A DNA stretch of 64,000 nt from Spirochaetia bacterium (GTDB lineage Bacteria > Spirochaetota > Spirochaetia > SZUA-6 > Bin103): the NCBI GenBank assembly GCA_965203055.1, contig OZ241863.1, positions 224,001 to 288,000 on the forward strand. The letters are read 5' to 3'. The stretch's first letter is position 1; each line of letters begins with the position of its first letter. The position numbers and the translations under genes are program-made. Shown one piece after another: positions 1 through 64,000 of the stretch. The notes below the pieces were generated by a model. It was not told the DNA's origin. It saw only the letters and a list, made by a program, of their open reading frames with translations, and searched no databases.

Positions 1-1
1 G

Positions 2-952
2 AGCGCGGCGCTGCGCGAATCCGGCGCCGACCTGGTCATCGCGCTGGCGCACACCGACGCCGCCGAGGATCGGGCCTTGCTGGAGCAGGGCGCGGTGGAC
101 CTGCTGCTCAGCGGCGACGATCACCGGTTGCGGGTGGACTTCAGCGGCGGCGTGCTGTTCGCGGAATCGGGCGAGCAGGCCGACTGGGTCACCGTCATCG
201 ACCTGCTTCTCGACGAGACCGAGCAGCGTGGCGGCATGCGCTTCACCTGGAGCCCTGCCTTCCGCGTCATCAATACCGCCCGCGTCACGCCGGACCCGGC
301 GCTGGCCGCGGCTGCCCAGGTCTATCTCGACCGGCTGGCGGCAGACCTCGACGTGGCGGTCGGAACCACCGCCACCGAGCTCGACAGTCGCCGCGCCACG
401 ATCCGCGGGCGGGAGGCGGCGATCGGCAATCTGATCACGGACGCGGTGCGCGCGGCGACCGGCGCTGACGTGGCCATGACCAACGGCGGCGGGATCCGCG
501 GCAACAAGGTATATCCGCCCGGCACGGTGCTGACCGGACGCGACGTACTGAGCGAACTGCCGTTCGGCAACAAGACGGTGGTGTTGGAGCTTACCGGGCG
601 CGACCTCGCCGCCGCGCTGGAAAACGGCCTCAGCCGGATCGAGGAGGGAGACGGCCGCTTCCCGCATCTGTCCGGAATCGAGGTGCGGTACGACCCGCGC
701 CGGCCCGCCGGCGAACGGGTGCTCGGCGTCAGCCGCGCGGGATCGGCGCTCGATCCTGACGCCACCTACACCCTCGCCACCAACGACTACATGGCAAACG
801 GCGGCGACGGCTACGGCATGTTCGCCGACCGCAGGCGGCTGGTGGATGCCTATGCCGGAACGCTGATGACCACCCAGGTGATCGACTACCTCGCCGCGCG
901 CGGTTCCGTCGCCCCGGTGGTGGACGGCCGGCTCCGGTCGGTTGCCGACTAG
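2..952 (+). CDS. Bifunctional metallophosphatase/5'-nucleotidase, C-terminal part (5' end outside window)
   Basis: Motifs EAAIGNLITDA, NGGGIRG, LPFGN and TNDYMANGGDGY are typical of the 5'-nucleotidase C-terminal domain; the frame is open from the window start. Confidence 0.9.
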   Translation, partial: SAALRESGADLVIALAHTDAAEDRALLEQGAVDLLLSGDDHRLRVDFSGGVLFAESGEQADWVTVIDLLLDETEQRGGMRFTWSPAFRVINTARVTPDPALAAAAQVYLDRLAADLDVAVGTTATELDSRRATIRGREAAIGNLITDAVRAATGADVAMTNGGGIRGNKVYPPGTVLTGRDVLSELPFGNKTVVLELTGRDLAAALENGLSRIEEGDGRFPHLSGIEVRYDPRRPAGERVLGVSRAGSALDPDATYTLATNDYMANGGDGYGMFADRRRLVDAYAGTLMTTQVIDYLAARGSVAPVVDGRLRSVAD

Positions 953-982
953 CGCCCGGGGACTGAACGCCAGGCTGCGCCG

Positions 983-2707
983 ATGACCGAGCACAACCTG
1001 CTGGTCTTTCTGGTCCAGGTGCTGGTGCTGCTGGTGCTGGCCCGTAGCGCCGGCGAGCTGCTGCGCCACTTCGGGCAGGCGCCGATCGTCGGCGAGATTC
1101 TGGTCGGCGTGCTGCTCGGCCCGACGCTGCTGGGCCGGGCGCTGCCGGAGCTGCACGCCGCGCTGTTCCCGCCCGACACGGTGCAGCGCAGCATGCTGGA
1201 CGTCGTTTCCTGGTTCGGCGTCCTGTTCCTGCTCCTCGAAACCGGCTTGCACGTCGACGTCAGCGCCGCGTGGCGGGCGCGCGGTCCGGCGCTGCGCATC
1301 GGCATCATCGGGGTGCTGGTGCCGCTGCTGCTCGGCTCGGCGCTCTCCTTCCTGCTGCCCGACCGGGTCCTGGCAGACCCGGATCAGCGGCTCATCTTCG
1401 CGCTGTTCCTTGGCACCACCATGGCGATCAGCGCGATGGTGATCATCGCCCGCGTGCTGCACGACCTCGACCTGGTGAAGAGCGATCTGGGCTTGGTGAC
1501 GTTATGCGGCTACGCGGTGAACGACGTTCTGGCCTGGATGGTGTTCAGCGTGGTGCTGGGGATTGCCACCAGCGCGGCGGTCAATTTCGCGTCGATCGGC
1601 TTCCTGCTGTTGTTCACGCTGGTCTTTACGGTGTTCTCCCTGACCCTCGGCCTGCGCCTGGTCGACGCCGCGGTGTCACGCCTCGGTTCGCGCACGCACC
1701 AGCATCCGGGGGCGGTGCTCACCTTCGTGTGCTGCCTCGGGTTGGCGTGCGGGGCGCTGACTCAGTGGGTGGGATTGACGGCGCTGTTCGGGTTCTTCCT
1801 GGCCGGCATCATGGCCGGAGAAGCGCGCCACCTCACCGAACGCACCCGCGAAATCATCGGTCAGATGGTGCATTCCATCTTCGTCCCGCTCTACTTCGCC
1901 GGGCTCGCGCTGCACCTGGACTTCATCGCCAACTTCGACCTCGTGCTGGTGCTGTTCGTCACCGGCGTATCGATCGTGGCCAAGTTTCTGGGCGCCTGGC
2001 TGGGAGCCCTGGGCCGCGACATCTCGCCGCAGGACCGGGTGTCGATCGGCATCGCGTTTACGCCCAGCGGAGTCACCGGCATCGTGGTCGCCGGGGTGGC
2101 GCTGGAGTACCGCATCATTTCCACCCCGATCTTCGTCGCCATCGTCTGCTCGGCGGTCGCTTCGGCGCTGCTGGTGGCGCCCTGGCTGGGGTGGTCGATT
2201 CGGCGCCGGAAATCAATCGATCTGGCCCGGATTCTGGCGCGCGCCGCGATCCTGCCGGCGCTGCGCGCCGGCGACCGCTTCGCCGCCATCCGCGAGCTGT
2301 GCCGCGCCGCCGCCCCCGCCACGCGGCTGTCCGTTGCCGAGGTAACCGCCGCGGTCGATGCGCGCGAGCGGCTGATGGGCACCGCCATCGGCAAGGGCGT
2401 GGCCGTGCCGCACGCGCGCATCGAGGCGTTGCGCCGGCCGCTGGTGGCCTTCGGGCGGGCGCCGGCGGGGTTGGCGTGGGACGCGCCGGACGGCGAGCCG
2501 GTGAAATTCGTGTTCCTGGTACTGACGCCGGCGCGGCAGGAGGGCCTGCAACTGCAAATCCTCGCGGCGATCGGCCGTACCATGAGCGGCGACGGCGAGC
2601 AGGGGTTGGCCGGCGCGCCCGACGCCGCGGCCCTGTACCAGCGGCTGGCGGTCTCCCTGCGCCGTGACAGTCAGCCCGGTGGGGCGCCGGCAGCCGCGCG
2701 GGGTTGA
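983..2707 (+). CDS. Cation:proton antiporter (CPA2/Kef-like) fused to a C-terminal PTS EIIA(Fru/Ntr)-like domain
   Basis: Many hydrophobic helices with GQAPIVGEILVGVLLGP; C-terminal RERLMGTAIGKGVAVPHAR and WDAPDGEPVKFVFL are EIIA motifs. Confidence 0.88.
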   Translation: MTEHNLLVFLVQVLVLLVLARSAGELLRHFGQAPIVGEILVGVLLGPTLLGRALPELHAALFPPDTVQRSMLDVVSWFGVLFLLLETGLHVDVSAAWRARGPALRIGIIGVLVPLLLGSALSFLLPDRVLADPDQRLIFALFLGTTMAISAMVIIARVLHDLDLVKSDLGLVTLCGYAVNDVLAWMVFSVVLGIATSAAVNFASIGFLLLFTLVFTVFSLTLGLRLVDAAVSRLGSRTHQHPGAVLTFVCCLGLACGALTQWVGLTALFGFFLAGIMAGEARHLTERTREIIGQMVHSIFVPLYFAGLALHLDFIANFDLVLVLFVTGVSIVAKFLGAWLGALGRDISPQDRVSIGIAFTPSGVTGIVVAGVALEYRIISTPIFVAIVCSAVASALLVAPWLGWSIRRRKSIDLARILARAAILPALRAGDRFAAIRELCRAAAPATRLSVAEVTAAVDARERLMGTAIGKGVAVPHARIEALRRPLVAFGRAPAGLAWDAPDGEPVKFVFLVLTPARQEGLQLQILAAIGRTMSGDGEQGLAGAPDAAALYQRLAVSLRRDSQPGGAPAAARG

Positions 2708-2758
2708 CGCGCCTGCCGCGGGTGGCGTTAAGCTGCAGCCTGCACTGCAGGCTGCAGC
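2704..2758 (+). promoter_or_regulatory. Putative sigma70 promoter (TTGACG-N19-TAAGCT) overlapped by a perfect 13-1-13 palindrome (candidate operator)
   Basis: TTGACG at 2704-2709, TAAGCT at 2729-2734, GCTGCAGCCTGCA-C-TGCAGGCTGCAGC at 2732-2758, followed by the SD AGGAGG. Confidence 0.5.
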
Positions 2759-2773
2759 GCACAGGAGGAGGAG

Positions 2774-3031
2774 ATGCCCGCTTACGACTATCATTGCGAG
2801 GCCAATGGCCGCACCGTCGAGGTGAGCCACGCCATGACGACCATGCTGCGCACCTGGGGCGAGTTGTGCGACGCCGCCGATCTGGAAATGGGTGACACGC
2901 CGTCCGAAACCCCGCTGCAGCGCGTGTTTTCGGCGCCGCTGCTCGGCGGCAGCGCCAGTGCCGATGCCGCCGACGGCCCGGCGCCGGCGCCCAACGTCCC
3001 CTGCCATCCCACCGGCTGCGCCTGCTGCTGA
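2774..3031 (+). CDS. FmdB-family zinc-ribbon small protein
   Basis: Begins MPAYDYHC, ends with Cys-rich CHPTGCACC, strong SD upstream. Confidence 0.8.
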   Translation: MPAYDYHCEANGRTVEVSHAMTTMLRTWGELCDAADLEMGDTPSETPLQRVFSAPLLGGSASADAADGPAPAPNVPCHPTGCACC

Positions 3032-3062
3032 ACCGTTCCGTTCCCTCCGCCCGGAACATGAC

Positions 3063-4049
<987 letters not shown>

Positions 4050-4128
4050 GAACTTCGGAGCGCCGCCGCGGACCGCCGCGGGAGCTTGCGTTGCACCGCG
4101 CGCGCCGCGGCGGTATGGTGGGGACGCC

Positions 4129-5178
4129 ATGAAGTTGCAGCCGTTTCGCGTGTCCAATGACGCGTTGGGCGACCCGGTGGAGTTGCGCCGCCGCTTCGCC
4201 GATGAAGGGTACCTGTTCCTGCGCAGGTTTCAGGATGCGGACAAGCTCCGGCATCTCCGCCGCGACATCCTGGAGGCGATCCGCGCGGCGAGCGACTGGA
4301 TCGTTCCAGGGAGCGACCCGGAAGAGGGGCGGGTTGACCCCGACAAGGCGTGCACCGAGGGCAACCGCGAGTACTCCGGGGTGTACACGCAGGTCCAGAA
4401 GCTGCGCTCGATGCACGCCTCCGGCCACTGGCCCGAGGTCACGGACCTCGTGGGCGAGATCGTCGCCGGCCCGGTGCTGCCCCACCCGATGAAGATCACC
4501 CGCCTGTGGTTCCCGCAGTACACCGCGCACACCACGCCGTTCCATCAGGACTTCGTGCACTTCCAGAGCAACCTGGAGGTGATCACCGTGTGGACCCCGG
4601 TCGGCGACTGCCCGCTGGAACTGGGGCCGCTGGCGGTGGTCGAGGGCTCCCACAAGGTGGGCAAAGTGGTGGATCATCACTTCTCGCTCGGCGCCGGCGG
4701 CCAGAAGGTGATCCGGCCCGAGGAGCGCGGCATCCCGCGCTGCAGCGACTTCGAGATCGGCGACACCCTGGTGTTCGGCTGCCTCATGGTGCACGGCGCC
4801 CTGCCCAACTTCACCGAGGACCGGCTGCGCGTCTCCCTCGACAACCGCTACCAGCTCGACGGCCTGTCGGTCTCGCAGAACCAGCTCAAGCCGCACCTCG
4901 TCGAAGACCTCACCTGGGAGATGGTGTATGAGGACTGGCCCGCCGCCGACCCCTTGAAGTACTACTGGGAGAAGTCGCAGTTCGAGGTGCTCGACCAGGA
5001 CACGCGGTTCGGCGAGCGCGCCTTCGCCGAGGCGCTGGAGCTCGCCGAGCAGGGCGACGAGCATGCGATCGTCGCCCTGCAGCGCACGGTCGCCAACAAC
5101 GCCGCCGGCGAGGGGGTGGACAAGGCGCAGCGGGTCCTGGAGAAGATCGGCCTGTTGGAGACCGCGCCCGGCGCGTGA
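4129..5178 (+). CDS. Phytanoyl-CoA dioxygenase (PhyH) family Fe(II)/2-oxoglutarate oxygenase
   Basis: TPFHQD (HxD) motif, WTPVGD, GSHK and a distal HGA...R.S motif. Confidence 0.88.
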   Translation: MKLQPFRVSNDALGDPVELRRRFADEGYLFLRRFQDADKLRHLRRDILEAIRAASDWIVPGSDPEEGRVDPDKACTEGNREYSGVYTQVQKLRSMHASGHWPEVTDLVGEIVAGPVLPHPMKITRLWFPQYTAHTTPFHQDFVHFQSNLEVITVWTPVGDCPLELGPLAVVEGSHKVGKVVDHHFSLGAGGQKVIRPEERGIPRCSDFEIGDTLVFGCLMVHGALPNFTEDRLRVSLDNRYQLDGLSVSQNQLKPHLVEDLTWEMVYEDWPAADPLKYYWEKSQFEVLDQDTRFGERAFAEALELAEQGDEHAIVALQRTVANNAAGEGVDKAQRVLEKIGLLETAPGA

Positions 5179-6725
5179 GCAGCTCGCCGCCGCGGCCCAA
5201 CATCCTCTGGATCTGCACCGACCAGCAGCGTTACGACACGCTTGGCGCGCAGGGCAACGGGTACGTCTCCACGCCGCGGCTCGACGCGCTGTGGCGTTCG
5301 GGTACCGCGTTTACCCACGCCTACTGCCAGAGTCCGATCTGCACGCCGAGCCGGGCCAGCTTCCTGACCGGCACTTACCCCAGTACCTGCCACAACACGC
5401 GCAACGGCAACGACCGCTTCGTGGACCGCTTCCCGCTCGTCACCAGGCTGCTGGCCGACGCCGGCTACGACTGCGGGTTGATCGGCAAGCTGCATCTGGC
5501 CAGCGCCTACGGGCGCATCGAACCGCGCACCGACGACGGCTACCGCTACTGGCGCTACAGCCACGCGCCGCGCGATGACTGGCCGGTGGGCCACGACTAC
5601 GCCGACTGGGTGCGCGAGCGCGGCGCGCTGCTCGCCGAGTTGACGCGCGATCCCGCCGGCGTGCCGGCGGAGCTGCACCAGACTACCTGGTGCGCGGAGC
5701 GCGCGATCCAGTTCATGCGCGAGCAGCGCGCGCCGGATACCCCCTGGCTGGCGTGCGTGAACATCTACGATCCCCATCCGCCGTTCAATCCGCCGCAGCG
5801 CTACCGCGACCGTTACGACCCGGCGGCCATGCCGGGACCGCTGTTCCGCGCCGGCGACCTGGCGCAGCAACGGCGGCTGGAAGCGGTGGACTTCCAGTCC
5901 CAGGGACGGGCGCCGCACGAGCTGGACATCGCCAGTCCGGTGCTGCCGCATCCCCCGGGGCGGGAGTCGCGCGCGCGAGCCGCCGGCAGGTTCGCCGCGC
6001 CGGGGCCGTCCGGCGCTCCGGCGGCGGCTGACCCGGCGCCGGACCAGGCGCCCGCGCCGGCCCACGCCGAGGCGCGTGACGCGCGCACCCTGCAGGCGGC
6101 CTACTACGCCATGATCGAGCTGATCGACGACCAGGTGGGACGCATGCTGGACGCCCTGCGCGACTGCGGTCAGGAACGGGACACGCTGGTGCTGTTCACC
6201 AGCGACCACGGCGAGATGCTCGGCGATCACGGACTGATCCAGAAGGGTTGCCGCTTCTACGAGGGACTGGTGCGGGTGCCCCTGATCCTGGCGTGGCCGG
6301 AGACCATCCGCAGCGGCCTGGTCAGCGACGCGCTGGTGGAGCTCACCGACCTCGCGCCAACCCTGCTGGACGCCGCCGGAGCGGCGCTGCCGGACTGGAT
6401 GCAAGGCCGCTCCCTGCTGCCGCTGGCCAGCGGCGCCGCCGACCCGCATCACCATCGCGACGCGGTGCGGTGCGAGTACTTCGATGCCATTGACGCGCCT
6501 GACGCCACCCGCGCGACCATGTACCGCGGGCGGCGCTACAAGCTGGTGGCGTACCACGGTCACGGGCTGGGAGAGCTGTACGATCTGGAGCAGGATCCCG
6601 GCGAGTTCGACAACCTGTGGGACGACCCCGCGCATGCCGCGCTCAAGGCGGACCTGCTGCTGGAGAGCTACGCCGCGTCGATGCGCGCCGTGGACGTGGG
6701 CACCCGCCGCATCGGACCGATGTAA
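5175..6725 (+). CDS. Cys-type (formylglycine) sulfatase
   Basis: PNILWICTDQQR, CTPSRASFLTG, GKLH and TSDHGEMLGDHG; GTGA overlap with the upstream gene. Confidence 0.93.
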   Translation: MSSSPPRPNILWICTDQQRYDTLGAQGNGYVSTPRLDALWRSGTAFTHAYCQSPICTPSRASFLTGTYPSTCHNTRNGNDRFVDRFPLVTRLLADAGYDCGLIGKLHLASAYGRIEPRTDDGYRYWRYSHAPRDDWPVGHDYADWVRERGALLAELTRDPAGVPAELHQTTWCAERAIQFMREQRAPDTPWLACVNIYDPHPPFNPPQRYRDRYDPAAMPGPLFRAGDLAQQRRLEAVDFQSQGRAPHELDIASPVLPHPPGRESRARAAGRFAAPGPSGAPAAADPAPDQAPAPAHAEARDARTLQAAYYAMIELIDDQVGRMLDALRDCGQERDTLVLFTSDHGEMLGDHGLIQKGCRFYEGLVRVPLILAWPETIRSGLVSDALVELTDLAPTLLDAAGAALPDWMQGRSLLPLASGAADPHHHRDAVRCEYFDAIDAPDATRATMYRGRRYKLVAYHGHGLGELYDLEQDPGEFDNLWDDPAHAALKADLLLESYAASMRAVDVGTRRIGPM

Positions 6726-6734
6726 CGGTTCTCC

Positions 6735-7964
6735 GTGATCCACGCTCCCGCCGCGGCGCGGTGGCGGATGCTGGCGCTGGGCTGGGCGGCGTACTTCGTG
6801 TTTGGCATTGCCGCCACCTCGTTGGCGCCGCTGGTGCCGCCGGTGATGCGCGACCTGGACCTGTCCGGCTCGCAGATGGGGCTGGTGCTCGGCGGCTGGC
6901 AACTGGTCTACGTATTCACCGCCGTGCCGCTGGGCAGCGCGGTCGATCGCCTGGGCGTGCGGCGCTCGGTGACGCTGGCGCTGGTGGTGATCATCGCGTC
7001 GCTGGCGTTGCGCGCCGCGGCCACCTCGTTCGGGATGCTGTTCGCGGCCGTGGCGCTGTTCGGCGTTGGCGGCCCGGTGGTATCGATCGGCGTGCCGAAG
7101 ATCGTGGCGGAGTGGTTTCCGCCGCGCGAGCGCGGGCGCGCCGCGGGTTTCTACACCACCGGCCCGACCATCGGCGGCGTCATGGTGCTGGCCACCGCCG
7201 CCGGCCTGCTGCTGCCCCTGGCCGGCTCGTGGCGCTTGGTGGTGTTGATCTTCGCCGCGGCCGGGGCGGCCGGTTTGCTGGCGTGGACCCTGGGCTACCG
7301 TGACGCGGCGGCGCCGGGCCGGGCGGCGGGTCCGCGCCGCTCTTCCCCGACACGGGCACCGGCGCGCCGGCGCTGGCTGGCGCTGCTGCGCGACCGCAAC
7401 ATGCGCCTGCTGCTGGTGCTGGCCGGCGGCTCGTTCCTGGTGAATCACGGGCTGAACGCCTGGCAGCCCACGTTGCTGCAAGAGGCCGGCTTCGACTTGG
7501 CCGCGGCCGGCAGGTGGACCGCCGCCGGCACCCTGTGCGGTCTGGTCACCGCCTTCATCGTGCCGGGGCTGACCCGCGCCGGCGCCCGCCGCGGCGCCCT
7601 GATCATGCTGCTCCTGGCCGCGGCGGCCGGCGTGCTCGGCATGGCGCTGCTGCGCGCCGGCCCGCTGGCCGCGGCGGCGGTGGCCGCCGCCATGGCGCGC
7701 GCGCCGATGCTGCCCCTGACCATGCTGCTGCTGATGGAGCAGCCCGGCGTCGGCGCCCGCCACCTTGGCATCGGAGCCGGCCTGCTGTTCGCCGCCGCGG
7801 AGATCGGCGGCTTCGGCGGCCCGGCCCTCCTCGGCGTGATGCGCGACCTGACCGGCGGACTGGCTCCCGGCATGCTGGGCCTGGCGGCAGTGTCCCTGCT
7901 GCTGACCGCCGCCGTCCGCCAAGTACGCGACCCCGCCCCCACTCCACCGGCCGCTGATCCTTGA
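6735..7964 (+). CDS. MFS transporter
   Basis: About 12 TM segments, GSAVDRLGVRR motif A, EWFPPRERGRA. Confidence 0.9.
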   Translation: MIHAPAAARWRMLALGWAAYFVFGIAATSLAPLVPPVMRDLDLSGSQMGLVLGGWQLVYVFTAVPLGSAVDRLGVRRSVTLALVVIIASLALRAAATSFGMLFAAVALFGVGGPVVSIGVPKIVAEWFPPRERGRAAGFYTTGPTIGGVMVLATAAGLLLPLAGSWRLVVLIFAAAGAAGLLAWTLGYRDAAAPGRAAGPRRSSPTRAPARRRWLALLRDRNMRLLLVLAGGSFLVNHGLNAWQPTLLQEAGFDLAAAGRWTAAGTLCGLVTAFIVPGLTRAGARRGALIMLLLAAAAGVLGMALLRAGPLAAAAVAAAMARAPMLPLTMLLLMEQPGVGARHLGIGAGLLFAAAEIGGFGGPALLGVMRDLTGGLAPGMLGLAAVSLLLTAAVRQVRDPAPTPPAADP

Positions 7965-8083
7965 CGATGCGCCGATGGCGGAGTCAGCGCGGCGCAGCCT
8001 GCTCCAAGCCGCAGGCGGCTAGCGTCAGGCCGGTCTTGCTTCCCATCGGCCCAAGCCGTCTACAGCCGCCACACACATGCGCT

Positions 8084-8113
8084 TGACGTTTTATTGGAGA
8101 TTATGCTATCTTT
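8084..8113 (+). promoter_or_regulatory. Putative sigma70 promoter of the rloAB-like operon
   Basis: TTGACG-N18-TATCTT with an extended TG, in an AT-rich intergenic stretch. Confidence 0.45.
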
Positions 8114-8167
8114 CTACATTATCCGTTATTTCTTGACTGACCATATGCCGAGATAACAGGAATTCTC

Positions 8168-9415
8168 GTGTTATTGCGTTTCAGCGTCTCCAATCACCTT
8201 TCACTTCGAGATTCGCAGGAACTGCTGCTCACGACGTCATCACTGAAGGACAGGACCGAGGGCTTGATCGACTGCGCAGCCGCGCCGAGCGGATCGCTCT
8301 TGCCCGCCGTGGTAGTCTTCGGCGCCAACGCGTCGGGCAAGAGCAATCTCGTCCATGCGCTCAGGGCTATGCGGCGAATGGTCCTGTTCTCTCATACTCA
8401 CGGAGATGCGAGTGGCGGGGTGCCGCGCCATGCCTTCAGACTGGACGCCTCCTACTCCGACAAGCCAAGCCGCTTCGAGATTGATTTCGTCCATCAAGGC
8501 GTGCGCTATCACTATGGGTTCGAAGTGGACGACGCAGCATTCTTGTCGGAGTGGCTATACGCCATTCCCAAGTCACACCGCCGCCTCATGTTCGAACGTG
8601 AAGGTAACGATTTTCGCTTCGGGCGCGAGCTAAAGGGACGAAACAATACCATCGCAGAATTGACTAGATCGAATAGCTTGTATCTATCGGCCGCCACACA
8701 AAACAGCCATGAACAAATCTCAAGTCTGTACGACTACCTCAGAGATATGAGCTGTTATATGAACATTGGCACAAGTAATGAATATTGGGTGAGACACAAG
8801 GAAATAGATACCCGAGTGATTGAGTTTCTTGGAAGACTTGACACTGGAATATGTGATTACCGGCGTCGTGAAATTGATCTTACTGATGAATCAAGAGCGA
8901 CGCTTAGAGAAGTAATGGAGAGATTGACAAATGCTGCGGTAGACTTGACCTCGGGCAAGCAGGTCACCGTCGAACTTGCTCACCAGAGCAGAGACGGAGA
9001 GCCCGTCTACCTTGATTTTGGTATGGAAAGCTCGGGCACTCGGCGACTGCTGGTGATGTTGAGTCTAGCGTACCGTGCGCTCGACGCCGGAACGCCTCTA
9101 GTGATCGACGAACTCGACGTGAGTTTGCACACTCTGGCCGGGGCAGCGGTCCTGCAGTTGTTCAGCTCACCGGAGACGAATCCCAAAGGTGCGCAGCTTG
9201 TTGCAACGGTCCATGACACTAACCTGATGGGCTGGTCTGGACTGCGGCGCGATCAGATCTGGTTCACCGAAAAGGACGAGGACGGAGCGACGCTGCTCTA
9301 TCCGCTGACCGACATTCGGACGCGCCGGAGCGATGACCTGGAGAAGGGGTACCTGCAGGGCCGCTACGGCGCAGTACCCTTCGACGACCCGATTTCCGCA
9401 CTTGGCTCGAACTAG
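8168..9415 (+). CDS. RloA/AbiLi-like AAA(21) ATPase
   Basis: Walker A GANASGKSN, ESSGT signature, Walker B IDELDVSLH, QLVATVH, LRRDQIWFTEK and YLQGRYGAVP; lower GC than the flanks. Confidence 0.9.
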   Translation: MLLRFSVSNHLSLRDSQELLLTTSSLKDRTEGLIDCAAAPSGSLLPAVVVFGANASGKSNLVHALRAMRRMVLFSHTHGDASGGVPRHAFRLDASYSDKPSRFEIDFVHQGVRYHYGFEVDDAAFLSEWLYAIPKSHRRLMFEREGNDFRFGRELKGRNNTIAELTRSNSLYLSAATQNSHEQISSLYDYLRDMSCYMNIGTSNEYWVRHKEIDTRVIEFLGRLDTGICDYRRREIDLTDESRATLREVMERLTNAAVDLTSGKQVTVELAHQSRDGEPVYLDFGMESSGTRRLLVMLSLAYRALDAGTPLVIDELDVSLHTLAGAAVLQLFSSPETNPKGAQLVATVHDTNLMGWSGLRRDQIWFTEKDEDGATLLYPLTDIRTRRSDDLEKGYLQGRYGAVPFDDPISALGSN

Positions 9416-10058
9416 ACGCAAACGGGGCGTTCCTTCCCTCGGTCGGCGCAAAGCTCAGCAAGGATCGAAATGGCGATTCGTGTTGTACTGTGAAGGCAGT
9501 AATACGGAATCATCCTATTTCAACGCCTTCAAGGAAACCTGTAAGAACACGCTTATCGGAGTGGAGGTTATTCCCGCAGCGGGGGTTCCCTACACGATTG
9601 CGAACAAAGCTGTGGAACGAGTCCGATCTCAGCGGCTCGGTGGCCGCAGAAACTCGTTCGAAAAGAACCAGGTTTGGGCGGTATTCGACCGCGATGAGCA
9701 TCCTCAATTTGAGGATGCTGTCGCGCTGTGCAGAAGTAACGGTGTCTGTGTCGGTCGTTCCAATCCATGTTTCGAGCTGTGGCTGATCCTGCATGAAAGG
9801 GATCACAATAGGTATGAGACACGTCACCGAATGCAGTCGATACTCAGTAATCTACGCCCCGAGTATGACAAGAGGCGGGGGAAGACTCCTGATTGCGAAG
9901 AAATGATCAGCCGAGTTGAGGATGCCGAACAGCGCGCCGAGCAACTATTGCTCCGCCGCCAGGAGGAGGGCAAGCCATACGGTAATCCCTCCACTACGGT
10001 CGGCCGGCTTACGCGCGCGATACGAACTGCTGACAATCGCGTGCGGGCACGGACCTGA
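9402..10058 (+). CDS. RloB-family protein (AbiLii-like)
   Basis: VLYCEG...E..YF, VWAVFDRD, SNPCFELWLILH and NPSTTV motifs; TTG start at 9402 overlaps the ATPase stop. Confidence 0.9.
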   Translation: MARTRRKRGVPSLGRRKAQQGSKWRFVLYCEGSNTESSYFNAFKETCKNTLIGVEVIPAAGVPYTIANKAVERVRSQRLGGRRNSFEKNQVWAVFDRDEHPQFEDAVALCRSNGVCVGRSNPCFELWLILHERDHNRYETRHRMQSILSNLRPEYDKRRGKTPDCEEMISRVEDAEQRAEQLLLRRQEEGKPYGNPSTTVGRLTRAIRTADNRVRART

Positions 10059-10113
10059 CGCTACGGACTCCGCCGGTTAGCGTTCTCCGGGGCGTGTAGA
10101 GTGCTTAGCTAGC

Positions 10114-10494
10114 TTAGCCGACGGGCTCCAGCCATTCGGTGGCCTCGCCCAGGTTGATCGCCAGATGGGTCATGGGGCCGTCCACGGTCGCGCCGTGCCA
10201 ATGTTTCTCGCCGCCCTCGAAGCGGACGATGTCGCCGGCCGCGGCCACCACCGGCGGCTCGCCCCACACCTGCGCCGTGCAGCGCCCGGTCACGATGAAC
10301 AGCAGTTGCACGTCGCTATGGGTGTGCCAGTGGGTGGCGGCGCCGGCCGCGAACGACACGCGGTATACCCGGCCGCGGGCGGCAGGATCGGCAGCCAGGA
10401 AGCGCTGCAGGGTGGCGCCGCCCGTAAAGTGCTCCGTTTCCGCCAGCTCGACGGTGCGCCCGGCGGCGACAAGCAGTTCCATGCCGCGCAGCAT
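10114..10494 (-). CDS. Cupin-domain protein
   Basis: WHTHSDVQLL and GEKHWHGA cupin motifs, MTHLAI. Confidence 0.85.
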   Translation of the reverse strand: MLRGMELLVAAGRTVELAETEHFTGGATLQRFLAADPAARGRVYRVSFAAGAATHWHTHSDVQLLFIVTGRCTAQVWGEPPVVAAAGDIVRFEGGEKHWHGATVDGPMTHLAINLGEATEWLEPVG

Positions 10495-10527
10495 AGCAGA
10501 TCTGCCGCGCCGTCCGCAAGATCAACG

Positions 10528-10563
10528 TAGGTAAGTAGGTAGGTAGGTAGATAGGTAGGTAGG
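10528..10563 (+). repeat. (TAGG)9 tetranucleotide tandem array (7 perfect units, plus TAAG and TAGA)
   Basis: Read directly; abuts the IS-type inverted repeat that starts at 10564. Confidence 0.95.
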
Positions 10564-10657
10564 GGGCGCATTTCCAAATGTAGGTACGCGTCAGGCCGCT
10601 TGGCGGCCAAGCTCCGTCCTAGTCCCAGTGTAAGATGACGTTTCTCGGCGATCTTGA

Positions 10658-12004
10658 TCACCGGTCTACCGGCACCTCACGATCCTCGCCGGGGCGCCCA
10701 AATCCGGCGCCGACGTGGCGGTAGCGGTGATGGGCGGCGCACAGCAGGCGGAGATTGTTCGGCTCGGCGGCGCCGCCGCGGGCATACGGCACCACGTGAT
10801 CGATCTGCAGCAGGTGTTGCGAGCCGCAGCGGCGCCCGCTGGTGCGGTCCACGTAGCGGCAGCGGCCCCGGTCGCGCCGCCACACCTCGCGCTTGACCGC
10901 CGCCGGGATGGCGCGGCCGGTCGCGCCGCCGGCCTTCGCTGGCGAAGTTTCGGTCCGCGCCGCCGTCGCAGCCGGCCGGCCGAGGCGCCGCGTCTTCGGC
11001 GCCGAAGTGGTGTCGGTCGCCGGCTTCGCTGCCGAACTGTCCGGGCGGTCAGCGGCTTGGTCTCCCGGCTGCGCCGGCGCCTGAGCCGATACCTTCGCCG
11101 CCGAAGGAGCGGCGCTGTCCGCGCCGGCCTCCTGCTTCGCTGCCGAAGCGGCGCCGCAAGCCGAGGCCGCCTGCGTCTTCGGCGCCGAAGTCTGCTCGGC
11201 GCCTTTGGCCGGCGCGGTGCGCCGCCCGCGCGGCGGCCGGGCCGGATCGTGACGGTCGAGCCCTTCCCGCACCAGCCGCCCCATGAGCTGCCCCATCGTC
11301 ATGCGTGGTTCGACGTGGGACAGGAGGCCCTTGATCTGCTCCAAGCCGCGCCGGCACTCATCGTCGATCACCGCCTTGAGTTCCCAGCGCCCGCCGCCCA
11401 GGGGCCGCACCCGATCAGCCGGCGCCGCCAGCTCCGGGTCCACCTCGGCCAGCAACTGCATCACCTCCCGGCTGCTCTTGCCGGACGCCCGCTCCACCAG
11501 CTCCCGCCGCGCCTCCGAGTCCAGCACCGGCTCCGGCGCCGACACCGGCTTCCGCTCCGCCGGCCGCGGCGGCGCCGAGCCCTCCTGCGACTGAGCGGCA
11601 GCCCCGAACCCGGTCCCGCCCGGCGCGCTACGCGCCGCCCGCTCCTTCTTGCGCTCCTGCCGGTCGAAGGCGTTCTGCAACTGCGCGGCCGCGTTCAGCG
11701 TCATCGTGCCACTCTGCAGGCGTTCGCGCACGCCCTCGACGTCAGCGCAGAGCCGCATCGCCTTGATGCGCCGCCACGCCGCGGCGTCGCTGTAACCCAG
11801 TTCGCGCACCGCGTAATCGAACAGGCTCGAGAACCCGCGGCGCAGATACAGGCGGCGCTTCTGAATCTCGCGCAGGTGGTCGATCACGACTACTTCAAGA
11901 TGGTGTTCGATGCCGGAAAGTTCCTTGGTCCGCTCCAGCAAGCGGTCGTCTGAGAGGGCGGATACGGTAGTGGTGACGGCCCCGTCTGGAGCATGTTTGT
12001 TCAT
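10658..12004 (-). CDS. HNH endonuclease with a DUF222-like N-terminal domain and a repetitive S(A/P)(A/P)K linker
   Basis: C-terminal RDRGRC...C...QIDHVVPYARGG...NNLRLLCAAHH is an HNH fold; the N-terminal GFSSLFDY..ELGYS..AAWRR pattern is DUF222-like. Confidence 0.85.
   Translation of the reverse strand: MNKHAPDGAVTTTVSALSDDRLLERTKELSGIEHHLEVVVIDHLREIQKRRLYLRRGFSSLFDYAVRELGYSDAAAWRRIKAMRLCADVEGVRERLQSGTMTLNAAAQLQNAFDRQERKKERAARSAPGGTGFGAAAQSQEGSAPPRPAERKPVSAPEPVLDSEARRELVERASGKSSREVMQLLAEVDPELAAPADRVRPLGGGRWELKAVIDDECRRGLEQIKGLLSHVEPRMTMGQLMGRLVREGLDRHDPARPPRGRRTAPAKGAEQTSAPKTQAASACGAASAAKQEAGADSAAPSAAKVSAQAPAQPGDQAADRPDSSAAKPATDTTSAPKTRRLGRPAATAARTETSPAKAGGATGRAIPAAVKREVWRRDRGRCRYVDRTSGRRCGSQHLLQIDHVVPYARGGAAEPNNLRLLCAAHHRYRHVGAGFGRPGEDREVPVDR
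10934..11190. repeat. Six interspaced 14-bp quasi-palindromes CTTCG-N4-CGAA(G/C) inside the HNH gene
   Basis: Copies start at 10934, 10994, 11024, 11093, 11135 and 11177; spacers are 46, 16, 55, 28 and 28 nt. Confidence 0.9.
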
Positions 12005-12126
12005 GACATAAGTACAATCATGGAAACTACTTGAGTCAAGTTATTCGGCCCGGAAGATGCCACCTGAGGGCGTGACTCGGCGGGCATTCCAAGCGGCTGC
12101 CGAGACGAGAATGTCGCCGGCGTCGA

Positions 12127-12254
12127 GCGGCAGGGTTTCTTCTTACGGCCCCAGGCGGCCTCGTCGATGGAATGTCGCTCCAGCCGCAGGCGTCGAGCGT
12201 GGCGCGGTACTTGTAGTACGCCTGTCCGGCGGCTTCGAGGGCGGGATCGGGTAC
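12127..12254 (-). pseudogene. Deleted remnant of the C-terminus of a type IIG/IIL (Eco57I/MmeI-like) restriction-modification enzyme
   Basis: Minus-strand peptides PDPALEAAGQAYYKYRAT, LDACGWSDIP and, in a shifted frame, IDEAAWGRKKKPCR recall successive blocks of that family; recognised from memory only. Confidence 0.5.
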
Positions 12255-12306
12255 AACAAATTGGAAGTGCGCCCGTAGGTACCTGGGAAGTAGCACTCTC
12301 TCTTGG

Positions 12307-12561
12307 TCATGGATCGTCAGTATAGCCGTCCGGCGCCTCTACCGGGCGGGCGAAGTCTGGCCGCTCCTGTTCTTCGTCGAAGGCGTACCAGCCGTCGCGG
12401 GCGAGGACGGCCAAGCTGCCGTCCGGCAGCCGCACCATCAAGTCCCACTGCTCCGGCGGCAGGGGGACCCTCTTGATATGCTCCTTCATCTCCTTGATGG
12501 TGAGGGGGCGGCGGCGGCAGGGGCGTCCGTGGTAGTCGCTGTCTACGTTCTCGTCAGCCAT
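12307..12561 (-). CDS. Hypothetical 84-aa protein
   Basis: ATG at 12561 (MADENVDSDY...), coding-like composition, no recognised motif. Confidence 0.5.
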   Translation of the reverse strand: MADENVDSDYHGRPCRRRPLTIKEMKEHIKRVPLPPEQWDLMVRLPDGSLAVLARDGWYAFDEEQERPDFARPVEAPDGYTDDP

Positions 12562-12597
12562 CCGACCCGCTCGAACAGCATATATCGAACTGCAGCG

Positions 12598-12681
12598 CCA
12601 GGTACAGCAGAGAGGTCGCGGCAGCTCGACCGCCGGCTCCTCCAGGAGGTGGAGCTCGTCCCAACCGGCGTCCGGGCTCAT
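12598..12681 (-). pseudogene. N-terminal stub of a type I restriction subunit HsdR
   Basis: MSPDAGWDELHLLEEPAVEL resembles HsdR N-termini and starts in an ATGA overlap with the hsdS stop; the rest is absent. Confidence 0.5.
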
Positions 12682-13937
12682 GCGGCTTCCGTATTCGGAG
12701 TGACGCGAAGTTCACCATCGAGAAGTAGGGGCATAAGGCCGCGCTTGGCCTCGGTCAATTTCGCCACGCGCTCCTGATTGACTTCAATGACGTGGTCTAC
12801 GCTGGATAGTACATGGACAATCTGCTCCTGCTCAGCAAGTGGAGGAACCAGCACGCCACAGGTGAGAAACTTGCTCTTGCTGACGATTGGCACCGCGGTC
12901 ATTCCCGCAAGGCCAACAAGTGTGCCGGATGCGAAAGACAAAGCATAGTAGAGATATTCTGACAAAACAGCGTCACCGGTTATGACGCTGTTGATCTGCT
13001 GATTCGTGCAGCATCTTTCTACGGCTATACCGACCTTACCAATGGTCCCGATGCACGTTACCATGACTGACCCCGGTGGTATTTCTCGCACCTGAGCAAG
13101 ACCATCTTCGGAAACATGGCGGCCGGTAGTGCTGACTCTCTTGGCTTTTCCAAGATCGGTTGGCGTAACGAAGGGAATCTCGCCGTTCCAGAAGGTATGA
13201 TTGCTAGTGCTCGGCGTACTTCCGGTTACTACCTCTCCAATCTCCGCAATGGTTTTACGATCCCAGCCGTCGGGAATATCACCTGCTTCTATCTGCTTGA
13301 ACCGCGTATGTCGTCCCGGCAGGCCGCGTGTCAGCATTACCTGCATCAGGCCGCGCTTGACGATCTGCGCTTGGTCGATGACCGCCTGGGTCTTCTCGAT
13401 GGCGTCGTCTATTGACGAAAGGATCGCGGCAATCTTGCGCTGTTCCGGGATTGAGGGAAGGGGTATCCTTACACGATTGATGTCAGCCGCACGTAAGCCG
13501 AATCGCGTAATGCCGTTTGCATACATCTGAAACTGCCGCTTGGCACTTTTCTCGCTGAGGGCATAGTGAAGAAACCGTCCGTCCAGATTGGCTTTCAGTG
13601 GACGAAGAATCGCAAGATGATATCCGCATACCAAGTTCGGTACTTCATCACCTACTACCGCGGGCACTCCGATATCGTCAGGGGTCTCTGAATCCTTCGT
13701 GATGATTACATCACCGACTCTCAATCGACAATTCTGAATCTCCCGTTCAGTAGCTGTCGCCTCCATATAGTCCATGTCAGCACGAATGACGTTGTGATTG
13801 TATACGTCGGAGTAGTTGCAGAGCCTTACAGAGCGCTCTCCGTCTACGGTCTTCTTGTCAACGCCGCTGAGACGCAGATCGACGACGTCAGCCAACGCAG
13901 TCCAAGGCCAACTCTCATTATCCTGGTTACCTCTCAC
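12678..13937 (-). CDS. hsdS: Type I restriction-modification specificity subunit (two TRDs), orphan in this window
   Basis: Conserved repeats IPLPSIPEQRKIAAILSSID...KRGLMQ and VPPLAEQEQIVHVLSSVD...KRGLM; TGSTPST and TNQQINS; lower GC. Confidence 0.93.
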   Translation of the reverse strand: MRGNQDNESWPWTALADVVDLRLSGVDKKTVDGERSVRLCNYSDVYNHNVIRADMDYMEATATEREIQNCRLRVGDVIITKDSETPDDIGVPAVVGDEVPNLVCGYHLAILRPLKANLDGRFLHYALSEKSAKRQFQMYANGITRFGLRAADINRVRIPLPSIPEQRKIAAILSSIDDAIEKTQAVIDQAQIVKRGLMQVMLTRGLPGRHTRFKQIEAGDIPDGWDRKTIAEIGEVVTGSTPSTSNHTFWNGEIPFVTPTDLGKAKRVSTTGRHVSEDGLAQVREIPPGSVMVTCIGTIGKVGIAVERCCTNQQINSVITGDAVLSEYLYYALSFASGTLVGLAGMTAVPIVSKSKFLTCGVLVPPLAEQEQIVHVLSSVDHVIEVNQERVAKLTEAKRGLMPLLLDGELRVTPNTEAA

Positions 13938-13943
13938 GCTGAC

Positions 13944-13971
13944 ATAATACTATCGGCGCCATCAGTGGCAA
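13944..13971 (-). promoter_or_regulatory. Putative promoter for a leaderless hsdS mRNA
   Basis: Minus strand reads TTGCCA-N16-TATTAT-N6-GTG. Confidence 0.55.
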
Positions 13972-14002
13972 CTGCGGCTCCTGTCCATGCTTCGGGCGCG
14001 GT

Positions 14003-15256
14003 TCAGAATCGGTCGGCGCGGAACAGCTCCATGTCCAGGGAGGGTTTGCGGCCCAGGGCGAGGTCCGCCACCGCCTGGCCGCTGGCCGGTCCCAGCGACA
14101 TGCCGATCATGCCGTGGCCGGTGGCCAGCAGCAGGTTGTCGAGGCCGCGCGGGCGGCCCAGGATCGGCAGCGAGTCCGCTGACAGGGGGCGCATGCCGCG
14201 CCAGATTTCCAGCGTCTCCAACTCCTCCATGCCGGCGAGGTAGCGCGGCGGAGCGCGGCGGATGGCGGCCAGCCGGCGCGGGTTCACGCGGCGGTCGTTG
14301 CCGGCCAGTTCCAGGGTGCCGCCGATGCGCATGCGATCCGGGCCGAACGGGGTGAGCACCACCCGTTCCGCGTGAAAGTGGAGCGGGATTGGCGGACAGG
14401 CCGCCGGCCGGCGCACGGTGATGCTGTAGCCCTTGGCCGGCTGCACCGGCACCCGCAGCCCCACGCCGCGGCTCAGCTCCGGGCTCAGAAAGCCGGCAGC
14501 CAGCACGATCACGCGCGGGCGCAGGGTGCCGCGGCTGGTGCGCACCGCCGTCACCCGCCCCCCGCGGCGCTCCAGGGAGAACACGGCGGCCTGCTCGTGC
14601 ACGACGGCGCCGCGGCGGGCGGCGGCCGCGGCCAGCGCGCGCACGAAGGCGCCGGGGATGAGGCGCCCGTCCCGGCGGTAGTGCACCGCTCCCAGCACGT
14701 CCCGCTTCAGCCCGGGCAGCAGCGCGCCGAGCCGCTCCCGGTCCACCACTGCCAGGTCGATGCCCGCCTCCTGCTCGCGCCGCGCCGCGGCGACGGCCGC
14801 TTCCCACTCCGGTTCCTCGCGGTACAGGAACAGGCCGCCCTTGCGCTCGTAGTCCACCTCCGGCGGGAGCTCGGCGGCCAGCTCGGCGTACAGCTCCTGG
14901 CTGGCGCACTGCCAGCGGTACAGCACCGGCTCCGCCGCGGCGCAGCGCCGCGCCGCGCACGCCGCCCGGAAGCGCAGCAGCCAGCGCAGCAGGTCGAGGT
15001 CCCAGCGCGGCTTGACGTACAGCGGGCTCTCGCCATCGAGCAGCCAGCGCAGGCTGCCCCCGATCACCCCCGGTTCCGCCACCGGCCGCGAGTGGCTCGG
15101 TACCAGCAGGCCGATGTTGCCGTACGAGCTGGCCATGGGACCGCCTACCTGATGCTCCTCCAACACGGTGACCGCGGCCCCGGCCCGCGCCAGGTAGTAC
15201 GCGGTGCACGTGCCGATCACGCCGCCGCCGATCACCAGCACTTCCGCTTCGGACAT
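14003..15256 (-). CDS. FAD-dependent D-amino acid dehydrogenase (DadA-like)
   Basis: VIGGGVIG, ASSYGNIG, PAKGYS, WRGMRPLSADSLPILG and ATGHGMIGMSLGP. Confidence 0.9.
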   Translation of the reverse strand: MSEAEVLVIGGGVIGTCTAYYLARAGAAVTVLEEHQVGGPMASSYGNIGLLVPSHSRPVAEPGVIGGSLRWLLDGESPLYVKPRWDLDLLRWLLRFRAACAARRCAAAEPVLYRWQCASQELYAELAAELPPEVDYERKGGLFLYREEPEWEAAVAAARREQEAGIDLAVVDRERLGALLPGLKRDVLGAVHYRRDGRLIPGAFVRALAAAAARRGAVVHEQAAVFSLERRGGRVTAVRTSRGTLRPRVIVLAAGFLSPELSRGVGLRVPVQPAKGYSITVRRPAACPPIPLHFHAERVVLTPFGPDRMRIGGTLELAGNDRRVNPRRLAAIRRAPPRYLAGMEELETLEIWRGMRPLSADSLPILGRPRGLDNLLLATGHGMIGMSLGPASGQAVADLALGRKPSLDMELFRADRF

Positions 15257-15341
15257 CGTTCACCTCCTCCGCGCCGATGGTACTCGGTCAGCGCCCGCGC
15301 CGGCCATGGAACTCCGCTACCGGCCGGGGCATACTGCGCCG

Positions 15342-16136
15342 GTGGAAACGTTGGCCGGGACCACCGACATCTACGGTGGCGTCATCATCGACCCGCAGCG
15401 CTTGCCCGGCGATGCGGCGCGCTTCCGGGAACGGCTCGCCGCTTCGGTCGCCGCCTGGCGGCGCGAGCGGCGGCGGCTGGTCTGGCTGGAGATACCGCAC
15501 GCCGCCGCCGCGCTGGTGCCGGTCGCCGCGGCGGCGGGGTTCTCGTTTCACCACGCGGAAGCGGGCAAGCTGATGATGACCCTGCCGTTGAGCGGCGACG
15601 CCTACATCCCCCACTACGCCACCCACAACATCGGCGCCGGCGGCGTGGTGATCGACGCCGGCCAGCGCCTGCTGGTGGTGAACGAACGCTATCGCAGAGA
15701 CCGCAGCAAGCCCTACTACAAGCTGCCGGGCGGCTTGCTCGACCCGCAGGAGGACCTGGCGGCGGCGGTGGAGCGCGAGGTGGCCGAGGAGACCGGCGTG
15801 CAGGCCGAGTTCCGGGGCGTGGTATGCCTCCGCCACCGCCACCAGTTCCGCTTCGGCCGCTCCGACTTCTACGTCGTGTGCCGCCTGCGCCCGCTCAGCA
15901 GCGCGCTGCGGCGCGATCCGCGGGAGATCGAGGAGTGCCGCTGGATGCCGGTCGCCGAGTACCTCGCCTCACCCTACGTGGGGCAGTTCAACCGCACGGT
16001 GGTGCGCCAGGCCCTGCAGGGACCGGCGCTCGCGCCGCTCGCCCTGGAGCAGCCGCAGGACTACGAGTTCTTCGCTCCCCAGGGACCACCGGGACCGCAG
16101 GAATCGCAGGGCGCGCCGGGCGCGGATTCGCATTGA
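15342..16136 (+). CDS. NUDIX hydrolase (NUDT6-like)
   Basis: KLPGGLLDPQEDLAAAVEREVAEETG Nudix box, N-terminal DIYGGV and GFSFHHA; start uncertain (alternative ATG at 15306). Confidence 0.88.
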   Translation: METLAGTTDIYGGVIIDPQRLPGDAARFRERLAASVAAWRRERRRLVWLEIPHAAAALVPVAAAAGFSFHHAEAGKLMMTLPLSGDAYIPHYATHNIGAGGVVIDAGQRLLVVNERYRRDRSKPYYKLPGGLLDPQEDLAAAVEREVAEETGVQAEFRGVVCLRHRHQFRFGRSDFYVVCRLRPLSSALRRDPREIEECRWMPVAEYLASPYVGQFNRTVVRQALQGPALAPLALEQPQDYEFFAPQGPPGPQESQGAPGADSH

Positions 16137-16177
16137 GCCCGCCCGCCGGACTTCCGGGGGCGCCAAAGGTCTCACGG

Positions 16178-17155
16178 TCAGCGCGCTCCGGCGCGCGGGG
16201 CGCGGTAGTCGGCCTGGGGCGTGGGCACCGTGTTCAGCGCATCCTCCACCACCGACGTGTCCGAAACTCCGCGCACCCAGTACTCCGGCTGCAACAGCAG
16301 GCGGTGCGCCAGCGCGATGGCCGCCACGCTCTTCACGTCTTCCGGCGTCACGAAGTCGCGCTCGTCCAGCACCGCCGCGGCCCGCGCCAGCTTGAACAGC
16401 GCGAACACCCCGCGCGGCGAGGCCCCGACCTGGATGCGGCCGTCGGCGCGGGTGGCGCGCGCCAGGTCGACGCTATACTTGGCAATCGCTTCGCTGACGT
16501 GCACCTCTTCCAGGGCGCGCTGCATCTCCAGCAGCTCCTGGTGGGATACGACCGGTTCCAGGGTCACGTCGTCCTGCTTGCGCTCCTGGCGCCGCAGGAG
16601 GATCTCCAGTTCCTGCTCCGGGTCGGGGTAGCCCACGCTGGTACGCATGATGAAGCGGTCCAGTTGCGCTTCGGGCAGCGGGTAGGTGCCCTCGAACTCC
16701 ACCGGATTCTGGGTGGCGATGACGATGAACGGAGGAGCGAGCGGAAAGCGGGCGCCCTCCACGGTGACCTGCCGCTCCTGCATCGCCTCCAGCAGGGCGG
16801 ATTGGGTCTTCGGCGTGGCGCGGTTGATCTCGTCGCCGAGCAGCAGGTGGGCGAACAACGGCCCGCGCCGGAACTCGAACTGCGCCTCCCGCTGGTTGTA
16901 GACGTAGCCGCCGGTGATCTCTCCCGGAAGCAGGTCGGGCGTGAACTGGATGCGGCTGAACTCGATGTCGAGCACCGCGGCGAAGGAGTGCGCGATCAGC
17001 GTCTTGGCCAGTCCGGGATTGTCCTGGATCAGGATGTGGCCGTCCGCCAGGATGCCCATGAGGATCTGCCTGAGCACCGCGTCCTTGCCGACGATCACCT
17101 GGCGCACGGAATCGATGACCTGTCGCGCCCGGTCGCTCACCTGCGGTAGTTGCAT
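16178..17155 (-). CDS. MoxR-family AAA+ ATPase
   Basis: PGLAKT, RIQFTPDLLP, DEINRATPKTQSALLEAMQE and ATQNPVEFEGTYPLPEAQLDRF. Confidence 0.95.
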   Translation of the reverse strand: MQLPQVSDRARQVIDSVRQVIVGKDAVLRQILMGILADGHILIQDNPGLAKTLIAHSFAAVLDIEFSRIQFTPDLLPGEITGGYVYNQREAQFEFRRGPLFAHLLLGDEINRATPKTQSALLEAMQERQVTVEGARFPLAPPFIVIATQNPVEFEGTYPLPEAQLDRFIMRTSVGYPDPEQELEILLRRQERKQDDVTLEPVVSHQELLEMQRALEEVHVSEAIAKYSVDLARATRADGRIQVGASPRGVFALFKLARAAAVLDERDFVTPEDVKSVAAIALAHRLLLQPEYWVRGVSDTSVVEDALNTVPTPQADYRAPRAGAR

Positions 17156-17325
17156 AGTCGGTAGTTGCTCTCCTGCGGCAGCGCCGGGATGCGCGGCGGC
17201 TGCCGGCTCAAAGCTACCACGAAACGCCGCCGCGGCGTGGCTTTGACACCCGCCGGGGCGCGTGCTGTAATGCCGCCGGCAAGGGGGGCTGAGGTACTGC
17301 GATCCGGTATCCGGGAAGAGCGGGC

Positions 17326-18318
17326 ATGACCCGCGTCGATCGTTGGCTGCAGCATGCCCGGCGGCTGCCGTTCCTGGGACCGCGCGCCGGCAGCCGCGAC
17401 ATCCTGCCCCTCGCCGCGGCCGCGTTGCTGGTGTGCGCTGCGCTGGTAATCGCCGTGGCCGCGCTGCCGCGGGTCGATCCGGTCACCGCCGGCGGCGGGG
17501 CGAGCATTCCGCTGGTACCCCGGCTGGGAGCCGCGGCCACCAATCTGCTGCTGCTGCTCGTGGCGCTCGGCACCCTCGGACTCGGCGCGCTGGCCGTGGC
17601 CTATCTGATCGTCGCCCTGCGCGACGACCGGGTCCGCTATCTGGCCGGCAACGCGCCGCCGTGGCGCATCATCCTGCTCCTGGTCGCCGGCATGCTGCTG
17701 TTCTACCTCGCGGTAGCGGTGGTGCTGTCGCTGCTGGTGCTCCCCGATGATCAACCGCAGCCCCCGCCGCCCGCGGAAGGCGAGGGCGAACCTGAGGAAG
17801 AGGCAGCCGCCGCGGAGCAGCCGGCGGAGGAGCCGGTGGATTCCTTGACCGCCGCCACCCGAGCGCGGCGTACGCGCCTGCTCCTCATCACCCTGCTGGG
17901 GGTGGGGTTCGCCGCGGCCGCCTACTTCGCCGTTCGCCTGCTGCGCGCCGCCCCGGAGCGCGAACCGGAGCAGGTGCGGCTGTCGGACGAGCTGCGCCGC
18001 GACTTGGCCGAGGCCGCGGAGCTGGCGATCGCCGAGCTGGAGGCGGATTCCGACTTTCGGCGCGCGGTGATCGGCTGCTGGGCCTACCTGGAACTGGCCC
18101 TGGCGCGGCACGAGCATCCGCGCCCGCGCCATCACACGCCGTTGGAATACGTGCGCGCCCTGGTGGTGGAAGTGCCGGCGCTGCCGGCGCCGGCCCTGCT
18201 GGAGTTGACCGGGCGCTATGAAGTGGCGCGTTTCAGCGAGCACCCCATCACCCGCGGCGACCGCGACACGGCGCTGCGCTGCCTGCACGACATCCGCCGC
18301 CGCCTGAGCCTGGCATGA
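17326..18318 (+). CDS. DUF4129-domain membrane protein
   Basis: TM helices followed by RRAVIGCW...TPLEY...LTGRYEVARFS. Confidence 0.75.
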   Translation: MTRVDRWLQHARRLPFLGPRAGSRDILPLAAAALLVCAALVIAVAALPRVDPVTAGGGASIPLVPRLGAAATNLLLLLVALGTLGLGALAVAYLIVALRDDRVRYLAGNAPPWRIILLLVAGMLLFYLAVAVVLSLLVLPDDQPQPPPPAEGEGEPEEEAAAAEQPAEEPVDSLTAATRARRTRLLLITLLGVGFAAAAYFAVRLLRAAPEREPEQVRLSDELRRDLAEAAELAIAELEADSDFRRAVIGCWAYLELALARHEHPRPRHHTPLEYVRALVVEVPALPAPALLELTGRYEVARFSEHPITRGDRDTALRCLHDIRRRLSLA

Positions 18319-18854
18319 GCGGCGCGGCCGACCGCGGGAGGCTGCAACCGCGCCCCTACGGCAGGCGCAGCGCAATCGTGCTCCTGATAGGCGCCGCCGG
18401 CCTGCTGGTGTGGGCGCTCACCGCGGGCGACGACCCGGCGCTGCGCACCGCCGCGGTCGGCGGCGTGGTGGCGCTGACGATCGCCGGCACCGCCATCCGC
18501 TACGCCCACCGCGCCATCCGCGAGCAACGCGGCGCGGCCCCGGAGGAGCCCGCGCCCGCCGCCGGCGCGCCCGAGCTGCCCGATTCCTATTCGCAACTCC
18601 TGCATCAACTCGACGCCGCGGTGCGCAGTCCCTCCTACCTGAGCGCGGTGCTGGTGCCGCGCCTGGAGGAGCTGCTGGAGGAGAAGCAGCCCGGCAGCGC
18701 CCGCGACCGGGTGCGCGGCCGGTTGCGGCGCCTGGCAGCCGCCGCGGCGCCGCGCTGGAGCCGCGGCTGGCTTGCCGCGCAACTGCTGCGCAACCGCCGC
18801 GCCACCGCCGCCGCGGTCGCGGCCGCGGCGCGCGACTTGGCGCGCCTGCCATGA
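18315..18854 (+). CDS. Hypothetical membrane protein
   Basis: Two TM segments; ATGA-coupled on both sides. Confidence 0.7.
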   Translation: MSGAADRGRLQPRPYGRRSAIVLLIGAAGLLVWALTAGDDPALRTAAVGGVVALTIAGTAIRYAHRAIREQRGAAPEEPAPAAGAPELPDSYSQLLHQLDAAVRSPSYLSAVLVPRLEELLEEKQPGSARDRVRGRLRRLAAAAAPRWSRGWLAAQLLRNRRATAAAVAAAARDLARLP

Positions 18855-20173
18855 GCGAAGCGGTCAAGCGCTACAGCCGCCGCCTCACCCTCTACTTCGT
18901 CCTCGTCGTGGTGGCCGCGCTGGCCGCGGTCATCGCCAACCGGTTGGAGCCGCTGGTAACCGCGGCGCCGTTCGCGGCCGCCATCCTGACGGCGCTGTTC
19001 ACGGAAGGCGCGCCCCGGGTCCGCACCCGCCACCAGGTGTCGCGCAGCGCGGTGCACGAGGACGAGGCGGTCGACGTCCACCTGGAGGTCCACGCCGAGG
19101 CCGACGTGGGCGTCCTGGAATTGCTCGACCCGCTGCCTGAGTGGGCCGAGGTGACCGCCGGCAGCAACCGCATCGTCCGCCCGCTGTACGCCGGCCAGCC
19201 GGAGCGCTTCCACTACCAGGTGCAGTTCCGGCGCCGCGCGCGGGTGGCCCTCGGCGGCCTGCGGCAGCGCTGGCACGATCCCTCCGCGCTGGTGCGCTGG
19301 GAACAGGCGCTGCCCGCTTCCAGCGAGCTCACGGTGCGCCCGCGGGCGGCGCCGATCACCCACCCGGTGCGGCCGGCGCGCACCCAGGTGTACATGGGAA
19401 ACTACCCCGCCCCCACGATCGGCGACGGACTGGAGATCGCCGAGCTGCGGCCGCACGTGCCCGGCGACCGCCTGCGCAGCATCAACTGGCGGGCGTCCCT
19501 GCGCATGGGCGCGCTGCACGTCAACGACTATGCCCCCGAACGCAACGCCGACGTGGTGCTGCTGCTCGACACCTTCGCCGACGCCGGACCGCCCGGCGCG
19601 CGGCTGCTGGATACCGGCGCGCGCCTGGCGGCCAGCCTCGCCGACCACTTCCTGGCCGCCCGCAACCGCGTCGGCCTGATCGAACTGAGCGGCATCCTCA
19701 AGTGGCTGATCCCGGCCAGCGGCCCGCGCCAGCGCTACCGGCTGCTGGAAAGCCTTACCGACGCCGCGGTACGGCAGAGCTACGTGGGCCAGAATCTGCG
19801 CACCATTCCGGCCCGGGTCCTGCCGGCGCGCGCCTTCGTCATTGCCATCTCGGGGTTGATCGACGCGCGCTTCGCCTTCGCCGCCGGCGACCTGCACGCG
19901 CGCGGCTTCAACGTGGCGCTGGTGGCGCTCGACGCCGCCGCGGCCGCCGAGCACGCGGTCCGCATGCAACGCGCCGACGCGCCCGGCCGGCTGCTGGGTC
20001 CCGCGGCCGCCGATCTGTGGCGGCTGGAACTGGCCGAGCGGCGGCACAGTTTGCAGCACGCCGGCGTGCCGCTGGTGCCGTGCGCCGCCGACACGCCGCC
20101 GGAGCTGGTGGGGCGCGCCCTCGATCGGCTGCGCCGCGCCGGCGCCGGCCAGCGCGTCAGGATCGGCAGCTAG
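18851..20173 (+). CDS. DUF58-domain protein (MoxR partner)
   Basis: ELRPHVPGDRLRSINWRAS and VVLLLD motifs. Confidence 0.88.
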   Translation: MSEAVKRYSRRLTLYFVLVVVAALAAVIANRLEPLVTAAPFAAAILTALFTEGAPRVRTRHQVSRSAVHEDEAVDVHLEVHAEADVGVLELLDPLPEWAEVTAGSNRIVRPLYAGQPERFHYQVQFRRRARVALGGLRQRWHDPSALVRWEQALPASSELTVRPRAAPITHPVRPARTQVYMGNYPAPTIGDGLEIAELRPHVPGDRLRSINWRASLRMGALHVNDYAPERNADVVLLLDTFADAGPPGARLLDTGARLAASLADHFLAARNRVGLIELSGILKWLIPASGPRQRYRLLESLTDAAVRQSYVGQNLRTIPARVLPARAFVIAISGLIDARFAFAAGDLHARGFNVALVALDAAAAAEHAVRMQRADAPGRLLGPAAADLWRLELAERRHSLQHAGVPLVPCAADTPPELVGRALDRLRRAGAGQRVRIGS

Positions 20174-20187
20174 CCGATGGCCGACCG

Positions 20188-20730
20188 GTGATTCGCGGTC
20201 TGGTACTGAGCCTGCCGGTGCTGGTGGCGGCGTACGTCATGAGCATCGATTCCTCCGGCGGGTTGGCGGTGCTGGTCACCGGGGCGGTCGCGGCGGCGAT
20301 CGCCGGCGCCGCGCTGCGGCGCTACCGGTTGCTGGCGCTGGGCGCGGCGCTGCTGTTGCCGGCATACTGGGCCGCCCTGCTGGCCGCCGGGCGCGATCCC
20401 GACTTCTGGGGCGCGCTGGGGGTCGGCCTGGCCGTGTTCCTGCTCCTGGAGCTGGGTTACGACTGGACGGCGCTGTTCGGCCGCGCCGTCAGCCTGGCGG
20501 AATACGCGGCGCGCTGGCGCCACCTGGTGCGGAGCTGCGCGCTCGCCGCCGCGGCGGCCTACCTGATCACCCTGCTGGCGGTGAACCTCGCGCCGCGCCT
20601 GCAACACGCTGACGACACCGTGCTGTTTCTGCTGGCGGCGGCCGCCGCCGCGGCGGTGGCGGTGCTGCTCGCGAGCCTGGTGCGGTTGTGGCTGCGCCGG
20701 CTCGCCGCGGGCGGCCCGGCAGACCACTGA
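20188..20730 (+). CDS. Hypothetical integral membrane protein
   Basis: Multiple hydrophobic helices at the end of the DUF4129/DUF58 operon. Confidence 0.7.
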   Translation: MIRGLVLSLPVLVAAYVMSIDSSGGLAVLVTGAVAAAIAGAALRRYRLLALGAALLLPAYWAALLAAGRDPDFWGALGVGLAVFLLLELGYDWTALFGRAVSLAEYAARWRHLVRSCALAAAAAYLITLLAVNLAPRLQHADDTVLFLLAAAAAAAVAVLLASLVRLWLRRLAAGGPADH

Positions 20731-20846
20731 CCGAGCCGCACCCGCTCCGCCCGTGCGCGCGGCGCAACGCGCCGGGGCGCGGAACGGATGCCCGCGTTGC
20801 CGGCCGGCGGCCGTGAGCGGCCCGACGCCGGCGCGCGTTCCCCGGA

Positions 20847-21848
20847 TCAGCCGCGCGGCGGCGCCTCCGGCTTGCCGCTGTGGTGCGAGGCGTACACCGC
20901 GTCCATCAGTTCGCTGTACGCCACCCCGTTGCGCGGGCTGGTCGCCGGCTCGGCCTGGCCGAGCACCGCGTCGATGAAGTTGCCGATCGGTGAGTCGGCG
21001 CCGCCCGGCAACTCCGGTTCGATCTCCTCGGCGCCGTCGAATACGCGGATCCACGATCCCATCCAGCCGTCGACGTCGATGCGCCCGCCGGTGAAGATGA
21101 AGGTCAGCGCGGCGCCCGCCCCCGCGCAGTTGCCGCTGACCGTGATGCTCGCCATGACCCCATTGGCAAAGCGCACTGCCAGCACGCTGTTGATGTCCAC
21201 CGGCGTATCCTGGTAGTCCATGAAGCTGAACACCTGCCGCGGCGACGACTCCACCGTCCACACCACGCTGTTGAGCAGGTGGGAGCCGCTGTCGTAGGCT
21301 TGGCCGCCGCCGGACAGCGCCGGATCCTGCCGCCAGGAGCCGGCGGTGGTACGGTTCCAGTCCTGCGACAGGAAGCCGCTCACCAGTTCCAGGCGCCCGA
21401 AGCGGCCGCTGCGCACCGCCTCGCGCAGGTAGCGGAACGGCGGCGTGCTCGGCGTGTTGTAGCCTACCACCAGGATGCGGCCCGACTCCGCCACCAGGCG
21501 TTCCAACTCCCGCGCCTGCGCGGTAGCGGTGACCATCGGCTTCTCCATGAACACGTGGCAGCCGGCGGCCAACGCCTGCTTGCCGTGCGCGAAGTGCGCG
21601 GTATGCGGGGTGCAAATCACCACCGCGTCCAGCGCCGCGGCGCGGTACATGGCCGCGGCGTCGTCGTACGCCGGCGGGGACGCCGCGCCGGCCAGTTCCT
21701 CGGTCAGATGCTCCGCAACCCAGCGCTCGATGATGCCGGTGTCTACGTCGCACAGCGCCGCCAGCTCGGCGGCCGGGTGCGCCAGAATCCGCTTGGCGTG
21801 GTGGCGCGACATGCGCCCGCAGCCGAGGATCCCTACTCGAAGTGCCAC
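20847..21848 (-). CDS. Gfo/Idh/MocA oxidoreductase
   Basis: VGILGCG, ICTPHTAH, HVFMEKPM and GGGQAYDSGSH; SD AAGGAGG. Confidence 0.9.
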   Translation of the reverse strand: MALRVGILGCGRMSRHHAKRILAHPAAELAALCDVDTGIIERWVAEHLTEELAGAASPPAYDDAAAMYRAAALDAVVICTPHTAHFAHGKQALAAGCHVFMEKPMVTATAQARELERLVAESGRILVVGYNTPSTPPFRYLREAVRSGRFGRLELVSGFLSQDWNRTTAGSWRQDPALSGGGQAYDSGSHLLNSVVWTVESSPRQVFSFMDYQDTPVDINSVLAVRFANGVMASITVSGNCAGAGAALTFIFTGGRIDVDGWMGSWIRVFDGAEEIEPELPGGADSPIGNFIDAVLGQAEPATSPRNGVAYSELMDAVYASHHSGKPEAPPRG

Positions 21849-22062
21849 CTGTGCCTCCTTGTCGCGGCAGCACCATAGCCAATTACCGCCGGCGACGGAA
21901 GCCGTTTGCCGCGGCCGGGATGCGGCCGGCGGGCTGGGTCCGGGCGGCGCTCCGGTCCGGCGCAGTCCGGTACGTCCGCTTTTGGCTTGCTTGCTGGCTG
22001 GGTCTGCGGTTGGTTGCGCCGCCGCGCGGCGTGCTATGCTGTACGGGAGGAGTAGCGCGCGA

Positions 22063-23265
22063 ATGCGACGATGGACGGTGACCGACCATGCCGCAGGGGT
22101 GTGGGTGGAGACGCTGGACCTGGGAGCCGCGGAGCTGGGGCTGGCCGACTGCCGGGTTACCAAGCGGCGCCTGCGCGGCGGCCTGAGCGACGGCGTCGAC
22201 CTGCTGCAGGTGACCTGCGGCGAGCTTTCGTTCGCGGTGCTGCCGACCCGCGGGATGAGCCTGTGGCGCGGCCGCTACCGCGGCCTGGAGCTGGGCTGGC
22301 AGTCGCCGATCCGGGGACCGGTGCATCCCTGCTACGTGCCGCCCGGCGAACGCGGCGGCCTGGGCTGGCTGCGCGGCTTCGACGAGTGGGTGGTGCGCTG
22401 CGGTCTGGACTCCAACGGCGCGCCCGGCGCCGACACCGTGCGCGACAACAACGGCAACCCGGTCAGCGTGCAACTCGACCTGCACGGCAAGATCGCCAAC
22501 CTGCCGGCGCACTACCTGGCGGTCAGCGCCGACCCGGCGCAGGAGGTGCTGCAGATTACCGGCCACGTGGCCGAAAGCGCCCTGTTCCATCCGCTGCTGG
22601 AGTTGCGCACCACGATCACGGTGACCCCCGGCTCGTCCCGCATCACGGTGACCGACAGCGTGCATAACCTGCAGGCCACGCCGGCGGAGCTGGAGCTGCT
22701 CTACCACTGCAACTTCGGGCCGCCGTTCCTGCAGGCCGGCAGCCGCGTGGCGCTGCCGTTCACCGCCATGGCGCCGCGCGACGCCCGCGCCCGGGAGGGG
22801 ATCGGCGACGACCCCGCCACTGCCGCGGCGCGCGCCCTGGCCTGCTCCGGCCCGAGCGCCGGCTACGTCGAGCAGGTGTACTTCTTCCAGCCGGCGGCGC
22901 GGCCCGGCGACGGCGCCTCCCTGGCCGCCCTCGTCGCGGCCGACGCCAGCCGCGCCGCGGTGGTGCGCTTCGATTGCCGCCAACTGCCGTGCCTGACGCT
23001 GTGGAAGAACACCGCCGCGGTGGAGCAGGGCTACGTAGTCGGCCTGGAGCCGGCCACCAACTATCCCAACACCCGCGCCGTGGAGCGGGCCGGCGGGCGC
23101 GTGGTCAACCTGCCGCCGGGAGCGCGCTACGACGCCCAGGTGATGCTGGAGGTGGCGCTGGGCGAGGAAGCGGTGGCCGAGGTGGAGGCGGAGATCGGCC
23201 AGCTCCGGGCCGGCGCCGCCGGCACCGTCCACCTGCGGCCCCATGCCGACTTCGGCGCGGGTTGA
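22063..23265 (+). CDS. Aldose 1-epimerase-like protein (DUF4432)
   Basis: VLPTRGMSLW, LHGKIANLPA, LLYHCNFGPP and GYVVGLEPATNYPN. Confidence 0.85.
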   Translation: MRRWTVTDHAAGVWVETLDLGAAELGLADCRVTKRRLRGGLSDGVDLLQVTCGELSFAVLPTRGMSLWRGRYRGLELGWQSPIRGPVHPCYVPPGERGGLGWLRGFDEWVVRCGLDSNGAPGADTVRDNNGNPVSVQLDLHGKIANLPAHYLAVSADPAQEVLQITGHVAESALFHPLLELRTTITVTPGSSRITVTDSVHNLQATPAELELLYHCNFGPPFLQAGSRVALPFTAMAPRDARAREGIGDDPATAAARALACSGPSAGYVEQVYFFQPAARPGDGASLAALVAADASRAAVVRFDCRQLPCLTLWKNTAAVEQGYVVGLEPATNYPNTRAVERAGGRVVNLPPGARYDAQVMLEVALGEEAVAEVEAEIGQLRAGAAGTVHLRPHADFGAG

Positions 23266-23299
23266 CGGCCGCGGCGCTGCCCGCCACTCTGTCAGCGGC

Positions 23300-24556
23300 A
23301 TGTCCGCAGCGGACGACACCCGGGTCGTGGTAACCGGGCTCGGAGCGGTGAGCTCCCTCGGCAACGATGCCGCGCGGACGTGGCAGGGCGCGCGTTCCGG
23401 CAGCATCGGCATCGGCCCCATCACCAAGTTCGATCCCGCGCCGCTGGCGGCCAAGGTGGCCAGCGAAGTGCACGACCTGCCGGTCGGCGACTACCTGGAA
23501 CGCAAGGAGGCGCGGCGCATGGATCAGTTCACGGTCTACGCGACGGTGGCTGCCATTCAGGCGCTGCGCGACGCCGGTCTGGACGCGCCCGGGGCGCTGC
23601 CGCCGGAGCGCACCGGCATCATGCTGGGGGTGGGCTTCGGCGGCGTCCATTCCTTCCGGCGCGCCAGCGAAGCGCTGGTCGAACGCGGCCCGGGCGGCGT
23701 GGAGCCGCTGTTCGTGCCCAAGATGATGGCCAACAGCCCGGTCGGCCAGCTCGCCATCAAGTTCGGCATTACCGGCCCGGGGCTGGTGATCGCGTCGGCC
23801 TGCACCTCGGCTACCGACGCCATCGGCCGCGCCCTGCGCTGCATCCGGGCGGGGCTGTGCGACGTGATGATCACCGGCGGCGCCGAAGCCCTCCTGTCGC
23901 CGATCACCTTCGCCGGCTTCGGCAACCTGCAGGCGCTCACCACCAGCTTCAACGACGCGCCGCAACGGGCCAGCCGCCCGTTCGACAAGTCACGCAGCGG
24001 CTTCGTCCTCGCCGAGGGCGCCGGCGTGCTGCTGATCGAAGCGGCGCACCACGCCGCGGCGCGCGGCGCGCCGGTCTACGCCGAGCTGGCCGGCTACGGC
24101 GCCACCTGCGACGCGCACCACCTTACCGCGCCCCATCCGCAAGGTCTGGGCGCCCAGTCGGCCATGCGCCAGGCGATGCGCAGCGCCGGGCTGCAGCCGC
24201 AGGAGGTGGATTACGTCAACGCCCACGGCACCTCCACGCCGCTCAACGACCCGATCGAGACCGCCGCCATCAAAGGGGTGTTCGGCGCCCATGCGTATCG
24301 GCTCAAGGTGTCGTCCACCAAGTCGATGGTGGGCCATCTGCTCGGCGGCTCCGGCGGCGTGGAGGCGGTGGTCACGGTCAAGGCGCTGCACGAGCAGTTC
24401 TACCCGCCGACCGCCAACCTGGAAGACCCGGATCCGGCGTGCGACCTGGACTACGTGCCGCAGCGCGGGGTGGCGGCGCCGATGCGATCGGCGCTCTCCA
24501 ACAGCTTCGGCTTCGGCGGCCACAACGGGGTGGTGGCCTTCAAGCGCGCCGGTTGA
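23300..24556 (+). CDS. fabF: Beta-ketoacyl-ACP synthase II
   Basis: RVVVTGLG, SACTS catalytic Cys, NAHGTSTP, KSMVGHLLG and SNSFGFGGHN. Confidence 0.95.
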   Translation: MSAADDTRVVVTGLGAVSSLGNDAARTWQGARSGSIGIGPITKFDPAPLAAKVASEVHDLPVGDYLERKEARRMDQFTVYATVAAIQALRDAGLDAPGALPPERTGIMLGVGFGGVHSFRRASEALVERGPGGVEPLFVPKMMANSPVGQLAIKFGITGPGLVIASACTSATDAIGRALRCIRAGLCDVMITGGAEALLSPITFAGFGNLQALTTSFNDAPQRASRPFDKSRSGFVLAEGAGVLLIEAAHHAAARGAPVYAELAGYGATCDAHHLTAPHPQGLGAQSAMRQAMRSAGLQPQEVDYVNAHGTSTPLNDPIETAAIKGVFGAHAYRLKVSSTKSMVGHLLGGSGGVEAVVTVKALHEQFYPPTANLEDPDPACDLDYVPQRGVAAPMRSALSNSFGFGGHNGVVAFKRAG

Positions 24557-25353
24557 CGGACAGCGCGAACCTTCCGCTCCCGGCGGTGCGCCTGCGCCCG
24601 CCGGCCGATACCTGCTTCGAGCTGCAGGTGGCGGACGTGACCATCCCGGTTACCGTGCGCCACCAGGCGCGCGTCAACGCGCGCGCTACCATCGGCGCGC
24701 GCGGGCTCCTCATCCGGTTGCCCTCCGCGGCCGGCGCGGCCGCCTGCGACGAGCACGTGGCGTTCCTGCTGCGCTGGGCGGTGCGCACCATCGGCCGCGA
24801 CCCGCAGCGCTACCGGCCGCGCGCTCCGCGCCGCTACCGGGACGGCGACCTGCTGGCGGCCGGCGGCGACCGGTTCCGGCTGCGCATCGCGCCGGCGGCG
24901 CGCGTTACCAATGGCGTGCGCCTGGCCGGGCTCGAACCGGACGGCGCCCGCGTGATCCGCATCCTCCTCGCCGCCCGCCAAACCGCGGCCGCGCGGCAGC
25001 ACGCCCTGCCGCGGCTGGTGAGCCGCGGCCTGGCCCTGGCCAAGGAGCCGGAGCTGCGGCAACGGGCCGCGGCGCTCAACGAGCAGTTCTTTCAGCGCCG
25101 GCTCGGCACGGTGCGCTTCCGCTTTACCCGCAACCGTTGGGGGAGCTGCAGCGCGGACGGCAACATCAGCATCTCCACCCGCGCGCTGCTGGCGCCGGTC
25201 GCGGTGTTCGACTACGTGTTGATCCACGAGCTGGCCCATCTGGTGGAGTTCAACCACTCGCCGCGATTCTGGCAGGCGGTGGCCGCGGCGGCGCCCGACT
25301 ACCGCCGCCACCAGGCGTGGTTGCGGCGCCATCACCGCGACTGCCAGTTCTGA
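24553..25353 (+). CDS. M48/YgjP (DUF45) zinc metallopeptidase-like protein
   Basis: RWGSCS and DYVLIHELAHLVEFNHSPRFW; TTG start overlaps the fabF stop. Confidence 0.85.
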   Translation: MTDSANLPLPAVRLRPPADTCFELQVADVTIPVTVRHQARVNARATIGARGLLIRLPSAAGAAACDEHVAFLLRWAVRTIGRDPQRYRPRAPRRYRDGDLLAAGGDRFRLRIAPAARVTNGVRLAGLEPDGARVIRILLAARQTAAARQHALPRLVSRGLALAKEPELRQRAAALNEQFFQRRLGTVRFRFTRNRWGSCSADGNISISTRALLAPVAVFDYVLIHELAHLVEFNHSPRFWQAVAAAAPDYRRHQAWLRRHHRDCQF

Positions 25354-25458
25354 AAAGCGCCGGTTCCCGAAGGAGCGCGCGCCCACCGCGGCCGCGCCGC
25401 CTCGCCGCCGGTCGGCTTGCGCAGCGGGCCGCGGATACCACATAATCGCCCGTACCCT

Positions 25459-26748
25459 ATGGCTACCCAGGCAGCACCGCGCGGGCGCGCCGCAACCCTC
25501 GGCCTTGCTCCGAGCTTCGGCTTCGGCGACCGCATCGGGCTGGCCACCCCCGGTCACGCCGAGGCGATGCGCCGCGCCGGCGCCGGCATCGAACCGATCT
25601 TCGCCCAGCAGTCGATCCGCGAGATGGAGCGCACCGACCGCTCGCCGTCCCAGGTGCTGGCCGCGGCGCTGGACGGCATGGCCGCCGGCGGCTGGCCGGG
25701 GCCTACCGGGGCGGACGCCGACCATCTCAAGACCGCGGCCGACGTCGACGCCACCCACGCCGCCGGCTACACCTTCTACACCATCGATCCCTCCGACTAC
25801 GTGGACGAGCAGGCCGACGGCTACGATGACGCGACCCTGCAAGCCAGGTACGCGGCGGTGCGCGGCGAAGCGGAGTGGGTGGAGCGCTATCAGGGCCGCG
25901 CCATCTCCTGCGGCGCGGTCACGGTGCGGTTCGACGCCGCGGCGTGCATGCGCTGCGCGGTGAAGTATGGCCGCGCCATCCGCCGCGCGCTGGCGCTGGG
26001 CGACCACATCCGCGCCGTGAACGAGGCCGCCGGCAGCGACTACGAGATCGAGCTCAGCGTCGACGAAACCGAGCAGCCCACCACGCTGGCGGAGCACTAC
26101 ATCATCGCCGACCTGTGCCTGCGCCGCGGGATGAAGCTGGTGTCGCTGGCGCCGCGCTACCCCGGCGACTTCGAGAAGGGGATCGATTACCGGGGGGACG
26201 TGGCCGCGCTCGAACGTACGTTGCGGCAGCACGCCGCCATTGCCGAGGCGCTCGGCCCCTACAAGCTGTCGCTGCACTCCGGCTCCGACAAGCTGGCGAT
26301 GTACCCGGCGTTCGCCCGCGCCAGCGGCGGGCGGTTCCACGTCAAGACCGCCGGCACCAGCTACCTGGAGGCGCTGCGGGTGGCGGCGCGCCATGACGAG
26401 CCGTTGTTCCGGCGCATCATCGACTTCGCCCGCGCCCGCTATCCCGCCGACAAGGCCACCTACCACGTCTCGGCGACGGTGGCCGGCGTGGCGCCGGGCG
26501 CGGCGATCAGCGACCCCAGGGAGCTGGAAGACACCTACCTGGGGCTCTGGGAACGGGTGCCGCCGGGCCGCGGCTTCACCCAGCCGGGGCGCCAGATCCT
26601 GCACTGCACGTTCGGTTCGACGCTGCGCGACGCCGAGCTCGGCCCGGCGCTGGTGGCGCTGCTGGAGGCTCACCCCGACACCTACCGCGAGGTGCTGGCC
26701 GACCACTTCGCGCGCCACTTGGCGGCGCTGCGCGCCGGGCTCCGCTGA
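25459..26748 (+). CDS. uxaE: Tagaturonate/fructuronate epimerase family
   Basis: GFGDRIGLATPGH, AQQSIREM, GADADHLK, KLSLHSGSDK and HVKTAGTSYLEALR. Confidence 0.9.
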   Translation: MATQAAPRGRAATLGLAPSFGFGDRIGLATPGHAEAMRRAGAGIEPIFAQQSIREMERTDRSPSQVLAAALDGMAAGGWPGPTGADADHLKTAADVDATHAAGYTFYTIDPSDYVDEQADGYDDATLQARYAAVRGEAEWVERYQGRAISCGAVTVRFDAAACMRCAVKYGRAIRRALALGDHIRAVNEAAGSDYEIELSVDETEQPTTLAEHYIIADLCLRRGMKLVSLAPRYPGDFEKGIDYRGDVAALERTLRQHAAIAEALGPYKLSLHSGSDKLAMYPAFARASGGRFHVKTAGTSYLEALRVAARHDEPLFRRIIDFARARYPADKATYHVSATVAGVAPGAAISDPRELEDTYLGLWERVPPGRGFTQPGRQILHCTFGSTLRDAELGPALVALLEAHPDTYREVLADHFARHLAALRAGLR

Positions 26749-26776
26749 GTTCCCGAACGACGCCGCAGGGCGGCGC

Positions 26777-27205
26777 ATGATCAGTCCCGCGTTGGTCATT
26801 ACGATCGCCATCCAGGTCGCCTGCCAGGCATTCAAGGTGATCTATTATTCGATTCGCCACCGGCGGCTGGAGGCGGAGCGCTTCATCTCCACCGGCGGCA
26901 TGCCGAGCGCCCATTCCGCCTTCGTCGCCGCGCTGACGGTGTCGGTGGGCCTGGTCGAGGGCTGGGGTTCCGGCGCGTTCACCGTAGCGGTGGTGCTGGC
27001 CGCGGTGGTGGTGTTCGACGCGCTGCGCCTGCGCCGCATCGTCGACCGTCACAGCCGGCTGCTGCAAGAGCTGGTGACCCTGTTGCCGGAGGGGCGGCGC
27101 GGCTTCAGTCCGATGGTGGTGGGCCACAGCGTCGGCGAGGTGGCGGCCGGGGTGGCGGCCGGCGCGGGCATGGCGCTGGCCGCCTATCTGCTGTTTCTCG
27201 CCTGA
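26777..27205 (+). CDS. Divergent PAP2 family (DUF212) membrane protein
   Basis: TGGMPSAHSA, VVFDA and GHS motifs. Confidence 0.88.
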   Translation: MISPALVITIAIQVACQAFKVIYYSIRHRRLEAERFISTGGMPSAHSAFVAALTVSVGLVEGWGSGAFTVAVVLAAVVVFDALRLRRIVDRHSRLLQELVTLLPEGRRGFSPMVVGHSVGEVAAGVAAGAGMALAAYLLFLA

Positions 27206-27230
27206 GCCGCGCCCGCGGCCGGCGGCTGCG

Positions 27231-28079
27231 TTACAGGTCGCCGACCAGCCCCGTATCGGTCACCCGGTAGAGCTCGCCGCCGGCGAAGGTCACGTACAGA
27301 ACCGCGCGGCCCGCCTCGGCGAAGGTGCAGTTGGTGGGCCGGTCGGCCGGCGTCGGATGGGTGGACAGCACGCGGCCCGAAGCTTCGAACAGGTAGATCA
27401 TCGGCCCCGGGCCGCGCTCGCGGTGGCCGGCGGTGGCGACGATCAACCCCTCGGTGGTCCGGGTCATGCCGTCTACGCCGCGTCCATCCCCGAAGTCGTG
27501 CAGCACGCGGCCCGCGCCGAGGCTGCCGTCGGGCGCGATCGGGTAGGCGCGAAGCTGGCGCCGCTGGTCGCGGCGGTGCGGACTCTCGGCGACGTAGAGT
27601 TCGCTCTCGGCGGCGTTCAACAGCACGCCGTTGGGGCGGTTGGTATCGAAGGTGACGCGCACCGCGGCGGCGCCCGGATCGACCCGGTAGACCGACTCAT
27701 GGTCCAGACGCATGGGCCGCCCGCCGTAGTTGGGGTCGCTGAACCAGATGGCGCCGTTCGCCGCCTGCGCCAGATCGTTGGGTTCGTTGAACGGCTGGCC
27801 GGCGTAGTGATCGGCGATCACCTCGGTGGCGGCGCCGGCGGCGTAGCGCACCACGCGGCGGCCGCCCCCTTCGCAGGCCAGCAGACCGCCGCCGGGAGCG
27901 CGCAGCAGGCCGTTGGCGCGGCCGGTGTTCTCGCGCCACACCACGCGCTCGCCGCGCTCCGGGTCGTAGCGCCAGGTGCGGCTGGCGCCGATCTCGGAGT
28001 AGAACAGATAGCGCCCGTCCCACACCGGTCCTTCGGTGAGGTGGTCGTGGTGAATCACCAGTTCCCAATTCCAACTCAT
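27231..28079 (-). CDS. SMP-30/gluconolactonase family protein
   Basis: TEGPVW, FNEPND, PNG, DGM and PTNCTF. Confidence 0.9.
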   Translation of the reverse strand: MSWNWELVIHHDHLTEGPVWDGRYLFYSEIGASRTWRYDPERGERVVWRENTGRANGLLRAPGGGLLACEGGGRRVVRYAAGAATEVIADHYAGQPFNEPNDLAQAANGAIWFSDPNYGGRPMRLDHESVYRVDPGAAAVRVTFDTNRPNGVLLNAAESELYVAESPHRRDQRRQLRAYPIAPDGSLGAGRVLHDFGDGRGVDGMTRTTEGLIVATAGHRERGPGPMIYLFEASGRVLSTHPTPADRPTNCTFAEAGRAVLYVTFAGGELYRVTDTGLVGDL

Positions 28080-28096
28080 GGGTTCTCCTCCCGCCG

Positions 28097-29104
28097 TCAC
28101 GGCTCGCCCACCGCGGCCGCGCGGCGCTGCGCCATCTCCTGCTCCATCGCCTGCGGGTAGCGCGCCGGCGGTTCGCTCACCGCGGTGAGCGCCTGCGCCA
28201 GCTCGCCGTCGAGGCGCCAGCCGGCCGCGCCGAGATTTTCCGCCAACTGCGCGGCGTCGCGGGCGCCGACGATGGCCGAGGTGATGCCCGGCCGCTCCAC
28301 GGTCCAGCGCAACGCTACCTGCGCCGGCGTGTGGCCGCTCTCCGGCGCCCGCTGCAGCAGCAGGCGCAGCGTGTCGGCGGCCGTCGGCGCGAAGAAGCGG
28401 CGCGGATAGGCCCATCCCTCAGCCGAGCGCGAGCCGGGCCGCACCTGCTCGCCGGGACGATAGCTGCCGCTCAGGAAGCCGCCCGCCAGCGGCGCCCACA
28501 CCGCCACCCCGAGGCGCTTGTAGGCGCACAACGGCAGCAGCTCCAGTTCGACGTCGCGTACCACCAGGCTGTACTGCGGCTGGTAGCACTCGAACCGCGC
28601 CCAGCCGGCGCGGTCGCTGAGCCACAGCGCCTCGCTCAGCCGCCACGCCTCGTAGTTGCTGCAGGCCGCGTAGCGCACCTTGCCCTGGCGCACCAGCGTA
28701 TCGACCGCCTGCAGCATCTCCTCCAGCTCGGTCTCCACGTCGACGTGATGGACGTAGTAGAGGTCCACCCAGTCGGTCCGCAGGCGGCGCAGGCTGTCTT
28801 CGACGGCGCGCATGACGTGCGCCCGCGAGGTGCCGGAGTCGTTGATCCCGGAGCCCATCGGGTTGAAGAACTTGGTGGCCACCACGGCCTGCTCGCGGCG
28901 CCCCGCCAGGGCCTTGCCCAGCAGGCGCTCCGACTCGCCGCCGGCGTACGAGTTGGCGGTGTCGAAGAAGTTGACCCCGGCGTCCAGAGCGGCGTCCACC
29001 ATCCGCGCCGCCGCCGCGGCATCGGCGCTGACGCCGAACGTCATGGTGCCGAGACACAGCTCCGAGACCTTCAGCCCGGTGCGGCCCATCCGTCGATATT
29101 CCAT
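28097..29104 (-). CDS. Aldo/keto reductase
   Basis: LCLGTMTFG, FFDTANSY, SLRRLRTDWVDLYYVH and GKVRY. Confidence 0.93.
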   Translation of the reverse strand: MEYRRMGRTGLKVSELCLGTMTFGVSADAAAAARMVDAALDAGVNFFDTANSYAGGESERLLGKALAGRREQAVVATKFFNPMGSGINDSGTSRAHVMRAVEDSLRRLRTDWVDLYYVHHVDVETELEEMLQAVDTLVRQGKVRYAACSNYEAWRLSEALWLSDRAGWARFECYQPQYSLVVRDVELELLPLCAYKRLGVAVWAPLAGGFLSGSYRPGEQVRPGSRSAEGWAYPRRFFAPTAADTLRLLLQRAPESGHTPAQVALRWTVERPGITSAIVGARDAAQLAENLGAAGWRLDGELAQALTAVSEPPARYPQAMEQEMAQRRAAAVGEP

Positions 29105-29196
29105 AGCTGGCGGCAGGGTACCACGGCCGCCGGCGCCGCGGTACCTGCCGGGGCCGCCCGTTGCATAACCGGCCGGAACCGCAATAATCGAACGGC

Positions 29197-30165
29197 ATGA
29201 AGCAACTGGGAATCGGGTTCTTCGGCGCGGGCATGGTCGCCAACCTGCACGCCGAGGCGGTGGCGCGCTGCCCGGGGGCGCGGCTGGTGGGGTTGTGGAA
29301 CCGGACCCCGGCGCGGGCGCAGGAGAAGGCGCGCGCCTACGGCTGCGCCTGCTATGGGAGCGCGGCCGAACTGTTGGCCGATCCCGCCATCGACGCGGTG
29401 CACGTGCTCACCAACCTGGAGACTCATCACCGGTTGACGCTGCAGGCCCTGGCCGCCGGCAAGCACGTGCTGGTGGAGAAGCCGGTCGGCGCCACCGTGG
29501 CCGAGATCGAGGAACTGGCGGCGGCCGCGGCCCGCGCGGGACTGGTGTGCATGCCGGGTCACAACTACCTCTACGAAGATGGCGTGCAACGCGCCGGCGA
29601 GCTGATTGCCTCCGGCGCGCTGGGGCGGCTGGCGGCGGTATACGTGCTGTACAACATCCACCACTCGGAGGAGATTGCGGGCCTGTTTCCGGGGGTGATC
29701 CGCCAGATCCTGACCCATCACGCCTACCTTCTGCTCTATCTCGCCGGCCGTCCGACCGAGCTCACCGCGATGAAGGCGACGCTGCACTACGAGCGCCTCA
29801 CGCAGGAGGATATCGCGCTGGTCAACCTGCGCATGCAATCGGGCGCCTTGGCGCACCTGGAAGCCAGCTTCGCCGCCGATGACCACACCGCCGATCCCTG
29901 GACGGTGCTGGTGAAGGCGATCGGCACTGACGGCGCCGCCCGTTACAGCTACCGCGACTGGGTACAGAACAAACCGGCGGACGCCCACTCCCAGACCTAC
30001 AGCGCCTACCCGTACACGATCTACCGCGAGGTGCGGCACTTCGTGGCCCACGTCCGGGAGGGCGGGCCGGCGCCGCTGTCCGGCCTGGAGGATGCCGCCA
30101 TGGCGCAACGCATCGTGGAGGCCGCGGAGCGCTCCGCCGCCGAAGGCCGGTCGATCAAGCTGTAG
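29197..30165 (+). CDS. Gfo/Idh/MocA oxidoreductase
   Basis: GFFGAGMVA and AGKHVLVEKP. Confidence 0.9.
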   Translation: MKQLGIGFFGAGMVANLHAEAVARCPGARLVGLWNRTPARAQEKARAYGCACYGSAAELLADPAIDAVHVLTNLETHHRLTLQALAAGKHVLVEKPVGATVAEIEELAAAAARAGLVCMPGHNYLYEDGVQRAGELIASGALGRLAAVYVLYNIHHSEEIAGLFPGVIRQILTHHAYLLLYLAGRPTELTAMKATLHYERLTQEDIALVNLRMQSGALAHLEASFAADDHTADPWTVLVKAIGTDGAARYSYRDWVQNKPADAHSQTYSAYPYTIYREVRHFVAHVREGGPAPLSGLEDAAMAQRIVEAAERSAAEGRSIKL

Positions 30166-30171
30166 GCGCCG

Positions 30172-32403
30172 TCATGAGCGGCGTTGCTTGCGCCAGGCGT
30201 GGAACGCCACCGCGGCGGCCACCAGAAAGCGGTACTGATCCAGCGCCGCGGTAGCGGGACGCCGCAGCGCCTGCAGCAGGGTGGCGGCCACCGGCGTACC
30301 GCCGGCCACCACCGGCACCTGCTCCATGGCGCGCTCGGCGGCCGCGTAGAACGCCGGCGGGGCGTCGAACTGCGCCACCGGCGCCGTCACCAGGCTCAGC
30401 GTCTGCGGCGGCAGGCGCCGCTGCTCCTGCCGCTCGGCCACGAAGTCGGCAATCAACGCCAGGCCGCGCCGCGGCGCGCCGAGGAAGCCCTGATACAGCG
30501 GATAGAAGACGTCCGCCATCTCCAGGATGCCGGCCGCGGAGAGGATGACCTCGTCGCGCACGTACCTGGTGGGAGCGCGTTCCAGCGCCGCCAGCAGAAT
30601 GTCCAGACAACCCGGGTCGGCGAACAGCTCCAGCGCCACCGCGCCGTGGATCAGCAGCCGCGGGTTGCCGGTGGCGGTGAAGATCTCTTCGATGGCGGGG
30701 CGGCTGGCGTTGTCGCCGAGCTGCGCCAGCGCCATCATGCACTTGCCCTGCAGGAAGATGTCGGGGGAGGTCAGGCCCCGGCGCAACACCTCGGCGCCCT
30801 CCTGAATCCGCTTGCGGCCGATCAGTTCGGCCGCCTTGTGAGCGGTGGTGAAGGGCTGATGCTCCACCTCGGCCATGAGGGCGCGCGCGATCTCGTCGTT
30901 TGCCGGGATCTCGGACAGCGCGTCGAGCGCCTCGGTGCGCACCGCGAAGCGCGGCGACTCCAGGCTGCGCAGCAGCTCCGGCCCCGCCAGCCGCGACTGC
31001 GCGCCGCCGAGACGGCGCACCAGGGACTGCTCCCGGGCGGGGGTGCGGCTCGCCTTCAGGCGGTGCATCAGGGCCAGCGCGCGCAACTGCCGGGGCGAAC
31101 CGAAGATGCTCAGCAGGTCGTGGACCCGGTAGGCGCCGAGCCGCTCCAGCCGGGCGGTGAGCATCAGCAGACCGACGTAGGCGGCCATGAGCGCCCCGTA
31201 GTAGAGGCGGTACACGTCGCTGGTTTCGAGGTTGAGAGAAGCCAGGCGGTCCAGCGCAACGCCGCCGGCGATGGCGCCCAGGGTGGCCGAAATGCCGGTC
31301 ACCAGAAAGTTGAGGATGCCGAGGTTGAGCCGCTCCGCGCGCGGCGTCAGGTTGAAGTAGTAGACGGCGTGGGCGTTGGCGATGCCGTTGGCGCCAAAGG
31401 TGGCGAAGAAGAACACCACGCCCAGGTAGATCCACAACGCCGTCTGACTGCCCAGCGGCGGCGCTACCGCCACCAGCACCACGGTGACCGTCAGGATGGA
31501 GGTGAAGATCGTCATCAGCGGCTTGGCGCCGACGCGGTCGATCACGAAGCCGCTCACCAGCGCCATGACGATCGCGCCCACCGAGCCGACCGCCCCCAGC
31601 AGCATGGCGGCGTTGTCTCCCAGGCCGTGGACCCGTTTCACGTAGACCACCAGGAACGGCAGCACCATCGACGCGACGAAGCTGTTCACTCCCAACAGGA
31701 GCACGAAGCGGGCCACGCCGGAGCGGCGCATGACCCGGACTACCGACCTGACGAAGCCGCCGCCGCGGGCCGGCGCCGGCGGTTCCGGGAAGCGGAAGAC
31801 GACGCGGGTGGAAAGGAAGCCGACCAGGATGCCGGCGCCCAGCAGCAGCGAGAAGAGAAACAGGGGGGACTGCTCCTGCAGCAGCAGGCCAACGCCGACC
31901 CCGGTGCCGATGGCGCCGAAATGGCCCACCAACTGGTTGCGCGCCAGGAACGAGCCGCGTTCCTCCTCCGTGGTGATGGTGCCGATGACGGCGTTGTGGC
32001 CGGTGATGGCGATGCCGCGCGCGAGGTTGAAGCCGACCACGCTGCCGGCGATGAGCCAGATGGCGATCGGCGACTCGCTGCGCGCGAACAGCGGCGCGAA
32101 CAGAATCGGGCTCATCAGGGCGTAGCGGATCAGCCAGAAGACGCCCATGGTGCGCACGGTGCCCAGGCGGCGCACGATGATGCGGCCCACCAGCGGCAGG
32201 AGCTGCCCCAGGGGGACGAACGAGTAGAGCATGCCGACCAGCAGGTCGCCGGCGCCGAGGCGCAGCGCGTAGAGGGCGATGATGTTGCCGGTCAGAAGCT
32301 GGAACGAAATCACGTTGAGGAAGGCGAACAACGTGAAGTTGCGTTGCGCGACGCGCAGTTGGCGCGGGGTCAGACTCTCGTCGAGCGGCACGGAGGTACT
32401 CAC
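30172..32403 (-). CDS. MFS transporter fused to a C-terminal HEAT-repeat domain
   Basis: About 12 TM helices with GFVIDRVGAKP, then helical repeats (VRTEALDAL, AAELIGR, MALAQLGD); start uncertain. Confidence 0.8.
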   Translation of the reverse strand: MSTSVPLDESLTPRQLRVAQRNFTLFAFLNVISFQLLTGNIIALYALRLGAGDLLVGMLYSFVPLGQLLPLVGRIIVRRLGTVRTMGVFWLIRYALMSPILFAPLFARSESPIAIWLIAGSVVGFNLARGIAITGHNAVIGTITTEEERGSFLARNQLVGHFGAIGTGVGVGLLLQEQSPLFLFSLLLGAGILVGFLSTRVVFRFPEPPAPARGGGFVRSVVRVMRRSGVARFVLLLGVNSFVASMVLPFLVVYVKRVHGLGDNAAMLLGAVGSVGAIVMALVSGFVIDRVGAKPLMTIFTSILTVTVVLVAVAPPLGSQTALWIYLGVVFFFATFGANGIANAHAVYYFNLTPRAERLNLGILNFLVTGISATLGAIAGGVALDRLASLNLETSDVYRLYYGALMAAYVGLLMLTARLERLGAYRVHDLLSIFGSPRQLRALALMHRLKASRTPAREQSLVRRLGGAQSRLAGPELLRSLESPRFAVRTEALDALSEIPANDEIARALMAEVEHQPFTTAHKAAELIGRKRIQEGAEVLRRGLTSPDIFLQGKCMMALAQLGDNASRPAIEEIFTATGNPRLLIHGAVALELFADPGCLDILLAALERAPTRYVRDEVILSAAGILEMADVFYPLYQGFLGAPRRGLALIADFVAERQEQRRLPPQTLSLVTAPVAQFDAPPAFYAAAERAMEQVPVVAGGTPVAATLLQALRRPATAALDQYRFLVAAAVAFHAWRKQRRS

Positions 32404-32638
32404 GAGGCGCCCCGCCGCTGCCGGCGGGCCGCCGCCGTACCGCACGTTGCTTGCCGCGCGCCGGGGCCGGCAAGGGCGCCGGGCGGCCCCCGCCGCGCGC
32501 TGCCGCACCCTCCCGGGAGCGCCTCCGCCGCGCCCGTGCGCGGTGCGCCGCCGTAACCGTAGGTCCCCATACTACATGTATCGTCCGTCCTGCCTCCGGG
32601 AACCTCTGAAATCCTGCATCAATGTACCGGCATGCCTG

Positions 32639-32668
32639 TTGACAGGCCGGGGCTCGGCGCTATAGGGT
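32639..32668 (+). promoter_or_regulatory. Sigma70-type promoter
   Basis: Consensus TTGACA at 32639-32644, followed by TATAGG (N16) or TAGGGT (N18). Confidence 0.6.
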
Positions 32669-32673
32669 CACCG

Positions 32674-32840
32674 TGAAATCGATCTGACCGCGATTGGTGT
32701 TCCCGCGCATGTCGGGCCCACCGCGCGGAATACAACAGCCCACCATGCGGACTCTGGGAGTAGCTACCCGCCGGTCCGCGGGCAAATACGCGTGGAGTCC
32801 TACCATTCAGGGAACATCTGCGTGTGTCGGATCGATTTCA
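32674..32840 (+). ncRNA. Candidate ~167-nt rod-shaped structured RNA (6S-like shape, family unassigned)
   Basis: 32674-32688 pairs with 32826-32840 (15 bp, one G-U); GGTGTTCCC with GGGAACATC; GCCC with GGGC; GCGGAC with GTCCGC. It begins at the expected transcription start of the promoter. Confidence 0.55.
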
Positions 32841-32892
32841 AACGGCCCGACACCTATGGATGACACCAACAACACTACACTCGAAGAGAAAG

Positions 32893-33185
32893 ATGGACTC
32901 CACCGTCGTGATCGACCCCCAAGGAGAATCACCCACCATCGCGCCGACCTCGCAACGTCTGTTCCCCACGCAAGGATGGTTCCGACGATTGACCGTATCG
33001 GTACGCGCCAAACAGTTGACCGAGCGCATCAGCATCGACACCCGCGAGGGCACGTTGATAGGCGAACCAGGCGACTGGCTGATCACCGGCATCGAGGAGA
33101 ACAGTATCCCTGCGCCGACTCCATCTTTCGCCGCCTCTACGAACCCTTGAGAGCCGAGGTCGCAGACCCGGCGGATGAGACATGA
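32893..33185 (+). pseudogene. PGDYG-like (phage-type) small protein with a 1-nt frameshift
   Basis: TREGTLIGEPGDWLITGIE in one frame continues as GEQYPCADSIFRRLYEP in another; junction near 33096. Confidence 0.7.
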
Positions 33186-33355
33186 CGCCCTGGTACGTCA
33201 AGGTGTTCTGGTGGACGTTGGGCATCTGGGCGCTGGGCGCGTTGGTGTTGTCCGGCGATGATTCCACACCATACCCGCCAAACCACACCGTACCCTATAA
33301 CGCCTACGAGGAAGCGCTGCAGCCTGACAACCTCTGTCCCACAGGACCATGCTGA
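33182..33355 (+). CDS. 57-aa single-pass membrane protein (not in the ORF track)
   Basis: MTPWYVKVFWWTLGIWALGALVLSGDDSTPYPPNHTVPYNAYEEALQPDNLCPTGPC; ATGA overlap with the upstream stop. Confidence 0.55.
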   Translation: MTPWYVKVFWWTLGIWALGALVLSGDDSTPYPPNHTVPYNAYEEALQPDNLCPTGPC

Positions 33356-33384
33356 CGACCAGCCCTTCAAGGAGACCTAGTAAA

Positions 33385-34005
33385 ATGCGCATCGTCTTCA
33401 CCCCTCTCGCCATGCTCCTCGCCCTCACGGCGTGCGAGGAAACCGCCACACCCAACATCACCGTCCCTACCGCACCGCCGGCAGCCCCCGCGCCGACCGA
33501 GCCTGCGTCCACCATCGTGACCCTGACGATCGTCAGCGACGAAGCCGGAACCTCACATCGCAACGGCACCGCCGCGGCCCTCAACCGAATTGAGAACACC
33601 GATGAGATCACCCGAAACCGTACGATACGGTATCCTACGGGCTTCAAGACCGGCGTCAGGCACGACACCGAAGAACACGTGTACCAATGGTGGGCATTCG
33701 AATCGAACCCAATCACCGGCGCGTTTACCAACACCGAAATCCTGCGCATGGGAGGCCAAAGCCTCGACAACGGCCAGTCCTGGTACATCAGTTCGATGGA
33801 GATCACGCCATCGTTCAGAGTAAACGTGCGCGCAATCCTCGGCACCGGCGGCGGATCTGCCGAGTCAACACTGATCGTCACGCTATTCGCGGACGTCACC
33901 TTAGGAATGTACGCCGGGACCCTCGATACCACCCTCGCCGAAGCTGAGGCCGTCGTGAAGCGCCACCTGGCAACGAATTCTATAGTGTTAAGTTTCCGCC
34001 TCTGA
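33385..34005 (+). CDS. Hypothetical lipoprotein
   Basis: SD AGGAG, signal peptide with lipobox LTAC, Pro/Ala linker. Confidence 0.75.
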   Translation: MRIVFTPLAMLLALTACEETATPNITVPTAPPAAPAPTEPASTIVTLTIVSDEAGTSHRNGTAAALNRIENTDEITRNRTIRYPTGFKTGVRHDTEEHVYQWWAFESNPITGAFTNTEILRMGGQSLDNGQSWYISSMEITPSFRVNVRAILGTGGGSAESTLIVTLFADVTLGMYAGTLDTTLAEAEAVVKRHLATNSIVLSFRL

Positions 34006-34082
34006 TCATGGAGATGGAACTACGGGCGGCGACCGCAGATCACCAGCCGTCCGAAGCGTGTCAGATTCGCAATCCTTACGCC

Positions 34083-34505
34083 ATGATCAAGCGACTAGGG
34101 GCATTCGCAGTCGTAGCAGCGATAATTGGCGCCGCGAGCTGCGTTTCGCCGGCGACAAGCGCGCCACCCGCGGCGCCGGAAGCGGCTCCCGAGCCGCCGG
34201 AAGCGCCGGCGGCGCCGGGCGGTCTGACGGCGCCGCCGGGTGACCGCAGCATCAGCCCCGACAGGGACGACACGAACAACCCCAGCATCGTTTCCTACGA
34301 GGTGCGGCTGAGCAGTCTGGCCGACACGGAGAGAGCGATCAACAACATGTACGCCTATCTCAGAACTCTGGTCACATGGCTGGGAAACCTGGAGGATGCG
34401 TTCGACATCCACATCCATCCGACCCCAGCGCCATTTGGGACCACGGAATATACCAGAAGAAGGGTCGGTGACATGCCATCGCCTCCCTCGGGGCCGTCAC
34501 CGTAA
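34083..34505 (+). CDS. Hypothetical lipoprotein with a degenerate fibronectin-III-like segment
   Basis: Signal peptide ending AASC; PAAPGGLTAPPGDRSIS...SIVSYEVR resembles the start of an FN3 repeat. Confidence 0.55.
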   Translation: MIKRLGAFAVVAAIIGAASCVSPATSAPPAAPEAAPEPPEAPAAPGGLTAPPGDRSISPDRDDTNNPSIVSYEVRLSSLADTERAINNMYAYLRTLVTWLGNLEDAFDIHIHPTPAPFGTTEYTRRRVGDMPSPPSGPSP

Positions 34506-34561
34506 GCCGTCCGTCCCGATCTTGATTGTCGCGGCCGGGTCATATTGCTACGATGCGGTAG

Positions 34562-35644
34562 ATGAGCCCCGGACGCGAGACCCGCCCCCGGTACGATGAG
34601 CGGTACAAGACGCTGTTCGCCTTCCCGCGCATGGTCGAGGACCTCGTGCGCGCCTTCTTCGGCGGCGAGCAGCTCGCTGCCATTGACTTCTCGACGCTGC
34701 AGAAGCTGTCGGCCGAGTACGTCAGCGACGAGTTGCTGAAGCGCCACGGCGACGCCGTTTGGCGGCTGCGGGTGGGGAATGGTTGGACCTATCTGCTGGT
34801 GCTGCTGGAGTTCCAGTCGCGCGATTACTACTACATGGCGCTGCGCATCCTGGTCTACGTCAGCCTGATGTACCAGGAATGGCTGCGCAACGAGGGGCGG
34901 GAGGGGCAGGAGGCGCGCCGCTTGCCGGCGGTGCTGCCGGTAGTGCTCTACAACGGCGCGGCGCCGTGGCGCGCGCCGCAGGAGGTGGGCGAGTTGATCG
35001 CGCCGGTGGGGCAGTGGCTGGCGCCGTACCAACCGGCGCAGCGATACTTCGTAGTGGACGAGCAGCGCGTCGGGGCGGACGCGGTGCCGCGTGGGAATCT
35101 GATGCGGGCGGTGCTGGGGCTGGAGCAGAGTCAGTCGCCGGAGGACTTGTTGCGGGTAGCGGCCTCGCTGGAGGAGTGGCTGGCGGGGTCGGAGCACGAG
35201 GAGTTGCGACGGGTGTTTGAGGACTGGCTGGAGAGTTTGATTGAGCAGGTCAAGCGGGAAGGGGAGGAGCTGCCGGAGATGGGGAACCTGAAGGAGATAC
35301 GGATGACGTTGGAAGAGCGAGTGAAGGAGTGGCCGGCGCAGTGGCTGCGGGAAGGCCGCGAACAAGGTCTTGAGCAAGGCCGAGAGCAGGGCCGCGAGGA
35401 AGGCCGCGAGGAAGGCCGCGAGGAAGGCCGCGAGGAAGGTCGCGAGCAGGGACTTGAACACGAACGAACGCTATTGCGCCGTATGGCAGCGTTGCGGTTT
35501 GGTGCGGAGACCGGCGAGCGTGCGGCGGCTCTGATGGCGGACATCGGGGAAGCGGATCGACTGGCCGACATCGGCGACTGGCTGGTGCGGTGCGGCGACG
35601 GCGGCGAATTTCTGGCACGAGTAGCGTCTATCGCGCGGGCGTGA
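34562..35644 (+). CDS. Rpn-family recombination-promoting nuclease / PD-(D/E)XK putative transposase
   Basis: YDERYKTLF, GDAVWRL, LLEFQS, MALRILVY and LPAVLPVVLYNG, plus (E/Q)EGR tail repeats. Confidence 0.92.
   Translation: MSPGRETRPRYDERYKTLFAFPRMVEDLVRAFFGGEQLAAIDFSTLQKLSAEYVSDELLKRHGDAVWRLRVGNGWTYLLVLLEFQSRDYYYMALRILVYVSLMYQEWLRNEGREGQEARRLPAVLPVVLYNGAAPWRAPQEVGELIAPVGQWLAPYQPAQRYFVVDEQRVGADAVPRGNLMRAVLGLEQSQSPEDLLRVAASLEEWLAGSEHEELRRVFEDWLESLIEQVKREGEELPEMGNLKEIRMTLEERVKEWPAQWLREGREQGLEQGREQGREEGREEGREEGREEGREQGLEHERTLLRRMAALRFGAETGERAAALMADIGEADRLADIGDWLVRCGDGGEFLARVASIARA
35351..35458 (+). repeat. 12-bp coding tandem repeats (EEGR/EQGR/EQGL) in Rpn
   Basis: GAGGAAGGCCGC-type units read directly. 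Confidence 0.9.
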
Positions 35645-35843
35645 TGGCAGTCGCGCAGGTGCGACGCCGCCCTCCGCGGCCGACGGCGGGCATTTTTCAG
35701 GAGCGCCCCGGCGGCGCCCACTGCCGCAGGTCGTGCTCGGTCAGACCGAACCGCGCGAGTTGCGAGTGAACGAAGCTCTCGTAGAGATCGCCCAGCCGCT
35801 GCTGTCTTGCCGGGGGCGGCGCTTCCTTCTATCATGCGGGACT

Positions 35844-36863
35844 GTGAAAGTAGTTCAGACCACCGATGACAAGCAGGTTCGACTGGCGGAGGTTCCCGAC
35901 CCGCAGGCGCAGGGCGAGTGGGCCGTCGTCAAGATTCTGAGCGCGCCGATGTGCACCGAGTACAAGGCGTACCAGGCGGGGCGCGGTCTCGCCTCCATGG
36001 GCCACGAGGCGGCCGGCGAGGTGGTGGCGGTGGACCAGTCCAGCCTGGTGCAGGTGGGCGACCGCGTGGCGGTGATGCCGCAGACGAGCTGCGGCGTGTG
36101 CGACCTGTGCCTGGCGGGGGAATACATCCATTGCCAGCAGGGGCCGAACCCGGAAGAGCTTGGCGTCTACCGGCACGGCACCGGCACCTACGCCCAGTAC
36201 GTGATCAAGCAGGACCGCTTCCTGGTGCCGCTGCCGGAGGGCATGTCCTTCGATCACGGCAGCATGGCGTGCTGCGGCCTGGGACCCACCTTCGGCGCCA
36301 TGCAGCGCATGAACGTGGGCAGCGGGGAGACGGTGCTGGTCACCGGCATCGGCCCGGTCGGGCTGGGGGCCATCGTCAACGCCCGGCACCGGCGCGCCCG
36401 CGCCATCGCCGTGGAGACGATTCCCTTTCGGCGCGAGCTGGCGCTCGAACTCGGCGCGGAGGCCGCGGTCGACCCCACGGCCGCCGGCGCCCGGGAGCAG
36501 GTCATGGAACTCACCGGCGGGCGCGGCGTGGACGCGGCGGTGGACTGCAGCGGCGTGGGCGCGGCGCAACGGTTCGCCCTCGACTGCCTGCGCCGCCGCG
36601 GGCGGCTGGCCTTCGTCGGCCAGGGCGGGGAGGTGCCGCTCTACACCAGCCGCGACATGGTCAGCAAGGGGCTGGCGCTCTACGGGGCGTGGCACTACAA
36701 CCGCGCCGACGCCTCCCGTCTGCTGGGCGTGATCGCTGACTCCGGGGAGCTGCTCGACCGGCAGATCACCCACCGGATGCCGATGAGCGCCGTGCAGGAA
36801 GCGTTCGAGCTGCAGCTCAGCGGTGAAACCGGCAAGATCATCCTCCACCCCTGGGAGGAGTAG
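35844..36863 (+). CDS. Zinc-binding (MDR) alcohol dehydrogenase
   Basis: GHEAAG, CGVCDLC...C and GIGPVG; upstream TTGCCG-N17-TATCAT supports GTG at 35844. Confidence 0.9.
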   Translation: MKVVQTTDDKQVRLAEVPDPQAQGEWAVVKILSAPMCTEYKAYQAGRGLASMGHEAAGEVVAVDQSSLVQVGDRVAVMPQTSCGVCDLCLAGEYIHCQQGPNPEELGVYRHGTGTYAQYVIKQDRFLVPLPEGMSFDHGSMACCGLGPTFGAMQRMNVGSGETVLVTGIGPVGLGAIVNARHRRARAIAVETIPFRRELALELGAEAAVDPTAAGAREQVMELTGGRGVDAAVDCSGVGAAQRFALDCLRRRGRLAFVGQGGEVPLYTSRDMVSKGLALYGAWHYNRADASRLLGVIADSGELLDRQITHRMPMSAVQEAFELQLSGETGKIILHPWEE

Positions 36864-36912
36864 CGCGCCAACGAGCCCGGCCGCGGCGGCGACCGGCCGG
36901 GAACTCGGATTT

Positions 36913-37770
36913 TCAGCGGGCGGCGAACCAGCCGAAGGCGTCGGCGAACACGATCCAGTAGTAGAGCAGATAGCCGCCGGCGCCGGCCAGGAACATGGCG
37001 CTGGCGCGGCTGATGGCCAGCATCGAGCCGCGCAACCAGCGCGCCACCGCGCCGCGGAACAGCGCGGCGCCGACCGTTACCGCGATCAGTACCGATCCCA
37101 TGCCCAGGGCGTAGCCCATGAACTGGCCGAAGGCGGCGCCCAGCCCCTGAGTGCCGAGTCCGATACCGACCACCGCCAGGAAGATCGGCAGGGTGCAGCT
37201 CAGCGAGCTGATCGAGTAGGCGGCCCCGAACGCGACCACGTTGCCGAGGTTGCGGCGCGGGCTGACGTGGACCCGGCTGGCGGCCAGCAGCGCCAGCTTG
37301 CCGCGCCCGCTCAGCAGCCACAGGCCGAGACCCAGCAACACCGCGCCCAGCAGCGCCCCGAAGTAGCGGAAGGTGGAGGTGAGCCACTGGCCGCCTGCGG
37401 CAACCACCAAGCCCACCGCCGCGGCCACCGCCACGAAGCCGCCGGTGGCCGCGGCCCCGAGCAGCAGGCCGCGCCCGGCGCGCTCCGGGAACGAACGCCG
37501 GTAGAACCCCTCCTCCTCGTTGCCGAGGTGGTAGGAGATGTAGCTCGGCAGCATTACGAAGCCGCACGGATTGACGCTGGCTACCATGCCGGCCAGGAAG
37601 GCGAACAGGAACGGCAGGGTCACGGTCACGTTGGCTGCGGCCGACTCCACGTTGGCCTGCACGCGGATCACCGCGCCCAGCAGGACGGCCACCACCAGCG
37701 CCGGCACCGCGAACGAGATGATCTCGTTGCGGCGCGCGGCGGAGCGGCTGGCGGGCGTGGGGCGGCTCAT
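36913..37770 (-). CDS. Cytochrome c biogenesis CcdA/DsbD-like membrane protein
   Basis: AGMVASVNPCGFVMLPSY and SLSCTLPIF. Confidence 0.88.
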   Translation of the reverse strand: MSRPTPASRSAARRNEIISFAVPALVVAVLLGAVIRVQANVESAAANVTVTLPFLFAFLAGMVASVNPCGFVMLPSYISYHLGNEEEGFYRRSFPERAGRGLLLGAAATGGFVAVAAAVGLVVAAGGQWLTSTFRYFGALLGAVLLGLGLWLLSGRGKLALLAASRVHVSPRRNLGNVVAFGAAYSISSLSCTLPIFLAVVGIGLGTQGLGAAFGQFMGYALGMGSVLIAVTVGAALFRGAVARWLRGSMLAISRASAMFLAGAGGYLLYYWIVFADAFGWFAAR

Positions 37771-37772
37771 GT

Positions 37773-38375
37773 TCAGCGCTCCGCGGCGGCGAGCAGTTCC
37801 CGGGTGAGTTCGACCAGCTTGTCGTGGGTCAGCAGGCCGGTCCACTTGTGGGTAACGCCGCCGTCGGGGGTCACGAACATCGTGGTCGGCATGCCCAGCA
37901 CCTGAAAGCGGCTCACCACCGAAGCATCTTCGGTCGTGCCGGCCGGGTAGGTGATTCCCAGGTCTTCCAGCAGCGCCTGCCCCTGCTCCACGCTGCCGAG
38001 GCCGGTGAACGGCCCCAGATCGATGCCCAGCAGCAGAATGCGGCCGGCAAACTGATCGTACACCTCCTGGAACTCGGGCATTTCGGCGCGGCACGGCGGG
38101 CACAACCCGGCCCAGAAGTTGAGCACCACCGGTTTGCCCTGGGCCAGTACGGCGCTGAATTGCACCCGTTCCCCGCCCAGCTCCGCGCCGCTCTGGTAGG
38201 CGACGATTTCGAAGTCGCCCACCTGCGGCAGGCCGGCGCTCGCCGGCCCGGAACCGGCCTCGGAGTCGGCATCGGCGCGCCCGCGGCTCCAGGCCGCCGG
38301 TACCAGCAGCGCCAGCAGCAGAACCGCCAGCGCGCCGCGGCGCAGCCCGCGCCGCCGGCGTGAATCCACTCTCAT
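37773..38375 (-). CDS. TlpA-family thiol-disulfide oxidoreductase
   Basis: GKPVVLNFWAGLCPPCRAEMP; signal peptide. Confidence 0.9.
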   Translation of the reverse strand: MRVDSRRRRGLRRGALAVLLLALLVPAAWSRGRADADSEAGSGPASAGLPQVGDFEIVAYQSGAELGGERVQFSAVLAQGKPVVLNFWAGLCPPCRAEMPEFQEVYDQFAGRILLLGIDLGPFTGLGSVEQGQALLEDLGITYPAGTTEDASVVSRFQVLGMPTTMFVTPDGGVTHKWTGLLTHDKLVELTRELLAAAER

Positions 38376-38391
38376 ACCTCCGCCCCTCGGA

Positions 38392-39183
38392 TCAGCGCGC
38401 CCGCGATTCCTGCGGGTGCTCGATCTCGCCCTGTTCGTAATCCTTCGGGCTCAACTCCTCCAGCGGCTGCGGCACGTTCCGCGCCTCGATGATGCCGGTG
38501 GTCTCGGTGTTGCCGTCGAAGGCGCACCAACGCACGCCGTTGGCCAGAACGTGGAGCACCTCCGGTTGATGGAAGATGGGATAGGTCTCGTGGCCGGGAC
38601 GGAAGTAGAACACCTTGCCGCGGCCGCGATGCCATACGGCGCCGCTGCGAAATACCTCGCCGCCTTCGAACCAGCTCACGAACAGCAGTTCGTCAGGCTC
38701 GGGGATGTCGAAGAACTCGCCGTACATCTCGGCGTTGGGGATTTCGATGAACCGCCCGCACCCCTTGGTGATGGGATGATTGGGGTTGACCACCCAGAGC
38801 CGCTCGCGCTCCGCCGCCTCGCGCCAGCACAACCCGCAACTGGTCCCCATCAAACGCCGAAAGATCTTCGAGAAATGCCCGGAGTGCAGCACGATCAGGC
38901 CCATCCCGTTGAGCACGCGCTCCTGTACGCGGTCGACGATCGCGTCGCGCACCTTGCGGTGGGCGGTGTGCCCCCACCAGATCAGCACGTCGGTGCGCGC
39001 CAGCACCTCCTCGGTAAGGCCGTGGTCCGCCTGCTCCAGGGTCGCGGTAGCCGCCTCCAGCCCCGGCTGCTGCCGCAGGTAGCCGGCAATCTGTTCATGA
39101 ATCCCTTGGGGATAGATGCCGCGCACGAACTCGTTGGTCTGCTCGTGCACGAACTCGTTCCACACCGTTACGCGAATAGCCAT
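38392..39183 (-). CDS. thuA: ThuA-family (trehalose utilisation) protein
   Basis: [29 protein letters not shown] and [11 protein letters not shown]. Confidence 0.9.
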
Positions 39184-39369
39184 CCGCTCCTCCTTACGGC
39201 CGCCGCCCGCGGCCGTCCACGCGCTTTCGGCCGCCAGCATAGCACACCGCGCGGCGGCGGGGGACGGGACAATTGCGCCTTGAAAGGCGCGCCGGCAAGA
39301 GGATAGGGTTGCACCTAGGGACATGGCCCGGACGGCAACGGCCGCGGCGGGGCGCTCCGGGAGTTGGCG

Positions 39370-39912
39370 GTGATCGAGCATGCGCGCTTGCAGTTCAAGT
39401 GGCAGCGGCGGGTGCGGCGCAAGAGCCGGCTGGACTTCGCGCCGGGGTTGAACACCCTCGCCGGCCCCAACGGCTCCGGCAAGAGCACCATCATCAAGGC
39501 GCTGCTGCAGGGCACCGACTGCGAGCTGCGGTTCAAGGACAGCTCCGAGCGCCGGCTGTTCGATACCGAACTGATGAACCCGCGGGTGGTGTCCGCGCCG
39601 GCGCGCACCCCGGCCGAGATGGCGTTGCGCCTGCGCGGCAACTTCTCCTCTCACGGACAGATGATTCGTCACACCCTGGCCGCCCTGCCGGGCGGCCCGC
39701 GCGGCATGACCCTGCTGGTGGACGAGCCGGAAGCGGGCCAGGACTTCGCCGCGGTGCAACGGATGAAGCGCCTGATGGAAGCGGTATGCGCGCGCGGCTA
39801 CCAGATCATCGTCGCCTCCCATCACCCGGTGTTCTGGTTCGGCACCTGCCTGCTGGAGCTGGAACCCGGCTACACCCGCCGCGTTCTGGCGGCGCTGGCC
39901 GCCCTGCAGTAA
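39370..39912 (+). CDS. Small stand-alone ABC/AAA-type ATPase
   Basis: [14 protein letters not shown] signature, LLVDEPE and IIVASHH. Confidence 0.8.
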
Positions 39913-39967
39913 TACCGGGCGGACGGCGCGCGCCGCCGGCGCAACCCCGTCCGCCGCGGCGCTCGGT

Positions 39968-41329
39968 TCAATCGCCGCGCCGGCCGGCGACCGGCCGCCG
40001 GGGAGGGGCGGCGCGCTGCCGGCCATCGGCCGCGGCGGCGCCGTCACCGTCAGCGCCGTCGCTGGCCGCGCCGGCGCCGGCGGGCGGATGATCCGCCGCG
40101 GCTGCGCCGGTCACCGCGCTCAGCACCTGCGAGGTGAGCCGCGCCTTCTCCTGTTCCACCGGATGCGGATGCACCATCGAGATCGGCGCGTGGGCGGCGC
40201 CGGTCCCGGAGACCACCGTCACGTGCCGCGCCGGAAACAGCGCCAGAGTCTGCGCGAACGGCTCGATGAACTTGTCGAAGTGCTCAATGAGGTACGCGGA
40301 GAACGCGGACCTGCCGCCGCTGCGGATGATGTCGATGGTGCGCGACAACTGGTCCAGCTCGGCCTGCGCGCGGCCGCGAATCTCCGCCGCCTGCGCCTTG
40401 GCCTGAGTCGCCAGCCGTTCCCGTTCCGCCTCCGCCGGGATCAGGATCTCGACCCGGTACTTCTCGCGCAGCATCTCGATGCGCTGCTCCTCGGCGCGAA
40501 TCTGGGCCTTGATCCCGGCCACCTGGGCCACCGCGTCGCGCTCCGCGCGCTGCACGCCGATGGCGCTGCGCTGGCCCTGCTGGGCAACGTCGACGCGGGT
40601 CTGGGCCAGCAGACTCTCCTTGGCGTTGGCCGCGTCCCGCACCGCGACCTCCGCGCGCCGCGTCTCCGACTCCTCCTTGGCCGCGGCGCGCGCCTGCGCC
40701 TGAGCGGCGCGCGACTGCGCTTCGGCGTTGGCCGACTGGATCCGCTTCAGCAGGGCGATGTACAACTCCGGCTCGCGCACCCCCTCCAGGCGGTGGTCGT
40801 CCACGTCGGCGATGTTCATCGCCGTGATCTCCAGACCGATCCCCGCCAGGTCGACCTTGCACACCCGGATCATGTTCTGCACCAGCCGGTCCTTGTCGGT
40901 CATCACCTCCTCCGGGGTCATGGTGGCGATGGAGTCGCGCAGATGGCCCTCGATGATGCCGGTCGCGATTCCGGTCAGCTCGCCCCAGTCGCGCGTCATC
41001 AGCAGGATGCGGCGAATCGCGTTGCGCAGCCCGTCGCCGGAGGAAGCGACGGCGAAGCTGACCGTGGCGACCACGGTAAGCGGCACGATCCCGGCGGCGA
41101 TTGCCGACTCCACGCGCACGCTGGTGGTGCGCGGGCGCATGTCCATGCGATAGAAACGGTGGATGAGCGGGAACACGAACACCCGCCCGCCGCGCACCGA
41201 GGAGAATCCCTGCCCCTGGCCGGCGACGATCGCCAACTCGTCGGCGCCCACGATCTTCATCTTGGTGATGAGCTGCAGGAACAGCGTAATGACCACGAGC
41301 AGCGCAAATACGATCACGAATCCGATCAT
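39968..41329 (-). CDS. SPFH/flotillin-like protein 2
   Basis: N-terminal [15 protein letters not shown]...MTPEE and an Ala/Glu coiled coil. Confidence 0.85.
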
Positions 41330-42726
41330 GCCTTCACCTTCCCGCCGGAGCCGTCATGCTGGCTCAGCAATTCCTTGACGCTGATGCCGAACCCATCCTC
41401 GAACCGCTGCAGGAAGTCGACGAACGCCTCCGGGCCGCGGTTCAACAATCCGTTCATGCCGCGCTCGTCGTCCATGATCACCACGTTGTCCATCTTCACC
41501 TCGCGCGCGTAGCGCTCGTAGGCGCTGAACAGGTTGGGCAGCTGCTGCTGCACGAACAGCGCTACCTTGCCGACGTCGCCGGCGGTGGCGACCATCTTCG
41601 CCTTCTGGTCCAGGAGGTCGTTGTGCGTCGACTCTACCGTCTGCACCGCCTGGTTCTCGCCGTCCGCCAGGGTCTCCGCGGCGCGCCGCCTGGTGTCCGC
41701 CTCCAGGGTTATGTCGGAGACGTTCTTCAGCTTGCGCAGCTCGACGGCGATCTCCTGCACGGCGCGTTCGCCCTCGCTCTCGGCGCGGGCGATGCCGCTG
41801 TCCGCCTCCAGCCGGGTCTGTTCCACCTCGGCGGCGCAGTTGCGGCGCAGCACCTCCAGCTCCTGTTGCGCGGCGATGATCTTTTCGTCGGCGCTGTTCT
41901 CGGCCACCTGCTGGCGCCGATTGGCGTCCGACTCCGCCCGTTCCGCCTGCGCCTTCAGGCGCGCCTCCTCGATTTCCACCTCCTGCCGCTTCCGCGACAG
42001 GGTCTTGTTGGCCAGGTTGGCGATGTAGTTGGAGGTGTCCCAGATCTTCTGCAGCGACACCGACACCACCCGCATCCCGAAGGTGCTCAGGTCCTGATTG
42101 CTGTCGCGCAGCAGTTCGGCGCGGAACTGGGCGCGCTCCCCTTCCGCATCGTCGTCCGCGGCGGCGTCCGGCCGGACCTGGTCCGGCTGGACTTGCTCCG
42201 GCTGGACCAGGCGCACCAGGCTGCCGCCCTCGCCGGCGCGGTCGCGCTCCTCGACGCTCTCCACCATGCCGATGGCTTGCAGCGGGGTGGTCTTGTTCAG
42301 GGCGCCGCGGAAGTTGCCGACCATGGTCTGCTGGATCTGATCCTGGATCTCGGCGCGCGACTTGCCCATGAGGCGTTCCACGGCGGCGTACAGCAGGGTG
42401 TCGTCCTCGTGGTCGACGCAGACGCAGGCGGTGGCGTCGGCGCCGACCGTGATCCCGTTGGCGGAATTGACCCCCTCGACGCGCACGTCGATGGGAATCG
42501 TGCCCAGCCCCAGGCCCTGCACGCTCTGGAAGAAGGGGACGACGAAGGTCCAGCCGCCGCGCTGCAGGCGGAAGCCGTAGCTCTTGCCGCGAATCCGCGT
42601 CTTGGCGCCGGTCACCACCAGCACCTGGTCCGGCGGGCACACCCGGATCACCGAGCGCAGCAGCCCGATGAGCAGGAAGAAGACGACCGCCGCGCCTGCT
42701 CCGCCGGCGATAAATCCCTCTAACAT
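41326..42726 (-). CDS. SPFH/flotillin-like protein 1
   Basis: N-terminal TM, CPPDQVLVVTG, GGWTFVVPF and a coiled coil; SD GGAGG. Confidence 0.85.
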   Translation of the reverse strand: MLEGFIAGGAGAAVVFFLLIGLLRSVIRVCPPDQVLVVTGAKTRIRGKSYGFRLQRGGWTFVVPFFQSVQGLGLGTIPIDVRVEGVNSANGITVGADATACVCVDHEDDTLLYAAVERLMGKSRAEIQDQIQQTMVGNFRGALNKTTPLQAIGMVESVEERDRAGEGGSLVRLVQPEQVQPDQVRPDAAADDDAEGERAQFRAELLRDSNQDLSTFGMRVVSVSLQKIWDTSNYIANLANKTLSRKRQEVEIEEARLKAQAERAESDANRRQQVAENSADEKIIAAQQELEVLRRNCAAEVEQTRLEADSGIARAESEGERAVQEIAVELRKLKNVSDITLEADTRRRAAETLADGENQAVQTVESTHNDLLDQKAKMVATAGDVGKVALFVQQQLPNLFSAYERYAREVKMDNVVIMDDERGMNGLLNRGPEAFVDFLQRFEDGFGISVKELLSQHDGSGGKVKA

Positions 42727-43268
42727 GGTTCCTCCTTGCGTACGAAGACGCACTGGTCCGTTACTTGCGAAATGATGACGCGGTCATCCACCGCGAACCG
42801 TTGCTCTGCCTGCTCGGCGCGGGCGTAGCGCTCGGCGACGCTCTGGCCGAAGTGTACCCGCACCTTTCCCATGCCGCCGGCCGCAATCGGCACGATGACG
42901 GTGGCCGGTTCCAGCAACAGCTCCTCGTCCTGCAGCGTGGAGTCGAGCCGGGTGCGCTGGAAGCGAAAGAACAGCCGCGCCAGGGCCGCCGTCGCCGCGC
43001 CGCCGGCCAGCGCCCAGATCAGCCGGCCGGGGGCGCCGGAGCCGAACGCGCCCGCGGTCAGCCCGAAGGGACCGAACCCGAGGCAGAAGTAGACCGCGGT
43101 GCGGGCGCCGCGCAGGAACGACAGCACCGGCGCCCCCGAGGCGTCATCGTGGTGGCCGGCCTCGCCCTCCCCGGTTTCGTCAGCGCCGCCGCCGATCAGA
43201 CCAAGGAGGTCGATCACCGTCACGCCGCCGCCAAATATGGTTGCGAACCACAACAATCCCGTCAGCAC
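42720..43268 (-). CDS. NfeD-like membrane protein (flotillin partner)
   Basis: TM helices followed by the OB-fold-like ATVIVPIAAGGMGKVRV; lies directly upstream of the flotillins. Confidence 0.75.
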   Translation of the reverse strand: MLTGLLWFATIFGGGVTVIDLLGLIGGGADETGEGEAGHHDDASGAPVLSFLRGARTAVYFCLGFGPFGLTAGAFGSGAPGRLIWALAGGAATAALARLFFRFQRTRLDSTLQDEELLLEPATVIVPIAAGGMGKVRVHFGQSVAERYARAEQAEQRFAVDDRVIISQVTDQCVFVRKEEPC

Positions 43269-43506
43269 GCTGCTCCGCCTTCCCCTCCATAGTACGGTGC
43301 CGGACGCCGTGTGAACAGGTTGCGCCCGGCGCCAACTCGACTGCCGCTGCCGGCGCGGCTCGGCGCGAAAAAAAGCTGCAAAAAATGCTTGACTGGCACC
43401 GCTTCCATGATTAATTCGGTGGTACAAGTTCTCGCATCTTCATTTGCTTCACGTCGTTGGGTTTCTGCCGCCCCCGGGGCCCGTCGGGGGATTGAGGTGA
43501 TTGATC

Positions 43507-44640
43507 ATGGAGCACTCCATCAGGAGCCTGGTCGAACAGGGCGCCGCCGTGACGGCGGTCTGGCACGGCGGGGAGAAGACCAGCCTTCCCTACCTGTGGC
43601 TGCGCGACAACTGCGCCTGCAGCGCCTGCCGGGTCCTTCAGACCGCCGAGAAGCGGTTTCACATCTTCCGTGTTTCCAAAGATCTGCGGCCGCGGCAGGT
43701 GACGGTCGAACAGCCCGGAGGCCAGGCCGAGACGCTCGCCATCGTGTGGCCGGACGGGCACCGCACCCGCTATCGGAGCGGCGCCATCTACGATCTCACC
43801 CACCGCGCCGGCTGCCGCCTGCAATACTGGGACTGCAGCTTCCGGCCGCGCGCGTTCGACTACCGGCAGTTCCTGGCCGAAGACGCCACCGCCGCGGACC
43901 TGATCGAGGAGTTCCTGCGGACCGGCGCCTGCGTGCTCACCGGCGCGCCGACGGACCCTGATTCCGCGGAGCGGCTGGCGCCGCGCCTGGGCCCGGTGCG
44001 CGAGGTGGTATTCGAGCGCATCCACAACGTGGTGGTGGACCCGAACGGCTACAGCATCGCCCATACCGATCTCCCGATTGCGCCGCATAACGACTTTACC
44101 AGCTACAACTGGCCGCCAAGCGTGCAGGTACTGCACATGCTGGCGAACGAGTGCGACGGCGGCGAATCCTCGATCGTGGACGGCTTCGGCGTGCTCGCCG
44201 GGTTGCGCCGCGAACAGCCCGCGCTGTTCGACGTGCTGCGCGCGGTGGCGGTGCCGTTTCGGCTGGCGAGCGCGGCCGCGGAAAGCTACGCGGTCAACCC
44301 GATGGTGGAACTGGACAGCGCCGGCGGCGTGAGGATGATTCGCTTCAACACGCAGCAGATGCAGCCGGTGCCGCTGGAGGAGCCGCGGCTGGGCGCCTTC
44401 TACGCCGCCTACCACGAGCTGTCCACGCGCGTGAACGCGGCCGCCGCCCAGGCCTCCTTCCGGCTGCATGGCGGGCAGATGCTGCTGCTCGCGGGCCATC
44501 GCGTGCTGCACGGCCGCGCCGCGCTGCGCTCGGCCGGCAGGCGCCATCTGCAGGACGCCTACTTCGAGCATGACAACGTGCGCAATCACCTGACCCTGCT
44601 GCACCGCTGCGGGCGCATCCGGCGCCGCCCGCGCGGCTGA
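43507..44640 (+). CDS. TauD/TfdA-family dioxygenase (gamma-butyrobetaine/trimethyllysine hydroxylase-like)
   Basis: WLRDNCACSAC zinc domain, PHNDF (HxD), GGESSIVDG and RVLHGR. Confidence 0.88.
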   Translation: MEHSIRSLVEQGAAVTAVWHGGEKTSLPYLWLRDNCACSACRVLQTAEKRFHIFRVSKDLRPRQVTVEQPGGQAETLAIVWPDGHRTRYRSGAIYDLTHRAGCRLQYWDCSFRPRAFDYRQFLAEDATAADLIEEFLRTGACVLTGAPTDPDSAERLAPRLGPVREVVFERIHNVVVDPNGYSIAHTDLPIAPHNDFTSYNWPPSVQVLHMLANECDGGESSIVDGFGVLAGLRREQPALFDVLRAVAVPFRLASAAAESYAVNPMVELDSAGGVRMIRFNTQQMQPVPLEEPRLGAFYAAYHELSTRVNAAAAQASFRLHGGQMLLLAGHRVLHGRAALRSAGRRHLQDAYFEHDNVRNHLTLLHRCGRIRRRPRG

Positions 44641-44760
44641 CTCCCGGCGCGCCCGCCGCGGCGCGCCCATCGACACGCCGCGCGCGCCCGGTCTACCCTG
44701 CGGCGGCAGCGGGGCGCGGCCGGCGCCTCCATACGACTTCCCCAAAGGTGGACTTATCAG

Positions 44761-45558
44761 ATGCGGATCGAACGATACACTCAGGGCGTGCCTTGCTGGG
44801 TCGACCTGGCGACGACCGATCAGGACGCGGCCAAGACGTTCTACGGCGGCCTGTTCGGCTGGAGCTACGAGGACGTGCCGATGGACCAGGAGGGGCAGCA
44901 GCACTACAGCATGGCGCTCCTCGCTGGCCGCTACGCCGCGGCGGTCTTCACCCAGCAGCAGGAGCAGCGGCAAATGGGCATTCCCCCGTGCTGGAACGTG
45001 CACCTGACCGTGGAGGATGTCGACGCCACCGCAGGGCGCGCCGGCGAGCTCGGGGGGAAGGTCGTCATGGCGCCGCTCGACGTGTTCGATGCGGGGCGCA
45101 TGGCCATCATCAGCGACTCCACCGGCGGCGTGGTCACGCTCTGGCAGCCGCGCCGGCACTGCGGCGCGGGCGTGAAGTACGAGCCGGGCGCCATCGCGTG
45201 GTGTGAACTGATGACCACCGATCCCGACGCCGCGGCCAGTTTCTACACCGGGCTGCTCGGGCTGGACACCGACCGCCAGACCATGGAGCACGGCGTGGAG
45301 TACACCGTACTGATGGCCGCCGGCGAGCCGGCCGCCGGCATCATGGCGCTGCCGGACGAACTGCGCGCCATGCAGATCCCGCCGCATTGGAACGTCTATT
45401 TCCAGGTCGCCGACGTGGATGCAACGGTAGCCGCGGTCACCGCCGCGGGCGGCGCGGTCAACATGCCGCCCACCGACATCGCCACCGTCGGGCGCGTTGC
45501 CTTCGTGCGCGACCCGCAGGGCGCCGGCGCCGGGCTGATGACTCCCGAGACCACCTGA
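44761..45558 (+). CDS. VOC/glyoxalase-family protein (two domains)
   Basis: PCWVDL...FYGGLFGW and WCELMT...FYTGLLG; WNVYFQVADVD. Confidence 0.9.
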   Translation: MRIERYTQGVPCWVDLATTDQDAAKTFYGGLFGWSYEDVPMDQEGQQHYSMALLAGRYAAAVFTQQQEQRQMGIPPCWNVHLTVEDVDATAGRAGELGGKVVMAPLDVFDAGRMAIISDSTGGVVTLWQPRRHCGAGVKYEPGAIAWCELMTTDPDAAASFYTGLLGLDTDRQTMEHGVEYTVLMAAGEPAAGIMALPDELRAMQIPPHWNVYFQVADVDATVAAVTAAGGAVNMPPTDIATVGRVAFVRDPQGAGAGLMTPETT

Positions 45559-45561
45559 CCC

Positions 45562-46149
45562 ATGAGCCAAACGTCCACCCCGCGCGCCGCCGCGGCGCAG
45601 GTCGACCCCCTGTTCATCGACCGCTGGTCGCCGCGCTCGTTTGCCGCCGAGCCGCTGAGCGATTCCGAGATCGCCTCGATGTTCGAGGGCGCGCGCTGGA
45701 CGCCCTCCTCGTTCAACGGCCAGCCGTGGCTGTTTCTCTACGAGACCGACGGCCCCGCGCGCCCGCTGTTCGACTCGGTGCTGATGCCCGGCAACCGCCT
45801 GTGGGCGTCCAAGGCGCCGCTGGTCGGCTTCATCTACGCCAACACCAGGCTCCCCGACGGCCGTGAGCCGCCCACCGCCCAGTTCGATACCGGCGCGGCG
45901 TGGATGGCGCTTGCGCTGCAGGCGCGGCTGCTGGGCATCTATACGCATGCGATGGCCGGGATCGACCGCGGCGCGGCGCACGCCAAGCTGGGCGTCGACG
46001 CCGAGCGCTACACGGTGATGTGCGGCTTCGCCGCCGGCAGGATCGGTCCGCGCGCGGCGCTGCCCGCCGAATTGCAGCAGCGCGAGCAGCCGAGCGACCG
46101 CAAGCCACTTGCCGAAATCGCCCACAAAGGCGCGTTCGGAGCAAGCTGA
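45562..46149 (+). CDS. Nitroreductase family protein
   Basis: RWSPRSF, PSSFNGQPW and FDTGAAW. Confidence 0.9.
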   Translation: MSQTSTPRAAAAQVDPLFIDRWSPRSFAAEPLSDSEIASMFEGARWTPSSFNGQPWLFLYETDGPARPLFDSVLMPGNRLWASKAPLVGFIYANTRLPDGREPPTAQFDTGAAWMALALQARLLGIYTHAMAGIDRGAAHAKLGVDAERYTVMCGFAAGRIGPRAALPAELQQREQPSDRKPLAEIAHKGAFGAS

Positions 46150-46170
46150 GCGGGCCGCCGGGCGCGACAA

Positions 46171-48405
46171 GTGAACACCGCACGGCCCGAACGCCCCAAC
46201 GTCGTATTCATCCTCACCGACGATCAGGGGCCGTGGGCCGCCGGCTGCTACGGCAACCGCGAGCTGCGCACTCCCAACATCGACCGCCTGGCGGCGACCG
46301 GGATGCGCTTCGACAACTTCTTCTGCGCCTCTCCGGTGTGCTCGCCGAGTCGGGCGTCGTTCCTCACCGGGCTGATGCCCTCCGCCCACGGCGTGCACGA
46401 CTGGATCCGCGGCGGCAATTACGGCGCCGGCGCGGCCACTTATCTCCGGGGGCAGACCGGCTACAGCGACCTGTTGGCGCAGGCGGGATGGAGCTGCGGC
46501 ATGAGCGGCAAGTGGCACCTCGGCAACAGCGTCCTGCCGCAGCACGGCTTCAGCCACTGGTTCGTGCACGAGAAGGGCGGCGGCCCCTATCGCGGCGCTC
46601 CCATGATCCGCAACGGCGAGCGGTTCAACGCCCCCGGCTACGTGACCAACGTGATCACCGACGATGCCCTCGGCTTCATCGACCGGCACGCCGCCGGCCC
46701 CGCCCCGTTCTACCTGAGCGTGCACTACACGGCGCCGCACAGCCCGTGGACCGGCCATCCGCAGGAAATCGTGGACAGCTACGACGACTGCCCGTTCGCC
46801 TCCTGCCCGCAGGAGGAGACCCATCCCTGGGCGGGGTCGCTGACGCGGAGCTGCCTGGGCAACCGCGAGATGCTCAAGGGCTACTTCGCCGCGGTCACCG
46901 CCATGGACCGCGACGTGGGCCGCATCCTGGAGCGGCTGGAGCGGCATGGCATTCGCCGGCGCACGCTGGTGGTGTTCACCAGCGACAACGGGTTCAGTTG
47001 CGGGCACCATGGCTTCTGGGGCAAGGGCAACGGGACCTTCCCGCTCAACATGTACGACAACTCGATCAAGGTGCCGTTTCTGGTCAGCCAACCGGGGCGG
47101 GTCCCGGCGGGGCGCGTGGTGGGCGGGCTCTACAGCGCCATCGACTTCCTGCCGACGCTGCTGGCGTACGCCGGCGTCGACCTGCCGGCGGCGCTGCGGC
47201 GGCGCCGCGCCGGGCGCTCCTTTGCCGGACTGCTGGAGGGCGGCGCGGCGCCGGCCCGCGACCGGGTGGTGATCTACGACGAATATGGCGCCACCCGCAT
47301 GCTCCGCACCGCCGAGTGGAAGTACGTGCGGCGCTATCCGGTTGCGGGCGGCCGCGGCGGGCCGCGCGAGGGCGGGCCGCACGAGCTGTACGACTTGGTG
47401 AACGACCCGCACGAGCGCGTCAACCGGGCGCGCGACCGGAACCAGCAGCGCCGCATCCGCGAACTGGGCGGCCTGCTGGAGAGCTGGTTCGCGGAGCAGG
47501 CGGCGGCGCAACGCGACGGGCGCCACCTGCCGGTCGCCGGGGGCGGGCAACTGCGCCCGGTGGGCGGCGCCTGGGAAGACGGCTCCCCCGCCTTCACGGA
47601 GCACTTAAGGCGCGCCTCGGCTGCTACAGCGGGGGCTCCCACGCCGGCGTCACTCGATGGCGTACAGGTTGCCGTCGTGGGAGCCGAGGTAGATCGCGCC
47701 GCCGGCTACCGCGGGCGAGGCGGTGATCTTGCCGCCGGTGGCGAACTCCCAGCGGCGGGCGCCGGTGGCGGCGTCCAGGGCGTACAGCGCGCCATCCTCC
47801 GAGGCGACGAACAGGGTGCCGCTCAGCAGCGCCGGCGAGGAACTGATCCGCCCGCCGGCGGTGAACTCCCAGCGCGCCGCGCGTTCCTCCAGGTCGAGGG
47901 CCACCAGGCGGTCGTCCGCGGCCGCGTAGACGGCGCCGTCGGCCACCACCGGGGAGGCGCCGGCGTCGCCGCCCAGCGGGCGCCGCCAGCGGAAGCCGGA
48001 CGGCGGCCGGGGGGTGGGCACCGGCAAGCCGAAGGCCCAGAGTTGCAGCCAGTAGGGCCTGAGGCGGTGTTCGATCGGCCAGTTCCGGGCCGCCGCGTCG
48101 ATCGCGTACAGATCGCCGCGCGCCGTGGCGGCGTACACCGTTCCGCCGTGTACCGCCGGCGACGAGAGGACCGGCGCGAAGGTCTTGAAACTCAACCGCC
48201 GCCGGCCGTCGCGCGCGTGCAGCGCGTACAGATACGGAGTCGAGGAACCGACGTAGAGGATGCCGCCGGCGATCACCGGCGACGAATCGACGCGGCCATT
48301 GGCGGCGAACTCCCAGCGCTGCGCGCCGCTCACGGCGTCGACCGCGTACACCGTGTGGCCGCCGGTGCCGAAGTATACCACTCCGTCGGCGACCGCCGGC
48401 GATGA
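46171..48405 (+). CDS. Cys-type sulfatase (domain ends near 47605; the ORF then reads through antisense into the next gene)
   Basis: PNVVFILTDDQG, CSPSRASFLTG, GKWHLG, TSDNG and ELYDL..DPHE. The last ~265 codons look like an antisense shadow. Confidence 0.85.
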   Translation: MNTARPERPNVVFILTDDQGPWAAGCYGNRELRTPNIDRLAATGMRFDNFFCASPVCSPSRASFLTGLMPSAHGVHDWIRGGNYGAGAATYLRGQTGYSDLLAQAGWSCGMSGKWHLGNSVLPQHGFSHWFVHEKGGGPYRGAPMIRNGERFNAPGYVTNVITDDALGFIDRHAAGPAPFYLSVHYTAPHSPWTGHPQEIVDSYDDCPFASCPQEETHPWAGSLTRSCLGNREMLKGYFAAVTAMDRDVGRILERLERHGIRRRTLVVFTSDNGFSCGHHGFWGKGNGTFPLNMYDNSIKVPFLVSQPGRVPAGRVVGGLYSAIDFLPTLLAYAGVDLPAALRRRRAGRSFAGLLEGGAAPARDRVVIYDEYGATRMLRTAEWKYVRRYPVAGGRGGPREGGPHELYDLVNDPHERVNRARDRNQQRRIRELGGLLESWFAEQAAAQRDGRHLPVAGGGQLRPVGGAWEDGSPAFTEHLRRASAATAGAPTPASLDGVQVAVVGAEVDRAAGYRGRGGDLAAGGELPAAGAGGGVQGVQRAILRGDEQGAAQQRRRGTDPPAGGELPARRAFLQVEGHQAVVRGRVDGAVGHHRGGAGVAAQRAPPAEAGRRPGGGHRQAEGPELQPVGPEAVFDRPVPGRRVDRVQIAARRGGVHRSAVYRRRREDRREGLETQPPPAVARVQRVQIRSRGTDVEDAAGDHRRRIDAAIGGELPALRAAHGVDRVHRVAAGAEVYHSVGDRRR

Positions 48406-48999
48406 CCTGATGTCGTAGCGGGTCTCGAACCGCCACCGGGCGGCGCCGGTCAACGCATTGAGCGCGTACAGGGTGCCGTCGTTGGAGCCGACGTAGACCA
48501 CCCCGTCCACCACCGCCGGCGACGAGTCGATCCAACTGTCGGCCCGGAACTCCCAGCGGCTGGCGCCGGTCGCGGCGTCCACGGCGTAGAGCCGGGAATC
48601 CCGTGAGCCCACGTAGACGACGCCGCCGGCCACCGCCGGCGACGAATGGATCGGCGCACCGGTAGCGAACACCCACTTGCGCTCGCCGCGCGGCACCGGG
48701 CCGGGCGGGGCGGGGCTGCCGGTACGGCCCGGGTCGTGCCGGAACATCGCCCACTGCCCCGGCGGCGAGCTGGAATTGACGCCGCCCGGCGGCGCGAATA
48801 CGAGGTCGGTGCAGGAGTAGACGGCGGCGCAGCACGCGGCAAGCAGCGCCAGCCCCCCGGCCAGCCGGCGGCGGGCGCGCCGCGTCAACCGGCGCGCCCG
48901 GGACCGCGGCACGGGCGCGCCGGCTGCGGGAGGCGCGGCGGGTACGCCGCGCCTCCGCGCCGCAGCCCCCCGGAGCGCATGCCAAGTGCGTCTCGTCAC
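47650..48999 (-). CDS. PQQ-like beta-propeller repeat protein (BamB-like)
   Basis: Repeated SSPAV..G.VYVGS.D..LYA.DA.TG..RWEF units; WAMFRHD; start uncertain. Confidence 0.9.
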   Translation of the reverse strand: MTRRTWHALRGAAARRRGVPAAPPAAGAPVPRSRARRLTRRARRRLAGGLALLAACCAAVYSCTDLVFAPPGGVNSSSPPGQWAMFRHDPGRTGSPAPPGPVPRGERKWVFATGAPIHSSPAVAGGVVYVGSRDSRLYAVDAATGASRWEFRADSWIDSSPAVVDGVVYVGSNDGTLYALNALTGAARWRFETRYDIRSSPAVADGVVYFGTGGHTVYAVDAVSGAQRWEFAANGRVDSSPVIAGGILYVGSSTPYLYALHARDGRRRLSFKTFAPVLSSPAVHGGTVYAATARGDLYAIDAAARNWPIEHRLRPYWLQLWAFGLPVPTPRPPSGFRWRRPLGGDAGASPVVADGAVYAAADDRLVALDLEERAARWEFTAGGRISSSPALLSGTLFVASEDGALYALDAATGARRWEFATGGKITASPAVAGGAIYLGSHDGNLYAIE

Positions 49000-49148
49000 G
49001 TTGCGGCGCCACCATATCACGCGCGGGCAGCGGCGCGGATGCACGCTCCCCGCCCACCACACCCCGGCGCGAAGCACCACGCGCGTTTCAGAGTGCTCCG
49101 GCGGTTGCCTTCGCCGGTAGATCCGGCTTACCTAATGGCCGAATACCA

Positions 49149-49703
49149 GTGAAACTACGCTTGATCCTGATCCTGGCCGGCGTCGCCGCCGCGCTGGGGG
49201 TCACCTTCTACTACACCAGCCGGCCGCAACCGCAGCCGCGGCCGGAGCCGCGCGCCTTCGTCTGGAGCGTGGATATGACCGAGCTGGCGCGGATGGCAAT
49301 CGCGCTGCCGCGGCGCGGTCTCGAGGAAACGTGGGAAAAGCACGAAGACCGCCAGTGGTACTTCGCCGGACCGGACGGCCCCGGCGTGGATCGAAAGCGG
49401 TGGGGCGGCGGCGTACCGCTGTTGCTGAGCGGTCCGGGGGCGAACCGCCGCATTGCCGAAGACGCCACCGCGGAGCAGATCGAGCGCTTCGGCCTGCACG
49501 CTCCGCAGATGGTGATCGGACTCACCCTGGACGACGGGGAAACCCTCGATATCGTCATCGGAGACGCTACCCCCGATCGCCTCGGCTACTACATACAACG
49601 CCGCGGAGCCAGCGACGTCTACACTGTCGATTACACGTGGTACGACGTCCTGGAGCGTCTCGTCACCGACCCCCCCTACGCGCCGCCCGCCGGCGCGGAG
49701 TAG
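49149..49703 (+). CDS. DUF4340-like exported protein
   Basis: N-terminal TM; FGLHAP, IGDATP, YYIQ and VYTV pattern. Confidence 0.7.
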   Translation: MKLRLILILAGVAAALGVTFYYTSRPQPQPRPEPRAFVWSVDMTELARMAIALPRRGLEETWEKHEDRQWYFAGPDGPGVDRKRWGGGVPLLLSGPGANRRIAEDATAEQIERFGLHAPQMVIGLTLDDGETLDIVIGDATPDRLGYYIQRRGASDVYTVDYTWYDVLERLVTDPPYAPPAGAE

Positions 49704-49722
49704 CCCAGCCGGCCCAGCCGTC

Positions 49723-51245
49723 GGGCGCACTTCCAATTTGTAGGTAGGCCCAAATAGAGAAGCCCTCCCAGCGACAGGTGATGTAACATCAGGCCGTCAC
49801 TGGGAGGGCAACATATGTGTGATTCATTGGTAACCGAGATTCTCAACTACTGCAAGGCCACCTGTGGTCTCGAACTGGGCCGCGCTAGCGGTCCCCACGA
49901 CCTGTTGCGGGCAGAAATGAGTCTCCTCAAGTGCTTGGTGCGCCTGTGCCGCGCTGCCATGGGGGAGTGGTTCAAGGAACTGGGCCGCGATTACCGCGGC
50001 GCCACGGTGCAGCGCAACGGGGTGTCGTATCGGTTTGTCGGCCACCGCTCCAAGACCCTGCACGGACTGTTCGGGACGGTACCCTACGAACGCGCCTACT
50101 ACGCCAGCGGTAGCGGCCAGGGCTGGGCGCCGTTGGATGAGCGGCTCGGCATCAAGCGCGGCCATACGCCGGGCTGCCAGTACTTTCTGAGTCAGTTCGT
50201 AGCGCGCCAGGCGCACGCAGAGAGTCTGCGGCAGTTTCACGAGGTGTTCCGCGCCGACGGCGGGGAGCTGGTGTCGGAGAAGAAGGCGTTCACGATGGTG
50301 CAGGAGGTAACGGAGGGGTTGGAACGGCAGCGCCAGCAGGAGGTGGACAACTACCAGCAGACTGCGGCGGGGCCGGAGCTGCACGAGTCGATAGGCGGGA
50401 CGGTGGCGGTGTGCATCGACGCGGGGAAGATGCCGGTGCGCGGCAAGGAGCGGGTAGATGATGCCGGGAAGAAGCGCTACGAGCGGGAGTACCGGGACGC
50501 CAAGGTGGCGGTGGTGGCGGCGGTGGAGTGGGACGCTGAGGAGCAGGAGGCGCAGTGCAGCAGCAAGCCGAGCTACGTGGCGGCGAGCGAGCATGCGGAC
50601 CGGTTCTTTCCGCGCATCGAAGTGGAGCTGAAACGGCGCTGCGGAGAGGGGGCGGCGCGGCAACTGGTAGTGCTGGCCGACGGGGCGGGATGGATTTGGG
50701 AGCGGGCGAAGACCTGGGCGGCAGGGGGGCTGCGGGTGTGGTACATCCTGGATTTCTGGCACGCCTGCGAGCATCTCGCGGAGGTGAGTCGGAGCGTCTA
50801 CGGGGAGGGGAGCAAGCAGGCAGAGGAATGCTTTCGGAGGTGGCGGACGATGCTGCGCGGCAGTCGGGTGGGCGAAGTGATAGAGGAGCTGGAGCAGTTG
50901 CGCGACGGCGTGGGGTTGAGTGCCCGGCAGCGGCACGAGGTGCAGGGGGAGATCAACTACTTGAGGAGCAACCAGGGAAGGATGGACTACCGGCGGTACC
51001 GGCGGGAGGGGCTGCCGATCGGCAGTGGGACGGTAGAGAGTACGTGCAAGAACATGGTGGGGGCGCGGCTGAAGGGGAGCGGGATGATCTGGTCGTTGGG
51101 CGGGGCGCAGGGGATGCTGCAGCTCTGCACCTCGGTGAAGAGCGGGCGGTTCAAAAGGGACTACGCGAGTCTGCTGTCCGCCTCGGTGCCGCAGGAGGCC
51201 CAGCCACAGGCCGCCTGACGCTACCTACGTTTTGGAAGTGCGCCC
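49723..51245 (+). mobile_element. Intact 1523-bp insertion sequence, ISKra4/ISLre2 (Mutator-like DDE) type
   Basis: 25-bp TIRs GGGCGCACTTCCAATTTGTAGGTAG and (reverse complement) GGGCGCACTTCCAAAACGTAGGTAG, 22/25 identical; perfect 9-bp TSD CCAGCCGTC at 49714-49722 and 51246-51254. Confidence 0.95.
49815..51218 (+). CDS. ISKra4/ISLre2-type DDE transposase
   Basis: CIDAG, LADGAGWIW, LDFWHACEHL, GLPIGSGTVES and RLKGSGMIW. Confidence 0.93.
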   Translation: MCDSLVTEILNYCKATCGLELGRASGPHDLLRAEMSLLKCLVRLCRAAMGEWFKELGRDYRGATVQRNGVSYRFVGHRSKTLHGLFGTVPYERAYYASGSGQGWAPLDERLGIKRGHTPGCQYFLSQFVARQAHAESLRQFHEVFRADGGELVSEKKAFTMVQEVTEGLERQRQQEVDNYQQTAAGPELHESIGGTVAVCIDAGKMPVRGKERVDDAGKKRYEREYRDAKVAVVAAVEWDAEEQEAQCSSKPSYVAASEHADRFFPRIEVELKRRCGEGAARQLVVLADGAGWIWERAKTWAAGGLRVWYILDFWHACEHLAEVSRSVYGEGSKQAEECFRRWRTMLRGSRVGEVIEELEQLRDGVGLSARQRHEVQGEINYLRSNQGRMDYRRYRREGLPIGSGTVESTCKNMVGARLKGSGMIWSLGGAQGMLQLCTSVKSGRFKRDYASLLSASVPQEAQPQAA

Positions 51246-51324
51246 CCAGCCGTCGGCGCGGTTGACCTTGCGCCCGTTATCTGATCTTATTTCGGTCGTC
51301 ACAGGGTGACGGAGAGGTACAGCG

Positions 51325-52425
51325 TTGGGCGAAGCCGACACCACGACAAACCGGGGCGGGACGGAACACGGGAACGGCACGGGCCGCGGGAGCGGAACGG
51401 GCCGCGGGAACGGCGCAGGCAGCCGGGACGACCGCGAAACCGTACTTGAAGTCAATGCACTGCAGACCTATTTCTACACCGACGAGGGGGTGGTCAAGGC
51501 GGTGGACGGCCTCTCCTATCGCGTGCGCAAGGGAGAGTTCGTCGGACTGGTCGGGGAGAGCGGCTGCGGCAAGAGCGTCAGCGCCATGTCGGTGCTGCGC
51601 CTGATTCCTCATCCGCCGGGGCTGATCGTCGGCGGCGAGATCCGGTTCAAGGGCGAAGACCTGATGCAGGCCACCGAGGAGCGCATGCGCGATCTGCGCG
51701 GCAACCGCATCGCCATGGTGTTTCAGGAGCCCACCACCTCCCTCAACCCGGTGCTGACCGTCGGCCGCCAGATCTCGGAGTCGATCGAGCTGCACCGCGG
51801 CATGGACAAGGCCGCGGCGCGGCAGGAGAGCGTCAAGCTCCTGGGCATGGTGGGTATCCCGGACCCGGAACGCCGCATCAAGGACTATCCGTTCCAGTTC
51901 AGCGGCGGGATGCAGCAGCGGGTCATGATCGCCATGGCCCTGAGCTGTACCCCGGAGCTGCTCATTGCCGACGAGCCCACCACCTCCCTGGACGTCACCG
52001 TGCAGGCGCAGCTCCTGGAGATCATCGCCGGCTTGCGCGAACAGCTCGACATGGCGGGAATCATCATCACCCACAACCTGGGCTTGGTGGCGCGGTACGT
52101 CGATCGGGTCAACGTGATGTACGCCGGCAAGCTGGTGGAGTCGGGACCGACCGAAACCATATTCGCCGAGCCCAAGCATCCCTACACCATCGGCCTCATG
52201 GCGTCGGTGCCGCGCCTCGACAGCCCGCGCCGCGTGGCGCCGCGGGTCATCGAAGGCCTGCCGCCGAACCTGGCTCACCTCCCGGACGGCTGCTCCTTCT
52301 CGCCCCGCTGCACCTACGCCATGGACCAGTGTCACCGGGACGAGCCGTTGCTGGAGGCGGTCGGCGTCGACCATCACCGCAGTTGCTTCTACGATGCGGC
52401 CAAGCTGGATAAGGTGCAGCTTTGA
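51325..52425 (+). CDS. Oligopeptide ABC transporter ATP-binding protein (OppD/DppD-like)
   Basis: GESGCGKS, FSGGMQQR, IADEPTT and HPYT...C.F.PRC; start uncertain. Confidence 0.92.
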   Translation: MGEADTTTNRGGTEHGNGTGRGSGTGRGNGAGSRDDRETVLEVNALQTYFYTDEGVVKAVDGLSYRVRKGEFVGLVGESGCGKSVSAMSVLRLIPHPPGLIVGGEIRFKGEDLMQATEERMRDLRGNRIAMVFQEPTTSLNPVLTVGRQISESIELHRGMDKAAARQESVKLLGMVGIPDPERRIKDYPFQFSGGMQQRVMIAMALSCTPELLIADEPTTSLDVTVQAQLLEIIAGLREQLDMAGIIITHNLGLVARYVDRVNVMYAGKLVESGPTETIFAEPKHPYTIGLMASVPRLDSPRRVAPRVIEGLPPNLAHLPDGCSFSPRCTYAMDQCHRDEPLLEAVGVDHHRSCFYDAAKLDKVQL

Positions 52426-52516
52426 CGCCCCGGCTGCCGCACCGTCGCGCCTCTGATCAAGCCGGACCCGGCCGCCTGCAGCTCGCGGCGGGGCATACCC
52501 GAGGAAGTTGAGCTAT

Positions 52517-53536
52517 ATGGAGAATGGCAAACCAGCCGCCGAGCACATCGTCGAGGTGCGCAATCTGGTCAAGTACTACCCGGTGACCGCCGGCGTGCTG
52601 CGCCGCAAGGTGGGCGACGTCAAGGCGGTCGACGACATCAGCTTCGACATCGAAACGGGCGAGACGCTCGGCCTGGTGGGCGAGAGCGGCTGCGGCAAGA
52701 CCACCACCGGACGCTGCATCCTGCAACTGCACGACATCACCTCGGGCGAAATCATGTTTCAGGGGCAGGACTTGGTCAAAACCAGGGGCGAGGCGCTGCG
52801 CCGGATGCGGCGTCACATGCAGCTCATCTTCCAGGATCCCTTCGCCTCGCTGGATCCGCGCATGACCGCGGGCGACATCATCGGCGAGCCTTTGCGGGTG
52901 CACGACATTGCCCGCGGCAAGGAGTACCGGCGCCAGGTGGTCGAGCTGCTGAGCATGGTGGAACTGGCCCCGTCGGTGGCCAACCGCTATCCCCACGAAT
53001 TCAGCGGCGGCCAGCGGCAGCGCCTCGGCATCGCGCGCGCGCTGGCGGTGCGGCCGGCGTTCGTGGTGTGCGACGAGCCGGTGTCGGCGCTGGACGTGTC
53101 GATTCAGGCGCAGATCATCACCCTGCTGATGCGCCTGCGCGAGGAGTTCAACCTTACCTATCTGTTCATTGCCCACGATCTGGCGGTGGTTCGCAACATC
53201 AGCGACCGGGTGGCGGTGATGTATCTGGGCAAGATCATGGAGATCACCACCAGCGACCGGCTGTACGACAACCCGCTCCATCCCTACACCATTTCGCTGC
53301 TGTCGGCGGTGCCGATTCCGGATCCGGTGGTGGACCGCACCCGCGAGCGCATCATTCTCAAGGGTGACGTGCCTAGTCCGATGAATCCGCCGAGCGGCTG
53401 CCCGTTCCACACCCGTTGCCCGCAAGCTACCGACATCTGCAAGGCGGAAGTACCCGAGCTCAAGTCCACCGGCCCCAACCATTGGACCGCCTGCCACCTG
53501 GTCGAGTCCGACGGTGCCGGCGCGGCCGGGGCGTGA
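52517..53536 (+). CDS. Oligopeptide ABC transporter ATP-binding protein (OppF/DppF-like)
   Basis: [29 protein letters not shown] and [11 protein letters not shown]. Confidence 0.93.
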
Positions 53537-53600
53537 TTGACGCGGCGGGCCGCCGCGTCGCGCGGCTTGCGGCTCCCTCCTCGTAACCGCTCCGGGCAGC

Positions 53601-54542
53601 GTGCGTAGCTCATCCGAGAGTCGGCGCCCGGGAACGGCGCAGTTCCTGCTGGTGATCGCGGTCGTGGTAGTGGTGGTGGGTGGAATCGCCGGGTTCGCCA
53701 TCTACCGGGAGCGCGTCGCGCCGTTCGAAACTACCGTGCTGGTAGTGGACGACGCCTCCGTCAGGATGCGCTACTTCCTGAAGCGGGTGAACATGGCGGG
53801 CCGCGAACCGCTCGAGATGCTGCAGGCGCTTACCCGCGAGCTGGTTATCGCGCAGGTGGCGCCGGAGCCGCCCTACGCCATCCAGGTCTCGGAGCAGGAC
53901 GTCGACCAGTTCATTCAGGACCTCGCCCGCGGCGGAGGCGAGACGGTCACCGAGGCGGAAGTGCGCGAATGGTACCGCCAGCAGCTCAACGAGAACCAGC
54001 TCTCAGACCGCGAGTTCCGCGAGCTGCTCCGCCGCGACGTGCTGGCCGCGCGCCTGACCGAGTTTCTGGGCGAACGGGTACCGACGGTGGCGGAGCAGGT
54101 GCATCTCTACCTGATTGCCCGAAACACCTGGGAGGAGGCGGCTTCCGTACGGGAGCAGTTGGCGGACGGGGCGGACTTCTTCGCGCTGGCGCGGGAACTG
54201 AACGCCGACCAGCGCCTCAGGGAGCGCGGCGGCGACCTCGGCTGGGTTCCGCGCGAGGCGCTGAACGCGGCGCTCGCCCCGGTCTTCGACCTGCCCGCCG
54301 GCGAGCCCAGCCGCGTCGTCGCCCTGGGTGAGGGGTACGCCGTCGCCATGGTGGCCGAGCGCGCCGCGGCCCGCGAAATCGGACCGGAGGCGCTGCAGGC
54401 GGTAAAGGCGACCGCCCTGGACCGCTGGTTCAACACCGAATACCAGTACCATAACGTGGAGTTCCACGGCTTCAACAACGGCTACGACACGGAAACCGAC
54501 CTCTGGGTCAAGTGGCAACTCCAGCGGATGACCCGCTCCTGA
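53601..54542 (+). CDS. SurA/PrsA-like PpiC-type peptidyl-prolyl isomerase
   Basis: N-terminal TM; GADFFALARE...GGDLGWVP rotamase motif. Confidence 0.8.
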   Translation: MRSSSESRRPGTAQFLLVIAVVVVVVGGIAGFAIYRERVAPFETTVLVVDDASVRMRYFLKRVNMAGREPLEMLQALTRELVIAQVAPEPPYAIQVSEQDVDQFIQDLARGGGETVTEAEVREWYRQQLNENQLSDREFRELLRRDVLAARLTEFLGERVPTVAEQVHLYLIARNTWEEAASVREQLADGADFFALARELNADQRLRERGGDLGWVPREALNAALAPVFDLPAGEPSRVVALGEGYAVAMVAERAAAREIGPEALQAVKATALDRWFNTEYQYHNVEFHGFNNGYDTETDLWVKWQLQRMTRS

Positions 54543-54642
54543 CGACTGCGGAGGTGCAGTTTCGGCACGCGGGGCGGCTCGGATGTCGAATTCGTGCTCT
54601 ACCCCTCCGGGAGCGCGGGAGCGGCGGTACGGAACGGGATCG

Positions 54643-55278
54643 CTACGCGGCGCCGCCGGGGCGGCGGGCGGGAATGAGCGCCGCAACCGCCACTTCCAGG
54701 TCGGGGAAGGCTGCCGGGGCCAGCGTCTCGCCCGGCCGGTAGCGCCGCAGTACCCGATAGCGACCGGGTTCCGGCTCCGTATAGACCTCGATCCGGTCGT
54801 GTTCCAGATCCACGATCCACACTTCGCGGATGCCGCTGGTGGCGTAGAACGCCGCCTTGGTGCCGCGGTCGTAGTCGAGCGAGGACGCCGCCACTTCCAC
54901 CAGCAACAGCACCTCCCCGGGGGCAGGATGGTCGAAGTCATAGTAGTCGTCGCGGTGAGCCAGCAACATCAGATCGGGTTGCGGCTCGGAATAGGGATCG
55001 GCCGCCACCGGATTCTGCACCTGCACCAGCGCCCGGCCGGCGAGACGTTCGACGTTGAAGGCGGTGTTCAGCCGTAATACGCACGCCGCGTGGCGATTGC
55101 CGATGGCCGCCATGACGATGATCTCACCTCCCAGCAACTCGACGCGCTCATCCCCGCCGAGGATGCCGGCCCGGCTCATGGACTGATACTCGTCACGGGT
55201 GAAGCGCCGCCGTCTGCCGGCGGACGCGGCGCGCGGTGTGGTATGCGCCTTGGGCCGGGTCGCAATCATGCCCTGCAT
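54643..55278 (-). CDS. Uma2-family endonuclease
   Basis: RVELLGGEI, EPQPDL, LLVEVAASSL.YDR..K..YA..GIREVWIVD. Confidence 0.92.
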   Translation of the reverse strand: MQGMIATRPKAHTTPRAASAGRRRRFTRDEYQSMSRAGILGGDERVELLGGEIIVMAAIGNRHAACVLRLNTAFNVERLAGRALVQVQNPVAADPYSEPQPDLMLLAHRDDYYDFDHPAPGEVLLLVEVAASSLDYDRGTKAAFYATSGIREVWIVDLEHDRIEVYTEPEPGRYRVLRRYRPGETLAPAAFPDLEVAVAALIPARRPGGAA

Positions 55279-55320
55279 TCAACACGAAGTAGCCGCCGAG
55301 GTAAAGCGGCCGAGTGGCGC

Positions 55321-55369
55321 TTGACCCGATCCGCAGCCTTGGCTACGTTTCGATTTTGATTACTCAAAA
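55321..55369 (+). promoter_or_regulatory. Promoter TTGACC-N17-TACGTT followed by the palindrome TTTTGA-TTAC-TCAAAA (candidate DtxR/TroR-type operator)
   Basis: -35 at 55321-55326, -10 at 55344-55349, AT-rich inverted repeat at 55354-55369 over the transcription start. Confidence 0.65.
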
Positions 55370-55382
55370 ATAGTTGTTTCAG

Positions 55383-56459
55383 ATGAGAAAGAAGGGATAT
55401 TGCCTACCCTGCGTACTGACCGCGGCGGCGGCCGTTGCGGCAACCGCGTTGGCCGCGGTGTTGCTCGTCACCTGCGGCGGCGGCCAACGCGCCGCGAACG
55501 GTTCGGCGGCGGCGGGCGCGGCGGCCGCTTCGGAGGCCGCCGCCGGCGAGGGCGCGCGCCGCTATCCGTATCGAATCACTGCCACCACCGGCATGGTGGC
55601 CGACCTCGTGCGCCAGGTAGCCGGCGACCGGGGCGAGGTGACGGCGATCATCGGCGAGGGAGTCGATCCGCATCTCTACGTGCCCACCCGCAGCGACGTG
55701 GCCGCCCTGATGGAGGCCGACGTCGTGTTCTACTCCGGGCTGCTGCTGGAAGGGAAGATGACCGACGCGCTGGTCAGAGTGGCGCGCGGCGGGCGCCCGG
55801 TGCACGCGGTCACCGAGCTGGTGGACGAAGCGCTGCTCCTCCAGCCGGAGGAGTTCGCCGGCCACTTCGACCCCCATCTGTGGATGGACGCGGCGGGCTG
55901 GATGCAGGCGGTGACCGCGGTGACCGCGGCGCTCACCGCCTTCGACCCCGCCGGCGACAGCGGCTACCGCGCGCGCGCCGCGGCCTACGGCGCGACGCTC
56001 ACCGAGCTGCACGACTATGCGCGGCGCGTCCTCGGCTCCATCCCCGAACCGCAGCGCATCCTGGTAACCGCGCACGACGCGTTCAACTACTTCGGGCGCG
56101 CCTACGGTCTGGAGGTGGAGGGAATCCAGGGGATGTCCACCGAGTCGGAAGCGGGCCTGGACCGCATCAACCGGCTGGTGGATCTGCTGGTCACGCGCCG
56201 CATCGGGGCGGTGTTCGTGGAGACCACCATCGCCGACCGCAACGTGCGCGCGCTGATCGAGGGGGCCGCGGCGCGCGGCCATACGGTGGTGGTCGGCGGC
56301 GAGCTGTTCTCGGACGCGATGGGGCAGCCGGGAACCTACGAGGGCACCTACGTCGGCATGCTGGACCACAACGCCACCACGGTGGCCCGGGCGCTGGGCG
56401 GCGCGGCGCCGGAGCGCGGCTTCCAGGGCCGGCTGGCGCCCGCCGCGGCGGCGCCGTGA
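55383..56459 (+). CDS. troA: Mn/Zn/Fe ABC transporter substrate-binding lipoprotein (TroA-like)
   Basis: [25 protein letters not shown] and ELFSDA metal ligands. Confidence 0.88.
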
Positions 56460-57358
56460 ACCGCGCGCCGGGCGCGCTGGACGCGGGCCGCCCCGGCAGC
56501 GGCCGGCCGGGCGCAGCGGCCGCGCCCCGCGCCGGTTCGCGGGCGGCGCCGGCCACCGTCCACTCAGCGCCCGCCGACCCGGCGCGCAGCCCGCTGGTGG
56601 TGCGCGACCTCACCGTCGCCTACCGCCGGCGGCCGGTGCTGTGGGACGTCGATCTGACCGCCGCCGAAGGCGTGATCACCGGCATCGTCGGCCCCAACGG
56701 CGCCGGCAAGAGCACCCTGCTGAAGGGGGTGCTGGACCTGGTGCCGCGGGTGTCGGGCACGGTGACCATCTACGGCCAGCCCTACCGCCGGCAGCGGCGG
56801 CTGGTAGCCTACGTTCCGCAGCGCGAGAGCGTCGACTGGGACTACCCGGTGAGCGCCCTGGAGCTGGTGGCGATGGGCCTCTACCGGTCGCTCGGCTGGC
56901 TGCGCCCGGTGCGCCGCGCCACGCGCGCGGCGGCGCGCGCGGCCCTGGAGCTGGTAGGCATGGCCGACTACGCGGGCCGCCAGATCTCGGAGCTGTCCGG
57001 CGGCCAGCAGCAGCGCCTGTTCCTGGCGCGCGCGCTGGCCCAGGACGCGCGCATCTACTTCATGGACGAACCGTTCGCCGGGGTGGACGCCGCCACCGAA
57101 CGCGCCATCGTCGAGTTGCTGCAGCGCCTGCGGGGCGCCGGCAAGAGCGTGTTCGTGGTGCATCACGATCTGCAGACCGTCAGCAGTTACTTCGACGAAC
57201 TGCTGATGCTCAACCTGCGGGTGGTGGCGCATGGTCCGGTGGCGGCGGTGTTCACCGAGGACAACCTGCACAAGACCTACGGCGGGCGGCTGACGCTGCT
57301 CGATCAGGCGGTGGACGCGCTCGGCCGGGGCGCCGGCGGCCGGGGCCGGGACGCATGA
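56456..57358 (+). CDS. troB: Metal ABC transporter ATPase (TroB-like)
   Basis: [30 protein letters not shown] and HHDL. Confidence 0.88.
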
Positions 57359-58725
57359 GCTACCTGCCCTCCTGGGACCAGGTGCTGCGAGTGCTGCTGT
57401 TGAGCGACTTCAACACCCGGGTGGTAGTGCTGGGCGTCGCCCTGTTGGGAATGGCCGCCGGCATCGTCGGCACCTTCACCCTGCTGCGCAAGCGCGCCCT
57501 GGTATCGGACGCGGTGAGCCACGCCACGCTGCCGGGAATCGCCGTCGCGTGGCTCGTGATGGTGGCCCTCGGCGGCACCGGCAAGTGGTTTCCCGGCCTG
57601 TTGTTGGGCGCCGCGGGCGGGGGCTTGGCCGCGGTCGCGGCGGTGCTGGTGGTGCGCTCGGTGCTGCGGCTGCACGAGGACGCCGCGCTGGGCATCGTGC
57701 TGTCGGTGTCGTTCGGGATCGGGATCGCGCTGCTCGGCTTGATCCAGCAACTGCGGCGCGGCTCGGCCGCCGGCCTCGACTCCTTCATCTACGGCAAGAC
57801 CGCGTCGATGCTGGCCGCCGACGCCCTGCTGATCGGGATTACCTCGCTGGCGCTGGCGGCGGTCGCGGCGCTGCTGTTCAAGGAGCTGAACCTGCTCTGC
57901 TTCGACGCGCCGTACGCCGCCTCGCAGGGGTTGCCGGTCGGGCTCCTGGACGCGGTCATGCTGGGACTGGTGGTGGCGGTCACCGTCATCGGCCTGCAGG
58001 CGGTGGGGCTGATCCTGATCGTGGCGCTGCTGATCACCCCGGCCGCCGCCGCCCGTTTCTGGACCAGCAATCTGCGGCTGATGACGGCGCTGGCGGCGCT
58101 GCTCGGCGCGGCCGGCGGGTTCATCGGCGCCGCCCTCTCGGCGCTGGTGCCGCGCCTGCCGGCCGGAGCGGTGATCGTGGTGACGGTCGCCGCCGGATTC
58201 CTGCTCAGCGCGCTGTTCGGAACCCGCCGCGGCCTGCTGCGGCTGCTCGTCGAACGCCGCCGCAGTGACCGCCGCATCCGCCGCGAGCATCTGCTGCGGG
58301 CGGTATTCGAACAGGTGGAGGGGCAGGGCTGCGCCACGCCGGACCGCGCCGCCCTGCAGGCGGTGGCCGTCCGCCGGAGCCACCTGGCGCGGCGCCGCGG
58401 TTGGACGCCGGCGGAACTGGCCGCCGGCCTGCGCCTCGGCCGCCGGGAAGGCTGGCTGCAGCCGGCGGCCGACCCCGGCGCGGTCCGCCTCACGCCGGCC
58501 GGAGCCGCGCAGGCGCTGCGCATCGTGCGCAACCACCGGCTGTGGGAGCTGTACCTGATCCGCCACGCCGAGGTTGCCACCAGCCGCGTGGACCGCGGCG
58601 CGGACCGCATCGAGCACGTGCTGGGGCCGGAGCTGGTGGCCGAGTTGGAGGCGCAACTGGACCGCCAGGCGGATGCCGCGGCGGTGGCGGCCAGCCCGCA
58701 CGCGCTGGCCGCGGGCGCGCCGTGA
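57355..58725 (+). CDS. troC: Metal ABC permease (TroC-like) fused to a DtxR-like winged-helix/metal-binding domain
   Basis: [10 protein letters not shown] permease motif; C-terminal LTPAG...[12 protein letters not shown]...ADRIEH. Confidence 0.85.
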
Positions 58726-60035
58726 GCTGGACCGCGCTCGACACCGGTATCGTGGTGGTGGCCGCGGTGAGCGCCATGGCGTGCGCGCTGATCGGCAGCT
58801 TTCTGGTGCTGCGGCGCATGAGCATGATGGGCGACGCGATCAGCCACGCGGTGCTGCCCGGCATCGCGGCGGCGTTTCTCCTTACCCTCAGCCGCGACAC
58901 CGGCGTGATCGTAGCGGGCGCCGCGGTCGCCGGGGTGCTTACGGCCGGCTTCACGCAGCTCATCCATCAGGCGGGCAACGTCGACCGGGGCGCGGCGATG
59001 GGCGTGGTGTTCACCACCATGTTCGCGCTTGGCCTGATCCTGATCGTGCGCAGCGCCGACTCGGTGCACGTCGACGTGCATACCGTGTTCTACGGGGCCG
59101 TCGAGCTGGCGCCGCTGAACGAAGTCACGGTGGCCGGCGTACGGCTGCCGCGCGCGCTGCTGATCCTGGGCGCGGTATTCGCGGCCGACCTGGCCTTCGT
59201 CCTGCTGCTGTTCAAGGAGCTCAACCTGACTTCGTTCGACCCGGAGTTCGCCCGCTCCGTCGGCTTCCCCGCGGGACTGCTCCACTACGCCCTGATGGTG
59301 ATGGTGGCGGTGACCATCGTCGCCGCGTTCGAGAGCGTCGGCAGCATCCTGGTGATCGCGATGCTGATCGTGCCGGGGGCGGTGGCGGGGCTGTTCACCC
59401 GCCGCCTGTGGTCGCTGCTGCTGCTGGGCCAGGGGGTGGCGCTGATCTGCGCCGCGGGCGGTCACCTGAGCGCGATTACCGTGCCGCGCTGGTTCGGGCT
59501 CTCCGATACCAGCACCGCCGGGATGATGACCGTGCTGGCGGGAGCGGTGGTGGCGCTGGCGTTGGTGATCGCCCCGGAGCGCGGCCTGGCGGCGCGGGCG
59601 CTGCGCCGCGCCCGGTTGGCGCTGGCCGTGGGGCGCGAGGACCTGCTGGTGGAACTGTTGCGGCGGGAGGAGCGCGGCCGCGCCGCGGCCGGGCGCCGGG
59701 AACTGGTGCGGGAGGAATCCTCCCGCATCGCCGGCCGCTCCAACCGCCTGGAGCGCAGCGCGGCGCTGCTGCTGGAGCTGCTGCGCGGGCGCGTGCAGCG
59801 GGCCGCGCACGGCTACCGGCTCACAACCGCCGGCCAGCGGCTCGCCACCGGCCTGCTGCGCAGCCATCGGCTATGGGAGAGCTACCTGTTCGCCGAGGGC
59901 GACCCCGCCGCCGAGGTGCACTTCGCGGCGCATCAGCTAGAGCACGTCACCTCCGCGGCCATGCGCGCCGACCTGGCCCGCACCGCCGGCCTCACCGACC
60001 CCCACGGCCGCCCCATCCCCCCCCCCCCAACTTAG
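58722..60035 (+). CDS. troD: Metal ABC permease (TroD-like) fused to a second DtxR-like domain
   Basis: GDAISHAVLPG; C-terminal LTTAG...LLRSHRLWESYL...AHQLEH...DPHGRPIP. Confidence 0.85.
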   Translation: MSWTALDTGIVVVAAVSAMACALIGSFLVLRRMSMMGDAISHAVLPGIAAAFLLTLSRDTGVIVAGAAVAGVLTAGFTQLIHQAGNVDRGAAMGVVFTTMFALGLILIVRSADSVHVDVHTVFYGAVELAPLNEVTVAGVRLPRALLILGAVFAADLAFVLLLFKELNLTSFDPEFARSVGFPAGLLHYALMVMVAVTIVAAFESVGSILVIAMLIVPGAVAGLFTRRLWSLLLLGQGVALICAAGGHLSAITVPRWFGLSDTSTAGMMTVLAGAVVALALVIAPERGLAARALRRARLALAVGREDLLVELLRREERGRAAAGRRELVREESSRIAGRSNRLERSAALLLELLRGRVQRAAHGYRLTTAGQRLATGLLRSHRLWESYLFAEGDPAAEVHFAAHQLEHVTSAAMRADLARTAGLTDPHGRPIPPPPT

Positions 60036-61160
60036 CTAGCGGTAGGGGTCGGCGGCGTCGCGCAGGCCGTCGCCGACGAAGTTGAAGGACAGTACGGTGA
60101 CCACGATGAAGACGCCGGGGATGAACAGCCACGGCGCCAGGGCCACGGTGCGCACGTTCTGGGCGCCTTGCAGCAGCGCCCCCCAACTGATGGCCGGCGG
60201 CTGAATCCCGACGCTCAGGAAGCTGAGGGCGGTCTCGGCGAGGATCATCGCCGGGATGCTGAGGGTGAGGCTGACGATGAGGTAGCTCATGAACGACGGC
60301 AGCAGGTGGCGCAGGATGATCTGGCGTTCGACCGCCCCGGCGATGCGCGCGGCCAGGACGAAATCGGCCTCGCGCAGCTCCAGCAGCTTGCCGCGCACCA
60401 CCCGCGCCAGCCCGGTCCATCCCACCACCGAAAGAATCACGGTGATGCCGAAGTAGATCCGCAACGGCGGCCAGTCGTTGGGCAGCGCCGCGGCCAGCGC
60501 CATCCACAGCGGGATGGAGGGAATCGAGATCAGGAACTCGATGAGTCGCTGGATGAAGGTGTCCAGCGCGCCGCCGTAGTAGCCCGAGATGCCGCCGAGC
60601 AGACAGCCGAGCACGAAGCTCATGGCCACGCCCACCAGGCCGATGCTGAGCGATATCCGGGCGGCGTACACGTTGCGGGAAAACAGATCGCGGCCCAGGT
60701 TGTCGGTCCCGAACAGGAACACGAAGCCCTCCTCCTGAGCGACGCCGAACAGGTGCAGGTCGGAGGGGATGAGCCCGAGCAGCCGATACGGGTCGCCGCG
60801 CACCAACAGCGAGATGGGGTAGCGGGTAGTGCGGTCGAGGGTGAACTGCCAGCGCCGGGTCTCCGGATGGCGTTCCCGGTGCAGCCCGTATACGAAGGGG
60901 CGCAGGCTCAGCCGGCCGTCGTGGATGAAGCGCACCCGTTGCGGCGCCGCGAGCTGATAGTCGGCGAAGCGGCGGTAGCCGTCGTAGGGCGCGAGGAACT
61001 CGGCGAACAGCGCCCCGGCATAGAGGATCACCAGCACCGCGCTGCCCAGCAGCGCCAGGCGGTGGGCGGCGAAGCGGCGCCCGATCAGTTGCCATTGGGT
61101 GGCGACGTAATAGCGCTCCTCGGCCGCGCTTTCGGTGCGGGTCACCGTCACGGTGCTCAT
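60036..61160 (-). CDS. Peptide ABC transporter permease (OppC/DppC-like)
   Basis: FGTDNLGRDLFSR, ETALSFL and FVGDGLRDAADP. Confidence 0.92.
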   Translation of the reverse strand: MSTVTVTRTESAAEERYYVATQWQLIGRRFAAHRLALLGSAVLVILYAGALFAEFLAPYDGYRRFADYQLAAPQRVRFIHDGRLSLRPFVYGLHRERHPETRRWQFTLDRTTRYPISLLVRGDPYRLLGLIPSDLHLFGVAQEEGFVFLFGTDNLGRDLFSRNVYAARISLSIGLVGVAMSFVLGCLLGGISGYYGGALDTFIQRLIEFLISIPSIPLWMALAAALPNDWPPLRIYFGITVILSVVGWTGLARVVRGKLLELREADFVLAARIAGAVERQIILRHLLPSFMSYLIVSLTLSIPAMILAETALSFLSVGIQPPAISWGALLQGAQNVRTVALAPWLFIPGVFIVVTVLSFNFVGDGLRDAADPYR

Positions 61161-62152
61161 ACGCGTTCGAAGCGGATGCGCGGGTCGGCGACCACCAGCA
61201 GCAGATCGGATATCAGCGTGCCGACGATGGTCAGCGCGGCCAGCACCATGAGCGTGCTGCCGGCGAGGAACATGTCCTCCTGGAGCAGAGCGCTGAACAG
61301 CAGCGGGGCCACCGTCGGCAGGCTCAGGACGATGGCGACGATGGTGCTGCCGGAGACGATTTCCGGCAGCAGCCAGCCCACGGTGCTGATGATCGGATTG
61401 AGCGCGACGCGCACCGGATACTTGAACGTCAAGTTGACTTCGGACACGCCCTTGGCGCGCGCGGTGATGACGTATTGCTTGCGCAACTCGTCGAGCAGCG
61501 TGCTGCGCATCACCCGAATGATGGCCGCGGTGCCCGCCATGCCGATTACGATGATCGGCAGCGGCAGATGCAGCAGCCCGTCGATCAGCTTGGCGAAGCT
61601 CCACGGCGCGTGCTCGTAGGCGGCGGAAAAGAGGCCGCCGGCGCTCACCCCGAACAGGGTCAGCAGCAGGTACATCAGGATCAGGGCGAGCAGGAAGTTG
61701 GGAATCGCCAGCCCGACGAATCCCATCACGGTAAAGCCGTAGTCACCGAACGAGTACTGATGGGTGGCGGAGTAGATGCCGATCGGGACCGCCACCGCAT
61801 AGGCGAACAGCAGGGTGATGCCGGAGATCAGCACGGTGAGCGGCAGCCGTTCCAGCAGCAGCGCGGCCACCGGCCTGCCATATACGAACGACACGCCCAG
61901 GTTGCCGCGCAGCAGGTTGCCGGCCCAGCGCAGGTATTGGCGGTGCGCGGGCAGATGCAGCCCGTACTGCTCCTGCATGGCGGTGACCTCGGCGCCGCCG
62001 AAGCTGGCATCCGCCCCGCCCGCTTCCATGCGCGCCAGCATCACCGTCATCACGTCGCCGGGCGGGAGCTGGATGACGATGAACACCACCACCGACAGGG
62101 CGGCGAGCAGGATGACCATGTAGGCGAGGCGCCGCAGCAGGTAGCCGGTCAT
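61157..62152 (-). CDS. Peptide ABC transporter permease (OppB/DppB-like)
   Basis: LPPGD, GNLGVSF, YVITARAKG and DPRIR. Confidence 0.92.
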   Translation of the reverse strand: MTGYLLRRLAYMVILLAALSVVVFIVIQLPPGDVMTVMLARMEAGGADASFGGAEVTAMQEQYGLHLPAHRQYLRWAGNLLRGNLGVSFVYGRPVAALLLERLPLTVLISGITLLFAYAVAVPIGIYSATHQYSFGDYGFTVMGFVGLAIPNFLLALILMYLLLTLFGVSAGGLFSAAYEHAPWSFAKLIDGLLHLPLPIIVIGMAGTAAIIRVMRSTLLDELRKQYVITARAKGVSEVNLTFKYPVRVALNPIISTVGWLLPEIVSGSTIVAIVLSLPTVAPLLFSALLQEDMFLAGSTLMVLAALTIVGTLISDLLLVVADPRIRFERV

Positions 62153-62178
62153 GGACGCGCGTGGTCGGGCAGCCGTCG

Positions 62179-63111
62179 TCAGCCGGAACGCGGCTCCGGC
62201 AACGCGGGGCGGGTGGCGATGGCGCGCCGCACCAGGCGCTCCACCATGGCGCGCTCCTCGCCCACCAGGGGCAGCCGCGGCGGGCGCACCCGCTCGCTGC
62301 CGAGGCCGGTGAGCTGCATGGCCAACTTGATGTACTGCACCAGCTTGGGCCGGGTGTCGAGGTGCAGCAGCGGCATGAACCAGGCGCCGATGCGCCGCGC
62401 CTCCGCCCAGCGCCCGGCCGCGGCCAGGTCGAACAGGGCGACGCCCTCCTCGGGAAAGGCGTTGACCAGGCCGGCCACCCAACCGGTCGCGCCAAGCAGC
62501 ACCGATTCCAGCAGCACGTCGTCCACCCCGCAGAACAGCAGGTAGCGGTCCGCCGTCAGGTTGGCGATGTCCACCAGGCGGCGCGGGTCTTCGGAGGACT
62601 CCTTGATTGCCGCGATGGTGGGTTCGGCGGCCAGCTCGCGGAACATTTCCGGGGTTACGTCCACGCCGTAGGCGGGCGGATTGTTGTAGATCATGATTGG
62701 CAGGTCGGTGGCCGCGGCCACGGCGCGGAAGTGGGCCAGGGTCTCGCGGGCGTCGCTGCGGTAGACCATGCCCGGCAGCACCATCAGGCCGGCGCAGCCG
62801 GCGGCCGCCGCGGCCTTGGCGTGGGCCGCGGCGCCGGCGGTGGTGTATTCGGCGACGCCGGCCAGCACCGGGGCGCGGCCGCCCGCGGCCGCTACCGCGG
62901 TCTCCAGCACCAGGACTTTCTCGGCCGCGCTCAGGGAGGTGTTCTCGCCGAGGGTGCCGAGCATGATCAGCCCGCGGCAGCCGGCCGCCAGCAGCCGTTC
63001 GAGGTGCGCCGCGGTGGCCGCCGGATCCACGCTCAGGTCGCCGCGGAACTGGGTCATCACGGCCGGGAACACGCCGTTCCAGGCGGGCCGCGCAGGAGCG
63101 GTTCGGTCCAT
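62179..63111 (-). CDS. DapA-family protein, likely 1-pyrroline-4-hydroxy-2-carboxylate deaminase (LhpC-like)
   Basis: GVFPA, GTLGEN, IYNNP, IKESS, GVDD, GWVAGLVNAFP and KLVQYIK; adjacent to the dehydratase. Confidence 0.8.
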   Translation of the reverse strand: MDRTAPARPAWNGVFPAVMTQFRGDLSVDPAATAAHLERLLAAGCRGLIMLGTLGENTSLSAAEKVLVLETAVAAAGGRAPVLAGVAEYTTAGAAAHAKAAAAAGCAGLMVLPGMVYRSDARETLAHFRAVAAATDLPIMIYNNPPAYGVDVTPEMFRELAAEPTIAAIKESSEDPRRLVDIANLTADRYLLFCGVDDVLLESVLLGATGWVAGLVNAFPEEGVALFDLAAAGRWAEARRIGAWFMPLLHLDTRPKLVQYIKLAMQLTGLGSERVRPPRLPLVGEERAMVERLVRRAIATRPALPEPRSG

Positions 63112-64000
63112 CAGGCCACCTCCAATACCGGCGCGCCGAGCACCGCGCGCCGCGGCTCCACTCCCAGCCCGGGCGCGGTGGGGGCGGCCAGCGTTCCCTG
63201 CTCCCGCTGCGGCGCGCCGGCCGCGGTGCTCACCGTCACGTAGCTGTTGAAGTCGGTGGCGGCGAAGCGCAGCGCCGGCGGGGTGCTGTGGGCCAGGTGG
63301 GCAATCGCCGCGGTGATGATGTCGCCGCCCCAGCTATCTTCGATGATCATCGGGATGCCCAGCTCGACGCAGACGTCGCGGATCAGGCGCGCCCGGGTGA
63401 TGCCGCCGAACTTGCTGATCTTGACGTTGACGGCATCCACCGCGCCGTCGGCGGCGGCGCGCTGCAAGGCGCGCAGATTCGTTATCGACTCGTCCAGAAT
63501 GAAGGGCAGCGGGGTGGCGCGGCGCACCGCCAGACATTCGGCGTAGCTCGCGCACGGCTGCTCGACGTACACCGGCAGATCGCGGGCGGCGTGCACTACC
63601 CGCAGCGCCTGATGGCTGAGCCAGCCGGTGTTGGCGTCGGCGATCAACACGTCGTCGGGCTGCAGCCGCGCGGTCACCGCCCGCAGGCGCGCCAGGTCCT
63701 GGTGGACGGGACCGCCGACCTTGAGTTGGAAGCGGCGGTAGCCCTCGCCGCGGAAGCGCGCCACGCGCTCCGCCATTTCCTCCGGCGAACCCTGGGAGAT
63801 CGCCCGATACAACGCTATCCGGTCGCCGCAGCGGCCGCCGAGCAGGGTGCAGAGCGGTACTCCGCAGGCCTTGCCCAGCAGGTCCCAGCACGCCATGTCC
63901 AACGCCGACTTGACGTAGGGGTGCCCCTGCAGCGCCCGATCCATGACCCGGTTCACCGCTGCCGTCCGGCGCGGGTCCCGGCCCAGCAACGCCGGCCCCA
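63111..64000 (-). CDS. Mandelate racemase/MLE-family enzyme, likely cis-3-hydroxy-L-proline dehydratase (5' end outside window)
   Basis: GHPYVKSALDMACWDLLGK, QLKVG, DANTGW, VEQPC, LDE and EDSWGGD. Confidence 0.8.
   Translation of the reverse strand, partial: GPALLGRDPRRTAAVNRVMDRALQGHPYVKSALDMACWDLLGKACGVPLCTLLGGRCGDRIALYRAISQGSPEEMAERVARFRGEGYRRFQLKVGGPVHQDLARLRAVTARLQPDDVLIADANTGWLSHQALRVVHAARDLPVYVEQPCASYAECLAVRRATPLPFILDESITNLRALQRAAADGAVDAVNVKISKFGGITRARLIRDVCVELGIPMIIEDSWGGDIITAAIAHLAHSTPPALRFAATDFNSYVTVSTAAGAPQREQGTLAAPTAPGLGVEPRRAVLGAPVLEVA

Follow-up and report, generated by a model that had tools for sequence, protein, structure and literature searches.

How does an intact gene for an HNH nuclease come to lie between two ends of an insertion sequence (IS) from which the transposase is missing? 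The question is raised by a 1.7-kb cassette at 10564-12274 of the window, the whole 64,000-nucleotide stretch of Spirochaetia bacterium DNA analysed here (contig OZ241863.1), in which two inward-facing ends of the type found on an intact IS at 49723-51245 enclose the nuclease gene. The account that we consider reasonably probable is that the cassette is an old, still-coding, transposase-less unit of the mobile insertion cassette (MIC) type, derived from an ISKra4-family element by internal deletion and mobilised in trans, with the HNH gene as a rider. The features on which this account draws are collected in Table 1.

Table 1. Features of the HNH cassette and of its partner IS (window positions).
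Feature	Position	Strand	Basis or remark
GTAG/GTAA tetranucleotide run	10525..10563	.	Adjoins cassette; sequence
Left copy of decayed target duplication, GTAGGTAGG	10555-10563		Last 9 nt of tetranucleotide run; 7/9 match with 12275-12283
End A, IRR-type terminal inverted repeat with last three codons and stop of lost ISKra4 transposase	10564..10599	+	
HNH nuclease gene, intact, 448 aa	10658..12004	-	ORF; Pfam HNH; alignment; structure model
HNH domain, residues 364-430	10715-10915	-	Alignment, model
Middle domain of HNH protein, residues 160-262	11219-11527	-	Model
N-domain of HNH protein, residues 13-126	11627-11968	-	Model
Family promoter, TTGACT-17 nt-TATACT	12011..12039	-	-10 box is TGTACT in window copy
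Decayed C-terminal remnant of DrmMI/type IIG RM-like gene	12046..12255	-	tblastn; long forms; ORF 12036-12296
End B, IRL-type terminal inverted repeat	12256..12274	-	19/19 identity to IS left end 49723-49741
Right copy of decayed target duplication, GTAGGTACC	12275..12283	.	Sequence; 7/9 match with left copy
ISKra4-family IS, 1,523 bp	49723..51245	+	TIRs; 9-bp duplication
DDE transposase, ISKra4 family, 467 aa	49815..51218	+	NF033572; Pfam UPF0236

The preliminary description had matched both cassette ends to this IS, and the alignments bear it out. End B is the exact reverse complement of the left terminal inverted repeat (TIR) of the IS, and End A aligns with the reverse complement of the right end, including the terminal Gln-Ala-Ala-stop codons, which read CAA GCG GCC TGA on the minus strand of the cassette and CAG GCC GCC TGA in the IS. 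The left-end motif of the IS, allowing up to three mismatches, has three matches in the window against 0.02 expected, and the end motif occurs 63 times genome-wide against none for a reversed control. The flanks of the cassette, which had been likened to a decayed 9-bp target duplication, do agree at seven of nine positions. No transposase was found within the cassette: Pfam searches of the 448-aa reading frame and of the 86-aa frame at 12036-12296 returned HNH as the only match, tblastn with the IS transposase gave no match at the cassette locus (234564-236274 of the contig), and the remaining listed reading frames overlap the HNH gene in other frames.

The partner IS is flanked by a perfect 9-bp duplication, CCAGCCGTC, at 49714-49722 and 51246-51254, and is a variant with 27 differences from six mutually identical copies elsewhere in the genome, which holds eight full copies. 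Its transposase scores 214.6 bits against NCBIfam model NF033572 (cut-off 205), which places it in the ISKra4 family; the earlier label of Mutator-like fits, because ISKra4 corresponds to the p-MULT4 group of the Mutator superfamily. Members of this family in ISfinder have terminal inverted repeats and produce an 8-9-bp target duplication; here, eight of nine paired IS copies have perfect duplications of 8 or 9 bp and the ninth matches at 8/9.

The cassette is one of many. A tblastn search with the HNH protein found 55 homologous loci genome-wide, and among the 52 of at least 200 bp, both ends are present at 22, End A alone at 15, End B or End C alone at seven and no end at eight, so that at least one cassette end is present at 44. 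Homology among copies stops at the cassette ends, and what repeats is the entire End A-to-End B unit; the End A consensus was built from 37 matches. The target duplications were assessed in 15 two-ended cassettes with refined termini: four are perfect over 8-9 bp, six match at 7/8 or 8/9 or better and nine at 75% or better, against 0.5% and 1.4%, respectively, for mismatched flank pairings. A 5.2-kb composite at 3066010-3071193 is bounded by a 9/9 duplication, AGTGCCCGC, and one cassette, at 623721, has an IS copy inside it. Counting TIR-bracketed HNH copies with duplications, the check proposed at the outset, thus favours the idea of a non-autonomous IS derivative with an HNH passenger: most loci share the ends, and the duplications have the lengths of those of the IS. 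The alternative raised alongside that idea was two unrelated truncated IS insertions around an independently placed HNH gene, with which the imperfect duplication of the window copy, its position in a microsatellite and the variability of the surrounding region relative to genomes G008 and G010 are compatible. Such a pile-up is refuted by a unit that recurs at 22 two-ended loci and by the four perfect duplications, and the association is found again in two further genomes, each time with another ISKra4-family IS; we accord it almost no probability.

The cassette would have arisen from a TIR-bounded element carrying a DrmMI/type IIG-like gene followed by the HNH gene. Two long forms with an End C TIR (1396529-1405390 and 2835451-2838909) contain a large gene of this kind, which sits upstream of HNH, and tblastn of the large gene against cassette copies detects its C-terminal piece in them. 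After an internal deletion, some 210 bp of the large gene would have remained, with the HNH gene, between an IRL-type and an IRR-type end. We propose, from the shared ends and the duplications, that an ISKra4-type DDE transposase recognises the cassette ends in trans, and that insertion with 8-9-bp target duplications would have given rise to about 40 copies. The cargo would be a nuclease gene that has a promoter of its own and starts without a leader, belonging to a large multicopy family of which many copies are kept intact by selection; within this bacterial family it would have become enclosed by ISKra4-type ends on at least three separate occasions, as a selfish or host-useful rider dispensable for movement.

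The transposase 39 kb away, previously named as the probable mobiliser, is plausible as a relative of the mobiliser, and as no more than that because the cassette burst is far older than the current IS burst. The cassette reading frames are 92-96% identical to one another (92.4-95.7%) and the six ISs are identical; the present IS therefore shows no visible recent cassette movement. The greater age of the cassette burst, together with the cassettes of genome G011, where no transposase was detected, runs against the account given above. A search of plasmid records gave no match.

Empty-site alleles, also suggested as a check, were sought by four approaches and none was found. Among the contigs of four public runs over 9800-13000 none spans the cassette, coverage breaking at the repeat, and two of the runs, X14 and X16, which come from different studies, have contigs that cover its right junction. 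Positions 10521-13997 form a variable island relative to G008 and G010, with conserved genes on both sides; in its place G008 has 39 bp and G010 has 1,256 bp with another gene, so that the whole island differs and neither genome offers a precise empty site. The sequences flanking the copy at 968884 are found at separate places in G015, G014 and G011, only the left flank of the copy at 3324926 was matched in G015 and G014, and a search with 24 flank pairs for paralogous empty sites gave no clean case. No transposition event or insertion polymorphism was seen in the runs, related genomes and paralogous sites examined.

Of 23 other genomes in the bacterial family, 21 contain the HNH family in multiple copies, often with no recognised ends; clusters of this HNH family number 875 at E<=1e-30. 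In G003 the cassette and an IS have common GGGTGCATTC-type ends, and in G010 the cassette shares 29 nt of IRL with a 434-aa ISKra4-like IS; 8-9-bp duplications occur in both. The cassettes of these two genomes carry separate HNH lineages, each with the ends of its own genome's differing ISKra4-family IS, and in the tree the three cassette-borne HNH clades lie apart, each adjoining copies without recognised ends. This arrangement indicates that HNH genes and ISKra4 elements probably became associated at least three separate times, and not through one old partnership. G011 has the same cassette family, and a search there with the window-IS transposase found no ISKra4 transposase. Ten IS copies and 50 HNH matches were found in G005, with a single end-motif match outside those IS copies and hence no sign there of cassettes with these ends. 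Ends of the three known types were sought around the HNH copies of G012, G017 and G019-G023 and none was found; a generic inverted-repeat search returned GC-rich noise only and missed its positive control. All three partner ISs belong to the ISKra4 family, a hint of specificity over random capture that is subject to ascertainment bias, the cassettes having been located by following HNH.

The same distribution bears on whether mobilisation is the work of the HNH protein itself, with the cassette autonomous and its IS-like ends kept by descent only. The family is multicopy where ends often go unrecognised, and in five of eight sampled G011 loci the repeat unit starts at the promoter or within about 50 bp on its upstream side, and ends near the stop codon. 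However, TIRs together with duplications of 8-9 bp, the length that the DDE IS also produces, are the hallmark of DDE transposition, and the G003 and G010 cassettes bear the ends of their own genome's IS. We know of no HNH-only transposase, and regard this reading as very unlikely.

The HNH protein consists of three domains connected by low-complexity linkers, with the Pfam HNH domain at residues 392-429. Asp402, His403, Asn417, His425 and His426 are invariant in the family alignment, the catalytic residues being kept in 19 of 19 sequences. In the structure model the HNH domain is nearest in fold to those of IscB, Cas9 and McrA; Foldseek gave weak matches to this domain only, PADLOC weak nuclease matches only, and a sequence profile search of the PDB no matching solved chain. 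The helical N-domain may be a ParB/KorB-type DNA binder, given its predicted resemblance to Spo0J (Z 6.9, rmsd 3.2 Å, 107 residues aligned) and KorB (Z 6.8, 3.2 Å, 110 residues), scores that an unrelated helical protein exceeds (Z 8.0). The initial designation as DUF222-like did not hold, there being no Pfam PF02720 match at E<=0.01 in the protein or the whole genome; among 12 remote relatives, four have scores of 16.7-21.2 bits, under the cut-off of 24.4, and a protein-atlas cluster labelled DUF222 (score 0.94), 12% of whose members carry the family, is a lead only. An IscB/OMEGA identity was rejected: model NF040563 gives 24.4 bits (cut-off 175), over the HNH region only, and a RuvC domain was not found. 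An Rfam search for a known RNA at the cassette gave nothing above noise, with one chance-level match. A free-standing homing endonuclease gene was likewise set aside, as flanks and duplications vary between copies with no one conserved site.

In the family promoter the ATG follows six nucleotides past the -10 box, which predicts a leaderless start. The promoter was predicted in one other copy (L076) and none was called in the window copy; a 32-nt degenerate version of the motif has matches in 22 of 117 fetched loci. Across 16 intact reading frames omega is 0.16 for the N-domain, 0.38 for the middle domain, 0.37 for the HNH domain and about 0.9-1.0 for the linker, and the three domains carry 70 synonymous and 59 non-synonymous private changes (omega 0.30). 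The domains of the protein are under purifying selection.

This selection, which extends to private changes, also fits a true partnership, in which the nuclease boosts the spread or retention of the cassette as TnpB and IscB do for IS200/IS605 elements, but with protein in place of RNA as the guide. Its cuts might fall at element ends, at donor sites or at empty sites, and their repair would then copy the element; alternatively, the nuclease might complete strand cleavage for the DDE transposase. The invariant catalytic residues, the fold of the HNH domain, the pairing of three separate HNH lineages with ISKra4-family ISs and no other IS family (under the bias noted above), and about 44 end-bearing cassette loci against eight full IS copies are in keeping with this. 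Against it, the autonomous ISs lack HNH; the target duplications are diverse, so that one protein could hardly recognise every empty site; intact HNH copies occur in G011 with no detected transposase and in units of promoter and reading frame only; G005 has many HNH matches and no sign of such cassettes; and no known RNA was found by Rfam. We consider the partnership rather doubtful. A recurrent functional alliance of ISKra4 and HNH, in which a protein-guided nuclease biases its own inheritance or copy number, can be put forward only tentatively; among DDE transposons it would parallel the drive that TnpB and IscB give to IS200/IS605 elements, and would account for a cassette-to-IS ratio of about five to one with many copies still coding.

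With inward IS-type ends, no transposase and a target duplication of the partner's length, the cassette, as we read it, belongs with the MICs and with ISC-like nuclease-bearing non-autonomous transposons, of which it is a new version. MICs as described (MIC231 of the Bacillus cereus group; Tn3-derived MICs of Xanthomonas) likewise hold one or more passenger genes between IS-type inverted repeats, lack a transposase, make target duplications and have an autonomous partner IS in the same genome. The HNH cassette differs from those descriptions in its ISKra4-family partner, in a nuclease cargo present at about 40 copies under selection, and in the recurrence of one HNH cargo family in cassettes of three different ISs. 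ISC elements, described as non-autonomous IS200/IS605-type transposons encoding IscB, are also transposase-less, with an HNH-containing nuclease as sole gene, ends common to autonomous ISs and a proposed mobilisation in trans (Kapitonov et al., 2016; PMC4810608). In ISC elements the transposase is of the Y1 type, the ends are palindromic and target duplications are not made, and their IscB contains RuvC and works with a guide RNA, whereas the HNH cassette has DDE-type TIRs and 8-9-bp duplications, and neither a RuvC domain nor a known RNA was found in it. Four ISKra4 elements that carry extra genes without a known function (ISKra4/p-MULT4; Guerillot et al., 2014; PMC3942029) share the transposase family of the partner IS and, unlike the HNH cassette, retain the transposase; the word HNH is absent from the main text of that paper. 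The REP13E12/DUF222-HNH repeat genes of mycobacteria, whose means of spread is given as unknown, are similarly multicopy HNH genes with a helical N-terminal region (PMC10589994), but the window protein lacks the Pfam DUF222 match and its remote relatives reach sub-threshold scores only. KolobokP resembles the cassette in combining a DDE-type transposon with a nuclease of the His-Me (HNH-like) kind, and a second route of propagation, driven by the nuclease, has been proposed for it; unlike the cassette, it is eukaryotic, has both genes in one element and has long terminal direct repeats.

The transposon-borne nucleases TnpB and IscB are drivers of transposon persistence and a source of CRISPR effectors, and the cases of nuclease-driven persistence known to us all concern IS200/IS605-type elements. 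The repeated tie seen here is between a DDE IS family of the Mutator superfamily and a different, protein-only HNH nuclease, in cassettes that reach tens of copies per genome and on which selection still acts. Should the nuclease help the cassette, nuclease-assisted transposon spread would have been invented a second time, independently; if it gives no help, the cassette would be a clear example in which a selfish nuclease gene hitch-hikes on a second selfish element. Purifying selection on the private changes of many copies is unexpected for idle cargo, and could reflect the HNH protein acting in cis for the element.

The 1.7-kb unit at 10564-12274 is one of a family of cassettes that lack a transposase, are bounded by terminal inverted repeats (TIRs), make target duplications and have their ends in common with a resident ISKra4-family insertion sequence (the IS). 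The window copy repeats without change the 19 nt with which the IS begins (from 49723), on the minus strand at 12256-12274, at the left-type end on the 5' side of the HNH gene (End B). At 10564-10599, the right-type end on the 3' side (End A), the sequence aligns with the IS right end taken in reverse complement, and the Gln-Ala-Ala-stop tail of the transposase gene is still legible on the minus strand. The left-end motif, at up to three mismatches, has three matches in the window against 0.02 expected. The cassette flanks, GTAGGTAGG and GTAGGTACC, agree at 7/9 positions, the left one being a piece of a GTAG-type tetranucleotide run. The ends, the 448-aa HNH ORF, the Gln-Ala-Ala-stop codons, the flanks and the IS duplication set out in the preliminary description are all present in the sequence. 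Its term 'Mutator-like' is acceptable for the IS, since the 467-aa product passes the NCBIfam ISKra4 model (214.6 bits, cut-off 205) and Guerillot et al. (2014, PMC3942029) assign ISKra4 to the p-MULT4 group of prokaryotic Mutator-like transposases. Its term 'DUF222-like' for the HNH protein is not borne out by Pfam, in which HNH (residues 392-429) is the sole family above the gathering cut-off.

In its genome (G000) the window is part of a single contig, C1, of 4,557,819 bp and 68.75% G+C, which has 63 matches to the end motif and 0 to the reversed control. Searches with the cassette (blastn) and the HNH protein (tblastn) returned dozens of copies at ~86-92% identity and 55 loci respectively, counts that depend on BLAST thresholds. 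Once three tblastn loci of <200 bp were left out, 52 could be scored for ends: 22 have End A together with End B or End C (the 5'-side TIR of longer elements), 15 End A only, 7 End B or C only and 8 neither. The genome-wide search with ends and gene, proposed earlier as a check, thus finds at least one end at 44 of 52 HNH loci and both at 22. The window unit is a member of this family and not debris, and a chance pile-up of IS remnants is extremely improbable. The family form of End A, GGGCGCATTTCCAAAATGTAGGTAAGCGTCAGGCCGC, matches the IS right end over >33 nt apart from two mismatches and one indel, and End B has ~24 nt in common with the left end. The IS itself is present as eight full copies, and there are also a copy with an internal deletion (396959-398214) and an 88.5%-identical fragment.

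Duplications were assessed in the 15 two-ended cassettes with refinable termini. Six of these match at >=7/8 or >=8/9 and nine at >=75%, compared with 0.5% and 1.4% of randomly paired left and right flanks; four duplications are perfect (CAACGAATG, GCCTACGCA, GCCGCCGGG and ACACGGTG). Paired IS copies have perfect 8- or 9-bp duplications in eight of nine cases, the remaining one matching at 8/9. A composite at G000:C1 3066010-3071193 (locus L077), in which a deleted cassette of 630 bp and another of 1.6 kb enclose 2.9 kb of unrelated genes, has one outer duplication (AGTGCCCGC, perfect 9/9) and moved as one unit. Its 2.9-kb interior holds a 204-aa ORF, PIN-type by eye, and a large repeat protein. 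One IS copy (623721-625243) is nested within a cassette, and G000 also carries a 531-bp MITE-like derivative (a miniature, gene-less transposon derivative).

We infer that an ISKra4 transposase acting in trans, probably from a forerunner of the present IS, mobilized the cassettes; that the HNH protein is itself the mobilizing enzyme seems highly unlikely. Six IS copies are identical, one is 2 nt off these and the window copy 27 nt off, whereas 16 intact HNH ORFs, drawn from 20 loci giving a single full-length HSP, show 92.4-95.7% mutual identity and none has a close partner. By this comparison the cassette burst is old, and the present IS has caused no visible cassette movement since.

Inward of End B, the cassette continues as decayed coding sequence from the C-terminus of a 1,305-1,350-aa gene. 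This gene is matched over its full length by PADLOC DrmMI (1,275 bits) and has Pfam Eco57I/MmeI domains; it resembles type IIG restriction-modification enzymes or DrmMI. Only two of its eight copies in G000 lie within TIR-bounded long elements, where the order is End A, HNH, large gene, End C, the last with ~50 nt similar to the IS left end; in copies outside such elements, the stretch homologous to the other copies reaches from the stop codon to a few tens of bases upstream of the start codon. From the decayed C-terminus and the TIR-bounded long forms it follows that the 1.7-kb cassette arose by internal deletion from a longer element with cargo.

Coordinates of the cassette gene, the IS and associated features in the window and in G000
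Feature	Location	Strand	Description
HNH ORF	window 10658-12004	-	intact, 448 aa, between both cassette ends
IS	window 49723-51245	+	perfect 9-bp duplication CCAGCCGTC
Island ORFs	window 8168-10058 and 12678-13937		415-aa ATPase-suggestive ORF beside 241-aa ORF; 419-aa ORF resembling a solitary HsdS-like (type I specificity) subunit; read by eye from sequence
Large gene (1,305-1,350 aa)	G000:C1 980288-984340, 2594736-2598683, 4383968-4387885		plus five others (L073)
Long element	1396529-1405390		insertion inside, encoding IstB-like protein (read by eye from sequence)
Long element	2835451-2838909		part deleted
Third end type	G000:C1 1281227, 1727358, 4102300		L118-L120
Microsatellites at cassette/IS ends	window 10525-10563; G000:C1 4152292 and 328559-328573; L095 2720-2731 and 4170-4200

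The nuclease gene looks expressed and, judged from substitution patterns, kept by selection. Its promoter reads TTGACT-17 nt-TATACT and the -10 box stands 6 nt before the ATG, a spacing that implies a leaderless mRNA. Of 117 loci retrieved, 22 match a 32-nt degenerate form of this promoter; the window copy has TGTACT as its -10 box, and the promoter scanner gave no call there. Pairwise dN/dS is 0.16 in the N-domain, 0.38 in the middle domain and 0.37 in the HNH domain, with the low-complexity linker (~0.9-1.0) as internal control. Changes private to one copy, relative to the 16 intact copies only, number 70 synonymous and 59 non-synonymous across the three domains (omega 0.30), and picking stop-free copies does not of itself bias the missense count.

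An alignment of 19 HNH proteins (A1) has conserved blocks at residues 10-118, 160-262 and 364-430, with D402, H403, N417, H425, H426 and three cysteines invariant; the family comprises 875 clusters (50% identity) at E<=1e-30. AlphaFold models the N-domain with pLDDT above 90 and the HNH domain confidently, the middle domain scoring lower. The HNH domain is like those of IscB, McrA, Cap5 and Cas9 (Z 6-7.4). The predicted likeness of the N-terminal region to ParB/Spo0J/KorB DNA-binding domains (Z 6.8-7.6) is a lead only, because helical models often reach such values. Residues 207-258 are ribbon-helix-helix-like in the full-length model (Z 4.5-6) and a helix in the domain-only model.

Two further genomes also carry HNH cassettes with cognate ends. 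Within the bacterial family, 21 of the 23 other genomes have matches to the protein, at tens per genome, against two weak matches only in 17 genomes of the order's other families; the transposase is present in 16 of the 23. G003 has five complete and one partial cassette, whose HNH has 50% identity with that of the window in A1; their GGGTGCATTC-type ends, with 8-9-bp duplications (TGCTACAGT, CGATCAACC, ACGGGCCC) and ~140 bp of transposase C-terminus retained, also bound that genome's own ISKra4 IS, with a transposase 54% identical to the window's. In G010, cassettes of ~2.07 kb have ends of type GGGTGCGAACGCCGAAAGCGGTATTGA, both present in 3 of 10 sampled loci, with duplications CCGCGCCCC (9/9) and ATCCGGCC (8/8). 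Their first 29 nt are identical to the left end of another IS, whose 434-aa ISKra4-like transposase scores 193.7 bits, slightly below the ISKra4 cut-off.

G011 has the same cassette family as G000, copies of both being interleaved in the tree, and no transposase was detected there with the window transposase as query; an end is kept in only three of eight sampled loci. The other five (L058-L062), of one HNH subfamily, have no recognisable ends and are bare promoter-plus-ORF units running from the -35 box to near the stop codon, three of them starting ~50 bp upstream of that box. G005 has 10 IS copies and 50 HNH matches, with the end motif once only outside the IS copies, and G019 copies have the ORF alone in common. 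In a maximum-likelihood tree covering 27 HNH proteins (30 loci labelled, three without an ORF passing the filter left out), the three cassette-borne clades are separate, each beside copies without recognised ends, meaning none of the three known end types and nothing wider. HNH distances (G000 against G010 cassettes 50%, G003 against G010 42%) do not track transposase distances (54% and ~35%). The separate clades and this mismatch favour at least three separate HNH-end associations over one co-diverging partnership. Since cassettes elsewhere were found by following HNH, recurrence with ISKra4 ends is partly a search artefact. We lean towards the HNH gene being trans-mobilized cargo, a nuclease gene that is in itself selfish or useful; a role as true helper of the cassette is a more doubtful proposition. 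In the literature consulted on ISKra4, DUF222-HNH, REP13E12, mobile insertion cassettes, sponge-symbiont HNH/transposase elements and transposase-less TIR/TSD elements, we found no description of an HNH cassette with ISKra4 ends; the extra genes of four ISKra4 elements, given in table S1 of PMC3942029, could be relevant here.

A second nuclease family, the Uma2-family endonucleases, is tied to these ends. A third type of end, which agrees in its first 15 nt (GGGCGCACTTCCAAA...GTGTTGGTGACTGCC), stands ahead of a ~0.93-kb repeated unit encoding such a protein (Pfam E 3.5e-18), which has >15 diverged copies, several adjoining cassette or IS ends. At G000:C1 2269811 (L121), a left-end-type TIR with 21 nt identical to End B is followed by unrelated genes including an AAA_14 ATPase, and may mark a further cargo-bearing IS derivative.

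Microsatellites of 4-5 nt, (GTAG)n, (GTCA)n, (CAGGA)n and (GCTG)n, lie immediately beside several cassette or IS ends; they may point to a preferred target or arise as a by-product when the elements transpose. The island around the window cassette looks like a defence-type one, and the interval 10521-13997 corresponds to 39 bp in G008 and to a stretch with a different gene in G010.
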